Of a stretch of DNA of 64,000 nt, positions 1-64,000 are shown one piece after another. The stretch is taken from NCBI RefSeq assembly GCF_001447785.1, contig NW_015168046.1, positions 1,832,411 through 1,896,410 on the forward strand, given 5' to 3'. A model generated the notes under the pieces. The model was not told the origin of the DNA and searched no databases. It was given only the letters and a program-made list of their open reading frames with translations. Origin of the DNA: Gekko japonicus (taxonomy: Eukaryota). Each line of letters starts with the position of its first letter. Within the stretch, counting starts at the first letter, position 1. A program made the translations under genes and the position numbers.

Positions 1-360
1 ACAAGATGTGACTAATTTAATAGAGTAACCTAGATAACCCCCCTTCCCGTTGCCACCTCGGAACGTATATTCTTTGCAGCAAGGGCAAATGATGACACGT
101 TATCAGAATATACAAAAGTACCGAAAGTCAGTAACAAGATGTGACTAATTTAATAGAGTAACCTAGATAACCCCCCTTCCCGTTGCCACCTCGGAACGTA
201 TATTCTTTGCAGCAAGGGCAAATGATGACACGTTGTAAGAGACGTATCCATCAGTGTCAGATAACAAACATGAGATTGGATCCTCGACTGGGTAAGCACC
301 AAGACCAGATAAAATACCTGCTAAAAATTTAGCCTTCGAACTGGAGTACGGTGGGCAAAA
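1..360 (-). mobile_element. 3'-terminal fragment of a non-L2 LINE (RTE-X-like ORF2 C-terminus plus 3' UTR) with a 133-bp-period tandem duplication
   Basis: The minus-strand peptide FCPPYSSSKAKFL...LLSDTDGYVSYNVSSFALAAKNIR resembles the region after the zinc knuckle in reptile non-LTR RT proteins (recall, not searched). Positions 1-101 are repeated exactly at 134-234. Confidence 0.45.
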
Positions 361-1383
361 TCGGTTCGGGGTTGGGGCTCGGATCGGTTCGGGGTTGGGG
401 CTCCCTCTCCCGGCCTTCGATGGGACGCCTTTGGTGCCAGCGTCGGAGGTTAGGAGTTTGGGGGTGCTCCTGGACTCCTCACTAACGATGGAGGCCCAGG
501 TAGCAGCCACTGCCAAGTCGGCATTTTACCATCTTCGGCTGGCAAGGCAGTTGGTTCCCTTCCTCGACCGGACTGACTTGGCTACGGTGATCCACGCGAC
601 GGTCACCTCAAGGCTAGACTACTGTAACGCTCTCTACATGGGGCTGCCTTTGTCGCAAATTCGGAAGCTGCAACTAGTGCAGAATGCTGCAGCCAGGCTG
701 TTGATGGATCTTCCTAGACGAGATCACATCCAGCCTGTGCTGAAAGCGCTGCACTGGTTGCCAATAGCGTACCGGGTTCGCTTCAAAGTGCTGGTTATCA
801 CCTTTAAAGCCCTATATGGCCAGGGACCAGCCTACCTAAGGGACCGCCTTACCCCACATGTTCCCCCAAGGGCACTACGGTCGGGGAGCCGGAGCCTATT
901 GGAGGTACCGGGCCCCCGGTCCATCAAGTTGACTATGACCCAGAACAGGGCGTTTTCGGTGGCGGCTCCTATCTGGTGGAATGAGCTCCCGGAGGAGATC
1001 AGGGCTCTGCGGGACCTAGGACAGTTCCGCAGAGCCTGTAAGACGGAGCTCTTCCGCCAGGCTTTCGAATAGGAGCCGCCGCCACCACTAGACCACCAAT
1101 GTATCAGCATACTATCGACGCCCGGGAGGACATCTGGATATGGGCATGGACTGCCAAGGCCCTAAATACTCTCTTTTGCATTATGGGCAAGACTGGGACG
1201 CTTAGAGGACCGCCATCTTGGTTTTAGCTAGATCTGTTTTAGATAGGTTATACATTATGATGTAATTTTAATATTTTGTATTTTTTCTACTGTTTTACTG
1301 TTTTATTAATTATATGTTGTTAGCCGCCCTGAGCCTCCGGGGAGGGCGGGGTATAAATACAAATAATAAATAAATAAATAATA
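361..1383 (+). mobile_element. 5'-truncated young L2 LINE (ORF2 C-terminus, 3' UTR, stem-loop, (TAAA)n tail)
   Basis: ORF 395-1072 has L2/CR1-group motifs (RSLGVLLDSSL, SRLDYCNALY, LQLVQNAAARL, LHWLP, RAFSVAAP.WN.LP). The 3' end reads GCCGCCCTGAG...GGGCGGG-TATAAA-(TAAA)n, and CpGs are retained. Confidence 0.92.
395..1072 (+). pseudogene. Uninterrupted L2 ORF2 C-terminal fragment (post-RT domain)
   Basis: 225-aa open frame lacking the EN and RT core, so not a functional gene. Confidence 0.85.
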
Positions 1384-1491
1384 ACTCAGGTTCATTTATC
1401 TGCTCATCTTCCGATGATGTATACACTATTAAGTTTCAACAATGCCATTCTACTCTCTATAACAAACAAATAAGTCCCCACACAAAAGAAT

Positions 1492-1600
1492 GAATCATAG
1501 AATCATAGAGTTGGAAGGGACCTCCAGGGTCATCCAGTCCAACCCCCGCACAATGCAGGAAATTCACAAATACCTTCCCCTCCACACCTGCAGTGACTGC
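1492..1600 (-). mobile_element. CR1 3'-end fragment
   Basis: GAATCATAGAATCATAG octamer tail followed by AGTTGGAAGGGACC...TCCAACCCC, typical of a CR1 3' UTR read in reverse. Confidence 0.8.
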
Positions 1601-3276
1601 TGTTCCACGCACAGACATTAATGACATTAATGGTAAGTTTGACATTAAAAATCAGAATCAGAAAAAAAAACCCAGAAACTAGTGGAAGAACATTTTAATC
1701 TTCCATGACATTCCACTGCTGACATAGGAGTAGCTGTTATCCTACAGAGAAGCTTCAGAGGGAGATTACAACATGAGATTACTGAACTAAAATTAATCAA
1801 GTTCAGGACAATGGACCCTTAAGGATTCTTATCTCATTACAGATACACATTTTCTGCATTTTCCACCTCTGTACATATGTCCCATGTCTAATCAAGCTGG
1901 TTATGTTTTGCAGTGTACTTCTTTATCCTGACTCCAACTGGCCCTTCTTCGTAACACTCTCCTACCTTCAGACCTGGTTGTAATGGTCGATTAATCTTCA
2001 CTCCTATTTGTATCTGATTGAGTGAGCCTTAACTCACAAAACCTTATATCTTGGGAAATTTTGTTGGTCTTTTAAAGTGCACCTAGATTTAAATTTTGTT
2101 CTTCTACTATAGACTAACATAGCTAAGCTGCCCATCTTAAATTATGTTCATTGAAGCACAGGCTCTGTTGAATTAGACCACAAATAACGTTGTCTGGGAC
2201 AATAATGCATTGACATTTTGTAGAGAACATACAAATGATAAAGATTAGCATCCTGGAAAAAAACCCTGAAAAATCACCTGAAGTCTTTATACTTTTGGCT
2301 GCTCAGTTCAGAAGAAACAGCAGCCAATAATGGAAACAAGCCACTGCTCAAGTTCCATTATTTTAATAACTTCCTGGCCATGTTCCAGCCATGTTCATCT
2401 TTTATCTTTTGGAAACATCCTTTTAGTGAAGCAGCCAGAGAGCTGTTGAAATTACCATGATGGACAGGAAGAGACACAGGCTTTAAAGACAGTGCAGGCC
2501 CTTATAATTGTCTTGTGATTTGCTTGCAACCATGCATATTATAAAGGAGGAAGCCACTGTTGTCGTGCAGTGACTTTTTCATCAAGACATGCACTGAAAA
2601 CAAATAAAAGCAATCACAATATGCATATTAGCGAACAACAAATCCAAAAACCATTGCAAAATTGCATTCATACTATGAATGGGAATATACAAATAGAGTT
2701 TTAAGTCTCTAGGTTGAGGCTAGAAACAAAAACAGATGTGGCAAAGGCTTTTTCTAACTACTTACTGGAATTTGGTTGATGTACCAAACCAAGTCCTTGA
2801 TGTTGGGAAAAATGGAAATGTTCCTTTGAAGACATAATAGTGTGGAACCAACAATGGCACAGGAACTTAAAATTACAGGAGGAAATCTTATTAAATGGAA
2901 CAGGGCCAAACAAGTAGCCATTTCCAACAACTTAATCAGCTTAATCACCTGCTCAAAGGACAAGCTGCCAACAAAGGGACTTTCAGAGTAATGATCTTAA
3001 GAACTAAAAAAACCACGTTATATGCTCCTCTTCGGAAAAACCATAAAGGAAAGCAAGTTTGGCATTGCAAGATAAATTGAATTGTCAGCAAACTGATTGT
3101 AAAATCTAAAATGTAGACAATTTTTGCTCACTGAAAATGAAATGTGCCAAGCCATTTGATTAAATATTAAATGCAGGCAGCCCTGTAGCTAGACAATTTT
3201 CGTTGGAGGGGGCACTGGGGAGCATGATGGCACTAATGACATCTCTAAAATAATAAAATTAAAGTAAAGTAAAGAG

Positions 3277-3901
3277 CAGGGCTTTTTTTTTCTGGGGAAA
3301 CATGCCGGAACAGAATTCTGGAACCTCTTCGACAAAATTCTTTCTAAAATGTTCAAAAGTTCATGTTTAAAAGATCATACAAATTGAAAACTTCATTTCC
3401 CCCTTGAGAGTTCCAGGATGTCAGCTAGCTGCCATGTTTCATCCGTATTTGTCCTTTCCTGCCTGTGGCGCGACTGCGCATGCTTGCTCGCTTGCTTTGC
3501 TCACTTGCTGTAAACAACGATAGGGAGGCGCTCATGAGACCGTGCAAACTGGCGCTGCCAGACTGGGTTATCTGACTAACCTTGAGGAGGAGGGAGGGCT
3601 TGCGTTCCACTGTTGGTGAATATTTCTGCTCTCATGGGGCACGGAGACTCTCCCGTTCATTACGTAACCTCCTGCCGGGAGAATTCCCGCGCATGTGCTT
3701 GGATTTCATTTGCTTAGCCAATTGCAGCATCAAGTTATATGTAGTGATGCATCCGCCCCATTGTCATTCCTAGCAATATCCCTGTAGATCATGACAACGG
3801 ACCTGTAGTCTAATAAAGCATAACGATTCCCTGGAAACGTGTGTGGAGATTTACAGCACCTCTTTATTTTATTTTTATTTTTTTTAAAATGCAAAGCCCT
3901 G
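3277..3901. mobile_element. hAT MITE with nested LTR-like insert
   Basis: TIRs CAGGGCTTT...AAAGCCCTG; near-identical 8-bp TSD GTAAAGAG/GTAGAGAG. Confidence 0.75.
3419..3855 (+). mobile_element. Probable solo LTR inside the hAT MITE
   Basis: TG...CA ends and AATAAA at ~3812. The start TGTCAGCTAGCTGCCA matches the reverse-complemented end of LTR 15918-16368. No clean TSD. Confidence 0.55.
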
Positions 3902-6524
3902 GTAGAGAGAGATGTCCAGGCCCAAATTCAGGCAACAAATACTCTTCCCTATTGGCAGCCTCAACTTGCGCCTGTGCCAAAAATAAGGCTGCGCTTTCTG
4001 TGGCTTTTTTGAAGGTGACGTAGGATTTCCCTATTGCCATGGACACCAGAGGGAGGGAAGGGCTGCCACTCCGCAGGGAGAGCATGGCACACTTCTTGTG
4101 CCTCTGCAGAGGAGAGAGGGTTTGCCACTGGCTGGAGGAGGGAGCCTGAAGGTCGTTCCTGTCAGCACTTGTGTGACCACCCCTCAGATGCAGAGGTCTA
4201 GAGCAGGGCACTTGCCACTGGTGGCCACTGGGGTGTGGGACAGCCTGTTCCTCTCTGCATGGAGAGCTGCTGGGCTCCCCTTCAGCACGGGAAGGGGTGT
4301 TTCAGGGATGGTTGCCTTGGCTCCCTGAAGCGCCGCCTCAGTCTTTTTGAAAACCAGGTGCACGACCTGAGCTTGTCTTGCTTCAGTTTGTCTGCCATCC
4401 ACTAGGGTGGGTGGGTCTGGCATCCTCATGGGTTGGAGGCATTGCAGATTTTGGAGGAGCAGCACTCCCACCGCCTCCCTTCCTAGCTGCTGCCCTGAAT
4501 TCAGAAAACAATGTGAATATCTAACCACTGCTGACTTATTGTAAAGACAAAGGTTTGTCAGTTTCCAAGTAGGTTTGTAACTTCAGATCTGACAGCATCT
4601 AGAATCAAGACAGGCCCACAACACCACTCAGGAACTTCCATCAGTAGCTGTATGAGTTGCTATACCGTCCATCTTACAGATGAAAGTAACTTTGTACTCT
4701 TTGCAGAGACTGAGGACGTAACAGCTGAATCCATTCTCATCGTGTTGATTTTACTCCACTTTGTTGCAGAAACTCTGAAAGAATAGGAATGAAATATGAT
4801 GTACACAGAGCCTTTTGGAGTAGGTAAGACAACAGTCACAGCCCTTTGTGTGCTAGGAATTCAAAAGGACAATATATCCTCAAAGCTCCACCAGCACAAT
4901 ATATTTCAACCTATCTGCTGAACTTCAGTTTTGACCCATAAATAAGTGCTGAGCATTGTTGAAAAAGTCTTGCCTTGATTTAAGACCTTGAGTAAAATCA
5001 AGACTTTAATGTGGGACACACCCCTTGAGATGTGGTCTTTTTATACCACTTTTAAAAGCAGGCATTAAGGTCTGCCAGATCCTGAAACCACTCTAATTAC
5101 ATTTAATAAAAAGAGATTTCATATTTGCTGTCACCAGTCAAAAGAGTCTGTCTGCCTTGTTAGTAGTGCTGACACTGCCTGCAAAGGCAACTTTTCTGTG
5201 TTTTATGGGAGTAAAATGTAATCGTATTTTAGCAAAAGGACCCTCATTTGTATTATGCATCATAGAAGGGGAAAAGTAGTTTATCAAGCTCAAACCATGC
5301 AAAACCAGATGTAAGCAATCTGAAACCTTAATCTGCCCTGGTAGCATAAAAAAGCCAACATAGTGAATGACTCAGGGTTGTATTTGAACATATGTGAAAA
5401 GAAATCAGCCTAAAAATATAACCTAAGTCTGATGTCTTTTTCTAGGTTAGCTCTGCTTTATTCGGTCAGCTTCATTACACACCCAGTGACATAAAACCAG
5501 GTGGCAGTTGACACACTAAACTACTCTAAGCAGGTCACAGTCTATTCCAATGTCAATCATTTGCCTGGGGTCAGGAAGGAGAACTAGGCCAGGATTTCAT
5601 TTCCCAAAACATCAGACTTGCTTTAGTTTCTTGTTAGTTTGATTCAGTTTGCACACTATTGGTCATTGTGGTCGCAGATCACCAGCTCTAGCAGCAAAAG
5701 AGTCAAAAGTAGCTGGAGTATGGAAGGAAAGCAGAAACTCCCATGCAAGTGCAAAAGACAAGCCTAGGTGGTCTCTTTGCAAATGCATCTTATTGACAGT
5801 GTGGCAAAAGTTAGCAGGGCCACTTATTAATTAACATTTTCTTTCCCTGCCTCAAGCAATAATAACTTCAGATTTCACAGACAGCACTTCTGAATTAATG
5901 AAAAATGAAGGATTATGCTATATTCTTGAAAACGGGATCATATTTTGGTGGTGTAACTTTTGGTATGATTTAATTAACACACAATTTGCCCTACTTTGTA
6001 AAATCCAAAAGATTCTCGGTAGTAAGTTATAATACATTTAATTGCAAAACTGAAATCTGTGTCTCTAAAAGTCTCTCATGTACATTCAGGAAAAGAGCAA
6101 AACCCACCAAAAAGACAGTCATTCGTTGACTAGAACAACCATGGTTTGTCACCTACCAGCCTTTCTACTGGCTCAAGGGGGAGGTGTAGTCTCCTTTCGA
6201 CTACAGTGGTGATTGTAGAATCCATGTGGACAAAAGCCACAAAGGACAAGGTGCATTGAGGAGGGGAATCAGGCTAAGTTAACCCACTTCCTTCTTGCAC
6301 AAGAGCAAGGATCTAGCCCAATAGATTCTTGATCACCTTCTAGTTGAAAGCTACCTGACTTATTTATCTGGTTTCCAAATTTCTTCAGCAATGGGGCAAA
6401 ATTACATCCCATTTGCCAGCTGCTATTGGCATCTGTACAAAGAGGGTATCATTATGATTAAGACAATTTCATCTCACTAATAAGTGAGCAGTGACTCACG
6501 GAAGCTTATACCCTGCCACAAATT

Positions 6525-6714
6525 TGAGAAACCCAGGTTCAGATCCTTACTCTGCCACGGAAGCTAGCTGAGTGACTTTGGGCCAATCACACACTCTCAG
6601 CCTAACCTCCCTCACAGGGTTGTTGTGAAGATAAAATGGAGGAGAGGAGAAAGATGTAAGCTGCTTTGGGTCTCCATTGGGAGAAAAAGGTAGGATATAA
6701 ATAAAGTAAATAAA
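6525..6714 (+). mobile_element. Older tRNA-derived SINE (Squam3-like), partial
   Basis: GGTTCAGATCC B-box-like motif, CTCAGCCTAACC..CCTCACAGGGTTGTTGTG body, A-rich tail. Confidence 0.65.
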
Positions 6715-6906
6715 TGTGAAGTCCTAATTTTAATATACCCTCCAAATGGAAACCAGTCTGCAGGCAGTCTTACAGCTTCCTCCAAAGAGCTATTGGGTTT
6801 GTAGTGTATGCTAAGAATTCTACATCAGAGATCCTAGGCCCTTGATTTATTAATTTATCTGAAATATTTTTTCTTATGCCTCAGTCAAGTAGGTTTGGGG
6901 TGGCTT

Positions 6907-7121
6907 TAGGGCTGCCAAATCCCCCTGGGGGCGGATTTCCCCCTGCTTTGGAGGCCCGATTTCCGACGCCGCGGAATCGGGCCCCGGGGGAAACCCCACC
7001 CCGGCATCCACGTCAGCCGGATGTGACGTGATGACGCCAGGCACGCTGGGGGCGGGGCACAGGCATTTGAGGGGAAAACTCTATGTCACATTCGGCAGGT
7101 AAAACACATTTGGCAACCCTA
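6907..7121. mobile_element. hAT (Blackjack-like) MITE, CpG-rich
   Basis: TIR TAGGGCTGCCAAAT/ATTTGGCAACCCTA; perfect 8-bp TSD GGTGGCTT. Confidence 0.88.
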
Positions 7122-9276
7122 GGTGGCTTACTCAACATCTGTATGCAGAAACAATAAAAACATAATAAATTGCACAATATAAGCACCACCAATAATAGGA
7201 TATACCTGTAAATATATCTTTAAACAGCATTTTCACAGAAACTGAGGAAATGATGCATCACTTTGCTCGGAAAATGTAATTTGTACTGTAGATATACCTT
7301 TTAAGTTATTTTTCTTGAGAATTATAATGCTCTATGGTTTTACACAGAATCCTACTCAAGTCCATTAAATGGAGCTTATTAGCCACACCATTGGGCCAGA
7401 ACAGGGTTTGATCCAGTGTAAAATTTCTGCTTGCCCTACAGCTTGTGTCTCTGTCATGAATGGAGTATGTTGTATGTTTCCTGCTCCAAATCCTACCATA
7501 CCTGAATGTCAGGAAATACCTTTCAGATAATCTTTTTATTCCTATTTCTATATGTTTGTCTAAAATATCTGCATTCTTTACACCTATGCCAGACCCATCA
7601 AGATAAACATTAACTCTTTATTTCTGTTGAATGGTCACCAATTCAGCTTCATCCTACCACACATTAAGAAACCTCACCCCGACTTCCGGTCTATGGAACA
7701 GCGATGGCGGATGCTCTTCCCATTGTAACCCATTTGGAATTTTTGTTGTCATCACCATACTGCCTATTTTGCTGGTGCAGCAATGCATTTCTACACACAA
7801 CATTGGCACAAGAAAATTGACTGCTATATTGTGCTGGCACAGCACTTGTCCCTTATCTCAGACTCTGGGACACAGTCTGCAGGACAAGGCTGTGAGGCTG
7901 TTGCTGAGAGAAGCTAGAGGATGCCTTGGTGGCCTTGCTGCGAGACAACCTAAATTGGAATATTTATTTCCATTTCTCGTTGCCTTGTTCCAGTGGCTCA
8001 GGGCTGGTTTGAAAGAGAACCCTTCAACTGAAATCAGATTCAAACGGATCCAAACATGACTGTCATGACCATGTGTCAAATGTAATAGCTTTTCAAGTGC
8101 TATTTATGATGAGTCCTCCCCCCAGTGTAAAACATTGGTTTAAATTTTTGAGAGCGGACATTTTTGATTTCACAGCTCTGGCAAAAGTCTCTTATCATTC
8201 TTCAGTGCGGAATGTATTATTCAGGCTTCTCCAAGAAACATTCTTCAGCCTCAACATGGGATTCAGATTTAGGAATAGATTCCCCCAGAGATAATGCTCT
8301 TCATTGATTTACTATAAATTTTAAATCAGCTTCAGAGAACTTCTTTTTTGAGTTTCTGAGGCTGCAGTCCCAAGTGGACTTATGGGGGAGTAAATCCTAT
8401 TTAGCTTAATGGGGTTGGATTTTGAATCAGAATGTTTCTACTTGCACTGTCAGATGGAAAGCATTGGAGGAAGTTGACCATTAAAATACAAAGCATCATT
8501 CCAAAGTAATTGCTGATGAATTGTGTTTCTGTATTTCCTTTGGAGAAACACTTCTCCACTGTGCAAGGTTATATATTTTGGGATCACAGAGTAATTGTAG
8601 CCCAAGAGCATATCAGTTCAAATTATATGCAGGGCATTGTGGCATATGTCATATGAATTCCCTGGTCAAATGCTATCTAATGATGACCTGAATTGGCTCA
8701 GGTTTCTATTTTGCAGAAATGGCAAATTGTGATCATCATTATAATTTATAATTAACAGGCAGCAATGACTTTACATTCAGAATCATAGACATAATCATGT
8801 TTTTACCATAGGAACTTGGAGGCTTTGCCAGTTTCACTGAAATAGATTGCCACTTCAATTAGCTTTCAGAGCATCCACCTATGTCACATTGCTAAGACCT
8901 ATATAAATTAATGCTGCCACACTTCTGGAAGGTTCACAGCCATCACCTATGATCTACTAGTTACTGGTGAAAACCCAGATACCTTACTTTATCACTTGGG
9001 TTCTACACAGAAAATGCGGGGGAAGTTTCAGTGAAATTGTTACTGAAATTAAAATAGCACATATCCTTAATTAACTTTTCTACAGTGTAGTGGGCTTTGT
9101 GAGAAGAATGATAGGGCCCTTATCCAGAAGTTTTACAATCCCTTTCATACAGCATGATTCTATAGAGGTAGGTACTTGCAATATAATATATTTCTGAAAT
9201 TATTAATACAATTCTTAAGGATGAGACAGATAACCACATCCATCAAAAATAGGTTGATGATTGGCTGGGAAGGAGA

Positions 9277-9545
9277 TAGGGTTGCCAACTCCTGGTGGGA
9301 AATTCCTGGAGATGTGAGGGATGGAGCCTGGAGAGGGTGAGGTTTCAGGAGGCGTGGGATCTCAGACAGGTACAAAGCCATAGACTCCACCCTCCGAACC
9401 AACTATTCCCTTCTGGGGAACCATCGTTGCCAATCTCCAGGTGAGGGCTGGAGATCACTCAAAATTACAACTGTTCTTTAGGTAGCAGAGATCAGTTCCT
9501 CTGGAGAAAATGGTAGACTCAGTGTCATTATACCCTGCTGAGGTC
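9277..9545. mobile_element. Fragments of the TAGGGTTGCC hAT MITE family
   Basis: Same body sequence as the copies at 25182, 40252 and 56575. Confidence 0.65.
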
Positions 9546-10030
9546 GCCACAGCAAATTGACACTGAGTGTCCAAGGCCGGGACACCCACCCAGAGCCTCT
9601 TTCTAGAGGCCGTTGTATTTATTTCCACAACAAGCCCTTTTCCTAGTAGTAATATAATACAAATAGCAAGTATGGATGTCTATATGAATCAGTTAATTCA
9701 TGATTACTATAATATTTAGCAGACCGACATAGTGATTTTTATCCACCCACGCATCCCAAGCAGTAAGTTGTTCAACCAACTGTTGGCGGTGTTCGACACT
9801 GTCGACCACCAGTTACTGATCCACTGCCTCACTAATGCTGGGATTCAGGGGTCTGCCTTACAGTGGCTGTCCTCTTTCCTACAAGGTCAGAGACAGAGGG
9901 TCGTTCTAGGGGAGTTATTCAACATCTATATGCGCCCCCTTGTCCAGATTGCCCAGAGGCATGGGCTCAGATGTCACCAACATGCGTATGACACCCAGCT
10001 CTATCTCTTGTTAGGCAGCCAGTCTGAATC

Positions 10031-10672
10031 AAAATAATAATAATAAGAGATTGGATTTATACTCCGCCCTTAACTACCCAAAGGAGTCTCAGAGTGGCTT
10101 ACAAACTCCTTTCCCTTCCCCTCCCCACAACAGACACCCTGTGAGGTAGGTGGGGCTGAGAGAGCTCTGACAGAAACTGCTCTTTTTCAAGAAGAGCTCT
10201 GCCAGATCTATGGCTTACCCAAGGTCATCCAGACAGGTGCAAATGGAGGAGTGGGGAATTGTTAGATCGTGCTAACAAAGACTCGGAGAGTGATTTCAGC
10301 TCAGTGATTCAGCTTTATTGAAGTAGTGAACAAACACTCAAACGCATTCAAAACCAGAACAGATTAACATTGGGAGCTAGGCTCCTTTTAAACATTCCCG
10401 GGCTAACGTAGCCACACCTATTTACAATAATCAACCACAGGATAAAGACCAATGGGAACTCTTCCTGCTTAGGGACCTTGCTTAGCAGTGATTGGTCGCT
10501 TATTCGGAACGACCAATAGGGTGCGAGAGTAGATGGAGCCCTGGCTGGCTCGAAGCTTAACATGGTAAGTGAATTAGACGATTCATGTAATACTTCCAGT
10601 ACATTACAGGAATCAAACCCGGTTCTCCCAGATTAGAGTCCATGCACTTAACCACTACACCAAATTGGCTCT
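10031..10672 (-). mobile_element. Squam3-type tRNA SINE inserted in L2, itself interrupted by a solo LTR
   Basis: Reverse complement begins AGAGCCAATTTGGTGTAGTGGTTAAG and aligns with the copy at 57756-58040. Confidence 0.85.
10260..10608 (-). mobile_element. Solo LTR
   Basis: TGT...ACA ends, perfect 5-bp TSD GGAAT, CCAAT boxes, minus-strand AATAAA. Confidence 0.85.
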
Positions 10673-12706
10673 GGAAGATCTGGACCTAGTATTACAAGCC
10701 ATAGCTGGATGGCCTAGGCTGAGGTGACTGAAATTGAATCCAATGAAGATGGAGGTCCTGTGCCTGAGCTGCAGCAGTCAAGGGTTAGGGATCCCACTAG
10801 TGACCTTCGATGGGGTGCCACTGGTGCTAGCATCAGTGGCTAGGAGTCTGGAAGTGCTCTTGGATGCCTCTTTAACGATGGAGGCCCAGGTAGCAGCCAC
10901 TGCCAAGTTGGCCTTTTAGCATCTTCAGCTGATTAGGCAATTGGTTCTCTTCCTTGAACATGACAACTTGGCAACAGTGATCTATGCAATGGCCACCTCA
11001 AGACTAGACTACTGTAACACTCTCTACGTGGGGCTGCCCTTGTCCCAAATCTGGAAGCTCCAGCTAGTGCAGAATGCAGCAGCCAGGCTGTTATTGGGCC
11101 TCCTTCTTAGAGAGCACATTCAGCCTTCACTGAAAGCACTGCACTGACTACCTATAGCATACTGGGTTTGCTTCAAGGTGCTGGTTCTTACCTATAAAGC
11201 CCTATATGGCCAGGGGCCTGAGGGATCACCTTTCCTCATATGTTACCCAGAGAGTACTGCGGGTCAGGCTCACAGAACCTTCTTCTTCTCCCCCCTGGCA
11301 TGAAAGATGCCAGGCTGGCCACAACCAGGGCTAGAGCCTTTTCCATGGCAGCTCCGCTTTGGTGGAACGAGCTCCCCAAGGACATCAGGGCCCTGCGGGA
11401 TTTATTAAAATTCCGCAGAGGCTTTAAGATGGAGCTCTTCTGCCAAGCATTCAAGAGTCCACACTAAATAATTTACCATCTAGCTGAATACTACGCCCTA
11501 CTCTCCACTCTTGGCCACCGGCTTATACCCATATGAAAGAACTCAGTCCCTAAGGAGCCTGACACCAGCTGCTGTTTTCCCTATGGTGGATGTTAAGACA
11601 GTTCCACTATCTTATGTGAGTTGTTTTTTAAATGGTTTGTTTGATTTTAAAATGTTAAATTATTATATTGTTTTATTGTCTTATTGCTTATAATGCCTAT
11701 AGCCTTGTTAGCCGCCCTGAGCCTGCCCTGATGGGGAGGGCGGGATACAAATCAAATAAATAAATAAATAAACTTTTCCTGTATTGAGAGAGAAAGGAGA
11801 GGATCCTCTTCCACTGCACAAAATGCCAAGCTAGATCTCATGGGCCTTGCATAGCCAAAGTCATGTGGGACGAGTGGCTGTAATAAAGAGGGGAATTAAG
11901 TGAGATTGCATGGGAAAAGCTCACTGAATCCAACCAAAGGACACTTAATTTTTCTTAAGAATCAGCTCCAGTTTCCACCAACTTCCCTCTCGTGATGAAA
12001 CCCACTGAGTTCCCCTGAAATTTTGCTGTTGGGGATCAACAGTCCCTAAGGAATAAAAAGCAAAGTCGAGGTCTGCAATGGGAGAGAGAATTTGACAGAA
12101 ATCACTCCCCTACCCTAACAAAACTTAAGGGCCCTTTGGAGTGTGGTTGCCTGTAGGTCTCAATTTTCCATGTAGTTATAGTATACTACATGTGCTTTTC
12201 CAAGTAGGAAAGAGAAAGTAGTGGTCAAATGGTTGCTTGAGAATTTCAAGCAGTTGCTAAGCACCAGGAGAGATTAAGAAAAAGAGCTAAGTAAGAGTTA
12301 GGCATACAGGCATGTATCCATTTATGTCTCTCTACAAGTCTCCTCCCATTGAAAAGATCTGCATTGGATAGCAATATTTAAAAAGTCATATCATGCAATT
12401 AAAATCATATTGAGGCAAATAAGGCATACAACAGCTAAAACAGAAAAAATTCATAACTAATATATACACCTCAACCTATGCCATTTACTGCTATCTCAAA
12501 AAGAGATCCTATTGTTATCCAATTAACTTAGACATTTCACAAGCTCTCCCTAGTTACTTCTGAGTAGATGCTTTTCTCCTTTAATTGCTGTATTAACAAC
12601 TTTAGTGTAATACTTAATGTTTGTACCTAGAAGGTAATACTAAAGATCAGCAACAAGTGTTAGCACCACATGAACCTGCCTGATACTGAACCAGACCATT
12701 GGCCCA

Positions 12707-13830
12707 TTCATAGAATCATAGTGTTGGAAGGGGCCATACCGGGGTTAAAGTCTCTGTCATCTGCTGATTTATGTATAGAGCCAATTTTTAATTTTTACTG
12801 TATTATATTTTAGTCTTTTAAATTGTTGTATATGCTGTAAGCTGCCCTGAGCCCACTTGTGGGGTAGATTGGGATATAAATCAAATAAATAAATAAATAA
12901 ATCTTCTCTTTGTTCTAGTACCTTTTTTCATACAGGACACATTTTATCTCAATGTTTTCTCATGTGAAGCTGAGTTGTATAGACCCAAATTAGGAACATC
13001 TCAGGAAGTTACATAGAAAGCAAGTATGATTCTGTTTTTGTAAAGAGAATGGATTGGGAGAAAGGCCAGATTTTAAGAGTAGGACTATGTGCACACTGAT
13101 GTTACATGGATTTGTAGTTCTGAGAAGCAGAATGCTAAATCTGAATAAGGATAATAGTTCTCCTTAGTATTATCTGAAAAACAACTGGTGATACTGCAAT
13201 CCAGGATCAAACATTTTACTCCAGTCCCACTCACCCTTTTCTTTAACTTCCTGATTGCTTTAGCTTTTATTCTGCTTTCTTATGTTGTAATTCCAATTTG
13301 ACTTTATATGGATTTTGTATTCTCTGATCTGTAATTAACCTGACTTCCTACTGTCTGTATGTGTGTGTGCATGCGCCAATAAAGACTTTTCTGAAGAAGA
13401 TTGCTTTAGCACCTTGAATATTTTATGGAAAAGAAAAACCATATTCAGCTTTTCAAAGGGTTGATTTTGTTCTAGATAAAGTGCTTACTGCTGCTTTCAG
13501 CAGGGGAAAAATACAACTGATGGAAAGCATCTAGTCCAATGCCCTGCTTAATGCAGGAGAAGCCTAGAGCATCCCTGACAAGTGTTTGTCCAGCCACTGC
13601 TCAAAGACTGCCAGTGAGGGGAAGCTCACCACCTCCCTCAGCCGCTGATTACACTGTTGCACAACTCTTACTGTAAAAAAAGTTTTCCCTAATATCCAGC
13701 CAGTACCTTCCAGTCCTTAATTTAAACCCTTTCTTGTGAGTCCTGTCCTCTGCTGCCAACAGGAACAGCTCCCTGCCCTCCTCTAAGTGACAGCCCTTCA
13801 AATACTTCAAGAGAGCAATCATGTCTCCTC
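12707..13830 (-). mobile_element. CR1 3' fragment split at GGGGCCATAC|CATCTAGTCC by a ~790-bp insert
   Basis: TCATAGAATCATAG tail at 12707; CR1 3' UTR and ORF2 end resume at 13528. Confidence 0.7.
12741..12902 (+). mobile_element. L2 3' tail
   Basis: TGTAAGCTGCCCTGAGCCC...GGGATATAAA(TAAA)n. Confidence 0.75.
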
Positions 13831-15917
13831 AGATGGACAGCAGCTCTCCAGGATCTTAAGTCAAGGTCCTTCATCTACTACCTTTTAGCTGGAGATGCCA
13901 GGAATTGAACATGGGACATTCTTAATGACAAACAGATGCTCGACCACAGAGTCACAGTCCCTCCCAAGTCATAACCATTAGTAGAGTAAGGCAGTAGGAA
14001 GTCTTTTACATTCTTTTAAGCTTTAATTTCATTTTAGAAGTCTATGAATGTTTTAAAAATATTTTAGTCTACATGTAAAGTCATCAGTGTATAATCATCA
14101 GTGTTGACTCTTTAGTTATTGTAGACTTGCTTGAATCCAAATGGCTATGAAAATATACCCGTTCTCTACAGTAACGGGCTAAGTTTGTACAATTGTATAA
14201 GACAGCCTTTCTAAAGAAACTACCATACTTAGAACAATCAGGTATCTCAGCTAGCATGTTCGAATGGGAACAGCTTGACTTGTTGTTCAGCTTGATTCAT
14301 GTCAGTGCCATTGTGCACTGATATTCTTAAATAAGTAGGCTGATGGAAGTCTACTAGCCCACAGATCCCTGGAGCATTCCTCTTCCATAGCTGAAAATGG
14401 GACAGTGTAGCTTGCATGCATTAGACTGCATAGCTTGATCACAGTCCTAGAGTTCTTTTCTTCATCAGAATGCTTCATACACTTTTGCTGTTGATGGATA
14501 TTGGGGTGACTCTGCTTGTGACTGCAGGAAGCCTGAATGCCTTCTACATAACATTTTTTCACTTACAGAACAATTTAATATCTTTGCTCATCTCACAGCA
14601 TCTCTGTACATGGAAAGGTATTGTCTGAATAACCAGTCCTAGGAGTTGGCACCTAAACATACCTGTAAAGATCAACAAACAAAATGTCCTAAGATCTGGT
14701 AATGTGAAGGTAACTTAATCAGGTAAACTGATTAATATTTATTAATGTTTCAACAAATATTATTAGTTACTCTTCCAATTCTAATATTTTGGATAAAAGG
14801 CTATCTAATAGGAGAAGATAACACCTATCTAATTCTAATGGAAGAATATAGTATAAGAATTATGGATGAAAAGCATGGCATAACAATCAATTTCAAATAA
14901 TGTTTTTGTTATATTCCATTATTCCATTTTCAGTGAATGAATGAATGAAGAGTCTTTCCATAGGCATCAATGAGTTTTTTCATGTTCGAATTGCTCAATG
15001 AAACAACATTGCTTTCTGAAACAGAAAAACAATTTTTTTCCTGTGGAAATGTATTTATGCATGATACATTTTCATTGTATTTCAATGCTTTGTTTAGAAT
15101 GCAGCACTACACAGGGTTACTCCAGTCTAAGCCTGTGATAGTTTGGTGTGGTAGGAGACAGCACTAAAATATTTTTGGCAGGGAAACCCCCACACAGCCC
15201 AGTGTCACTCTCCTTATAATGGTAGCATGTATTGATTTTGGAATTAACTGAGGCCTTTGTGCCCACACCATGCTTCCCCATCACAACACCAAGAACACCT
15301 GTGAAAGATGACAACACAATGTTTATTTATTTGTCTGCCAGTGCTTGACACTCAATAGCTTTCTGGTCACCCAACAGCTTTCCAGTCACCCAGAAAGAGT
15401 AGATATGAGATGCATATACCAGTATGTCTCAAACCAGGCTACCACACTAAACAGTCCACTTTCACTCCATTTTGAGGCCACCACACTAAACAGTCCACTT
15501 TCAGCTGGAGCAAGATTCCTACCCTGTATAAGGTACTTCTAAACCCTATCTGACTGAAACCTCAGTTAAACAGCTCTTTAACCATTTGTGCTTCCCCTTT
15601 CCTCCTCCTTCCAAGTGTTCTGAAGGCCCTGGTTTCTCTCCATACCAACAGGGTACAAAGGGGGTAGGTATATACTGGAACAGGGGGTGGAATTGGGTTT
15701 GCCCATCATAAGGTTGACAGGAATGGCCTGGCAACCAGTGGGAGACATGGGGGGGCATCATCAACAGTATGACATAGGTTCTGGGAAAATCTGGAAATGA
15801 TGTTATACCTCTCTAGGAATCCCTGGAAACTCTGTGGTAAAGCCAGAGATATTCCAATGATTCCTAGAGGGGACTGATGTAACTTCTGAGTTTCCCCCAG
15901 AAGTGACATTACCATTG

Positions 15918-16368
15918 TGTCAGACTCCCATCGTATCAACGAAGCACACACTTGTAGAAAAGGTTTTACTTTATTTGAAGCAATAGGTGCATAACAGGAT
16001 CACTGTTCAGAATGAAGCATAAGCATGAAGCCCAATAGATTATAGTAAATTCAAAAAGCTGAGGCCCAATTGCAGGACTTCCCGCGCGCGCCATTGACCC
16101 TGGGAAGCAACGCTTCTAGATAATCATAATACATTTGCTTCTCATGGATAGTACCATGAGATCACCCAAGCTACTTACCCGCCAGCAACCACCTGTGGCC
16201 TTGAGAGATACGGACGTTCCTGCAACTAGGCAATTAAGCGCATCAACAGGCATACATGGGAAAGTGAAAACAGACAAGCACATACATAGAGAATAGGAAA
16301 ACACATTAAGTGAAAGCAGACAAGCGCATACATAGAGAATGGGAAAACACATTGGCAGCTTGCTGACA
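15918..16368 (-). mobile_element. Solo LTR
   Basis: TGTCAG...CTGACA ends, perfect 5-bp TSD CATTG, internal ~46-bp tandem duplication (16262-16353). Confidence 0.85.
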
Positions 16369-18456
16369 CATTGATCCAATGACCATTAAAAAAAAAATCT
16401 CTAACTTCTGCTCAGAGCGGTGGTGGGAAATGAACACTAGCAGTGGAGGGCTGGTATGTCTAGTCTGTCACAAATCTCATTGATTTCAGTTGGCTGAAAT
16501 TAGAGTAACTGCATGAGATTGCACTGCTAATCTTTGAGAATTGCCTACATGGTTACGATAGTACCAATCTCCATCCTCTATTTTATATGTTAATGTATTC
16601 CATGTATTGTGTCTGAATTCCACCTGTCTCTGTATGTAGACCCGTGTCAATGCAGTGCTAGTAGATGTTCATAGATCTGTGCAGTAAGGCTCCAATATGT
16701 CATTCTGACTCAGAAAAGGCAATTATTCTGAATTATACTATAGAGGAGAAAACAGTCTGTACAGTGTTTATGCACATGCACTGTGAACATATTTTTATTA
16801 TACTTCTAACTCCCCTCTCTTCTACCTTAGAAGTGGTGTCCTGTATAAGATTCCCAAGAGGTCTTCTATCCAGCCACTCCAGATGTGCTTAATTTCAGCA
16901 TTGTTGTGTATCATGTGCCTTCCATAATCTGAGAGCATATTGTCAACGCCAGCACTTTCAGCAAGACTAGTCACTTATTTAGACAGAAAGAACCCTCATT
17001 CCTGATATTTCTTTCTTGCCAAACTGGCAACCAGAGTGTTGAAATCTGACTGCCCCAACCATCTGTTTTGGACGTCTTCATGCAGCACGATGTCCACAGA
17101 GCCCATAGCAAAAATCTCTGGACTGAGTTCTGCCTTTTATTTTATTAGCATCAATATTTTCAGGCATCCCTTGGTGTCCACTTTGACAGACTCCAATCTC
17201 AAAAACATCAGAAGAGAGGTGCCAGATGAAGATAACAAAGTGAAAAACCTTTTGTAGAAAAGGGAGCTCCATTTCTTCCAAGAGCATAACAAAATGTTAT
17301 GTAGACTAACACAATTCCAGTTTATGGTTTTGGAAAAGCCATAAAGACTGCATCAGCAGTTTGCAGTGTTCAATACAGCATTAAGGGAGCCAACAATTTG
17401 CTTAAATATGCCTGACACAGATGATATAGTGCTTAAAGGCCAATAGAGTGGCTTTATATTCAGTGCAAGCTCTAAAATGTAAATCAAGCTGCATTTTCTT
17501 ATCATCTACTTTAGGTGCAGTGCCAGAGCCCAAATTCTAAATTACAATATCTTGAAGAGCTTTTTTTTGCCATCAGAGGGGAAAAGGGAGACTGTAACTA
17601 CATAATAGCTATATTGTTGAACAGCATAATTGAATAATAGATGGAAAATATTATTAAAGTGGATAACAGACCAGAATAAGTGTTCTGGGAAGCCACCTTT
17701 AGATCCATTATTGCCACCAATGAGGATGAATCCTATTTCTTGGCGTCTACAGGCCAAATTTTCAAATGGTATAAATGGAGACACATCATCTAAAAGTGCT
17801 AACATTTGCATCTGCTGAAAAATCTGTACAGTTTATTAAGTCTACATTTTGTATTTTCTTTTCATTGGCTTTACATATTTACCCAGGAGTCATTTAGGAG
17901 GGGGTCAGGGGTAAATAGCGGACAACTAGTCCTTTCTATTGTCAGTATGTCCAACACTCGATAGCTGTTAAAATGCTGTTGAACATCTTTCAAACAAATG
18001 CTCTGGGTATATGGGAGGAAACAATATGAATTTACACAAAAATAAAAGAGAAGAGTTTCTGGCCTTAGTTCTAGAGAGCTTTGTGAAGTTTTTCTTTAGT
18101 CCACCCTTGGTTGTCATTATTTACATTGGTCTCTACCTTTTCTCCAAGGAGCTCAAGACAACATGCACGGTTCCACACACACTCTTCATCCTATCCAATA
18201 TCTAGGTTAGGCCAAATTACTTAGGGTCATCCAGTGATATTAATATAGTAATAAGGAACCTGCATCATAGATCCAGCCTTGAAGCAGCTGCTGCCACTTC
18301 TCTGCTGGAACACAAAAACATCTAGTTTTGGCAGATCTCCTGGGGGGAGGTAACTTGGACTCCAAGGACCGGCATCTAAAGGCACATGATCTCCAAAACC
18401 AGCTCCTGCTTGATACTATCGCAGGGCATTCCTCAGCACAGTTTGAAGGGACATTT

Positions 18457-19382
18457 TGGTGGTGGAAAGTGCCATCAAGTCACAGCCGACTTATAGCGAC
18501 CCTTCATGGGGTTTTCAAGGCAAGATATGTTCATGGGTGGTTTATTTATTTTATTTATTTATTTAACATTCGATTTAGTATCCCTCTCGAATCCCTTGGC
18601 TAGGGGTCTCTGAGCGGCTTACAGGTTTGGTGGTGCTAATCACCATTTTTCCCTAACTAGGGCCACAATGTATAGGGGGATGGGACAACCTACTGGCACC
18701 CCCCTATGGTGGTTGTTGTTGCTCTTTCCATCGGCTTGGCTTGGCTCGGGTCGGGTCTCTGGACTGGCGGGTGTTCTTTTCCGGCGTTCGGTGGTGGCTT
18801 CTCTTCCTCTTGAGGCGTGCGGCTCCGCCTGCTTCCGGCCCGGCAACGTCCCTTCCGGTTCCGCTGGGCTGGTGCTTGGCGTCCAAGCACGCTCCTTCTC
18901 CTTTAACGGCAGCTTCGGTGTATTCTTCTCTCGGCCACCAGGGATCGCTCGATGTGCTCCTTCAATCGCGCCCGTCTGCTGCCGCAATGCCACGCCACCA
19001 GGCCGTCTGCACCGAGTCGGTGTTCACCTCCGTCGCCGCCGTCGCCGTCTTTCCAACCAACCATACAGGGTGCCCCCCACCCTTCTAAGGGTGGGTACCC
19101 ATTTATCTACTTGCAATTAGGTTGCTTTCAAAACCGCTGGGTGGGTGGGAGCTGGGACGAAGGTCGAGAGCTCACCTCGACCACGGTGGTACTCAAACAG
19201 CCATAGTGGCTGCTCGGTTGATGTTACAAAGCAGGCGTTTAACTGCCTGCGCCATTGTCTGTCTCTGGATAGCTACCCTGGACTTCCATGATGGTTTCCC
19301 ATCCAAGTACTAATTTGGGTTTACCCTGCTTAGCTTCTGAGATCTGACAAGATAGAGCAAGCATGGGCCATCCAGGTCAGGG
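18457..19382 (-). mobile_element. 5S rRNA-derived SINE (5S-Sauria-like), interrupted by composite SINE A
   Basis: Reverse complement of 19290-19382 gives CCCTGACCTGGATGG...AGATCTCAGAAGCTAAGCAGGG...TTAGTACTTGGATGGGA, matching the 5S internal control region. The body resumes at 18457-18540. Confidence 0.8.
18541..19254 (-). mobile_element. Composite SINE copy A: tRNA/Sauria-type head, variable GC core, L2-type tail
   Basis: The head (TGGCGCAGGCAG...GTGAGCTC...CCCAGCTCCC..CCCAGCGG...AAGTAGATAAATGGGTACC) and 3' part (CATTGTGGCCCTAGTTAGG...TGTAAGCCGCTC...(TAAA)n) align with 39209-39902; the core 18702-19067 does not. Confidence 0.8.
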
Positions 19383-19750
19383 AAAAGGGACATTATAGGG
19401 ATAAGGAAAAACTGGACTCAGAGGAGATACATCTAGCACAGTCCCTTCCAGGGGTCATTTCGAGCAGGAAAGGGCAGGAACGGCGTTACTATAAGTAAGC
19501 TCCTCCCCCTTCCTTTCCCTTCGCCTCACCTCCAAGCGGGGTGAAGGGAAAGGGGGGGAGAAAAAGGGAATCCAGGACTTCTTCTGCCTGACAGAGGGGC
19601 CAGAGCGCCAGCCCCTTTGACAGGCAGAAGTGCCTGGGATCCATTCCTTCCCCCCCTCCTTTCCCATCACCTCACCTCCAAGTGGCAATTTGCCTTCCCT
19701 TCAATGATGGGAGCCTGCCACCCCCCCTGCAACCGGGGAGGATCATTATA

Positions 19751-20050
19751 CCGATCTGGTCCGGATCTTCCTCAGCTAAGAATGTTTTCTCATGAAGATG
19801 TTTTTGGCTGACAAGATCAAAATATTTTGGTGATTTGAACATGACTGAATGGCTAACAACAACAATGTTTTTAATTTCAGAGTTTTTGTAGAAACATCTG
19901 TCTTGTTTGTTTATGGATCCAACTGTCCACAAATTTGGCCACGTCAAGAATTAAATAGATTTATTATGATTGATTTATACTTTGATTTTGTCAGCCAAAC
20001 ACATCTTCATGAGAAAGCATTCTTAGCTGTGGAAGATTCGGACCAGTAGG
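19751..20050. mobile_element. Fold-back MITE with ~70-bp imperfect TIRs (Tc1/mariner-like)
   Basis: CTGGTCCGGATCTTCCTCAGCTAAGAATG...GGCTGACAAGATCAAAA is inverted at ~19975-20046; TA on the left flank. Confidence 0.7.
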
Positions 20051-20819
20051 GAAGCACCTACCCAACTGCCGTCCATCATCAATGGCAGCTGAAAATACAT
20101 TGGGTCAACCCTCACCCATAATAGTAGCAGCACCTGTAGCTATATGAAAGGAATTCTCTCAGTGGCCATTGTTTGTCAACCACATTATTTCCAGCCTTCA
20201 AGAATTTGTTTCTGTCAGTAAAATGTAGGGGGAGAGAGCATGTCAGGCCTGACAGCAGCCACTGGACAACTTGACACCATGCAACTTGCATAACTCATGC
20301 AGGCCCAGCTGCTTGCTGCTGCTCAACAGCCGCTGCCCCAGGAAGTGTTGTGTAGTGGTTAGCATTCCAGACAAGGATTTGGGAGACTCGGGTTTAAATC
20401 TGAGTTGGGAAATACCTGGAGATTTTTGGAGTGGAGCTAGAGTGGTGGGTGTTGCCTTCTGACACATTTCTGGTGATGTCAGGGGGTGTGGCATATGCAA
20501 ATAAGTTATGCTAATGAGCTCCTGCACCACTTTTTCTATGAAATGATCCCTGGTCCCTTCCCATCTTTAAACTCCAGGCTGAAGAAAGCAAGTGGTGAGC
20601 TTGCAATGGCCAGTACAATAGTTCAGTCTATAAAGAATGCTATAGCCTTAAGAAATACATGTATTGATGGTGAAAGTAATTCCTTTCAAATGAATACTGT
20701 CCTTAAGTGCTCCAGTAAAGTTTTGTGAAATCAACCGTCACATTTCTCTCTAAAATCTCTTGTTTGGGTTGGAAGCAAGTCTTAAAACACTGAATTCTTT
20801 ACTTCTGCTATCTATTTAG

Positions 20820-21622
20820 TGAGTAACATTGCAACTAGACCTGTGCTTGCCCTTGAACAAGCGCAGGCGTTTGCCTCCCCCCACATCTTCGAGTGTGATC
20901 ATGAGGGTAGGGGAGCCTATCACGGTCCAGTACGGGAGTGCTGACTGATCAGGGATCATGACCTGGACAAAGATGAGGGCAGCAGCCATCTCTGGACCAT
21001 TCCAGCCAAGGACAAGCTCCCTACCCGCCTGCTGTGTAGACCGTGTGGGGTTAGCCAGTTGCCTGTTTATGGGGCTGAGCAGGAATTTTTTGGGCCTCAC
21101 TCAAATTGGTTGGGAGGGGAGCCTTTTTTCACCTGCTTCACATGGTCCAGGGGAGTACAGCATAAATAGGCCTGGTAACCTGGTTAGGCTCTTTCTGGGA
21201 AGGCAGAAAAGCATGGGTTGAAGGGGTTTATTAGCACTGGCAAGCACCCTAAGATAGCAATGATAGGAGGGGTTCTCAAACTAGGCACCTAGTGGCTTAG
21301 CAGTCCAGGAGACCCAGGTGAGGGACTCTTTGGGGCTGGGGGAGCATATGACGAGCCTCAAGGCTTAGCAGTCATGGGCTGGGAATGTGCTCTTACATCC
21401 CCTATATGCATTGGAAGTACGTCCCATGATGAGTGGGGTACAGAAGGCTTCCGGATTAGGCTCGGAGCCGGGGTGGGTTTGCCCTAAGGAAGCCTGCTTG
21501 CAGGCACAATGCAACCCGTGCTTAATGGATGTAATATTTGCAGATCATCTTATGTGTAAATAAATTCCCAGTTTAACCCATGACTTGTCTTCTGTCTCAT
21601 TTGAGGGATGGGTGGGCATTAA
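20820..21622 (+). mobile_element. Probable solo LTR
   Basis: GC-richer block in AT-rich DNA, TATA-like CATAAATA (~21161) and AATAAA (~21559). Ends are degenerate. Confidence 0.45.
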
Positions 21623-22654
21623 TAAATCCTTGTCCATTCCAGCCATTAAATACTTCTGAGTAAACAAGGCCTTATGTTGCATCCAGAAAAATATTCTTTA
21701 AGTACAGGTCCTTGTTTGTTTGTTTTTAATTTTGAGGCATCTATATCTGAAAAGATCCTTGTATACGGAAAGCTCATGTGCCAAAAATACTTTGGCATGT
21801 TAGCCTTCTACATTCTGGGACACTAGCATTGAGAAACCTCCAAATAAATCATTTCTTTCTCATGCTTTCTACAACTCTGCAGTCTGGTAAGCAGCACAGT
21901 ACAACATGCCAACTTGCACATTAGATTCACCCAAGGCTTTATGTGATCCAGAGGTGGGAATTCAAAAATATTTTTCCATATGCTTTTAATGAATGGAAGA
22001 CTTTATCAAGAAGCCATTATTTGCTGCCATAAGGAGTGTAGCCGGTGGCATTACTAAAACACATTTGTGCTACAATTAAGTTTTCTAAATCCTGAGTACT
22101 GATGAAAAAAGCAAGAAACCTAACTGCAGAGGATTGCTAAAATACAACCATTTTTCTACTTACTTGGTAGATGGTGAAATAACAGGGGAACCCACAAGTA
22201 AGAGAAAGGTATTCTTGATAGATGGATGACAGCCATTTTCAACAAGGGCAGAACTCAGGATGACAACATAGCATTCTGAATAGCAAGGATCACAGAGCTT
22301 AAATGCTCTGTCCATTTATTTATTCATTCATGTATCGATTTCCTTAAAAAAATTCCAGAGTGTCATATGTCTGATAACTATAAATCAGTGACTTGTGGAT
22401 TATTTGTCAGTTAGTTCTATTATGAATTATGCATGTCCAATTGCCTGCTCCTGAACAGTAAAAGAAATGTTTGCTTTTTAGCTTTGTTCTTGAGATATGC
22501 TTTAAAAACATAATTGTCCTATACTCTGCTATTAGCAGAAATTCAAAATGAGCTCCACCAGCTTGTGAAATGGTAGCCTATGCACTGTTGTGCCTTCATG
22601 TTTATGCTCAGCTGTTTGCAAAGATATGCATTTGAGTCAAGGTTTCATTAAAAG

Positions 22655-23200
22655 ATTTATATCAACTCCTCCAGAATCTGCCCAACAAAGCTACCAACAT
22701 AAACGAAAACATCAAAAACACATTTTAAAATAAATTATAACTCAGTAAACTGAAACAAAATGAAATAGCTAGAATACAACACATTATTGGTATTTTAAAA
22801 TCAAAGCAGAGATAAAAGCAAAGAGTCTAAAAGTGGGGAGGCAACAGAGGAAAGGGATAAAATGTAGCTAAAAGCAAGGGCAAACAAAAATATTTTGGCC
22901 TGATGCCTAACAACTAGCAGGAGTGACATTAGGTGAACTTCAAAGGGACAGAGCATTCTATAGGTGGGGTGCAATTACAGAGAAGGCCCATCTTCTGCCT
23001 AGGTCACTTCTTTGAGTAGGGAATAGGTTTGGCAACCATAGTAGGAGAATTTTGCAACCTGGAGTTGGCAATACTAATAGGGGCACCAGGAGCAGTGCTT
23101 GAAATGGGGACCATAAGTGGTGAGCTGAACAGTTGTGGAGGAGGCAGTGTTTATGTTTCCTGATTGTAAGCCATTTAAAGCCTCAAAGGTTGTAATAAGT
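22655..23200 (-). mobile_element. Old L2 3' fragment
   Basis: Reverse of the L2 C-terminus and UTR (AGAGCATTC...GGGGTGCAATTACAGAGAAGGCC; GCCATTTAAAGCCTCAAAGGT). Confidence 0.5.
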
Positions 23201-24986
23201 GCTTGGAATTGTTCCCACTAATGAATAGACACACAGGGCTGCCAACTCCAGCATGGGAAATCCCTTTTTCAAAAGGGGGGGGGTATGACTGTCTCCATGT
23301 TAGCTGTCATTATCCCCTTCATAACAACCTGGACAGAACCTGGCTCACACCTATCAGCAAGAGGGGCAAGGCCAAGTCTAGATGTGGGGGGCCACAAAGT
23401 TACAAGCAACTTGTTCACTTCATCATCCTTCTTCACCAATTGGGACCAGGCTGTGCTCCAATAATATTCTGAGATTGGACCGTAGTCCAAGTTGCAATAC
23501 ATTCACACACAGAAACAGACCCTGATTTAATCAATTAATAATGCCAGCAGTGGTGGAAGTAAGCTGATATGGAGTATTGGTAAGAAAGAGGCCGTAGAGG
23601 TATCTCCCATCCTCTGCCTTGAGTCTGGTCCCCAAAAAGAGTGCAAGTAAAAAATTAAAGTTACTGTCACCTCTGAATACTAGATATTCAATCAAACAGA
23701 ATGTTAACAAGGCTTTCGCAAGAGACCCAAATAGCAGTGACGGATAACAAAAAACAGAGGTTTTCTCAGATAAACAGAGTCACTTGAAGTGTATAAATGC
23801 ACACAGAGTTTACATGAAGGCCCTTCCTTGTTTGAAACAGTGCCAGACTAATAATATAAGTACAGTACTTCTGGAAATTAATTCTGCAGGTAAAAAGCAC
23901 ATGATTCTGGATTTGGGAAATGCTATAGACTCACATTGTTTTGAAAGGTTGCCTGAGATATCCTGCTGTGCTTCTCAAAACCACATACTTGCCTTTTTGT
24001 GTGCCCTGTTTTGACCCTTGCTACTTTGACAAATACATCAAAAGGCTAAACTTTCCAATTTTACCTGATACAGATGAATATATGTGCATCACTGTTTATA
24101 TTTTCATTTTGAAAGTGCTCTGTCCAAAAGGCTTAGAATAGATAACAGCTTTCAATGGAGATACAAAAAATACCCCCAAATCTACAATAATCCTATACAT
24201 TCCTGATCTACAATAACAATATTTTTTTTACCAAAACCACACTTCCTACTTTATCTTTTCAACCTGTTCAGCAACTGTTTTCTCACTGCTATTTTAGCCT
24301 TTCTTCTGGACAAATGACTGTGAATTCATTACTGTCAGGCAGGCATATCCTAATTAGTCACAAGGCTTTCCATGTGTTCCTTCCCATTGTATATCTAGCC
24401 TAATCTTTTCCCTTCCACGGCTTGTGCTGCTTAACCTCTTTTCTCTCCTACGTCATGTGCAGAGCAATCCTTTTCCTCCTGTGTTAACATGCCCAGTAAT
24501 CTGCTTGCAAATGCACCACCTTGCCCTTACACAATGATCCCCATCACCTCAACCTTGCCATATCTTCACATGGTATGAGATTACATGATTAAGATGTATT
24601 TTCAGTCTTGTTTTTGCTGGTTGTAAACCATTCAGACTTTCCCCTCTGCACTTCATAGCATTATGTCAGTACCTTGCTATGGTTTAGATGATGCAGTTTC
24701 CCAGTTATTTCATTTTTTCCAGCAATTCCTTTTAAATATGCTTCCTATGTTCACATGCCATCAGTTTGCCAGTGTACTTTCAGTAGCCAGTGTCTCATTT
24801 TTACCCCAAGAATCATTTTACAATTGCAATAAAGTCTATCTTGTTTTATATACCCTGAAACAGAGAAAATATTGTAGTGGGAATCAGAATAAAGTAGGCA
24901 CAAGATGCTGGGATAGAAAGGCTGCACTTTATTGAAGAACTTGACTAGAAGGCAGCAAAACTCACCTGGCTAGGATGGAGGGGATT

Positions 24987-25417
24987 AGGGTTGGCAACCC
25001 CCACATGGAACCCAGAGATCTCTTGGAATTTCAGAAGATCTCCAACCTACATGTATCGGTTCCCCTGGAGAAAATGGCTGCTTTGAAGGTTGGAGTCTAT
25101 GGAATTATACCCATCCCCTTCCCAAACCCCTCTTTTCCCAGGCTTCACCCCCAGATCTTCGGGAATTTCAAAACCCGGAGCTAGGGTTGCCAGCTCTGAG
25201 TTGGGAAATACCTGGAGATTTTAGGGGTGGAGCCTGGGGAGAGCAGGGTTTGGGGAGGAGAGGGACTTCAGTGGGGTATAATGTCACAGAGTCCACCTTC
25301 CAAAGTGGCCATTTTCTCCAGGTGAACTGATCTTTGTCACCTGGAGGTCTGTTGTAACAGTGGGAGACCTCCAGCCACCACCTGGAGGCTGGCAACCCTA
25401 CTTGGAGCTGGCAACCA
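24987..25417. mobile_element. TAGGGTTGCC hAT MITE hosting a same-family copy in the opposite orientation
   Basis: Outer TAGGGTTGGCAAC...CTGGCAACC; inner element at 25182-25400. Confidence 0.7.
25182..25400. mobile_element. hAT MITE (inner copy)
   Basis: TIR TAGGGTTGCCAGC/GCTGGCAACCCTA; TSD CCCGGAGC/CTTGGAGC. Confidence 0.85.
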
Positions 25418-25831
25418 GTTTACCCAAGCTAAGCCTTTAATTTGTGAGCCCTTTCTCACACATCTGTGGCATCACTCATTCAGGAAGGATTGTCCTTCCT
25501 CATCTTCTTGCTCACTTTTCCCCAGACCCAAGGAACCTTTTGAGCTGCTCAGGGTGTGATTCCTATTTAAGTGCTTCCAGGGCTTGTTGAAGAAAACAGA
25601 AAAATATATCATTTAAGTGCTTCCAGGGCTTGTTGAAGATGTGCAAGAATACATGCCCCACAGAAAAATATACATTTAGTCTCTATATTGAGAAAGAGGC
25701 AATATGTGCATTGCTTTACTTGAACTAAACCTGGAAGTAAGTATGAGATACCATGATACTCATGCAATATAATTAGAGAGTCAGACTAAGGGGAGACCTG
25801 GGTCCACATCCCCACATGGCATCAAAATTTG

Positions 25832-26302
25832 GGCTGCGATCATATGCACAATTAGACCCAACATGCCAGCGGATTTAAAGGGTGCGACTAGACAACATCT
25901 GGGAAGCGCCCCGCAGCCGTCGGCAACCTGTTCTGCTCCGCCGCAGAAGTGGAGATAAAAGACATTGGGGGAAATCCGGTAGTAAATGGGTTGTGACGGG
26001 CCACAGATAGACTTTTCAGTGTGCTCTCATGGCATCAGGATGGTCTGATCAGGCCATCCCAACTCTGTGCCACTGATTTCCCCCCCCCTCGCAGGATGCG
26101 CATAATCGCAAACTCCATAGGGAGCCCTTAGTGTGGAGGTACAATTCATCTATCAACTGCAGTTGCGTCTGATCACACACTGACAGACTGCGCCCGCAGC
26201 TTCAAAGGGAGGTGTGATCGTGCAACTGTGGGTCAAATTCCTCCAGAGGAAATAGCCTCGCTCCCCCCCCCCCAATTTTTTCTGGCACGTGTGACCGCAA
26301 CT
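25832..26302. mobile_element. PIF/Harbinger-type MITE inside an old SINE
   Basis: Ends GGCTGCGATCATATG / CGTGTGACCGCAACT are imperfect TIRs consistent with CpG decay; 3-bp flanks TTG/TTA. Confidence 0.6.
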
Positions 26303-27736
26303 TTAGTGGATTACTTTGAGCGGGTCATCCTCTTTCAGCCTAACATATCTCACAGGATTCCTGTGAAGACAAAATGAAGGAGGGTTAGAACCACATGCTC
26401 TGGCATAAACTTCTTCAAGACATGGGGTGGGGGGATAAAATATACCAGTTAGAATGCATGTCTGTAGTTCGTCTTTAAGTTTCTCTTAAGTGTCCAAACA
26501 AGTTAACAGTCAAGCATCATCCTTCTCCAACTCTAATGTTTGAACCCCACTGTGTAATTAATCAAGTGGGCTTAATAGCCAATCCGTCCTGACCTAGAAA
26601 ATGGGATCTTTTTTCAATCTGCTCATTAATTTTTCATTTTCTTTTTGTGTAGACCATTTTTTTACAGAAGGATGTGAGTTCTCTTGGTACAGTTCTGCAG
26701 TAAAACAAATTTAAAGTCCAGTGGCACTTTTAAGACCAACAGGTTTATTCAAAGTATGAGCTTTTCTGTGCATACACACTTTTTCAAATACAGTAAGCTA
26801 TTAAAACAAGTGTGCTCTGTAACAAATTGAAGCTCCTGCTATCACGTTCCCACACCACCACAACTGATGCACTTTGGAAGAAATCTGTGACTGCAGGTCA
26901 CACCCTGCACACAACATCAACTCACAGCAAGCAAGAAAAAAATGGTCTCTATGAAATTCCACTGACCAGTCCTCACACTGACTTGCAAGTGGAAGGTGTG
27001 GTCCTGGAAATTCTTCCTTTTCTCTGGCTCATCTGTGCCTGTTGTTCTCTTGTCCTTCATGGACATCAGCTTTTGTAAGCCAGCTGACAGTGAAGTTGGT
27101 TAGCTAGCAGCAAGGACCCCAATGGAGGAAAGGACAGTATTCAAGATGCTGTGAGGCCACAGAAACAGATCATTTAGAGCAGGGGTGGCCAAACTGCATC
27201 TCATGAGCTGCATGCGGCTCTTCAGGCCCTCCCATGTGGCTCGCGAGCCTTTCCACCACCACCCTGTCCCCCACCCCCCGCTTTTCACACACAGTCATGT
27301 ATTACAATGGCAGCTATTGAATACATCACAGTTATGATACTGTGGCAGTGAATTAATGTGTTAATCACTCTTTGGGTGAAGAAATACTTCCTTTTATCTG
27401 TTCTAACCCGACTGCTCAGCAATTTCATTGATTGCCCACAAGTTCTTGTATTATGAGAAAGGGAGAAAAGTACTTCTTTCTCGACCTGCTCTATCCCATG
27501 CATAATCTTATAAACCTCAATCATGCTACCTCTCAGCTATCATTTCTCCAAGCTATAAAGAGCCCCAAGCGCTTTAACCTTTCTTCATAGGGAACGTGTT
27601 CCAACCCTTTTATCATTATAGTTTCCCTTTTCTGCACTTTTTCCAATGCTATAATATCCTTTTTGAGGTGTGGTGACCAGAACTGTACACAGTACTCCAA
27701 ATGAAGTCGCAGCATTGATTTATACAGGGGCATTAT

Positions 27737-28048
27737 TGTTAAGTCGCTCACTTAACAAAGTAGTCGGGAGAGTGATTCAGCAACGATTCAGCTTTATTCA
27801 ACAACTCGTAACACAACTCCAACACGGATCAACTCTGATAGCCAGAACAGCTTTTCAATTGAAGCTGTTCTGCTTTTAAACTCTCCTGGCTAATATAGCC
27901 ACGCCTACTATACAAATACCAACCAATAAGGTTGTATACATAAAGTCCAATCACAGACGTTCCAGCTCAGGGAGCTTGATGGCACGTGATTGGTTGGTTC
28001 TTCCTGGGCTACCAATAGGATCGGCGGGATTAGGATCCTAGCCCAGGA
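27737..28048 (-). mobile_element. Truncated LTR at the CR1 deletion junction
   Basis: Starts TGTTAAG; shares AACAAAG...GGAGAGTGATT..GATTCAGCTTTATT and TAGCCAC.CCTA with LTR 10260-10608. Confidence 0.75.
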
Positions 28049-29219
28049 TGGCACTTCAATGAGGTGTTTCACAACCTGTATTCCCTTTTATCAACCTCAC
28101 TGAGACTAGCTTTCCACCCTTAAAGGAACCCTTCTTACCTTTTACAGCTTCCATTACTTTGTTTGTTAACTATGTAGGCTTTTTTCTATACCTATTTGTG
28201 CCTTTCCTAACTTGTGGTATATATTGTTTCCTGAGCTTCTAGGATTGTAGTTTTAAATAGTATCCAAGCTTCCCCAATGGTTTTGACCCTTTCTACTTTT
28301 CCTTTCAGTTTCCTCCTCACATGTCCCCTCATATCAGAGAAGTTACCCCTTTTAAAGTTAAAAGTGGTTGTGGCAGTCTTTTTGGGCAACTCCCTGTTTA
28401 TACAAATGTTAAACTCAATACCATTATGGTCACTGTTCCCAAGTGGTGCAATCACTTTTACATCTTTCATCAGGTCTTGGGCATTACTTAGGACCAAATC
28501 CAGGATCGCCTCTCCCCAGTAGGTTCTATGACCATCTGTTCCACAGCACAGTCATTGAGAATGTCTAGAAACTCAATCTCTTTTTCCTGACTTGAACACA
28601 TATTGACCCAATCAATATGTGGGTAGTTAAAATCACCTATTATGACACAGTTATTTCATCTAGCTGCTATCTTTAATTCATTCATCATTTTATAATCCTC
28701 CTCTATCTTTTGATCTGGTGGGTGATAACAAACTCCCAGTAGCATTTCCAGAAACCCATAGCATTTCCAGAAACGAATCCAAATCTCTTACCCTCTCAGT
28801 CTTACTGGACTGTATACCCTCTCTGACATACAGAGCCATCCCACCTCCAACCCTTCCCCCCATCCTTCCAATATAATTTATAACCAGGAATCACCGTATC
28901 CCACTGATTTTCCTCATCCCACCAAGTTTCTGAAATAACCACAATGTCTATTCCCCCCCTCCCAACACCAAGCATTCCAACTCCCTGATTGTACCTTGGA
29001 CACTTCTAGTATTTGTATATAAACATCTATAGTTTCCCATGCATGTTAAGCCCACAACCTTCCTCTTGCTCGCCAGGCAGTCCATATTGTTAGCCACAGT
29101 CTCAGTGGACAATTCTAATCCATATCCTTGTAGAAAAGTAACAGCTACCCCTTCATCTCTTTACGATGAGCCATTCCGAGCCAGAGACTTTTCATCTCCT
29201 GTCGGCTTTCCCCCAATAT

Positions 29220-30131
29220 TCAGTTTAAAAACTGCTCTACCACCTTTTTGATTTTAAGCACCAGCAGCCTGGTTCCTTCTCGGGACAAGTGGAAACCGTC
29301 TCTTTTGTACAGCTCCCTCTTGTTCCAAAAAGCATCCCAGTGCCTAACAAACTTGAACCCTTCCCCCCTACACCATCGTCTCATCCACGCATTGAGACTC
29401 CTGATCTGTGCCTGTCTCTCTGGCCCTGCACGTGGAATAGGTAGCTCTTCTGAGAAGGCTACCTTGGAGGTCCTGGCCCTGAGTTTCCTGCCTAGCAGCC
29501 TAAATTTTTCCTCCAGGACCTCACAACTGCATTTCCCCACATTGTTGGTGCCAACATGTACCACAACCACTGGCTCCTCCCCAGCACTATCTACCACCCT
29601 ACCTAGGTTAAGCATAATGTCCGCTACCTTCACACCAGGCAGCCAAGTCACCATACAGTGAGTACGAATGTTCGCCAACCGGCTGCCTACCTGCATAAGG
29701 ATCAAATCACCAACTACCAAGAGCCCCCTTCCCACCCTGCCCAGGGATGGTTCCTTGGTGCGAAAGGATACCCGCTCACCANNNNNNNNNNNNNNNNNNN
29801 NNNNNNNNNNNNNNNNNNNNNNNNNNNNNNNNNNNNNNNNNNNNNNNNNNNNNNNNNNNNNNNNNNNNNNNNNNNNGGGACTGCCAGATCCAGAGTGGGA
29901 CATATCTAACAAGTCCCCAAGAGTCTTTTCTGTGCGCCTAACTGACTGTCTCTGCTTCTCCAGGTCAGCCACCTTGGCCTCAAGGGAGCAAACATGTTCC
30001 CTGGGAACCAGGAGCTCCTTGCACCGAGCACACACCCAAGACTTCTGTCCAGTGGGCAGATAGTCACACATGTGACACTCCGTGCAAAACACTGGATAGC
30101 CCCCAACTCCCTGCTGGCATTCTGGCTTCAT
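29220..30131 (-). pseudogene. CR1 ORF1 esterase-type protein (contains assembly gap)
   Basis: Open frame apart from the N-run; SGNH blocks GDL (normally GDS), GTN and D-x-x-H. Confidence 0.85.
29782..29876. other. Assembly gap (95 N)
   Basis: Run of n in the sequence. Confidence 1.
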
Positions 30132-30276
30132 AATTGCTTTAAAATAATAATTATACATAATCCCCCTTTTAAAACCCTTTGTATTTATGTGGTTCCCTTG
30201 TAGAAGTCTACTTATCTTACTGGGAACCGAAGGAGATTAGGGCACTGGCTTTCTGGCTCTTCCTGGGCTTCTTACA

Positions 30277-30356
30277 GAGTCCCTTGGCTAAGAGTCCCTG
30301 GGCTAAGAGCCCTTTGGCTAAGAGTCCCTGGGCTAAGAGTCTCTGGGCTAAGAGCA
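30277..30356. repeat. 15-bp minisatellite (GGCTAAGAGTCCCTG) x~5 in the CR1 5' UTR
   Basis: Directly visible tandem units. Confidence 0.85.
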
Positions 30357-30884
30357 GAGGGTGTGGCCAGCAGCTATTCAAATTCACCCAGGCACTCAAT
30401 CACAGTCAAACAATTACCCTTTCTCACCATATCTCAAGCAGCCAGAACTCTGCAACAACTCACAACTCACCCACACACTCCCAAACACAGTCCCACCACA
30501 CAGTACCCTCAGCTAAATCACCTCAGCTGAAAGCAAATAAAAACCACTCACCTCTCTAGCAGCTCTATCTCCTGCTGCTTCTTAGAGCTCAGCTGATTCA
30601 GCTCTCAACCTTGCAGCTCTCGAGCACCTGACATTTAGTCTATGTGGCTCTTACATGAAGTAAGTTTAGCCAACCCTGATTTAGAGGCACCCTGGTGCCA
30701 GGGCAAATAACAAGATACTATTTTTGAAAGGGAATTTGATAGACGGGTATGTTATAGAAGGAGCTGCTATAGCATAGTGGCTTCTGAACTATATAGTATC
30801 ATTCGTGAAATCTTGCCTTCACTATGTACTCACTAATCATAAACAGAGTTATGCTTCTTTAAACTTTCTTACATGCCCAGAGAC

Positions 30885-31012
30885 ATGCTGATCGCCACTT
30901 TGGGGTCAGGAAGGAATTTTTCTCCAGGCTATTTTGGCTGGAGATCCAGGAGGTTTTTTGTCATCTTCTGGGCATGGAACATGGGGTCACTGAGGGTTCT
31001 GTGATTCTATGA
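30885..31012 (+). mobile_element. CR1 3'-end fragment
   Basis: TGGGGTCAGGAAGGAATTTT...TTCTGTGATTCTATGA tail. Confidence 0.6.
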
Positions 31013-32432
31013 CTTCAGTGGATTTAGAAATGTGTTATTCTGCTTTGGATTGCATTGTAAGTGATTTTAGGCAAACCATTCTGTCATCTTTCAATAGGTG
31101 TTAATATTGACCTCCTTTGAAGGGTTCATGTGAACAAAAGTAACTTAAATACTCAAACCCAATATACAAATTGTAAATATTATGTAAGAATAATTGCTTG
31201 TAGCTGATTAACTGTTCATGCACTGCTGAACATTATCCACTGCCCATTGTATGTACTTTTGACATCATATATGAATAACAGAGTTGGAGGTTGTATTTGT
31301 AGGCCAACTCTTGTTCTGTGCAAGAGATTCAGTGCTAAAACATTTTTGACCTATCATTGTCCTGACTTTTCTTGAAAACCTTAAGCAATAGAGAACCCTC
31401 CAGATTGGATAATTGGCTCCATCGTCAAATTGTGCTTGCAATTACTATTTAGAATGTTTTCCTAATGTTCTGTCCTCCTGTAACTTAAGCCCATTAGATC
31501 TCAGCTTCATTTTAAGAGGAGCAGAAAACAAGTCCTTGCCTTCTTCTATCTGATTCCCTGATACTCTTCAAAATGATTTTTGATGGCTGGTAGACATGCA
31601 AAACATTTTGCAGATTTTTATGAGAAAAGCTTCACTAAAATTTACCTTGGGGCCACACATTCAGTATGTGAATTACAAATTGGGGTAATTCAGGAGTGGA
31701 CATGTTCCCATATTCATCAGAATGCCTTTGCTAAAACAGACTTGTTTAAAAGGTTCTAATATCACATATGGGTTAATGGAAAGATAAGTAGTAAGGTTTG
31801 AGTCATGCTACTGATAATCCAAAGATAATGTTGTATGGTTTGCCCAGGGAATGTTCCATAGAGAACTAATAAAATCTGTTTAGCAGATCTTAATTAAAGC
31901 ATTGGGTCATGTATTAATAGTATGAATTATTGACTGGTGGTGAAGATGAAGACCAATCCCCCTAGTTTAGCAACACCAAGACCTACCATATACACTTAAT
32001 AATACTTAGCATCTATATGGCACTTGTACAGTGTAATCCTAAGGAGATTTATACCCCCCTGAGCCAATTCACTTCCATGGGCCTAGAAGGATGTGAACCT
32101 GCATAGGATTTAACTGTTAGTGTTAAAAGTATGTCACATATACTATTGTGTTGTAACTCCTATTTTTTTTTACTTTTTACTTTTTTTACTTTTTAAAAGC
32201 CAGTATATTACAGAATGGGGGGCGGGCTATAGCTGAGACAGAGTGGCTTAATTACAGTACACAAGTGAGTTCATGGAATAAGTGAGATTTAAACCAGGAA
32301 CCTTCTGGATCACAACTCATTCTCATAGTCACAGTGCTACATCAGAACCCATGGTATAAAATTATCTAGACACCATACAGTACTCCCTAAATACCTATAA
32401 CTACTTGAGGTTCCTCTGGTAGTTGCTTGGCC

Positions 32433-32587
32433 TCAGGACTGTTTTTTTTTTTTAAGAGATATCAAGGGAAATTAAGTTTTCAAACTGTATACTGAAAGCT
32501 CATGAAGTTTTAAACATTTTTAAAAGAATTTTGTTGAAGAGATTCCAGAATGCCATTCCAGCTCGTTCCACCAGAAAAAAAGCTCTG
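32433..32587. mobile_element. hAT MITE, same family as 59708-59881
   Basis: Shared body GGGAAATTAAGTTTTCAA..TGTATACTGAAA.CTCATGAA.TTTTAAACATTTT; degenerate CAGG../..CTG ends. Confidence 0.7.
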
Positions 32588-32913
32588 CTTGGCCTGTACA
32601 TTTGGCCTGTGGAGATGCTACTTCTTTCTTTCTGCAACTTCTATGCTCATTGAGATTATGAGAGGGTCCTGGGTTCACATGCTTCCCATACTTGAAGCGG
32701 CATCAATACCTCAAGACTGATATTCACTGCATTTAAATAAATGTGAGATCTTCAGATGCAGACATTAATTTCTGAAGTTTGGTCTTCCTGCTCAGAAACG
32801 TAAAATGGAGAACAGTAGTATGAATGGACTCCTGGAGGGACAGTGATCTCTAAAGGTTTGTATATTTCTTTATTAATTTGAGGGCCTTTCAAAATAAATA
32901 TCCTTAAGGCATG

Positions 32914-33198
32914 GGGTGATTTCCCACAAGCGCTGCTCCGCACTCACTCTTCTCTTTGGCCTGATGGTACATGTCAATTTCACACAAGCTGCTGCACGAC
33001 CGCATTTTGCCCCACAGCTTCATGCGATTTTCCCCACGTCTACTCAATCCTGTTTTTTGAGGATTGAGTAGACGCGGGGAAAATTGCACGAAGGTGCGGG
33101 GCAAAATGCGGCCGTGCAGCAGCTTGTGTGAAATTGACACATACCATCGGGGCAAAAGGGAGGAGTGAGCGCGGAGCAGCGCTTGTGGGAAATCACCC
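32914..33198. mobile_element. Fully palindromic PIF/Harbinger-type MITE (285 bp)
   Basis: GGGTGATTTCCCACAAGCGCTGCTCCGC is the exact reverse complement of the right end. The arms pair up to a short T-rich loop at ~33051-33059. 3-bp TSD ATG. Confidence 0.9.
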
Positions 33199-36100
33199 AT
33201 GGTGTCCTGAAGCTTACCTTGCACTGGATGGTCACAGGTTCCTAAGAAACTATCTTACCCAAGTATGAATGGGATCTCCACAAGAGAACAGTACCCTAAA
33301 TACTTCCACCAGTGATTCAAAATATGTAAAAAAAAATTTAAGGAACTGCCAAGGTAGATTTTGTACAGCAAGTCTAATTTTTAAATCAAAATTGGCAAGA
33401 ACAGTAAATCAATTAATTCCGAATTACAATGGAACTGTTAAGAAAGTACCTGTGACATTCAAATTAATACCAAAACTGTCAGATGATTAATGTTACTACA
33501 CTGAACACTGAAGAAATTAATAAAGATTAAACCAATTATTATGAAGTGTCACCCACTAGAGACAGTTCACTGCAAAATGTGATGTACACCATGAAAAAGG
33601 GCAATCACTTTCCCCCAGAAAAGTCATGTTAAAAGAATGATAGAGATCTGGTGGAAAACTGAAACACCTAGAAAGTGTTCCCAAATAGGTGCTTTTGTCT
33701 GAGTTTCTCCTCAGACATATATGTCTCCATTTCCATTGCTCAGTAGCTGATCTTTATGGCTTAAGAGACACACATTTGATATGCAGTGTTTTGCATGACC
33801 AGCTTTTGATTGGTGGAAGTCACAAGGACACTTGGTTGCTTAGTTACATACCAGAAAACAAGTACTAAGATGTAGTGTGAATGTTAATGAAACTTGCAGC
33901 CTGGTTCATCATGATTATGAACCTTGTAGTTGCAGAGCAGTTTCAGAATTAGTTAACGAGTTTCATTCACCCAACAGCAATAGTACTATATTCATCTAGC
34001 AAACCAAAATGCCTTTTGTCCTTTGTTACAACTCTAGTGCCAAGTATGACCACCTGAATAACACTACGATCCCTTCAACAAACATCCCATTATTTTTCTT
34101 GATATTTTCCATACCTCAGTGATGATGTAAAACCACCTTGCATGCTAAAACTGTAATAGTATTCAGGAGATGCACTGCCAGAGGAATACAAAGCCACTTC
34201 TGCATTCAGCTGGTGACAATTCCCTATAGTATGTGAAAGGCAGCTCGGAACACCCCCACTCCCCCCCCACACACACTCACACATACAATCAGAGGGCAAC
34301 TTCTAAAGCAGCAACAGCTTCTTTATAAGAATATGGGTAGATGATTAGAAAAACAGAAATTACCCTCTGGATGTGATAGAGAAGTACTAGTAGCTAAAAC
34401 AATAAAGTGATTATGCATTTTGGCAAGGGGCACTTCCTATAGTGTCTGAAGATAGAAACTGATGGCCATCATTTTGTACAGCAGCAGACATGTCCACAGA
34501 GCAAGACTTTCTTTGAAATATAGTGATCAGCAGCTGACAAGGCATACATTTTGGAGCACACTAATAGAATAGTGCACTTTCACCAGACCAATTACATTAG
34601 TTAATTATAGTTATTTTAATTTCAAGTGGTCACATCCCACATTAGTGATATTATGTAACTAGTAAGAAAAGACCTAATAACTATAATTCATGACCATTCT
34701 GTACATTCTACAGAGGCAAACCTGAATTTATCGTTGATCTTTCCAGAGTCTCCTCTCCTTCCCAACTTCATGACCTACCTGTCAGAGAACTGCAACTCAC
34801 TTTGGGGTTCCAAACTACAGAGATGGGGGGGGGCAATTCTTTGACTAATTCTACCCATTTCCCTTAATTTTCTTTGTAAATCACGGTTCACAGCTAACCG
34901 TGCTTCTAAATACGACTGCATGGACAATACAGCCATGTTGACAATGGGACTCTCAGTCAACAAGTGGCATGAAGGGTTTTGCATCTTGCTTCAGCCACTG
35001 ACCTCTGGCAGAGCCAGTTCTTCTTGAGTGTTTGAGAACACACAGCATGTTATATTCCATGTCATGTCAGTCATTATTCTCTTTTTGACACTACTGGTGT
35101 TCTTAAGTTGATGCATTCTTAATTAATGAGGCATTTGTTCTCAATCAAGAAACCATTTAAAAACACGTTTAATTTTAATGAGTTTTCTGTGATTAATTAT
35201 TTCCACATGACTTATTCATATTTTGGACATTTCATAATTTACTGTCATTTCCACAGCTACCCCCTCAAGCAGCATTAAACCCTCTGAAGAATGAGAGTGG
35301 CTTCTAACTCAATACTTCACTCAAGTGAATATTGGATGGCAATTTTCTTGCTTAGTTTTCTTGCAATAAGGTATTATATTTCTGTGGATACATTATACTT
35401 TTTGAAAATATTGACACATGCACTGATTACTGTAATATGCAATGAGATTTATTTATGTGACCACTGTTACACTGTTACATGAAATGTAGGCAGTAAATGG
35501 TCACACTGGAGAATCAATTTATCTAATTCTCAGCATTGCCTCATCTGTGTATACTTAAATCCCCAGACTGGAACCATGAACAGACAAGCATATTTTTCTC
35601 CAAACCTGAGAAAAGCAGCAGGTTTGCATAAAAATCTGAAATCTTAAAAAAGGGTAACCCCCACGCACAAAATAGAAGCAGCACCTATACCTTTAAGAAA
35701 TGAATGCTCTCTGATATCTCAATGGTCATTGTAGGAGTTGCTAGGCTACCACAACAACATTGCTAGCCTCCAAACCTCAGTTTCTGCCAGTAAAAGGTAG
35801 ACAAGGGGCAGGGCCCTTTCAGGGCTATTATTGGCCTCCCAGGCCACCTCCACTCCATTCTAACCATGCAATTTGTGCAACTCACTCACCAAAATATCTG
35901 CAGCTTGAACTCCATTGAAAGCCCTTGCCTTTCAGTGCCTCCTAAAAAATTTTAGAGATGGCACTGTGGTGGGCAGAAGATTCCACTCTCTTTTCTTTCA
36001 TACTCAGTTTGGACCAATCAAATCATAGAGGTTGAATGGGATGCTGGAGTGAGGGAGGGGGAAAAAAGAACTTGAGGCTGTTTAACAGCCAATGTTTAAA

Positions 36101-36849
36101 TGGAAAAAGAGGAGTTTGGTATAGGAGGGAGAAGAGACAGGAGGTTTCCTGAATAGGCAGGGAGTCTGATAGGAACCTTAGAGAATTATTTAGACAAGTA
36201 GGGTTTGGGTACTGTTCCTGTATAAAAACAACGAGGTGTTAAAGCTTGTCTATTTATTGTTTCTAAGTCTGAGGCTCTTAAACCACATTATTTGTAATCA
36301 TTAAGCACAAAGTACCTCCCAACTCTGATAATTTGCATCACCTAAAATACCAGATGGAGAAGGCATTAAATGTCACACTTAGCTGTTTAATGAACTTGTT
36401 TGTTACCTTTGACTTCACAATCAGTCCATATAACCCATGGAAAACTCCATAGGATCCAGTGAAAGTGCTCCTGATTGGCACCTGCTGGAGTCTCTGGTTA
36501 AGGATTAAGGAATCCTGTGTGGGTAAAATAAAAATAAAAGAAATATACTTAGCCTCACACTCTGAAAGTTGGGTGTGGGTGGTGAGGTGGTACATAAGCC
36601 TCCAGCCTGAGGGACTTGTTCTGTGGTGAAAATAAGTAGCAATATAAAAACAGCCTGGATTAGAAAAAGCCTGGATTAGGGCTATGACAGGCAGTTCCAT
36701 CACCTTCTCAGGGGAGCCCATTACATAAAAAAGGACTGAGCTCTAATAGATTACAAACAAGCAACCTTAAATGGGGGAACAACTGGAATGTGAAAACCAT
36801 TCACCATAGTTGGCACAAAAGGACACATGGGGAGAGACAACCGTATATA

Positions 36850-37230
36850 AATGCAGGCCCTAGGCCATGAAGAGCTTTACAGGTTATAACAAGCAACTTG
36901 TATTGAACTTAGAAGCAAACTGGCAGCCAATGAAGCTGTTTTAAAATAAGATGTTAGCTGCCTCCTTCCTGTTGGCTACCTCCTGACATATTCTGATGCA
37001 GTCGTAACTTCTGGGTTGTCTTCAAGGACAGACTAATGTAGAGTGCATTACAGTTGTCCGACCATGAGGTTACAAAACAATGCATTAGTGTGACCATCTG
37101 GGCTGAATATAGAAAAATGTAGAGTTGGTGATCCAAACACAGCTGATAGAAAGCGCTCTTGGCCACTGTACCTGCTTTTCAATGAGCTGGATCAATGAGC
37201 TTCCACTCCCAAGCTTCTAACCTGCTCTCC
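36850..37230 (-). mobile_element. Old L2 fragment
   Basis: Peptide AKSAFYQL...TSWSDNCNALYISL is homologous to ORF 395-1072. Confidence 0.75.
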
Positions 37231-37511
37231 CAATCCCAGCTCCACAAATGTGGTCTTCTGACAAACTTTACAATCAGCTGCTGCCCTGGAGAACGGTTCT
37301 GATTACAGGGTAGATGCTGATATTTACTGCTCATCTCTAGCCTAGAATTACTTTGAAGATTTTTTTCCCATCAATGTTAATTTTCATTCCCGAACTTCTT
37401 ATTGCTCTATAGTGGGCATACTTTCACTAGTGCTTTGAAAGCATCCTTTCCATATTGATGGCTTCAGTTAAAGGGTTTAAGGGAATCACCAAACCCATAC
37501 CATCATCTAAA

Positions 37512-37709
37512 CAGGTAGTTCCCAAAATGGGGTCTGGGGACTCCAGGGGGCACTTGGAATTATTACAGGTGCTCCACCAATCGAAATGTGCACTAAGTAT
37601 TTTCTCAACCAATGGATACCAGTAGTACAACTAGCATCATGTAGGGGGTCTACAATTATTTTTGATGTTAAAAAGGGCTCCTCATACTTGAAAAGGTTGG
37701 GAACCATTG
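37512..37709. mobile_element. hAT-Charlie-like MITE
   Basis: CAGGTAGTTCCCAA / TTGGGAACCATTG imperfect TIRs. Confidence 0.55.
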
Positions 37710-38944
37710 ATATAAATGAAACAAAGTATGCAGGAAGGAACATCACTCTGTATGTGTAACTGGTGAAAAGAAATGGCATTTTTCAAAAATTCACTAATGC
37801 AAGGCTGATGTTTAACTAACGTTGTCCTTCAGGATGTATTTCTTCCCTAAAGTTCAAAATTCAGAGAAAAATACGTTCTAAAACTCATGCCTGAAGTATG
37901 TGATAACAGATCAAAGAACCTTCCTTTATTGCAATATTTTCATCCCTGTGGAACAGAATAACGTTGGACTTTGCCTTTTGTTTGAAATCTTTACCTTTTA
38001 ATAAGTGAACTTTTGAAATTACCTCAGCGAACAAAGGTCCTCTTTCACAGTTAATCTTTTAACCCTTCAGGTTCAACTGGTATAGGCCAGAGGAGAATGC
38101 CACCGTGTTTTCACTGAACTTTTTACCCTTTGAAAAAAATGGGACAAGTGTAAAGTTCATATAGTGAGCAAGAGGTCTCTAGTGGGTATTTCTGGTATTA
38201 TTAACTTCCTGACCTCAGATAATTAAAAGGGAACAGAGAAGGCAGTATAGACTAAAACTCAACTTTGAACTTTTAACCTCTCTTGGGAAAGTATTTTGTG
38301 TACAAATAGCATACACACTAAAGCCTTGGGTTATTAACTTTCTATCACCCTTGGAAACAAAATAATATTAGCAGAACTAGTGTATCAGTTTAAAATAATT
38401 CTATTTCTGGGGATTGGTTTTTGTTTGCATTAACATTGAGACTCATAATTTTCAGCCAAAAGAATATAAGCAGTAGCCTGTTACCAAGTACCAGAGCCTA
38501 CTTGTGGGTATAGGCAAAACTGTTATGATGGGGGGAGGGATCAAACAGCACCCCAATCTATTGCATGTCTCCTTAAATCAATAACGAGGTGTTGTTATTT
38601 TTTAATGAAAAGCATTCTCAAGCAGCTGCAGAGGCAGAGGCGAATAGGCAGCATGATTAGGGTTGCCAGGTTCTATTTTTCCCCTAGTGGGGAAATTTGA
38701 GGAGTGGCATGCTGGGAGGGTGAGGGGCTGTCCCCAAGATGATGATGTCACACAGAGTGACATCACTTCAGGGATGCAGCGCCGTGTGTGCATCCCCTTG
38801 CTTTTCCCCAACCATTTAAAGGGAACCTTCCCTTTAAAGCAGCCCCCACTTCAAAAGAGCAGGCTCTGCACATGCCTGCCCTGTAAGTGGGGAGCAGCCC
38901 CTGCTTCAAGAGAGTGGGCGTCGTGTGCACCTGCCCTGCAACCT

Positions 38945-39068
38945 GGTGGCCCCACTGGTGGGCCTCCTGATGGCACCTGGTACTTTTGGCCACTGTGTGA
39001 CACAGAGCGTTGGACTGGATGGGCCATTGGCCTGATCCAACATTGGCTTCTCTTATGTTCTTATGTTC
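38945..39068 (+). mobile_element. CR1 3'-end fragment
   Basis: GTTGGACTGGATGGGCCATTGGCCTGATCCAAC stem-loop and (TTCTTATG)n tail. Confidence 0.8.
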
Positions 39069-39208
39069 AGCCTGTGAGATCACCACTTGCAGGGCAAGTG
39101 CTAGCGGCCCCCACTTCAAAAGAGCGGGTGCCACTCGCACCTGCCCTGTGAGCCGCAAGATCGCCACTTGTAGGGCAAGTGCTTGTGGTGTTCACTCGTT
39201 TTAAGTGG

Positions 39209-39866
39209 TGCGGTGGCGCAGGCAGCTTAAGCACCTGCTAGTAACATCAATAGCGAACAGCCATAATGGCTGTTCGAATCCCCACCGCAGCCGGAGTGAG
39301 CTCCCGGCCCTCAGTCCCAGCTCCCGCCAACCCAGCGGCTCGAAAAATAACATTAAGTAGAGAAATGGGTACCTGCCTTAGAGGCAGGGGGCACCCTCCT
39401 CCTGGTTCCGTGCCAGGAGGGCTAACGGTGGTGGCGGCGGCGGCAACGGGAGAGGCAAGAGAGAGGCGGCAGTGAGAAAGGCGGCGAGGAAGAACAATGG
39501 CAGTCCGACGAACCGTGGAGGTAACATCGGATGGAGGCGGGGATGGACGACGCAGCTGCGAGGCGGCGCGGCGCGGCTGGAGCCTGATGGGACGAATAGC
39601 CGACGCCGCAGTCCAACAAGCAGCGTGCGCCAACGAAAGGATCCATCAAGAAGCCCGCCGATGATCGCCAAACTACCCGGAGCACCGAGACTACGCCTGG
39701 AGCCGCCGAGAGTGAGGAAGAAGAGAGAAAGCCGCCGTCTGGGTGCCGCTAGGTAACCCCCCCACACACCCCATTGTGGCCTTAGTTAGGTTTGACTACA
39801 GATGTAGTCTAAATGTAAACCGCTCTGAGACCCATTAGGGGTCATGAGCGGTATAGAAATCACATG

Positions 39867-39901
<35 letters not shown>

Positions 39902-39902
39902 A
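39209..39902 (+). mobile_element. Composite SINE copy B: tRNA/Sauria-type head, variable GC core, L2-type tail
   Basis: A-box-like TGGCGCAGGCAG (39214), B-box GTTCGAATCC (39272-39281), Sauria-like body, long (TAAA)n tail, probable TSD AAGTGG (39203-39208 / 39901-39906). Confidence 0.85.
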
Positions 39903-40251
39903 GTGGGAGCCACTCACATTTGCCCTGCAAGCGGTGATCTCGTGGCTTGTAGGGCAGACATGGGCAGCCCCTGTTTTCAAAGAGTAGGCACTGCATGTGC
40001 CTGCCCTGCAAGCGGTGAGATCACTGCATGCAGGGCAGGTGTGGGTGGCCCCTGCCAACAACTGTTGGGGGTGGGGCTTCCCCCACCGGCCAGCTGGCCA
40101 GCTTCTGGGAGCAGCCCTAAAACTCAGGGATCCACCGCCCCTACCTGGGTGCTGGCATCCCTAAGCTTGATCCTTTTCATTTCAGCCAGTTATCCATTTA
40201 AAATTACCTTCAGTAGCTTTTCTTTTCTTATGTTGAGGAAAAGACACCAGC

Positions 40252-40465
40252 TAGGGTTGCCAAGTCTGGGTTGGAAAATACCTGGAAACTTTGGGGGTGG
40301 ATCCAGGAGAGGTCAGGGTTTAGGGAGGGGCCTCAGCATGGTACAATGCCACAGAGTCCACCCTTCATAGCAGCCATTTTCTCCAGGGGAGCTGATCTCT
40401 GTCAGCTGGAAATCAATTGTAAAAGCGGGAGATCCCCAGGCCCCACCTGGAGGCTGGCAACCCTA
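40252..40465. mobile_element. hAT MITE
   Basis: TIR TAGGGTTGCCA/TGGCAACCCTA; perfect 8-bp TSD ACACCAGC. Confidence 0.92.
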
Positions 40466-42466
40466 ACACCAGCAGAAACACTCTCTTGTCATGCCATGCC
40501 TTACTCTCCTTGTGCATTCTAGACCCTGACTGCTTTCAGATGGTACAACAAGTTTCTGTTGGTTATGGGTGTAAACATGACTTGTTTGCTGTGCTCACAT
40601 ACTTTTATTGCCAATACACTAAATAAACCACGCAGTGAAAACAATTTTCCAGGCAGTAAAGGGTAATAAAAAGTATTTATTTGAATAAGGAACCCCCTAC
40701 AGCTTAATTCAGCCTGGGTGTTCAACAAACAAATGCAACGAGCAGACTTATATACTCTTTTTTGCTCCTCCTCACTTTATGTCATCACTGACATCATGTA
40801 GACAGGCTTAGTTCAGTTCTCTTTGTCTGGTCAGTCATCAATCACATATTTGGCTCACAAGATGGTAGCTGGCTGAGTTTCTCACTCCTACAACACAAGT
40901 GCAGTCCATTATTTCTAATTTATGACTTGGGTTACTACTCTCAAATTTCTAATTTATGACTTTGTTTACTACTCTCAAACTCCTGCCACCTCTGACTGAA
41001 CTTTTCAGGCGGGTTCATTCTCAGTATTACCTTCTCAGCTCAGTTACCACCATTGTTCTTCTTTACACTTAATACATGCATATAAAAGTACTTTAAAGCA
41101 TTTTTATAAACTTATTTTCACTAACAGGTGTGAAGACATATCATTACAATGACATTCTAAAGCATTAAACTCTTTACATAAATTCTTTTAGCGTTTTAAA
41201 ATACTTTGTAGCATTAAGCTCTTATAGATGTATTGATTTACACATTATTATTCATTTTGGTTCATCAGGAAATTTTACAGAATTATTTTTGATTATTTAT
41301 GAAGCTGCTTCTAATATAAATTGAAGTTTATACTTTATAAAACACAGTTTAGTTCAGCCTGTAGGAGACACTGTTCTACAATACAAATAATTGACCCTTT
41401 TAATCGATGCCAAGAATCATGATCTAATGCCCACCTGGGCTTTCTTTATTGGTTAATATGCATGATTTGTCTCTGTGACATAATACTCCTCAAAAACTTA
41501 AAAGCACAGAATGGTGTGGGGAGTATAATTAATTACTTTGTTTTTGGCTGAACTTAGTAGTTGGGTCTTCTGAGACTTCAAAAGACACACTCCTCGTTAG
41601 TTTTCTCAACTTAGTTCAGTTGGGTCATTTCTAGCCTTTCTAGCCACTGCCCATGACAAGATGTCACAGCAAATTGGAGTTTGATTGAAGGCTTCCCAAA
41701 CCAGAAAAATGTCTATTATACTTCAGACATGAAAGGAGGATGGAGGGAGTGTGCAGGCATAGCAAACAAGTTGTGTTTGTGACCATCAACAAAGAAACAG
41801 GAGTTTGTCTTTAAGTCTAAATGTAGCCACTGGTGTGTTGCAGCCTGGTCTCAGTGTTACTGTGTGTGGTCTAGGTCTATACCTGTGTATGTTTATCTGG
41901 AATCCAGTTTCACACTAAAAGAGTGATGTGTATAGAAGAAACATTTAATACATTTAAAATAGTATCAAGCATGCAAAATAGTGCCAAATCCCCCCAATAA
42001 AATGCAAATACTCTGAACACCCACACATAAATGAGTACTGAAGGAAAAGGTAGAGAGCCAAGTAAAATCAAATCAGAGATCCAGGGAAGCAGATAGGAAG
42101 AGCAGGGAGCAACAGGAAGCTTCTGTAGTGACCGGAAAGGGTGTCATGAACAGAAAATTCCAGGTGGGGGGGATATTCTGCCTCCTGTTATAGCATTTGG
42201 AACTTGAACTTGAGCACAATAGGTTCCTTTTTCCTGGGTGTTCCCAGAAATCTTTATCTATCATGATTTGAATGTGAGAAATGAGAAATAATTTCTAGAT
42301 TTATACGTGGCTCCTGTCTTTTGGTCTGCTCTAAGAAGTATGCAACTAGGAGGCTATGTGGCCACATTTTGAATGTAACAGGTGTCTGCATCTATGCTAC
42401 TGGGAGAATATGATATCCTTAGAAGCTAATATACCTATTTCAACCACCTATCAAAAAGATTACTGG

Positions 42467-42886
42467 GGCCCCTGCCACACAGGGGGAAATTGCTGCGGGC
42501 AAAGTGCGGCTTTTGAAAGCCGCACCAAAAGAGACACGCGGCGGCAGGATCACACAGATCCCCTGAGCCGCCGCGCAGTTGCTCCCCGGCATGATCAGAT
42601 GCCGTGGGGGAGCCACGGACGGGAGCGCAAGGCAGCCGGCTGCACGTTGCTCCTCAATTGCTCCTGCAGACGGGTGCGCCGGCGATCCGACGGCCGCGCT
42701 TGATGCGGCGTGTCAGGTTGGTCCTGCTGTTTACTAGGTTTATTTTTCGTGCGCATTTTAGGCCTAAAGGGACGGATTGGGGACAGGTGCACGCTGATTC
42801 CCAGATGTTGCGGTGAGATCGCGCCTGTTTGCTGCGCCCCCGATCCATCCCTCTTCCAGCCCAAAACCTCCCGTGTGACCGGGGCC
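42467..42886. mobile_element. PIF/Harbinger-type MITE, CpG-rich
   Basis: TIR GGCCCCTGCCACAC / GTGTGACCGGGGCC; inverted homologue of 59905-60348. Confidence 0.82.
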
Positions 42887-45800
42887 AAGGCATCAACATT
42901 AGAAATGTAAGGAGTGAAGACAACTCCATCCCCCCCCCAAATCTGGATACATACAAAATAATTATTATTGGTAATCAGATGATGTTGCACATAAATTATC
43001 ATTACATATTGTGTACATGAGTTAAATATGCACACTGGAATCAGGTACAGAGTAGCGAGACGTTTGTACATATCTAGGTCAGCCCAAAAATCTCAAAAAA
43101 CAAAAAAAAAACAAAAATGTTAATAAGTTACTTTGGGGGATAAAATAGCAGCCATTTGGTGGAATGCTACTTTTTTCTCTCATGGAGGAAATTGTCCCTT
43201 ATGAGAGGATGAAAATGGGTGGAGTGGGTTCCCTCCCTTGCCCCCAGTTATTCTCTGCTGGGGCTGGGCACCTCCACCTGCAATCTAGTGTAGACACCAG
43301 CTGAAGCCCTTCTAAGAGCTGCCTTCCTCACTGCCATCATCACTCACCTCCACTACCACATAAGTGAGGTAGAGGACAATGAAACTGCAAGGTGGCAGGA
43401 GCAGGAGCCCCCACTGCCCCCAGTGGATGGTCCAGAGTGGATGCCTGATTATTGGGGGGGGATTCTCTCCTATGAGTCTCATGGGCGTGTGTCCCCCCGC
43501 TTGTGTGTATATATAGAGAGAGGAAGTCAAACCCCCTCGGCAATAAATTTCTTAAATTGTAACAGTTCTCTGCTCGTGATTTTTTGAAATGAGCCACCTT
43601 ACCAGACTCCCATTGAGCATTGACATTGGCAGTAGGTGACCAATAGGTATGCTGTGTTGGCATACATTGCAGTTATCTGTACACTCTCTATCATGGCATT
43701 AACTAATTAATCAAAATATTTATATCCCACCTTTTCTCATGGATCAAAGTACATACAAATCACACACACACAAAAGCAACAATTTAAAACCTCCAAATAA
43801 CTTCCTCAGGGAGCACATTCCACAGAGCAATAGAGAAGGCATGAGCTCTGGCTGATACCAGGTGGGCTACCTTACTATCAGAAGGTAGCAGCATGAGGAC
43901 TTCACCTGGTGCATGGTTACATATGGGAGGAGATATATAAGTCCTAGGCCGTAAGGGACTTTAAAGTTCATAATGAGCACTTGGAATTGGCAGCCAACGG
44001 GCCTGTTTCAAGATTATTTGCAGATGAACCATTTTGTATTACTATAAATATCTGAGAAACCATGAAACCATAGACCTTTATTGGCATGTCACCAATATTC
44101 TAAGTATACTAATATTTTTCAAACCTGACTTAGTATTTACACTATATTAATTAATTATCACATTCTTTATATTTTTTGTGCAAGGCATTTCTTTAGCTGT
44201 TCTTGCTGTCATGATCTATTGGGAGCTCTTACTTTAGCTTTTACTGTCATAAGAAGAAAATAATGTTATTGGATCAAAACAATAAAAGGTCACTGGGTGG
44301 CAGAAGGAAAAAGATACTTCATATGTACTATAAATTACATGCTATCTCAGTTTCACATCAGACTGGGCAGTTTCAGATTGAAGTAGTACCTAATATAAGA
44401 CACCTTCTATAGTTTATGGGAATGAAAAGTTATGTAAGAAGTCTTTTGATTGGTATATTTATAGTTCATAGTACAAAATTTATTTTATCCAGATGACTTT
44501 GTTGGATGCTGGCTGTCACTGTATCCTGCTAAGGCTGGGAAGTTGCACAGAATCAGGCACACCCATACATTGGACTGTGCCTGTGCCAAACATTGCCATC
44601 CTAAGAATTGTCACACTTTAGATTTAGAAGGTGTAACTTTGCTTAGGATGGCAGTGATTGTATTGCATTTTTGCCCTATCGCAGTTTAAGGTTCTCCATA
44701 AGATCTCTTGGCTAATCAATACGGTTCCCACCTGGGCAACCTTCCTTTTTCACTTTCAGTGTAGAAAGGAGTTGAAGGCTACAGAAAATGCATCTGCAAT
44801 AAGTGTACTTCAGATCCCTTAGATATATCAGGAGTTTTTTTGGTTGGTTTTTTTTTCTATGAGACTACATTTTATTTTATCATAGTGGCCAAAATATCCT
44901 TGAAGGCACACAAAAGAATGCACAAGAACAGAATATAGGCAGAGAAAACCCTCTTTTGTTGAAATTTATAATTCTTTCCCCCTTGCCCTAGTGGTACATC
45001 TTGATCGATAGAGTATATATCTTCTAATCTTTTAGGGTAGCAGTTCCTAAAGAGCACAGGAGCAGTAGCAATGAAGCTGACTAAGGCTGATGTAGATGTT
45101 GCCCTCATCTGAAATCGCTACTATAAAGGAACAGCTATTATTACAGAAATTCAAAGGGTGCTTGACATAATCAGGTCAGGCAGAGGTACATAAACAACAG
45201 GCTGCAGAAGACACACAGAAATGTGTCTTTTGATTCTGTACCTGGAAGACACAGATGGTAAAGCTTTTATTCACACCTGCTTGTGTGGCATTTCTTATTC
45301 CGTTCCTTTCCCTGGCCTCTTTTATATTTTATCTGCCGGGTAACTTTACTTGCCACAGAAAGGATTTTCAAAACTCCTTCATGATTCCTAAGCAAATATT
45401 CCCTTCCTTGTAGTTATCTTCCTAGTAAACAGATTTTCATAGCTAGGCATTTGCTTTATGGGTAGCCACCTCCCATTGTGTCCTGCCTGCGACCAAGAAA
45501 GAGGTGTGGCTTTGAATTTGAAAGGTTACCATACACTGCTCAAACCCTTAGGAAGGATGTTTCACCAATATTTTCTATTTTTAATTTTTTATTACAGTTT
45601 ATTTGCTTAGTAATGAACAAATATATCATTAATTAACACATATTAATGTTGAAGGTAGTTGGAGAGAAATTTAAAAGGAAATGGTCCATCAATCAGACAT
45701 CAGGTTGCTTTGTAAAGAGGGACAATATTAACATGCAGGATTCTCAAAGAAAATAGGACTATAGGGCTGCAAGTGAAAGGGATCTTGGCAAAATAACCTT

Positions 45801-46624
45801 TTTTAAATGTAAAAAGAAGCACACATACTTTTAAAGGAAAAACATAATTAATTTTCTATTCTTGTCAATGTGCAGGTTTACATTTATTTATCCTGAATGT
45901 TATGAAAGGCTCTGATGAGTAGCCCTAATTCTGCTATTAAATACTATCCAAAGAGAGATGCAGATCATTGCAATGAGAACTGATATTCTTTCCAATTGTC
46001 ATCATCCTGACTATGTAAGTCCCAAGGGCCAATGAATTTTCCCCACAGTTCCATGTGCTTCTGAAATGTACAAACTGGCCAAAAGGTGGTCAGATCGATA
46101 TCTACTTAACGCTGTAGGAAGTAGTTATGGTAACTCCAGTGCACCCTATCATTCCTGTAAATCACCTTAATTTCTGGTCTGGAATGAAAGGGCATCGCAA
46201 GTTGACCAAGAAGCATATAGTTCAGACAGAGACAGAATCGCAACAATATCTAGTTTGCTAATGGCTTGACAGTTTCAGGCCTTTGGGAGCCATCTGTGGG
46301 TCATGCTCCAGGCAACATTTAAAACAATTAAGGTCCAAGATGGGAGACAAGCTATGACTCAGACCCAGGGACATAAGCAATGCATTTATCGGCTTTTAAG
46401 CAAGGGGCAGCTGAAAGCTCAAGGCCTGAACATGAGTTCCTCTACCAAGGCCAAAGTTTTAAGCAGTGCTAAGAAGGGGTTTGGTAGTGGTAGATTTTAA
46501 CTAATTCTAGTTCAATTCAGAGTCATTTATTACCATATCGATTTTTAGCAAAACATTGATTTGGGGAATTCTTCTATATCTTACATTTTAAAGCTGTATA
46601 TTAAGCCCTATTATGCTGGGATAT

Positions 46625-46850
46625 TTTATTTATTTGCTTCATTTATACCCCACCTCTCTCCAATGGTGACTCAAAGCTGCTTACATTTTTCTCCTCTCCT
46701 CCATTGTATCCCCACAACAACCCTGTGAGGTAGGTAAGGCTGAGAGTGGGTGACTGGCCCAACCTCGCGCAGCAAACTTACATGGCAGAATGGCGAGTCA
46801 AATCTGGGTTTCCCAGATCCTAGTTCAACAGTTTAACTGCTGCACAACAC
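46625..46850 (-). mobile_element. Older tRNA SINE (Squam3-like)
   Basis: CACAACAACCCTGTGAGGTAGG...GGCTGAGAG body; reverse complement of the family at 6525-6714. Confidence 0.7.
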
Positions 46851-47669
46851 TGCCATTTGAATATTGTATGTGGTAAACTTACAGTTGCCAGGTCCTCACC
46901 CAAACACGTCTGTAAGGATTCCTTCTCTGCAATTAGGATAACGTGCCCATTGCAATGCTTTTACCTAAAAAGTACAACCTTTATTATTGTTTAATGCAAA
47001 TGTCAAGATGTATATATAGTCACCTAACCTCCAGTCTTTCTGTCAGAGCCTTGAGTGTTATGATAGTGAGCTTCACTGAGAAAAAAGTGCAGTGGTAGGA
47101 AGAAAAACATTACCATGCTATTCCCTACCTTGATAACATATAAAAACAAAAGGATTCTCTCCCTTCTGTTTTTATTGTTATTGTAGCTCAGTTCACCATG
47201 ATCTATGGAGTCAGTTTCCCAGATGTTGGCCAGCTACACCCCCAGCCATATTTTATGGCATCCACCCAAAAGAGATGGCAAGAATCCAGTGGTCAGCGGA
47301 GTGGAGTCTGAAGGATGATTTGACATTACAGAAGAAACAAAGACAACTGTAGGCACGGTTTGCTTGCTGAAGTCAACGGGATCTTTTTGCAGAGTGTGGA
47401 GGGAGAAGGCTCCATAATTGATCTTAATTATTCGTAGGTTCTCAGAAGTTTTTAATTTCACACAAAATCTCTCTCAGAGAAGTTGTTGCCCATTTTTTCC
47501 CATTTGGGAAGTAAAGGTTCAGGGGGTGTACAGTACTCATTAGTTAAATGGATTCTGAGTTATGTCAACCCAGATTTATTTATTTTTTTATCCTATTCAT
47601 CTGTTCTCTTTCAAGGCCAATCAAGGTGCCAAACTGAGGAGAGGTGGAAATGTGAGAAGTGGCAATGTG

Positions 47670-50600
47670 AGAAGAGGCAACCGTCGTTCCTGACGTTTCT
47701 GGGACACGATCTGCCGATCCTACAACAAATCTGGCCACATCACCCATGCCTGACGTTCCATGCACCAGGAATCCGCAGAGCTTCACACGGTGGCTGTTCG
47801 CCACCACCAGGTACTGAAATTGCCCCAAGACACCCCTGATAAGATTAAAGTAACCGTTTTGATAGAGGAGGCCCCCTGCGAAATGGAACTGTACACAGCT
47901 CTCCTCCATTTCCATCATTTCGGCAGAGACACTCTGAGGGCTCTGTCTGGGGGGGGGGGGGCTGGTTGAACCCAGTTGACTTTACCCTCCATGACTTCCA
48001 GAAGAACCCAGTGGCAGTTAAGGGGTCGGGCAAGTTCAGGATGCAATACCAGGACTTTGATAGACTGTTTGACCTGGTGGTGGTAGAAGGCCAGTTCACC
48101 AATCTTCTGGGACTGTCCTGGTTTGCGGTGTTGGAGTTCAAGGTGACGGGCATTCATAACGTACAGCCGACAGACTTTTACAGGGTGTGCAAGGAATTCC
48201 CAGCGGTCTTCAACAGCATGCTGGGGCATTACATGGGTCACCTGATCTCCCTCGACCTAGACCACTGCCCCCTATAGATGGAAGGCCTGAAGCTGGGACT
48301 GTCCTGGTTTGCGGCGTTGGAGTTCAAGGCGACGGGCATTCATAACGTACAGCCGACAGACTTTAACAGGGTGTGCAAGGAATTCCCAGCGGTCTTCAAC
48401 AGCATGCTGGGGCATTACATGGGTCCCCTGGTCTCCCTCGACCTAGACCCAGCAATCCGCCCTATCTGCATGAAGGCCTGGTGGGTCGCCGAGCCCCTGC
48501 ACCACCTCCTAGACAAAAAAGCACCGTGGGTTTGGGGCCCAACACATGCCGCTGCATTCTGGGCTGTGAATGACCTGCTGGTATCGAACACAGTCCTGGC
48601 ACACTTTGATGAGTCTCTTCCAGTCATCCTCGTGTGTGATGCTTCCCCATACGGGGTCGGGGCGGTCCTGGGCCACCAGCTGCCGGATGGCCGTGAGGTT
48701 CCTGTCACCTATTACTCAAGGACTCTCTGTTCGGCTGAGCGCAACTACGCTCAAATTGATAAGGAGGCCTTGGCAATCGTGGCTGGAGTAACAAAGTTCC
48801 ATGATTACCTCTATGGCCAGCCCTTCACTGTCCTCATGGACCATAAACCCCTCTTGGGTCTACTTGCTCCGGACCGCCAGACTCCTCAGATGCTGTCCAC
48901 AAGGGCAACTGGTCCATCTTCCTGGCTAGCTCCTCCACCGACCTAGAAAAGCGATGGGCCACGCTGACACCCTGAGCTGCCTTCCTCTGCCATCCTGTGA
49001 CCCGGACCTGGCTCCCACCCATCAGATCCTGCTGCTCAAGGATCTGCTCAACTGCCCCATCCAGGTCTTCGACATGCCCTGCCTCACAGCTCGGGATCAC
49101 CTGCTCTCCCGTGTCTTGGACTGGGTGGGGAGGGGGTGGCCCACCAGCCGGGTGGGCCTGGAATTTGCAGCATTCTCCTCCCGCCGGGATGAACTGTCGG
49201 CCCATAAGGGTTTTTTGTTGTAGGAAAGCCGGGTAGTTGTTCCCGCCCCACTGCAGCAGTGGGTACTAGCAGCCTTACATGAGACGCATCCCAGAATTGT
49301 CAAGATGAAAGCGCTCACACGCAGCTATGTATGGTGGCCAAACATGGACAGCGAGATCGAGGACTGTGTGCAGTGCTGTCAGACATGCCAGGAATCAGGG
49401 CTGGAGCCACCCAGGGCCCCAGTCAGGCCCTGGGAGTCATCACAGAAACCATGGGCCTGACTCCACCTTGACTTCGTGGGTCCGTTCCAGGAGCAAATCT
49501 TCTTTATACTGGTGGACTCTTATACCAAATGGCTGGAGGTGGTGCTGGTCCCCTCCACCTCATCCTGTGCCATGATCCATGCCCTATGGCGGATTTTCAG
49601 TACCCATGGTATTCCAGACACCTTAGTCACTGAAAACAGGACCGCATTCACATCGGCAGAATTCCAGGAATTCATAGAATACTATGCCATCAGACACATC
49701 CACTCCACACCCTTCCACCCTGCAACAAACGGCCAGGGAGAATGGATGGTGAGGACGACCAAGGAGTCCCTGTGCAGGTTAGCCAAGGGAGATTGGGAAT
49801 ATCACCTGGCTGCCTTCCTCTTTGGCCAGAGGATGACCCCGAACTCAACCACTGGCCACTGCCTAGCAGAACAACTCATGGGCCGGTGTCTCACCACACA
49901 CCTCGATCGACTACACCCCGACCGTGCTCCCGAGCACAGCATGGCCCCAGCCATTGAGGAAGCACCCTGTGGTTTCTTCCTGGGTGACCCCGTCTATGCC
50001 AGGAACTTCGCCCGGGGTCCCGCATGGCTACCCACCAGGATAATCCACATCACCAGTCCCCTGTCATATGAAGTGTCAACAGAAGATGGCCAACTGTTTC
50101 GCCGCCACATTGATCACCTCCACCACTGACTACTCCTGGCAGAGCAACAGACAGTGGAGGACAGTGAAGACAAGATGCTTAGCCCAGGATCCAGTGACGC
50201 CGAGGTGAACATGCCCAGCGATCAAGCACAAACCGGACTCAGCACACCAGCAACTGTGAATGGTGAAAACACCCCGGAGCCAGGCGTCACACCAGGACAC
50301 GAAAGCGAACTGACTCCTGCACTCACACCTGGGATCCCAGAGGGCACACCGGAGTCTGCTCCAGAATCGACAACCCTGCCGGCAATGCTACACCATTCCA
50401 CCTGGGAGTGGCGGAAGCCCGCACACTTGAAAGACTTTGTGTGCTAGCGGGTTCTGAACCTTGGGGGGAGGGGTGTTGTATATTAAGATAGACGACACAT
50501 GTGCTTGGGTTCGCACGTGGTCAGGTGAACAATTACAGCTTATGGTTCTATAACAATAGCGGGTGAGGATCCAAGAACTAGCCTATCGACCACCTCAGAT

Positions 50601-50789
50601 TCTGCGCCCAACCTATGAAGGATAGCCACTGTGTAAATAGCCAATCACGGGAAGTGGGGTGTGTGTTGGGTGTGGTGTGTTTCACAGATTTAAGCGGGGT
50701 CACGGCCCTGCAAGTTGTCTTGTGTTTTTACCAAGTCCCAATAAACCATGAGCTGATCACTTCTACGCGTCCGAACCCAATATGTTACA
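47670..50789 (+). mobile_element. Degenerate Gypsy (Mag/K02A2.6-like) LTR retrotransposon: protease, RNase H, integrase, PPT, 3' LTR; RT and 5' LTR missing
   Basis: NLLGLSWF (end of PR); CDASPYGVGAVL...ERNYAQIDKEALA..DHKPL (RNase H); H-H-C-C zinc finger at ~49275-49390; LVDSY..FTSAEF..PATNGQ.E (integrase); PPT GGGGGGAGGGG before TGTTG. Confidence 0.93.
50474..50789 (+). mobile_element. 3' LTR of the Gypsy element
   Basis: TGT...ACA directly after the PPT; CCAAT box and AATAAA at ~50740. Confidence 0.85.
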
Positions 50790-51409
50790 ACTTGGTTGAT
50801 ATTTTCAGTTTAGCAGTGTGTTAATTAACATGCAGATGAGACTCAAAAGGGTTGGTGTGGAAGAAAATGGCTATTTGGGACTTGTTTAGTGCATTCACAT
50901 TTCCAGGAATATTTACCAAGCTGCCTAGCAGACATGTGTTGGTTGTTGATGAGTCAAAGTCCCAAAGAACAGCTTTGTCTGGATATTGCTGTAATAGGAG
51001 GCTTGCAGCCCAAATGGATACTTTAATATTCTTGATGGCTACTGCATTGCTGTATGGTACAGGCATAGTTCTATAACTTCATAATATAATTATAATGATT
51101 TTTAATTGTTGTATGCTGTTTCAGATGCCTTCAGGCAGATAGATAACTGAATTTTTATAAATAGCTTTATTTTTAATATTTCTTTATCTGTCCATGTAAT
51201 AAGATCAAATGCACTTGTACTATATGATTGATGAAGCAAAAACTAATTGTTAGTACATTTTAAAAAGTTATCGCAGGTTATCTATAACAGTTCCTGGTTA
51301 TTTACAATTTGCTGCAAACACATTCTCTCTATGCCTGGCATCCAAAAGAAGTCTCATTTATATTAGGTTGTCATATGGTTACTTCAACAGTATAAAGCTG
51401 TCCTAAAAG

Positions 51410-51979
51410 AGCCATGGAAAAATATGGACAGGCCACAGCAGAGAACTCAGACCAAGCGTGATCCCCTGGAGAAGGTAATGGCAACCCACTCCAGTATGTT
51501 TGCCAAGAAAACCCCATGGACAGTATCAAAAGGCTAAAAGATATGAGGCCGGAAGATAAGCCCCTCAGGTCATAAGGTGTCCAATATGCTACTGGGGAAA
51601 AGCAGAGGGCAAGTACAAGTAACCCCAGAAAGAGTGAGAGTCCCTTGGACTGCAAGAAGAACAAATCAGTCAATCCTAAAAGAAATCAACCCTGACTGTT
51701 CCCTGGAAGGCCAGATAATGAAACTGAAGCTCAAATACTTTGGCCACCAAATGAGAAGGGAGCACGCACTGGAGAAGACCCTGATGCTGGGAAAGATTGA
51801 AGGTCAAAGAAGACGGGGATGGCAAAGGATGAGATGATTAGACAGTGTCATCGATGCAATGAACATGAAGTTGAGCAAACTTCAGAGGACGGCGGAAGAC
51901 CGGAGGGCCTGGCAGGAGCTGGTCCATGGGGTCGCAAAGAGTTGGACTCGACTGTGCGACTGAACAACAACAACAAAAA
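51410..51979 (+). mobile_element. Internally deleted BovB (RTE): 5' region joined to ORF end and (CAA)n tail
   Basis: GGAGAAGGTAATGGCAACCCACTCCAGTA 5' motif; peptide RVPWTARRTNQSILKEI...KLKYFGH...LEKTLMLGKIEG; tail GACTCGACTGTGCGACTGAACAACAAC. Confidence 0.88.
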
Positions 51980-52204
51980 AGGGGGTGTTTTTTAAATTAA
52001 GACCCAGTTTCCTTAAGAATGGATTGATAAGAAATCTGGAAGACATCCTTTTGAGTTAATGACTTGGAATCATTATAGAAAACATGCTCAGGTTCATTCT
52101 CCAAATCCCTATGCACTAGGTATCTGTAAAACTGGTTCTTCTCAGTGACCAAGGTGTTGCTGTGCAGCAACAGCCAATCACAATTTTCTTTTTGGATCTA
52201 AGAG

Positions 52205-52781
52205 TGTCATGATCTGGGTTGTGCAAGCAAAGGCCTAGCAGGCCCATGGAGCCTGAGTATCAGTGGAAGAAGGCCAGGCCTACAACTCCCAGAAGCCCCT
52301 GAGAGGTTTTGGCGCCAATTTTAGCCAATCATAGAGAAAGGGGACTTATAACAAAAGAACTGGTACAGAAGAAGAGCTGTTCTTTCTTCCAAGAGAGCAG
52401 GGCCAGAAGGAAGGTTGCTGCTGGGAGAGACCCTCACCCTGAGAGGAAAGGTTAGCAGACTGAGGCCCAACTGATACAGTGGATTAGGTAGGGACTGTGA
52501 GACTAGTCACGTTAGGGCATTTGGTTTCTTTTCTCTTCACCCACTTATTGCTATTGTTCTTGCACCTTGTTGTTTCCTATATTTGACTGAACTCCTGTAA
52601 AAATAAACCTTTTATTTTTTATTAACTCCTTTTATTTGTTGTTGTTAATAGGTCCTCACGCCTATTATTCGGCCAAATAAGTGAGCTCTGAAGGTCTTGG
52701 GAGGGTGCTCTGGGCCTTCTCAAGGGATCCTAAAACCAGAGTGGTGGCAGTATCAGGAGACACCCCACCTGAGTCGTGACA
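52205..52781 (+). mobile_element. Solo LTR
   Basis: TGTCATGA...TCGTGACA ends, CCAAT, TATA, AATAAA; flanks AAGAG/TAGAG. Confidence 0.8.
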
Positions 52782-52889
52782 TAGAGTTGTTTTTTTTAAA
52801 AAAAATAAGAAATATTCTGAAGCTATGTTACCAAGTCTGTATACTGCTCTTTAGTTGTGTGTACTGAAACAAGGAGTATGCCATATGAA

Positions 52890-53096
52890 CTTGTGTGTGT
52901 GCTTACATGCTAGGAAGTCATGGCAACCTATGGCAACCCTTACTGGGGGTTTGTTTTTCAGAGAGATGGCTTGATAGTCTGCCTCTGCATCCCAAGCCCT
53001 GGTGTTCCTTGGAGGTCTCCCTTCCAATTATTTTCCAGGGTTTGCCCTGTTCTGAGATCTGATGAGATCAGGTTGCCCGAGCTATCCAGGTCAAGG
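52890..53096 (-). mobile_element. 5S rRNA-derived SINE
   Basis: Same family as 18457-19382 (TGAGATCTGATGAGATCAGG...ATCCAGGTCA). Confidence 0.7.
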
Positions 53097-54339
53097 CTCC
53101 ATATCAAATTTTTAATCTCTCAGAACATTTCCACACATTACACAGAGAGAAACCTAATATTGCTACTGTGTACACTCAACTAGGATCTTGTTTGTGGCAC
53201 ATTTTTTCCAAGCAGTTGTCACATTCACCCTTTACATTGTAAGTGCACATGTATAACATTCTAGACATACACTTTAAAAAGTAATATGTGAACTGAGACT
53301 ACAAAGCAGAAAAAAGGAAACAGAACTATTCCTTGTTTTCCCAAATCTGTGCATTCCCTGCACTTCACAAAGGAAATGTTTTTGTAGAAGTACCTTTAAT
53401 CTCCATAATAAATACTGTAATCTTGTGGTCTTCAGAACCCTTGCTGAGTCATCTATATATATATAAAAGAAAGCCCCCTCAACACCCAGGCCAAACCCCT
53501 GGACCTAGAAACACGAAATTTGGGGAGAGCGCTTCTATCATGACGTAGGTGCTCACTAAGAAGGGACTTATAGACATTTGACCCCTAAGGGGGTCAAAAG
53601 GGATAAAATATGCTCTCCCCATTGCTTCCTATGTGGCTGCCAGGCTGCTACCTCCTTGCACCTCCCACTCTCTAATTGGTTACCTGCAGAGCTCACTGTT
53701 CTGAGGTAAGAAAAAACCAGTTACAGGAGACTGCAGAGAGCTAATGACAGTGGAGGAAATCAGGAATGGCCAACCACCTGTGAGGTGCAGCAATGCTGCT
53801 GGCCCAGCCTCCCCAATGCCTTCAAACATGCTCCACCAACCTCCTACACCTTACAGGTAGCTGTCTGTCAGGTGCAGCAGCAGGTGCAGAGTGCTTAAAG
53901 CCATTAAGGAGCCTGCACCAGCAGTAATGCCTTGGCAATCCTGCCAGCTCAGCCTCCACAATGCCTTACAATACCCCTCCCCCCTCCTACACTGGACAGG
54001 CAGCTGCCTGTCAGGTGTAGGAGAGGGGGTGGGATGCTTACAGCCATTGAGGAGGGTTGCTCAACTGGATTACCTTAGCAGTGCTGCTGACCCAGTCTCC
54101 CTGATGCCTTTAAATACACTCCCCCCCAACACCAGACAGGCATGTGCCTGTCACGTGTAGGAACAGGGCCAGGGTACTTCAATCCATCAGGGAGGCCACC
54201 TGAGCAGAAACACCTTAGCAATGCTGCTGGGCCAGTCTCCACCAAAGACTTTAAACACACTCCCACCCACCCCTCTGCTAACTGACAGGCAGTTGTCTGT
54301 CAGGTGCAGGAGCAGAGCATTGAAAGCCATCGGGGAGGC

Positions 54340-55145
54340 TGTGATGGTCACCTCAAAGCTGGATTACTGTAACACCCTGTACATGAGACTGCCCTTGTCA
54401 CAAATCTGGAAGCTGCAGCTGGTGCAAAATGCTGCAGTCAGGCTGTCAATGAGACTCCTTATCCAGGAACATATCTAGCCTGTGCTACAGGCATTGCACT
54501 GGCTGCCTATAGCATACCGAATCTGCTTCAAGGTACTGGTTCTTACCTTTAAAGCCCTTTATGGCCAGGGGCCTGCCTACCTGAAGGACCGCCTTTCCCC
54601 ATACGTACCCCAGAGAGTTCTGTGTTCAGGGATCCAGAACTGGCTGGTCCTCCCAGGTATGAAGGAGGCCAGGCTGGCAATGACCAGGGCCAGGGCTTTC
54701 TCGGTGGTGGAATGAGCTCCCAGAGGAGATCAGGGCCCTGCGAAACCTTTTACAGTTCCATAGGGCCTGTAAAAGGGAGCTCTTTCGCCAGGCTTTTGGA
54801 GCCGCCACCACCGCTATCACCACCACGACCATCACTGTTATTAAAAATAGCAATTGACATCTCATGGTGAAGAGCCCTGACCCACTGGACCCTCTAATAC
54901 TGCCCGAGCCAATCCACCCTTATGATTGAAGCATTTTCTTATTACATCTGAGCGGACCAATGTGGCTGATGTTGTAAAACCTAGCACTTTATTATATGTT
55001 GGATTTTAACATGACATTTTAATATTGTATTTATACTAATTGCTGATGTGTTTGTACGTATTGTTGGAATTTTATCTGTTTGTAAGCCACCCTGAGCCAG
55101 CCTTGGCCGGGAGGGCAGGATAAAAATTTGGATAAATAAATAAAT
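54340..55145 (+). mobile_element. 5'-truncated L2 nested in the Helitron
   Basis: Peptides VTSKLDYCN...LQLVQNAA and LHWLPIAYRI; (TAAA)n tail. Confidence 0.9.
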
Positions 55146-55446
55146 CCTGCTGGTGCAGCCTCCCCGATGCCTTCAGACACACTACCCCTCTTACACCTGA
55201 CAGACAACCGCCTGTCAAGGGTTGGAAGGGGCATCCTTAAAGCTATCAGGGAGGCTTGCTCAGCAGGACTGCCTTAACGCTGCTGCTGGCCCAGCCTCCC
55301 TGATGCCTTTAAACACAACCCCCCCTTATACCAGACAAGCGGGCATTTGTCAGGTGTAGGAGCAGGGCCAGGGTACTTTAATCCATCAGGGAGGCTGCCC
55401 CAGCAAGATCACCTATGACCATCAACAAATCCCAAGACTTAACAGA

Positions 55447-55636
55447 CAAGTTCCCTCTAAGCTGAGTTAGTGTGAGCTAGCTCACAGTTTTTTAGTCTCC
55501 AGCTCATAGATTTTTGTCTTAGCTCAGGAAGGATGGCTCCAGAGCAAAGTAATTTATGCCGTACACAACTTTAATGTCAGTAGCTTACAAAGTAGAATTT
55601 TTGCTCACAAGAGTCCACAGCTTCAAGAGAGCATTG
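55447..55636. mobile_element. Small TIR element (hAT-like) nested in the Helitron
   Basis: CAAGTTCCCTCTAAGCTG / CAGCTTCAAGAGAGCATTG imperfect TIRs. Confidence 0.45.
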
Positions 55637-56574
55637 AAGACAACTGCTTCTCACATGGACAGTTCTATGTGGCCTGCTCCAGAGTGAGCTCACCAAGCAG
55701 CCTTGTAATCCTAGCACTTGAGGGTAGAACCACCAATGTGGTCCTTCAGTAGAGAAAAACAAATAGTATGTATGTCTCACCTCATTTTCTACACTACAAT
55801 CTTCTCCCTTAGATTTCCTACAACAAATGTTACATTTCAAACTTCACATCATCAGTATTATAACTGGATTTACAGAATTTAAATACCATAGCGAAGCACG
55901 GGTATCAGGCTAGTGAGTATATATGGAGCCATCAATTTTTGGCTGCTCTTTGGGAGGAGCTGCTGCTAGTGTGCCTGTGTAAAGAATGAGGGTCTGGCTC
56001 TCCTCTCTCTCCCTCTCTGCACGCACACTGAGAGGAACAGTAGGATGATGAAGTCTCTTAGTGGTGATAATTCATTTTTAATACAGGCCAGTTTGAGACT
56101 GACATGTGATTATGATGTTAAGTGACTTCCTGTCACATGCCTGCAGCTCATTAGATCTCATACTGCCACCTGTTAAAGGTGGTTCTGAAGTCTTGAAGGG
56201 TAGAATGCCATAGCTGTAAATCTATTATTGTGTATTATTTATTATGCACCTAAAATTCACAGGGATAAACCAGAAAATCAATAAGCTAATGCAGGGTAAG
56301 GGCATATAGGTAGGTATAGAATTAGGTGACCAGCTCACTATGGAACCCTATGTACATGCAAAACTTTCCACAATGTTAATTTACTATATCATGACATCTA
56401 ATCTGTGCTGCGCTTAGGAGGTTCTGTTTTCACTGCAACTTTTGCCATTTTGGGATGTGTATCCATGAAAGTCCATGGCTGTCCACTCTTTTGCACAATT
56501 CTCTTTCCTTTCATAGCTAGATCCTCCAATCTTCTGTGGCTGGGTGGCGGAACAGGAATGAATCCACATTGACA

Positions 56575-56783
56575 TAGGGTTGCCAGGTCCAGGTTGGGAA
56601 ATACCTGGGTATTTGGGGGGTGGAGCCTGAAGAGGGCAGGGTTTGGGGAGGGAAGGGCCTTCAATGGGGCAGAATGCCACTTCCAAAGTGGCTATTTTCT
56701 CCAGATGAATGGATCTCTGTTGCCTGGAGATCAGTTGTAATAGCAGGAAATCCCCAGCTAACTACTGGAGGCTGGCAACCCTA
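56575..56783. mobile_element. hAT MITE
   Basis: TAGGGTTGCCAG/CTGGCAACCCTA; TSD-like CATTGACA/CACGGACA. Confidence 0.85.
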
Positions 56784-57024
56784 CACGGACAAGACAACGG
56801 GACCAATGGTTGGTAGCACTGACACATCATTCTACTGTGAGGGCCGTATCAACCAGGTTGTCCAGCAATGGGTACACACATGTTGGTGGGAGATGAGAGA
56901 CCTCCCTCATCTTTTAGTCATAAAGACAAAGCCTACAGAGTTATTCAAGCAGCCATGGAAGAAATGTGGAATAACAACTCAGATTTTGTTTTTGTTTTTT
57001 AATATAGAATTGGGCCTGTGGAGT

Positions 57025-57350
57025 AGCCTTGTTAGTCCGCTGAAGCAGCACAATGAGCCTTGTGGCACCTTGTATCTGAAGAAGTGAGCAGTGACTCATG
57101 AAAGGTCATACCTTGCAACAAATTCCGTTAGTCTTTAAGGTGCTGCTTCACTCTTGCTCTTTTCTATTGTATTCTAGCATAAGCCTTTGCAGACTAGAGC
57201 CCGCTTTGTCATATTCAATCAGAGTTTTGGTTTATTTTTCATGCTCCTACATAGTGAGGACTCATTCATTGCACCAGAAAAAGTAGCCTTTAGTTCACCA
57301 AAGCTTATGGTGAAGTAAAATACTACTAGCTGTTAAGGTGCCAAAACAGT
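57025..57350 (+). mobile_element. Penelope-like terminal remnants
   Basis: CTGAAGAAGTGAGCAGTGACTCATGAAAG...GTTAGTCTTTAAGGTGC motif; related fragments at ~2015-2125, 6480-6525, 26690-26790 (-) and 60520-60635 (-). Confidence 0.55.
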
Positions 57351-57755
57351 CATCTTTAAAACTGTGCAAACAGGTCCCACAAAATCAGTTGAATTCAATA
57401 CCCTTAGGAGCTTAGCCAAGACCCAGATGCATGACATACAACTCTAGATGTATGCCAACAAGGTGCCCAAAATCAGTACATCTAGGAAGTGATGGTTGCC
57501 TTAAATGAAGTTGTTTAAAATAAATGAATAATAAAAAATGCTTATGGACAAAGTTCTTTGTATCATGAAGATAACACAGAACTGCTTTATTTGACTTTCT
57601 GACACTCACAAGTGACTAGGATAGTATGTTTGCCATATGCTTCAATTGACATAAGATTATTATATAAATGCTAAAACAGTAAAAACATTAGCAGTGGTCA
57701 GTAAAATGTTATTTAAGATACCTTTACATATGATTTTTAAATGCCATGTAGAATT

Positions 57756-58040
57756 GAGAGCCAGTTTGGTGTACTGGTTAGGAGCAAGGACTCTGGGAGA
57801 ACTGGGTTTGATTCCCCACTCCTCCACATGAACCCTGCTGGTGTGACCTTGGGTCTGTCATAAGTTCTTTCAGAGCTGTCCTCTCAAGAGCAGTTCTCGA
57901 AAGAGCTCTCTCAGCCCCACCTACCTCACAGGGTGTCTGTTGTGGGAGGGGAAGGGAAAGGAGATTGTAAACTGCTCTGAGACTCCTTTGGGTAGTGAAG
58001 GGCAGGGTATAAATCCAATCTCTTCTCTTCATCTTCTCTC
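57756..58040 (+). mobile_element. Squam3-type tRNA SINE, full length
   Basis: GAGAGCCAGTTTGGTGTA.TGGTTA head, GGTTTGATTCCCC B-box, L2-like 3' end and (TCT)n tail. Confidence 0.88.
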
Positions 58041-58469
58041 TGTATAGCACCTTTGTGCAAGCAATCTAAAATTAGTTTATCATTTTATTTTTTAGATTTT
58101 TTACAATACAGGAACTGATTTATAGTATTTGTAGTTGCTGCTGCTACTTTAAGCTCTAACTGTATTGATGGACTTAGAAGCATGTCAAGGCTACAAACCT
58201 GAGTAAGCAGAAAGAGCTTCAGTGACAGAATTCCCACTCCTTTCTAGAAAAATGTCAATCTCCATTGATTCAGTCTTATCTGGTTGTAGCTTCTTTTATC
58301 TTATTGTCCAGCCACTGGGTAAAAACCTGCAAAACCAGGCTGAAATGAGATCTACATACTGAAAGCAGGCATTTCCAAATTCCTGCACAGTTTTGATTGT
58401 TATATGTAGACATATAACCCAACATAGATTGGGTTTCCAGCTGTAGCAGTAAAGTTTAAGGGGTGGGGA

Positions 58470-58847
58470 CAGGGGTCATTTCCTGCAGGAGCGCACAGGA
58501 GCGGAGCTCCGGCAGTAAAGAGCCCAGGGGGCAGGCACATGCAACAAGCCCCACCCCCTGCTCCCAGCAGCCCTCAGTCAGAGCAAGAAGAAGCCAGGTA
58601 AGTTGCAGAGCTCCCCCCGGTCCAAAACAGTCCAGTGGTATTCAGGTACAAGCTCTCCCTCCTCTGCGAGGACAGATCTGCACGTTCCCCCCCCCCCAAT
58701 AGAGCCCCTTCCTGAAAGGTTCGGGAGGGTCTGACGCTCCTCAGCCCCCCTGCAGTTTACGCGCCTGGTGTGGCATATGCAAATAAGCTATACTAATGAG
58801 TTATGCTAATGAGCTCCTGCACCTCTTTTTCTACAAAATGACCCCTG
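58470..58847. mobile_element. hAT MITE
   Basis: TIR CAGGGGTCATTT/AAATGACCCCTG; perfect 8-bp TSD GGTGGGGA. Confidence 0.9.
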
Positions 58848-59707
58848 GGTGGGGACAATTGCACTGGCATCATGCTGATATGCAAGGTCACTTCCAGAGT
58901 AAAACTGAAAGTGATGTCATTGTGCTGGGGTGATGCTCTGGGATTCACTGTAACTCTGTGGTTAAACCATAGAATTTTGAATGAATCCTAGGTTGTTGGC
59001 CCAGACCACAGGAAGTGACATTGCAGTTTGGTGCAACACTGAGAAGCCCACACAATTTCCCTACTGGCCTGTTAGGTGGCAGCGGGGAACAGGGGCCCTG
59101 GCTGGGAGCCTGGGAGGTGCCCTGCTATAGTGGGAGAACTGGCTCTCCTAAATGTACAGTTGAAATGAGACACAGCTAGGATTGCCCTGTGTACTGTGCC
59201 TGTATCAGCTATATAACAGGGCTTAGCTCTGGGGAACATGAGGAAGCTACACATGCGAAAGAAGAAGGAAAGGAAAAGAGAGAAATAAAGATAGATATAT
59301 GTTTTGAAGATGCATTAAGCAACTGCTACACTCAGGGTGTAGTTAAAGGCTGCTAAAACTTCTAGTCATGTAATGGGATCCTGCTTTGCCTGTCCGTCTC
59401 CAGATGTAGTTCGCCTGGGCCTAATTGGTTTTGATCCAGACTTGGCAGCACTTGCTGCTCTTCCCAGGCTGTGCTGAAGAGGAAACCAATTGAGTCTTGA
59501 AGGATTAATACACCAAGTGAGAGAAAGTACCTGCTTTCATTTTGCATCCCTATACGCCGCCGCTGCAGGAAGAAAGAAGTACTAAGCCTAAGAAGTAAGG
59601 AGAGGTCCATGTGGCAAACTGCCTGCCTCTCCTCCTCCTCTTCATCTTTCTTGCCTTGCCCCATTCTGTCTTTTGGCCATACTGGAGTGGAACAATTTGG
59701 TCATTTG

Positions 59708-59881
59708 CAGGGCTTTTTTTTTTTTTTTAATGGAAGAAGAGGCGCCAGAACTCTCAAGAGGGAAATGAAGTTTTCAATCTGTATACTGAAAACTCATGAA
59801 CTTTTAAACATTTTAAAAAGAATTTTGTTGAAGAGGTTCTGGAACTCCATTGCAGCATGTTCCACAAGAAAAAAAGCCCTG
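59708..59881. mobile_element. hAT MITE
   Basis: TIR CAGGGCTTTTTTT/AAAAAAAGCCCTG; TSD GTCATTTG/GTCATTTA. Confidence 0.88.
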
Positions 59882-59904
59882 GTCATTTATAACTGCAATC
59901 CTAA

Positions 59905-60348
59905 GGCCCCGGTCACACAGGAGGTTTAGGGCCGGAAGAGGGACGGATTGGGGGCGCAGCAAAAGGGCGCGATCCCATCGCAATATCTGGGAAGCAGGGT
60001 GCACCCGTCCCCGATCCGGCCCTTCAGACCGAAAATCTGCAGTGAAAACAAACCACCTACAGAGGTGGACTTACCAGAAAGGCTGCGGCAAGCGCGGCCG
60101 TGGGATTGCCGGCGCGTCCTTCTGCCGGCGCATCCGAGGCTCCTGGCTGAACTGCGCATGCGCAGTCATGCGCAGCCGGCTGCCTCGGTCTCCTGTCGGT
60201 GGCTTCCTCCCCAGCATCTGATCGTGCCGGGGAGCAACTGCACGGCGGCTCAGGGGATCTGTGTGATCCCGCCGCCGCGTGTCTCTTTTGGTGCGGCTCT
60301 GAATAGCCGCACTTTGGCCGTGTTTTTTTCTGCCGTGTGGCAGGGGCC
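59905..60348. mobile_element. PIF/Harbinger-type MITE, CpG-rich
   Basis: TIR GGCCCCGGTCACAC / GTGTGGCAGGGGCC; TAA TSD on both sides. Confidence 0.9.
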
Positions 60349-61239
60349 TAAGAATACTTTCCTGGAAGAAAGCACCATTGAATAAATTGGGACTTACCAA
60401 GTAGGCCTGCTTAGGATTGCTCACTATATCCAACTGTCATGTACATCTTTTGAAAAAACCTCTTTCTTACGATGCTTCCTGGATGATTCCCCATTTAACA
60501 GAGACACTAAAAATGGTTCAGAGGGCAGCTGTGTCAGCCTGCAGCAGAGTGGCTAGAGGTGGGTCAAGGAGCTCCTTGGAGACCAACAGGATTTTCAGGA
60601 TATGAACTTTTGAGAGCTAAGGTACCCTTTGTCAGCTAAAAATGTTAACATTCTATCAAGCAAGTGTAAAACCTGGATAAACAGATAGCGCTTAGTCATT
60701 TGAGGGATAATTATTATGTTAAAAAAACCCCTTATTCTTAGAAAATCCATGTCCTTTGACCTTAACTGTGTGTGCGTGTGCCATGAACAGGGTATAGCGA
60801 CAGGGGCTGGAGGCTGCTGCTAGGTCATAGTTGATTCCCTCCTGATTATATTTTTCTACTTGATTACCAAGCACAGTCTTATATTTCAATGAGCCAAATT
60901 CATCTTGGATGTAACTCGGTTTGAAATAAATGAAAGCTCCTGGCCCATTAACTTGGGCTGAGATAAAGTCAAGGGCAAAAGGATATCCTTATGCAAAGCA
61001 GCATCAATGCAGATATGCTCCTAATCAGTTTGGATTAGGAGGAGGAGATCCCTGTCCTCATAGCACCTTCATGCTGATCTTTCACTGCTTCATTTTTCTG
61101 TACATCAGTATATAGATTTAGTTCTTCCCCAGAGAAGGTGTAATGTTATCTTCTAATGAAGTGATAGGACATCATTAAAGATGCAAATCTCTTAGTATTC
61201 TGTAGACTATGATAGATTAAAAAATTGTTATGAGGAATT

Positions 61240-61492
61240 TTCATTCATTCATTCACTTATATCCCACCCTATCCCACAAGTGGGCTCAGGGTGACTCACT
61301 ACATATAAAAGATAAAAGCAGTAAACATATAATCAAAGCCCAATTTAAAAGAAACAGAACAAGGTGGCAACTAAAACAAAGACAACTCCAGAGCAGTCCA
61401 TAGTGCCTCCAGCATGATGTTAGTCAGATAATAAGTTACTGTGAGCAGGGGAGGCCGAAATGGTTGAAAGGCCTGGCAGAACAGCTCTGTTT
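61240..61492 (-). mobile_element. L2 3'-end fragment
   Basis: (TCAT)n tail, TATATCCCACCC...GGGCTCAGGGTGACTCAC, GGCCTGGCAGAACAGCTC. Confidence 0.65.
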
Positions 61493-62047
61493 TACTTATC
61501 AGATGACATACACCTCTCTTATACTAAAGGCATCACTGTTTGTTTTGGTTCTTGAGACGAAACAAAGACCACTGTTGGAATTTTTTTATATGTAAAATCC
61601 TCAACCATGGCAAGAACCATCAATAGGCCAGTGGGTTTTCCAAGCTGAATTTAGCCACTCACTATCTTTCTGATGTTTTGGGCCACAAACCTGGTTCTGA
61701 AATCTGTGTCACTTTGAAAATAATTTATGAGATGAAGTATTGTTCAGCAACAGCAGGAAGAAGCAAAATGTGACCTGGATTAAAATCTTTGTGGGCTTCA
61801 TTGTCGTTTTGGTTGCCACCCACTATATTTGGAAGGTGAAAGCATGGAGAGCAGGGCATCTGATGTGGCTCTTAGCTGTCAGGAAGGTTCATATGGGTCA
61901 TTTACTGGCAACATCTCATCCTGTTGTTCTAGTATGATAAACAGTATTACCTCGTAAGGCTGGTATTCTAGCACTGGCATCACTGTGCCCCATACTAACT
62001 GTTGGTTTCCTGGTGATCAAAGCACTCTTGCACATGACTTCCCCAAA

Positions 62048-62765
62048 TCTATATATCTAATAGCGAAGGCGCCCCCTGCGTGTGGATATCTAAATCTGCA
62101 CATCAGGGGCACCTGGGGGGCAGGGAGATTTTCCTGCACACTTGGGGCAGTCCCCAGGTGTGCACAAAAATCTAAAAAGTTGAAAAAATATAGGGGGAAT
62201 ATTTAAATCCCCCCAAAAGTAAAAGGGCATTTCCTGTGCATGTGCAGGGAATGCTCTGGGAAGTCTGCAGTGGCCCAGCGGCTGGAATCCGCTCAGGCCT
62301 CGTTGCCAGAGCCAAGGTGGGGAGAGAGGAGGAGGAGATCGGTCGCGGAGTCAAGGGGGGGAGGAGACCAGCAGAGGGGGAAGAAGCAGGGGGGAGGTTG
62401 GAATGGCCCAGTGGCTGGAAGCCTCTCAGGCTGTGCCGCTGACGCCAGGAAGGGAGAGAGGGAGGGGGCAGGAGAAGGTTTGGCAGGCTGGCAGCTGTAA
62501 GCAGCTCAGCCCTCGCCGCTGCGGGGGGAGGGAGAAAGTTTGGCGAGCCGAGCTCAGGCCTCCCGCTGCCACGGCTGGGGGAAACCGAGTTCAGGCCTCT
62601 TGCCGCCGGTGCTAGGAGGGAGAAGGCTTGGAGAGAAGGCTTAGAGAGGCGTGGGCCTCACTGTGGGTGCCGGGGCAGGGGAGATTCACCTGCGGCTGCT
62701 TCCTTCTCCTCATGTGGAGCTTCTCCTCCCCCCATCCCCGCGAGTATCGCAGGTCCCCCTTCTTG
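62048..62765 (+). mobile_element. Non-autonomous Helitron
   Basis: A|TCTATATATCTAA 5' end; hairpin CCCGCGAGTATCGCAGG about 10 nt before CTTG|T (CTAG variant); GC-rich repetitive interior. Confidence 0.68.
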
Positions 62766-63838
62766 TATATTCTATTGACAAAATTGGCTTACTTGAAAGT
62801 GGTAAAAGAACAAATAGATCATAAAAATGGTAGACAGATGATCTGGTTTGCAGTTAAATTATGAACTAAAATCCTATATGCTGATTGACATCAAGTTTCA
62901 AACTATTAATAAAGCATTTATCAAGTTGAAATGCAAATAAAATGTCAGAGTTCAGTTATTAACTGATAATATATTGCCGAAGTCAATTTTAGGGACTGTT
63001 TATGTACCTTTGGTTTATTTTAAAACATGTTTATTTATCAATATGTAATTACAGACAGCAGCATAGATACAGATTATTTAGTCATTAAAATGGTTTATCA
63101 TTTATTTATAGAATGTTCTGAACTAAGTTACATGGCAACTGTTGGTTAAAAACTAGAGTATGGGCTACTTGTGAGAATTCACACAAAAGAGATTATTTTG
63201 CTAATTGGCTGTGAACAAAGAGATTCATTTCATTGCAAAACTAGGTTAAGAACTGATATTTACAGTGTAAAACTGTATACTTGTTTCTAGAGATGCATTA
63301 AGTTAGGGCCTAATTAAAATTTGTGTGTAAATATTTATAACTATGTCCAGACAATGTCTTGCACTCAACAAACTGGTCTTTCATGTAAAGGAACTGTCAC
63401 ACTTAAAATTAATTCTATTCATTTGAAATATTTATATCCTGCCTATACGCAAAACATTTATATCCTGCCTATATACCCAAAACATAAGGCCGCTGACAAG
63501 CAACCTCAGAAGAGTTTCCTTCAAAACACTGGATTTGATCCTACCAGCTTTTCTGCTCAGTCTTTCCTGACTGTGCATATAGACCAGACCATTGTATGAC
63601 ATTCCACGTTCATGCATAATCCAAGACTTTGTGTGAATATGCATTTATACAGTATTTGTTCAGCACACGTTGCTCAGCATTGTTCAGCATTGATATGGAC
63701 ATAATGTGTATGAGTATATCTTCCACTTCCCCCCCCTTGGCTCTCGACTCCAATCCCCTTGTTTTGCCTACACTAGATTGTTTTATTGTTCCTATTGGTT
63801 TTTCAGGTTGGGGTGCTGCATGTCTCCTGTGCAATACC

Positions 63839-64000
63839 CAGGGCTATTTTTGGGCAGGAACGCACAGGAACGGAGTTCCGGCTGGCTCCTGAGTTGGCCA
63901 CGCCCAGCAGGAACTCATTAGCATAATAGGCCACACCCAACAGCAGAAACTCATTAGGATTGGTTACATTAGGGGTGTGTGGCCTAACATGCAAAGAAGT
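63839..64000. mobile_element. hAT MITE truncated by the window end
   Basis: CAGGGCTATTTTT...CAGGAACGCACAGGAACGGAGTTCCGGC, related to the element at 58470. Confidence 0.7.

Follow-up and report, generated by a model that had tools for sequence, protein, structure and literature searches.

Stems of a long composite SINE family in Gekko japonicus change on both sides and probably reflect a selected RNA fold

The three SINEs described in squamates are 190-350 nt long, and Sauria SINEs are reported to end in (ACCTTT)n (PMC13295347, PMC10702118). The functions of SINE bodies are largely unknown according to published accounts (PMC10702118, PMC5786205). At the 3' end of UnaSINE/UnaL2 and ZfL2, a short repeat follows a stem that is interrupted by an internal loop, and the tail is common to the SINE and a LINE of the same genome (PMC1636434, PMC4176376). 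Anolis SINE 2 is a lizard element that has boxes A and B and is paired with an L2, Anolis LINE 2 (PMC3747384). The SVA/LAVA elements of primates are L1-driven, non-autonomous composites with a GC-rich centre of tandem repeats, which evolves separately in each lineage and can influence mobilisation (PMC4432496).

Here, we analyzed a SINE family of ~660 nt in Gekko japonicus, two copies of which (A and B) lie in a 64,000-nt stretch of contig NW_015168046.1 (hereinafter referred to as the window). The family consists of a Sauria-SINE-type 5' part, a CpG-rich core of ~340 nt, and a LINE-type tail. It shares a 3' stem-loop with short terminal repeats with UnaSINE/UnaL2 and ZfL2, and some lineages end in TGTAA repeats, as does UnaL2. 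With Anolis SINE 2 it shares the lizard host, the boxes, and the partner type, and the two may be relatives. Like SVA/LAVA it is a composite whose GC-rich centre evolves separately in each lineage, but its head is of tRNA type, its core has no tandem repeats, and its tail is of the stringent type. Compensatory changes in structured SINE tails have been described before, so the principle is not novel; what is new is how far such changes extend, the motifs inside the element, and evolution from many sources. Because dozens of its lineages have diverged within a single genome, this long SINE provides a natural mutational scan, which separates parts kept in sequence (boxes, AGUA/GAA, core tip) from parts kept in shape (stems, rod) and free parts.

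The family was built on a Sauria SINE, yet it is not a Sauria SINE by its tail. The Sauria 5' head and body were recognized by local alignment to an (ACCTTT)n-ended SINE in another locus (L156), which stands for the Sauria type and aligns with family positions about 60-185. Within this alignment lie the region of the hairpin that follows box B, the GAA/AGUA segment, and the CCCA/UGGG stem in the form CCUA/UAGG. In contrast to Sauria SINEs, the family has neither a Bov-B-derived end with (ACCTTT)n nor a length of about 330-345 nt; it exceeds the length of the described squamate SINEs, carries the 340-nt core and a remodelled 5' 60 nt, and has a LINE tail terminated by (TAAA)n or, in certain lineages, by TGTAA-type repeats. 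In SINEBase, a different LINE-derived region defines a different family. No description of the family was found in the literature searched; the repeat libraries (Repbase, Dfam, SINEBase) lay outside this comparison and may hold the family or its head structure. The SINE in L156 (677-967, minus strand) is complete and located directly upstream of a truncated family copy. In two other loci (L185 and L347), what appears to be a further Sauria-type SINE lies antisense within a family copy, immediately ahead of the tail.

Copies and lineages of the family

Copy A (39209..39902, plus strand) lacks the first 4 nt present in most copies and ends in a (TAAA)n tail (39867-39902); its longest reading frames are short, as judged by eye. 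Copy B (18541..19254, minus strand) belongs to another lineage and is 5'-truncated by about 8 nt. The initial annotation compared A with B, described four stems as preserved by compensatory changes, and took this as selection on RNA structure in the source elements. All motifs that it quoted were identified in the window, on the plus strand for A and on the minus strand for B. Since two copies cannot part lineage changes from later decay, the family was sampled.

A conserved 16-nt scaffold motif (39775..39790, plus strand) had 2582 exact matches in the genome, corresponding to at least 2582 copies, and a 21-nt head pattern had 1745; reversed controls gave 0 for both. Identity was 79-100% among the best 40 matches listed per DNA search with A and B as queries. 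For each pattern, 90 loci out of the first 100 matches listed were sampled. The 90 head-pattern loci comprised 55 full copies, 17 copies without the 3' anchor, 8 duplicates, 7 failing the head filter, and 3 with N. Most of 78 full copies were 566-838 nt long.

The 55 full copies formed 40 core clusters at an identity threshold of 75%, and the Chao1 estimate of lineage number was 46-178, depending on the threshold. Identity between lineages was 79% in the head, 69% in the tail, and about 58-59% in the core (53% for shuffled cores). Among the matches listed in core-only searches, one query revealed a burst of at least 39 other copies at 85-91%, and another a continuum from 89% to 75%, which suggests many source copies rather than few masters. 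A model of exchangeable cassettes was rejected: nearest-neighbour identities form a continuum, and core distance tracks head distance (rho 0.31).

Target-site duplications of at least 8 nt, a criterion for tRNA-derived SINEs, were rare (3 of 119 copies; control 0.5%), and a very low rate is likewise reported for Squam3 (PMC7983390). AAGTGG is present on both sides of A (39203-39208 and 39901-39906) as a possible 6-nt target-site duplication, and A lies within a degenerate array of 55-80-nt repeats (38839-40040). ARAGORN identified no tRNA. Family reads were detected on both strands in three RNA-seq runs, with no common start or end, and mapping of the raw reads on A in search of a free family transcript gave no start, end, or clear strand. 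At the end of another repeat (window positions 39000-39070), RNA reads on both strands reached ~50-100 times the depth over the SINE head.

Stems and motifs of the head and tail

Sixty representatives, one per cluster, were aligned by sequence alone, yielding 52 heads (A1) and 57 tails (A2); eight mis-cut or deleted heads and three tails were left out. Features of copy A given below are on the plus strand.

The tRNA-derived head (39210..39288) contains a box A-like (39214-39225) and a box B-like (39272-39281) segment; both were conserved in A1. A three-way fold was predicted for the head, formed by pairing of 39210-39216 with 39282-39288, a hairpin at 39218-39238, and hairpin 1. The 5' 188 nt of A had a fold z-score of -3.6, equalled by 0 of 200 shuffles. 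Hairpin 1 (39254..39276) was conserved, and its 3' arm overlaps box B. The compensatory change proposed for it between A and B proved to be a change of the 5' arm only, giving a G-U pair with an unchanged 3' arm. The TTTG of B was found in 2 of the 15 B-type rows examined and TTCG in most others, consistent with CpG decay. Variation over the 52 lineages was mostly one-sided (G-U), with 2 tree-counted double changes versus 0.55 expected (99% point, 3).

The best covarying stem was a hairpin after box B (39290..39308), overlooked in the initial annotation, with 4 tree-counted double changes versus 0.2 expected. Its loop is complementary to a conserved 4-mer ~12 nt beyond the stem (39295-39325; A1 columns 110-113 with 134-137). 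These positions were paired in 207 of 208 cells and are invariant, hence outside the reach of covariation. Judging from sequence, loop and 4-mer could possibly form an H-type pseudoknot, which would compete with the 5'-end pairing.

Further downstream (39330..39370), a stem ACCCA/UGGGU surrounds a GAA/AGUA internal loop and an apical hairpin of variable length, which is weak in A. GAA opposite AGUA was exact in 38 of 60 lineages, and in 51 if CpG decay was allowed. AGUA/GAA is given as the sequence of the sarcin-ricin/loop E motif (PMC1865062), and the family has these strands facing each other within a conserved stem and flanked by helices, a likeness at the sequence level only. This internal loop, also overlooked previously, is a putative loop-E/sarcin-ricin-type motif. 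Hairpin 2 (39372..39388) is located about where the likeness to the Sauria-type SINE stops. Its compensatory nature was borne out across lineages, yet with only 2 independent events (tree-counted double changes; 0.35 expected). Among 52 lineages, pair 205-221 was UA in 22, CG in 16, and UG in 11, the last being intermediate between the other two, and pair 206-220 was AU in 25 and GC in 14.

Hairpin 4 (39794..39809) had been placed at the same position in both copies. The motifs exist and the hairpin is strong in A-type copies, but it is short in B-type copies and limited to some clades. It was significantly better than shuffles (p≤0.05) in 10 of 56 lineages and in 12 of 26 A-type copies, no hairpin was predicted in 21 of 56 lineages, and 2 tree-counted double changes were found versus 0.2 expected. 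The LINE-derived tail (39814..39866) contains a stem-loop (39820-39851). In the shuffle check suggested for these stems, hairpin 1 (59 of 59 lineages), hairpin 2 (56 of 57), and the tail stem (54 of 55) exceeded their own shuffles in nearly all lineages, and hairpin 4 did so in 30 of 56.

The tail resembles the 3' end of an abundant reverse transcriptase-encoding LINE in the genome: the same tail type ends 29 of 30 loci of this LINE, the 3' 50 nt of the SINE resemble that end, and RVT_1 is encoded by the LINE family with the SINE tail type. This partner is presumably an L2, given its likeness to the UnaL2 tail, in which UGUAA repeats follow the stem with its internal loop. A 5'-truncated LINE in the window (296..1381, plus strand; open ORF2 end, 296-1069) has the same tail type and represents a candidate partner family. 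It is a young fragment, with several copies elsewhere that are 98-99% identical at the protein level; its ORF2 end alone had no match in Pfam. In the search for a full-length partner LINE, all 11 LINE loci examined were fragments, and no core match was found among the best 40 matches listed. A-type tail matches with readable upstream sequence all resembled SINE copies. In one family copy (L243), which lacks the scaffold motif, the core continues into another 3' end of LINE-like sequence, possibly a further tail swap.

Of the roles initially suggested for the fold (processing, packaging, or recruitment of reverse transcriptase), recruitment would fit only the 3' tail stem, by analogy with UnaL2 and ZfL2. 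Recognition in ZfL2 is described as loop-specific (PMC4176376), but loop sequence and length vary widely in the family, and binding of its tail is a prediction.

The fast-diverging core

The core (39397..39740) is purine- and CpG-rich and 261-450 nt long across the family. It is flanked by the long-range arms of stem 3, GGCACCC (39390..39396) and GGGTGCC (39741..39747). Stem 3 had been described as closing the core in both copies, with an extension in A; the motifs are present in both, but the extension (12-nt/11-nt) is in B (19054-19065/18705-18715). Over 55 lineages, 371 of 385 cells were paired, partly by construction since the arms were found with fuzzy patterns. The first pair was G-U in 20 of 55 lineages, and only one pair covaried weakly. 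Since each arm can also pair locally, the pairing probability of stem 3 exceeded 0.5 in only 3 of 27 whole-element folds (every second representative). Among clade consensuses, 1 of 5 formed the stem.

Two further structures, both overlooked previously, are a local hairpin at the core start (39394-39421) and an inner long-range helix (39425-39432 with 39731-39738), the arms of which are about 300 nt apart. Both arms of the inner helix change together between clades. Its longest perfect run was 6.0 bp for native and 5.1 bp for swapped arms (0 of 5000 permutations; sisters 12:3), with weaker results for energy versions.

In mid-core, the motif GGAGCY-N3-6-GGAC, at the tip of a predicted rod (39574..39602), was exact in 42 of 55 cores versus 0.6 in shuffles. 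At least 8 pairs across the motif were predicted in 37 of 41 lineages with the motif in place, and the mean z-score of the rod was -1.8 versus +0.9 directly upstream. Of 15 sister pairs, 12 favoured the native over the swapped arms (p 0.018), and in the next shell of the rod the ratio was 18:5 (p 0.005). Inherited core substitutions were depleted at predicted pairs (88:172 versus 144:146; p 2e-4). They kept pairs no more often than private substitutions (30:57 versus 55:114; p 0.78), and RNAalifold gave no consensus structure for a sequence-only alignment of the core tip, in which the motif was in part visibly misaligned. The z-scores of the core domain (-1.5 to -3.4) were not counted as support, because the limits of the domain had been set at the arms of stem 3 and the antisense strand gave similar z-scores in clade A. 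A second conserved word, GATCCCTGGTGG, was found in cores of 24 of 55 lineages, within a hairpin upstream of the rod tip; it was absent from A.

Paired changes and their explanation

In the proposed head structure, 90.8% of cells were paired and both-side changes numbered 108, versus 38.5 in shuffles; the corresponding values for the tail structure were 85.8%, 52, and 26.5 (0 of 500 shuffles each). As this control ignores relatedness, a tree of 55 lineages was built; it includes the stem columns, and the structures were chosen after the sequences had been seen. The covariation check suggested with the initial annotation was run all-versus-all as an R-scape-like G-test against a tree-based null, and none of the pairs attained E<0.05 (best 0.07). 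Proposed pairs ranked 1, 2, 4, and 6 of 18145 in the head and 1 and 2 of 7021 in the tail. The top covarying column pairs were non-canonical, A1 153/192 changing from U-U to C-C and A2 118/162 from A-U to G-G; the latter lies at the base of the tail stem, and LINE tails have the G-G state.

Against a stricter null, in which joint changes of every kind counted and those at CpG were retained, the head was non-significant (16.6 versus 12.2; 95% point, 18) and the tail significant. Non-CpG Watson-Crick-to-Watson-Crick double changes falling within one branch numbered 13 in the head (null mean 1.8, max 9) and 6 in the tail (null mean 0.6, max 4; 1000 draws each), and slid controls gave 0-2. Outside CpG context, G-U exceeded A-C in 63:30 and 47:16 cells, and by 10:2 for states present in 4 or more lineages; counted by column, the excess was small (22:15 and 6:8). 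Sister-swap tests were mostly non-significant for short stems. A first round (hairpin 1, 3:4; hairpin 2, 7:5; hairpin 4, 7:9; inner helix, 13:12) was mostly uninformative, since sisters share stems; a later one gave 14:9 and 11:9 for the core tip stem and 10:4 for an unpaired control.

The stems changed on both sides together beyond what the family tree predicts, and we consider it likely that this is because an RNA fold is selected whenever a copy acts as a source. The structural constraint is real and moderately supported. Selection on RNA structure in source elements, as initially proposed, is supported at the family level by tree-aware double changes, G-U over A-C, and core arm swaps, whereas three of the four examples given for it were weaker than stated. 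A ribozyme, also suggested initially, was not recovered: an Rfam search, covering HDV-like and hammerhead models, had no match at gathering score, with 0 in the window, only E 0.38 or worse on A, and none within elements from 6 further lineages. The conserved head segment was also compared by eye with an HDV-like fold, which was rejected because the helix order did not fit.

Template switching of the quasi-palindrome type, in which one arm serves as the template for the other during replication or reverse transcription, would repair or extend hairpins without selection on the fold; as the whole explanation it is unlikely. The mechanism has been published for RNA hairpins (PMC8794818), the covarying stems are mostly short local hairpins, many double changes fall on a single branch, and hairpin 4 was lengthened by symmetric TAC/GTA additions in A-type copies. 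Template switching could contribute to local hairpins, notably hairpin 4. However, it predicts perfect Watson-Crick repair rather than the lineage-wide G-U states seen, does not predict covarying non-canonical pairs, and leaves the ~300-nt inner helix, the unpaired AGUA/GAA, and the conserved core tip unexplained.

Similarly unlikely, though possible, is that the core is a promoter captured from a CpG island or a LINE 5'UTR and maintained for its DNA sequence. Its conserved words would then be transcription-factor sites (GC box, CCAAT, CRE, ETS, YY1-like), and the rod would result from a left half rich in G and a right half rich in C. LINE 5' parts are reported to form SINE bodies for RTE and Vingi (PMC5786205). 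CpG observed/expected was 1.0 in the core versus 0.26 in the flanks, and the composition gradient is present. Words were more frequent in the 55 cores than in shuffles (ETS-like, 24 versus 6.2; YY1-like, 11 versus 2.3; TGACG, 40 versus 28.8; CCAAT, 24 versus 16.2), counts that are inflated by shared ancestry; the ETS-like, YY1-like, and other factor-site labels are tentative. Arm swaps keep the gradient, yet native arms were still favoured. Moreover, the words occur in a minority of lineages, in contrast to the spaced tip motif, all 120 of 120 matches listed from three core-only searches span long core stretches, and a promoter does not cover the head and tail stems.

It is very improbable that the stems are mere leftovers of a tRNA, a Sauria SINE, and a LINE tail, and that shared ancestry and decay of CpG in the two arms account for the covariation. 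In favour of this view, CpG-CpG stacks made up several of the double changes, events per stem were few (2-4), and boxes A and B hold some arms at the DNA level. Against it, the excess survives CpG removal and use of the tree, and the core rod persists at near-saturated divergence.

Under selection on the RNA fold, the constraint must act on copies that are transcribed and copied again, since genomic copies decay once inserted. The sense-strand G-U bias, the long-range helices, and the conserved unpaired motifs point to RNA as the target. The SINE would be transcribed by Pol III from boxes A and B, an internal TTTT (last 40 nt excluded) being present in 1 of 121 full copies and absent from the other 120. 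The head may then refold into a non-tRNA shape, and the loop-E-type and rod-tip motifs may be recognized by host proteins with a role in stabilising or routing the RNA. The 3' stem-loop would be gripped by the LINE ORF2 protein for reverse transcription, as shown for ZfL2. Because new copies bring their own promoter, many would act as sources, and the core would drift almost to saturation with only its shape, closing helices, and tip held.

In a bolder reading, which we regard as possible yet doubtful, the element would be more than a simple SINE, namely an RNA replicon made up of several structured domains. Some 50-180 coexisting lineages would retain the loop-E domain, the three-way junction, and a rod tip that binds protein, with a core turned over to near-random identity under shape-level selection and possibly under pressure to evade sequence-specific silencing by the host. 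If so, the tip motif would mark a host factor needed for LINE-driven SINE mobilisation.

Elsewhere in the window (32914-33198), a long MITE-like inverted repeat was identified, with 97-nt arms that are 90% complementary and separated by an 8-nt spacer.

What the first reader, a model, noticed from the sequence alone, without database searches (positions are those of the whole stretch)
39209..39902. Composite SINE family with a fixed frame and a non-homologous ~350-bp core (copy B; copy A at 18541-19254, minus)
Seen: two ~700-bp elements 20 kb apart share, in order, a Pol III-type head (TGGCGCAGGCAG A-box; GTTCGAATCC B-box in B, degenerate in A), a block GTGAGCTC..CCCAGCTCCC..CCCAGCGG..AAGTAGA.AAATGGGTACC, the boundary GGGGGCACCC, a core, the boundary GGGTGCC..TAGGT, the box CATTGTGGCCYTAGTTAGG, and an L2-like end TGTAARCCGCTC.GAGACCC...(TAAA)n. 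The cores (A 18702-19067, B 39397-39740) have similar length and composition but I cannot align them. Known: that head block resembles Sauria/Squam1 SINEs, which normally end in a BovB-derived tail, whereas (TAAA)n ends belong to L2. Inference: a possibly undescribed L2-mobilised Pol III RNA whose frame is conserved while the middle module is swapped or hypervariable, like a cassette-carrying retroposon.
Basis: partly seen in the sequence, partly recalled or inferred. Interest (0 to 1): 0.9.

Follow-up and report, generated by a model that had tools for sequence, protein, structure and literature searches.

The report
Long gecko SINE with unalignable middle
Two copies of a roughly 700-base mobile element in a gecko genome have nearly identical control boxes at both ends, while their 350-base CpG-rich, T-poor middles cannot be aligned; this is an unusual variant of a known kind of retroposon, and how the middle diverged is not settled.

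Summary
Each copy is one discrete insertion. B splits an 81-bp tandem array by exactly 698 bp and has the target-site duplication AAGTGG. A splits a 5S-headed SINE.

The frames are 71-83% identical. The cores do not beat shuffled controls (z about 1.5). A simulation shows that homologous cores at 55% identity or more would almost always be detected.

Both cores are compositional extremes of the window: T 9%, GC about 64%, CpG observed/expected 1.0-1.15 against 0.28 for the window. Both are cryptically simple and share a gradient from G-rich to A/C-rich. They are not coding, not a VNTR and not convincingly structured.

My best reading is a long Sauria-type-head SINE with an L2-type tail. The two copies come from deeply split subfamilies, and the middle is constrained in length and composition but not in sequence. 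The main rival is module replacement, for example by a piece of the partner L2's 5'UTR, for which other LINE clades give published precedent. Two copies cannot separate these readings.

The scan has noted what looks like the same family twice on other DNA of this genome (s1-824300, s1-818687). Whether Dfam or Repbase already holds it was not testable.

The parts
39203..39208 (+). Copy B, left target-site duplication AAGTGG
   Evidence: Read directly. The same hexamer follows the tail at 39901-39906. The host 81-bp array is offset by 698 bp across the insert.
39209..39289 (+). Copy B, tRNA-like Pol III head: 8-bp acceptor-like stem TGCGGTGG/CCACCGCA, A box at 39214-39225, B box GTTCGAATCC at 39272-39281
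   Evidence: Sequence, fold, hairpins. ARAGORN and Rfam do not call a tRNA here.
39290..39396 (+). Copy B, conserved post-head domain (Sauria-type by recollection), ending in the hairpin CCTGCCT/AGGCAGG and the boundary GGGGGCACCC
   Evidence: Nine exact runs of 7-12 nt are shared with copy A. Compensatory pair changes relative to A.
39397..39740 (+). Copy B, middle module (344 nt): T 9-10%, G 38-39%, CpG observed/expected 1.15, cryptically simple
   Evidence: Not alignable to core A.
39741..39866 (+). Copy B, 3' frame: GGGTGCC..TAGGT (39741-39754), box CATTGTGGCCTTAGTTAGG (39772-39790), hairpin GACTAC/GTAGTC (39794-39809), L2-type box (39814-39833) and stem-loop CCGCTC...GAGCGG (39820-39851)
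39867..39902 (+). Copy B, perfect (TAAA)9 tail
   Evidence: TRF reports 9.0 copies at 100% match.
39901..39906 (+). Copy B, right target-site duplication AAGTGG (overlaps the last A's of the tail)
19068..19254 (-). Copy A, head and conserved domain. It is 5'-truncated, the B box has decayed (GTTTGAGTAC), and there is a TTTT at element position 122
18702..19067 (-). Copy A, middle module (366 nt): T 9%, G 34-35%, CpG observed/expected 1.02, cryptically simple
18566..18701 (-). Copy A, 3' frame: GGGTGCC at 18701-18695, box CATTGTGGCCCTAGTTAGG at 18670-18652, hairpin TGGTG/CACCA, L2-type box at 18623-18604
18541..18565 (-). Copy A, (TAAA)n tail: 6 units, 90% match
19255..19375 (-). Left half of the host element of copy A: a 5S-rRNA-derived SINE head. 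Not part of the composite element
   Evidence: Rfam 5S_rRNA 35.7 bits over model positions 1-120. Aligns with the other 5S SINE in the window.
18440..18540 (-). Right half of the host element of copy A: continuation of the same 5S-headed SINE body
   Evidence: GGGTCGCTATAAGTCGGCTGTGACTT aligns with the body of the 5S SINE at 52880-53095.

Best explanation
Both loci are complete retroposed copies of a low-copy, unusually long (about 690-715 nt) SINE-type element of a gecko. The element has four parts:
- a tRNA-like head with Pol III A and B boxes;
- a conserved post-head domain of the Sauria/Squam1 type;
- a roughly 350-nt middle that resembles a CpG island and is T-poor;
- a roughly 150-nt 3' region ending in an L2-type stem-loop and (TAAA)n.

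Inferred: Pol III transcribes the element from the internal boxes, and an L2-clade LINE reverse transcriptase recognises the 3' stem-loop and microsatellite and copies the RNA at a nicked target.

Shown: each copy, middle included, went in as one piece.

Inferred: the two copies descend from source-gene lineages that split long ago. Selection on the source genes kept the promoter boxes, the 3' boxes and several hairpins (the hairpins through compensatory changes). Everything else turned over: the linkers in the 3' frame and above all the middle. The middle is held to a length (344-366 nt) and a composition (T about 9%, G-rich then A/C-rich, CpG-rich) but not to a sequence. Its cryptic simplicity suggests slippage-type turnover as the accelerator. 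No exchange of cassettes is needed.
For: Discrete insertions:
- B displaces the 81-bp host array by 698 bp, which equals 692 nt plus the 6-bp target-site duplication.
- A splits a 5S-headed SINE whose two halves flank it.

Frame against middle:
- There are nine exact runs of 7-12 nt in the head and four in the 3' frame. The only exact run in the core is CGGCGGC.
- The frames are 71-83% identical, while the core scores z about 1.5.
- Simulated homologues at 55% identity or more score z>=4 in 59 of 60 trials.

Selection on structure:
- Hairpin CCTGCCT/AGGCAGG in B corresponds to CCCACCCT/AGGGTGGG in A, with two pairs changed on both sides.
- GCCGG..CCGGC in B corresponds to GGTCGAGG..TCTCGACC in A (C-G changed to T-A).
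- GACTAC/GTAGTC in B corresponds to TGGTG/CACCA in A, at the same place with a wholly different sequence.
- The short linkers of the 3' frame are as unalignable as the core, so the core is not unique in having turned over.

Shared constraints on the middle:
- The two cores are the most T-poor and A-poor 300-nt windows of the 64 kb, and have the highest CpG observed/expected among GC-rich windows.
- They share the same gradient in G, then A and C.
- Local short-motif repeats are in excess (z 3.4-5.0) in both.
- There is a faint, non-significant residual colinearity (z 1.3-2.3).

L2-type end: the last 55-115 nt match other (TAAA)n- and (CTT)n-tailed ends in the window. Gecko Squam3 SINEs with an L2-like 3' region use the same tails (PMC7983390).

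Youth of the copies: the boxes are nearly identical, B has a perfect (TAAA)9 tail and an intact duplication, and the CpGs are undecayed.
Against: - Only two copies could be studied, so a split into old subfamilies is inferred and not shown.
- A neutral distance of at least about 0.87 substitutions per site, which is needed to reach 50% identity or less at this composition, would take some 330 Myr at 0.0013 per site per Myr (rate quoted in PMC13295347). That is older than squamates, so an extra accelerator or a replacement is required. Slippage is suggested by the data but not demonstrated.
- The unpaired parts of the head are about 80% conserved. Under this reading nearly the whole 190-nt head must be under selection.
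- Pol III transcription is not shown: no tRNA is called, and no RNA data were available.
- The reason for the T-poor composition is unexplained. The absence of TTTT in B is not significant at this composition.
Confidence: 0.45

Rival explanations
1. The middle is replaced as a module. It may be a fragment of the partner L2's 5'UTR, so that the element is head + conserved domain + internally deleted L2 (5'UTR piece + 3'UTR). Or it may have been exchanged by reverse-transcriptase template switching or recombination at the conserved boundaries. Subfamilies that ride different L2 lineages would then carry unrelated middles of similar size and composition.
For: - Bipartite bodies made of the 5'UTR and 3'UTR of the partner LINE are documented for many SINEs of the RTE and Vingi clades, along with swapped parts between related SINEs (Kojima 2018, PMC5786205).
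- Homology is lost abruptly within a few bases of GGGGGCACCC and regained at GGGTGCC.
- The two boundaries are a perfect 7-nt inverted repeat.
- The time needed for neutral drift is implausibly long (see the best explanation).
- CpG-island-like composition is what LINE 5' promoters such as the L1 5'UTR look like. This is established knowledge for L1 and an inference for L2.
- Unchecked notes of this scan report L2-tailed chimeras elsewhere in this genome.
Against: - No L2 5'UTR was available to compare. Neither core matches anything else in the window.
- The one LINE ORF1 remnant in the window (29223-30158, -) has no T-poor, CpG-rich region upstream, but it is an old fragment.
- The published bipartite cases concern RTE and Vingi, not L2.
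- The linkers inside the 3' frame have also turned over, which a single exchange of the middle does not explain.
- The nearly equal lengths, the shared gradient and the shared (GGC)n motif near the 5' end of both cores fit common descent at least as well.
Confidence: 0.33
2. The element is a cassette-carrying retroposon. The middles are pieces of host transcripts or CpG islands captured between fixed frame sequences, and they differ from copy to copy.
For: The composition is like a CpG island. Unchecked notes of this scan report gene fragments captured in SINEs of this genome.
Against: - The core reading frames have no Pfam family.
- Three word-indexed searches found no homologue.
- An exhaustive search of 1.84 billion representatives gave one marginal low-complexity hit at E=1.9e-4.
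- The reading frames of A and B are unrelated, and their openness follows from T- and A-poverty.
- Random capture would not give the same length, the same extreme T-poverty and the same gradient twice.
Confidence: 0.04
3. The cores are one hypermutated sequence: a single ancestral middle diversified by an RNA- or cDNA-level editing process (for example ADAR-type A-to-G change in a long hairpin, followed by compensatory U-to-C change). This would deplete U and erase the alignment.
For: - T is extremely depleted, with G and C in excess.
- The G-rich 5' part and C-rich 3' part can pair.
- Collapsing A with another base raises the alignment z to 2.4-2.9.
Against: - Those z values come from eight tests against mononucleotide shuffles and are not significant after correction.
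- The purine/pyrimidine collapse gives z 1.1.
- Fold energies of the cores are only 1.1-2.5 sd below shuffles.
- A remains at 26-28%.
Confidence: 0.08
4. The pattern is a coincidence or an artefact: two ordinary SINEs that each received an unrelated nested insertion, or a misassembly.
For: None beyond the bare fact that the middles differ.
Against: - The break points are identical at both boundaries, and the sizes are almost the same (344 and 366 nt).
- The same extreme composition occurs twice.
- The middles have no target-site duplications or terminal features.
- Each whole element is bounded by an interrupted host repeat.
- The scan noted two further look-alike loci of 666 and 738 nt (unchecked).
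Confidence: 0.02

Closest known systems
Sauria / Squam1 SINE of squamates (Piskurek et al. 2006; Kosushkin et al. 2006)
   Same: A tRNA-like Pol III head is followed by a conserved block (GTGAGCTC...CCCAGCT...AGC.G...GTAGA..AAT.GGTACC plus a hairpin). I recall this block as the Sauria domain. This is a recollection, not tested against a reference sequence here.
   Different: Ordinary Sauria SINEs are 256-359 nt, end in (ACCTTT)n and depend on Bov-B/RTE (PMC13295347). This element is 692-714 nt, carries a 350-nt CpG-rich middle and ends in an L2-type stem-loop and (TAAA)n.
Squam3 SINE (Vassetzky et al. 2021, PMC7983390)
   Same: It occurs in geckos, has an L2-like LINE-derived 3' region and (TAAA)n or (CTT)n tails, and shows few target-site duplications. 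Squam3-like ends in this window share the last 55-115 nt with this element.
   Different: Squam3 is 218-271 nt long and has a CORE/Ther1 central domain. It has no Sauria-type block and no long GC-rich middle.
SINEs with bipartite LINE-derived bodies (partner-LINE 5'UTR + 3'UTR; Kojima 2018, PMC5786205)
   Same: The architecture is head, an optional conserved domain, a middle of separate origin, and a LINE 3' end. Parts are known to be swapped between related families.
   Different: The documented cases are in the RTE and Vingi clades, and their middles align to known LINE 5'UTRs. Here no source of the middle is known, and the partner would be L2.
SVA composite retroposons of hominids
   Same: Both are composite non-autonomous retroposons with a GC- and CpG-rich, highly variable middle between conserved end modules.
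   Different: The SVA middle is a true VNTR of 35-50-bp units, and SVA is a Pol II transcript mobilised by L1 with poly(A). Here TRF finds no repeat unit in the cores, and the head is of the Pol III type.
rRNA expansion segments / cryptically simple regions (Hancock and Dover)
   Same: Both are GC-rich, cryptically simple stretches flanked by conserved sequence. Their sequence turns over quickly by slippage while length class and composition persist.
   Different: This is a different molecule and context, offered only as an analogy of process. The cores keep 26-28% A and show only weak evidence of conserved folding.

Membership tests
SINE (SINEBase / Kramerov and Vassetzky definition) | Head derived from a Pol III-transcribed RNA, with an internal promoter (A and B boxes for tRNA heads) | tested here: inconclusive
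   In B the B box GTTCGAATCC fits the consensus, the A box TGGCGCAGGCAG fits partly, and there is an 8-bp acceptor-like stem. ARAGORN finds no tRNA, and Rfam has no tRNA hit at E<=10. The B box of A has decayed.
SINE (SINEBase / Kramerov and Vassetzky definition) | LINE-derived 3' region and a simple-repeat tail | tested here: met
   The TGTAARCCGCTC.GAGACCC stem-loop and (TAAA)n are shared with four other retroposon ends in the window. TRF finds tails in both copies.
SINE (SINEBase / Kramerov and Vassetzky definition) | Dispersed, discrete insertions made through an RNA intermediate | tested here: met
   B has the 6-bp duplication and displaces an 81-bp array by 698 bp. A splits a 5S-headed SINE. 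A is 5'-truncated, as expected of target-primed reverse transcription.
SINE (SINEBase / Kramerov and Vassetzky definition) | Short length (about 100-600 nt) and no coding capacity | tested here: not met
   The copies are 692 and about 714 nt. Non-coding status is met: no Pfam family, no homologues, and the reading frames of A and B are unrelated. The length is above the usual range.
SINE (SINEBase / Kramerov and Vassetzky definition) | Repetitive: many copies per genome | not testable with these tools
   There are two copies in 64 kb. Two look-alike loci were noted by the scan elsewhere in the genome (unchecked).
Sauria / Squam1 SINE | Sauria conserved domain after the tRNA-like head | not testable with these tools
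No reference sequence could be obtained from a tool or a held paper. No ordinary copy is present in the window.
Sauria / Squam1 SINE | Bov-B/RTE-derived 3' end with an (ACCTTT)n tail, length about 260-360 nt | tested here: not met
   The tail is (TAAA)n with an L2-type stem-loop, and the length is about 700 nt. Compare PMC13295347 Table 4 and its supplement.
Squam3 SINE | CORE/Ther1 central domain, 218-271 nt, L2-like 3' region | tested here: not met
   Only the terminal 55-115 nt resemble the Squam3-like copies at 10048-10126 and 57906-58021. The length and head block differ (PMC7983390). The CORE domain itself was not compared with a reference.
Bipartite LINE-derived SINE body (partner 5'UTR + 3'UTR) | The middle aligns to the 5'UTR of the partner LINE | not testable with these tools
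   No full-length L2 of this genome is at hand. The window's LINE remnant shows no similar region.
SVA-like VNTR composite | The middle is built of tandem units that vary in number | tested here: not met
   At score 30, TRF finds only GCGGC x3 and CCGTCGCCG x2 inside the cores.

The most novel reading that the evidence does not exclude
The family is a modular retroposon. Its middle is a replaceable or actively diversified cassette, held between two complementary boundary sequences (GGCACCC / GGGTGCC). Different lineages carry unrelated middles of the same size and the same CpG-island-like, T-poor make-up. On this reading the middle works by composition rather than by sequence, for example by keeping source copies unmethylated and transcribed, or by letting Pol III run 700 nt.
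Probability: 0.3. Interest if true: 0.7.

Novelty: new variant of a known kind. Interest (0 to 1): 0.45.

Why it matters
SINE middles are usually either short and unremarkable or deeply conserved domains of unknown function. This family does the opposite. The ends and several hairpins are conserved, while a long middle keeps only its length and an extreme composition.

If a genome-wide set confirms this, the family would be a clean natural test of what a SINE body is for: sequence, structure or mere composition. It would also test whether CpG-island-like modules help source copies escape silencing, and whether L2-dependent SINEs borrow 5'UTR pieces from their partners as RTE-dependent SINEs do.

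On the practical side, the two frame profiles give a ready handle for annotating a repeat that library-based masking may split into unrelated pieces.

Tried and rejected
The tool said to go on with other tools, which I did.
- More copies by protein search: translated reading frames spanning core B, head plus core B, and core A gave no hit in the 5.8-billion-protein index, not even to themselves. The collection evidently does not hold such reading frames from this genome.
- Exhaustive HMMER search with the 124-aa sense frame of core B: one marginal hit (E=1.9e-4, five stretches in a 2970-aa protein), which I take for low complexity.
- More copies by DNA pattern: the 19-nt 3' box gave 4 metagenome contigs and 0 viral contigs. 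BLAST shows no similarity beyond the 19-24 nt seed, so these are chance matches.
- Known RNA families: Rfam finds nothing in either element at gathering or at E<=10 except chance-level hits. ARAGORN finds nothing.
- 5S-headed variant: I considered that the 5S rRNA-like sequence next to A might be a second head of the element. I rejected this because the same host SINE continues on the far side of A.
- Coding middle: no Pfam family, and no similarity between A and B at the protein level on either strand. The open frames are expected from 9% T or A.
- VNTR: rejected.
- Rod-like RNA: fold energies of the cores are only 1.1-2.5 sd below dinucleotide or block shuffles. The closing helix GGCACCC/GGGTGCC has probability 0.38 in A and 0 in B when the whole element is folded. 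This is inconclusive, not supported.
- Editing signature by collapsed alphabets: z is at most 2.9 over eight tests, which is not convincing.
- L2 5'UTR source inside the window: the region upstream of the ORF1-esterase remnant is AT-rich and CpG-free.
- Literature: no held paper mentions a Sauria-L2 class or a long CpG-rich gecko SINE. A reference Sauria sequence could not be recovered from the supplements.
Full report
**What is there**

Copy B lies on the + strand and copy A on the - strand.
- The 3' box CATTGTGGCCYTAGTTAGG occurs only at these two places in the window, against 0.06 matches expected. The block AAGTAGA.AAATGGGTACC also occurs only there, against 0.10 expected.
- The A-box-like TGGCGCAGGCAG matches exactly only there.
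- The terminal box TGTAARCCGCTC.GAGACCC is exact in both copies, and is also found with two mismatches in two other elements.
- A sensitive BLASTN of each copy against the window finds only the other copy and, for the last 70 nt or so, a few other retroposon ends. Profile searches agree.

**Both copies are single, discrete insertions**

B sits in a degenerate tandem array with an 81-bp period. Across B the register of that array jumps by 779 bp, which is 81 + 698. The hexamer AAGTGG stands both at 39203-39208 and directly after the tail at 39901-39906. So 692 nt of element plus 6 nt of duplication account for the whole offset. The middle therefore arrived together with the head and the tail.

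A is preceded by a complete 5S-rRNA-like sequence (Rfam 5S_rRNA, 35.7 bits, model positions 1-120). I first considered this a second head. However, the sequence after A's tail continues the body of the same kind of 5S-headed SINE that is present intact at about 52880-53095. A is thus nested in an older SINE. It lacks the first five bases or more of B's head, as 5'-truncated products of target-primed reverse transcription do. Its first TGGC may belong to the host or be junction microhomology.

**Frame against middle**

In optimised pairwise alignment the head (about 185 nt) is 83% identical and the 3' frame (about 130 nt) 71%. MAFFT gives 75% and 60%. Exact runs of 7-12 nt number nine in the head and four in the 3' frame. 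The only such run in the middle is CGGCGGC.

The middles (B 39397-39740, A 19067-18702) are not detectably related:
- Alignment scores are z 1.6 (global) and 1.2 (local) against dinucleotide shuffles.
- They are z 1.3-1.5 against shuffles that keep the compositional gradient, rising to 2.3 with a softer scoring scheme.
- nhmmer with one core does not find the other at E<=10.
- Shared 7- to 9-mers are at chance.

To learn what this blank means I mutated core B in silico with composition-matched substitutions and 2% indels. At 70-80% site identity the same test gives z 29-47, and at 60% it gives 14. At 55% it gives 9, with only 1 trial in 60 at or below 2. Only at 50% or less does it often fall to the observed level. 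The cores are at most about 50% identical, if they are homologous at all.

**What the middles have in common**

- Both have 9-10% T, 34-39% G, about 64% G+C and 63-65% purines.
- Their CpG observed/expected is 1.02 and 1.15. This compares with 0.35-0.6 in their own frames and 0.28 in the window.
- In a scan of all 300-nt windows they are the most T-poor (or A-poor on the other strand) places in the 64 kb. They also have the highest CpG ratio among GC-rich windows.
- Both start G-rich (40-43% G over the first two thirds) and end richer in A and C.
- Both are cryptically simple: short motifs recurring within 40 nt are in excess over dinucleotide shuffles at z 3.4-5.0. Yet TRF finds no repeat unit.

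**What the middles are not**

- The long open frames on both strands follow from the rarity of T or A. They have no Pfam family and no relatives in three indexed searches. One exhaustive search gave a single marginal low-complexity hit. They are unrelated between A and B.
- Rfam finds nothing.
- Predicted folding of the cores is only 1.1-2.5 sd better than shuffles.
- The boundaries GGCACCC and GGGTGCC are a perfect 7-nt inverted repeat in both copies. The helix they could form has probability 0.38 in A and 0 in B when the whole element is folded. I leave it as an observation.

**Selection on RNA structure in the frame**

Three hairpins stand at homologous places with changed sequence:
- CCTGCCT-TAG-AGGCAGG in B corresponds to CCCACCCT-TAGA-AGGGTGGG in A. 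Two pairs changed on both sides and one pair was added.
- GCCGG...CCGGC in B corresponds to GGTCGAGG...TCTCGACC in A, with one C-G pair changed to T-A.
- Between the 3' box and the L2 box, GACTAC-AGAT-GTAGTC in B corresponds to TGGTG-ATTAG-CACCA in A. The sequence is entirely different but the position is the same.

The short linkers of the 3' frame are also unalignable, although both versions of the linker after TAGGT are C-rich.

Frame and middle together therefore show one pattern. Boxes and stems are kept, and everything else is replaced. The near-identity of the boxes, the perfect (TAAA)9 tail and intact duplication of B, and the undecayed CpGs argue that both copies are fairly young. On this view most of the difference between them arose in their source lineages. 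A has since acquired a TTTT in its head and lost its B box through CG-to-TG changes, so it cannot itself be a source.

**How it most likely works**

Shown:
- It is a non-coding element of about 700 nt that inserts as a unit.
- It has short or no duplications and 5' truncation.
- It ends in a stem-loop and (TAAA)n of the same type as other L2-like ends in the window.

From the literature: gecko Squam3 SINEs with an L2-like 3' region carry (TAAA)n or (CTT)n tails and few duplications (PMC7983390). Ordinary Sauria SINEs are 256-359 nt long, with (ACCTTT)n tails and Bov-B as partner (PMC13295347).

Inferred: transcription by Pol III from the A and B boxes, and mobilisation by an L2-clade LINE.

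For the middle I commit, at moderate confidence, to rapid turnover within old source lineages. The constraint would be on length and composition, and slippage would be the likely accelerator.

The weak point is time. Reaching 50% identity or less at this composition needs about 0.87 substitutions per site or more. At 0.0013 per site per Myr (rate quoted in PMC13295347), that is roughly 330 Myr of separation if only the background rate acted. This figure is my own arithmetic.

That weakness is why module replacement stays a strong rival. Kojima (PMC5786205) showed that many SINE middles are pieces of the partner LINE's 5'UTR joined to its 3'UTR, and that related SINEs swap parts. LINE 5' regions are typically CpG-rich and are often non-homologous between lineages (known for L1). 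I could not test this. The only LINE remnant in the window, an ORF1 with a GDSL-esterase domain at 29223-30158, has an AT-rich, CpG-free upstream region.

**Comparison with what is known, and novelty**

The architecture of a tRNA-like head, a Sauria-type domain and an L2 end is, to my recollection, an existing class in the RepeatMasker/Dfam scheme. I could not verify this here, and the held papers do not mention it. The head block's likeness to Sauria/Squam1 is likewise a recollection, because no reference sequence was obtainable.

Three features go beyond the known kinds:
- the length, which is above the usual SINE range;
- the CpG-island-like, T-poor middle;
- the fact that this middle is unalignable between copies whose flanking boxes are almost identical.

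I rate it a new variant of a known kind. It may already sit in a repeat library.

The scan has noted look-alike loci of 738 and 666 nt on other pieces of this genome (s1-824300, s1-818687), described as having a roughly 350-nt CpG-rich or GC-rich middle. I could not see their sequences. If they are the same family, four sightings in about 49 Mb of windows read suggest a family of only a few hundred copies. This is a rough inference from unchecked notes.

**Limits**

- The protein-index route returned nothing.
- The metagenome matches to the 3' box were chance.
- All statements about subfamilies, age and mechanism therefore rest on two copies.

Noticed in passing
window 19255-19375 (-) with 18440-18540 (-); second copy at about 52880-53095 (-): There are two 5S-rRNA-headed SINEs, with Rfam 5S_rRNA at 35.7 and 35.3 bits, just under the gathering score of 38. 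Their body resembles the Deu-type domain (...GGGTYGCYATARGT.GGC..TGACTT...). The first one is split by copy A.
   Followed up: partly
window 38600-40400 (+): A degenerate tandem array with an 81-bp period, units 60-80% alike, hosts copy B. TRF misses it, but the repeat finder shows spacings of 81, 81 and 779. Long spurious open frames with the motif CPASGDL..CRA run through it.
   Followed up: partly
window 29223-30158 (-): An open frame with a GDSL-lipase/esterase domain (Pfam PF13472, E=4e-10), as in ORF1 of CR1/L2-type LINEs. It runs across the 95-N gap at 29782-29876. No intact reverse-transcriptase frame lies downstream, so it is an old LINE remnant.
   Followed up: partly
window 48278-50129 (+): Pieces of an LTR retrotransposon pol gene: RT-RNase H (PF17919, E=4e-32) and integrase core (PF00665, E=1e-11) in two separate open frames.
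   Followed up: no
window 10048-10126 (-) and 57906-58021 (+): Two SINE 3' ends of the Squam3/MIR-like kind (CCTACCTCACAGGGTGTCTGTTGTGGGGA...TGTAAGCC.CTCTGAGAC) with CTT-rich tails. Two further L2-type ends with (AAAT)n lie at 12815-12902 and 11706-11772.
   Followed up: partly
window 42476-42830: The only other CpG-island-like stretch of the window (GC about 62%, CpG observed/expected about 1.03). It overlaps a 158-aa open frame on the - strand with no Pfam family and may be a promoter or first exon.
   Followed up: no
window 19504-19690: Two adjacent imperfect palindromes (22-nt and 20-nt arms) give chance-level hits to plant miRNA-precursor families in Rfam. They look like a MITE-type or hairpin repeat next to the host SINE of copy A.
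   Followed up: partly
window 62276-62630 and 60051-60350: A G-rich (45% G, 12% T) stretch and an A-poor stretch rank next after the two cores in the composition scan. Their CpG ratio is lower (0.5 and 0.9), and neither is similar to the cores.
   Followed up: no
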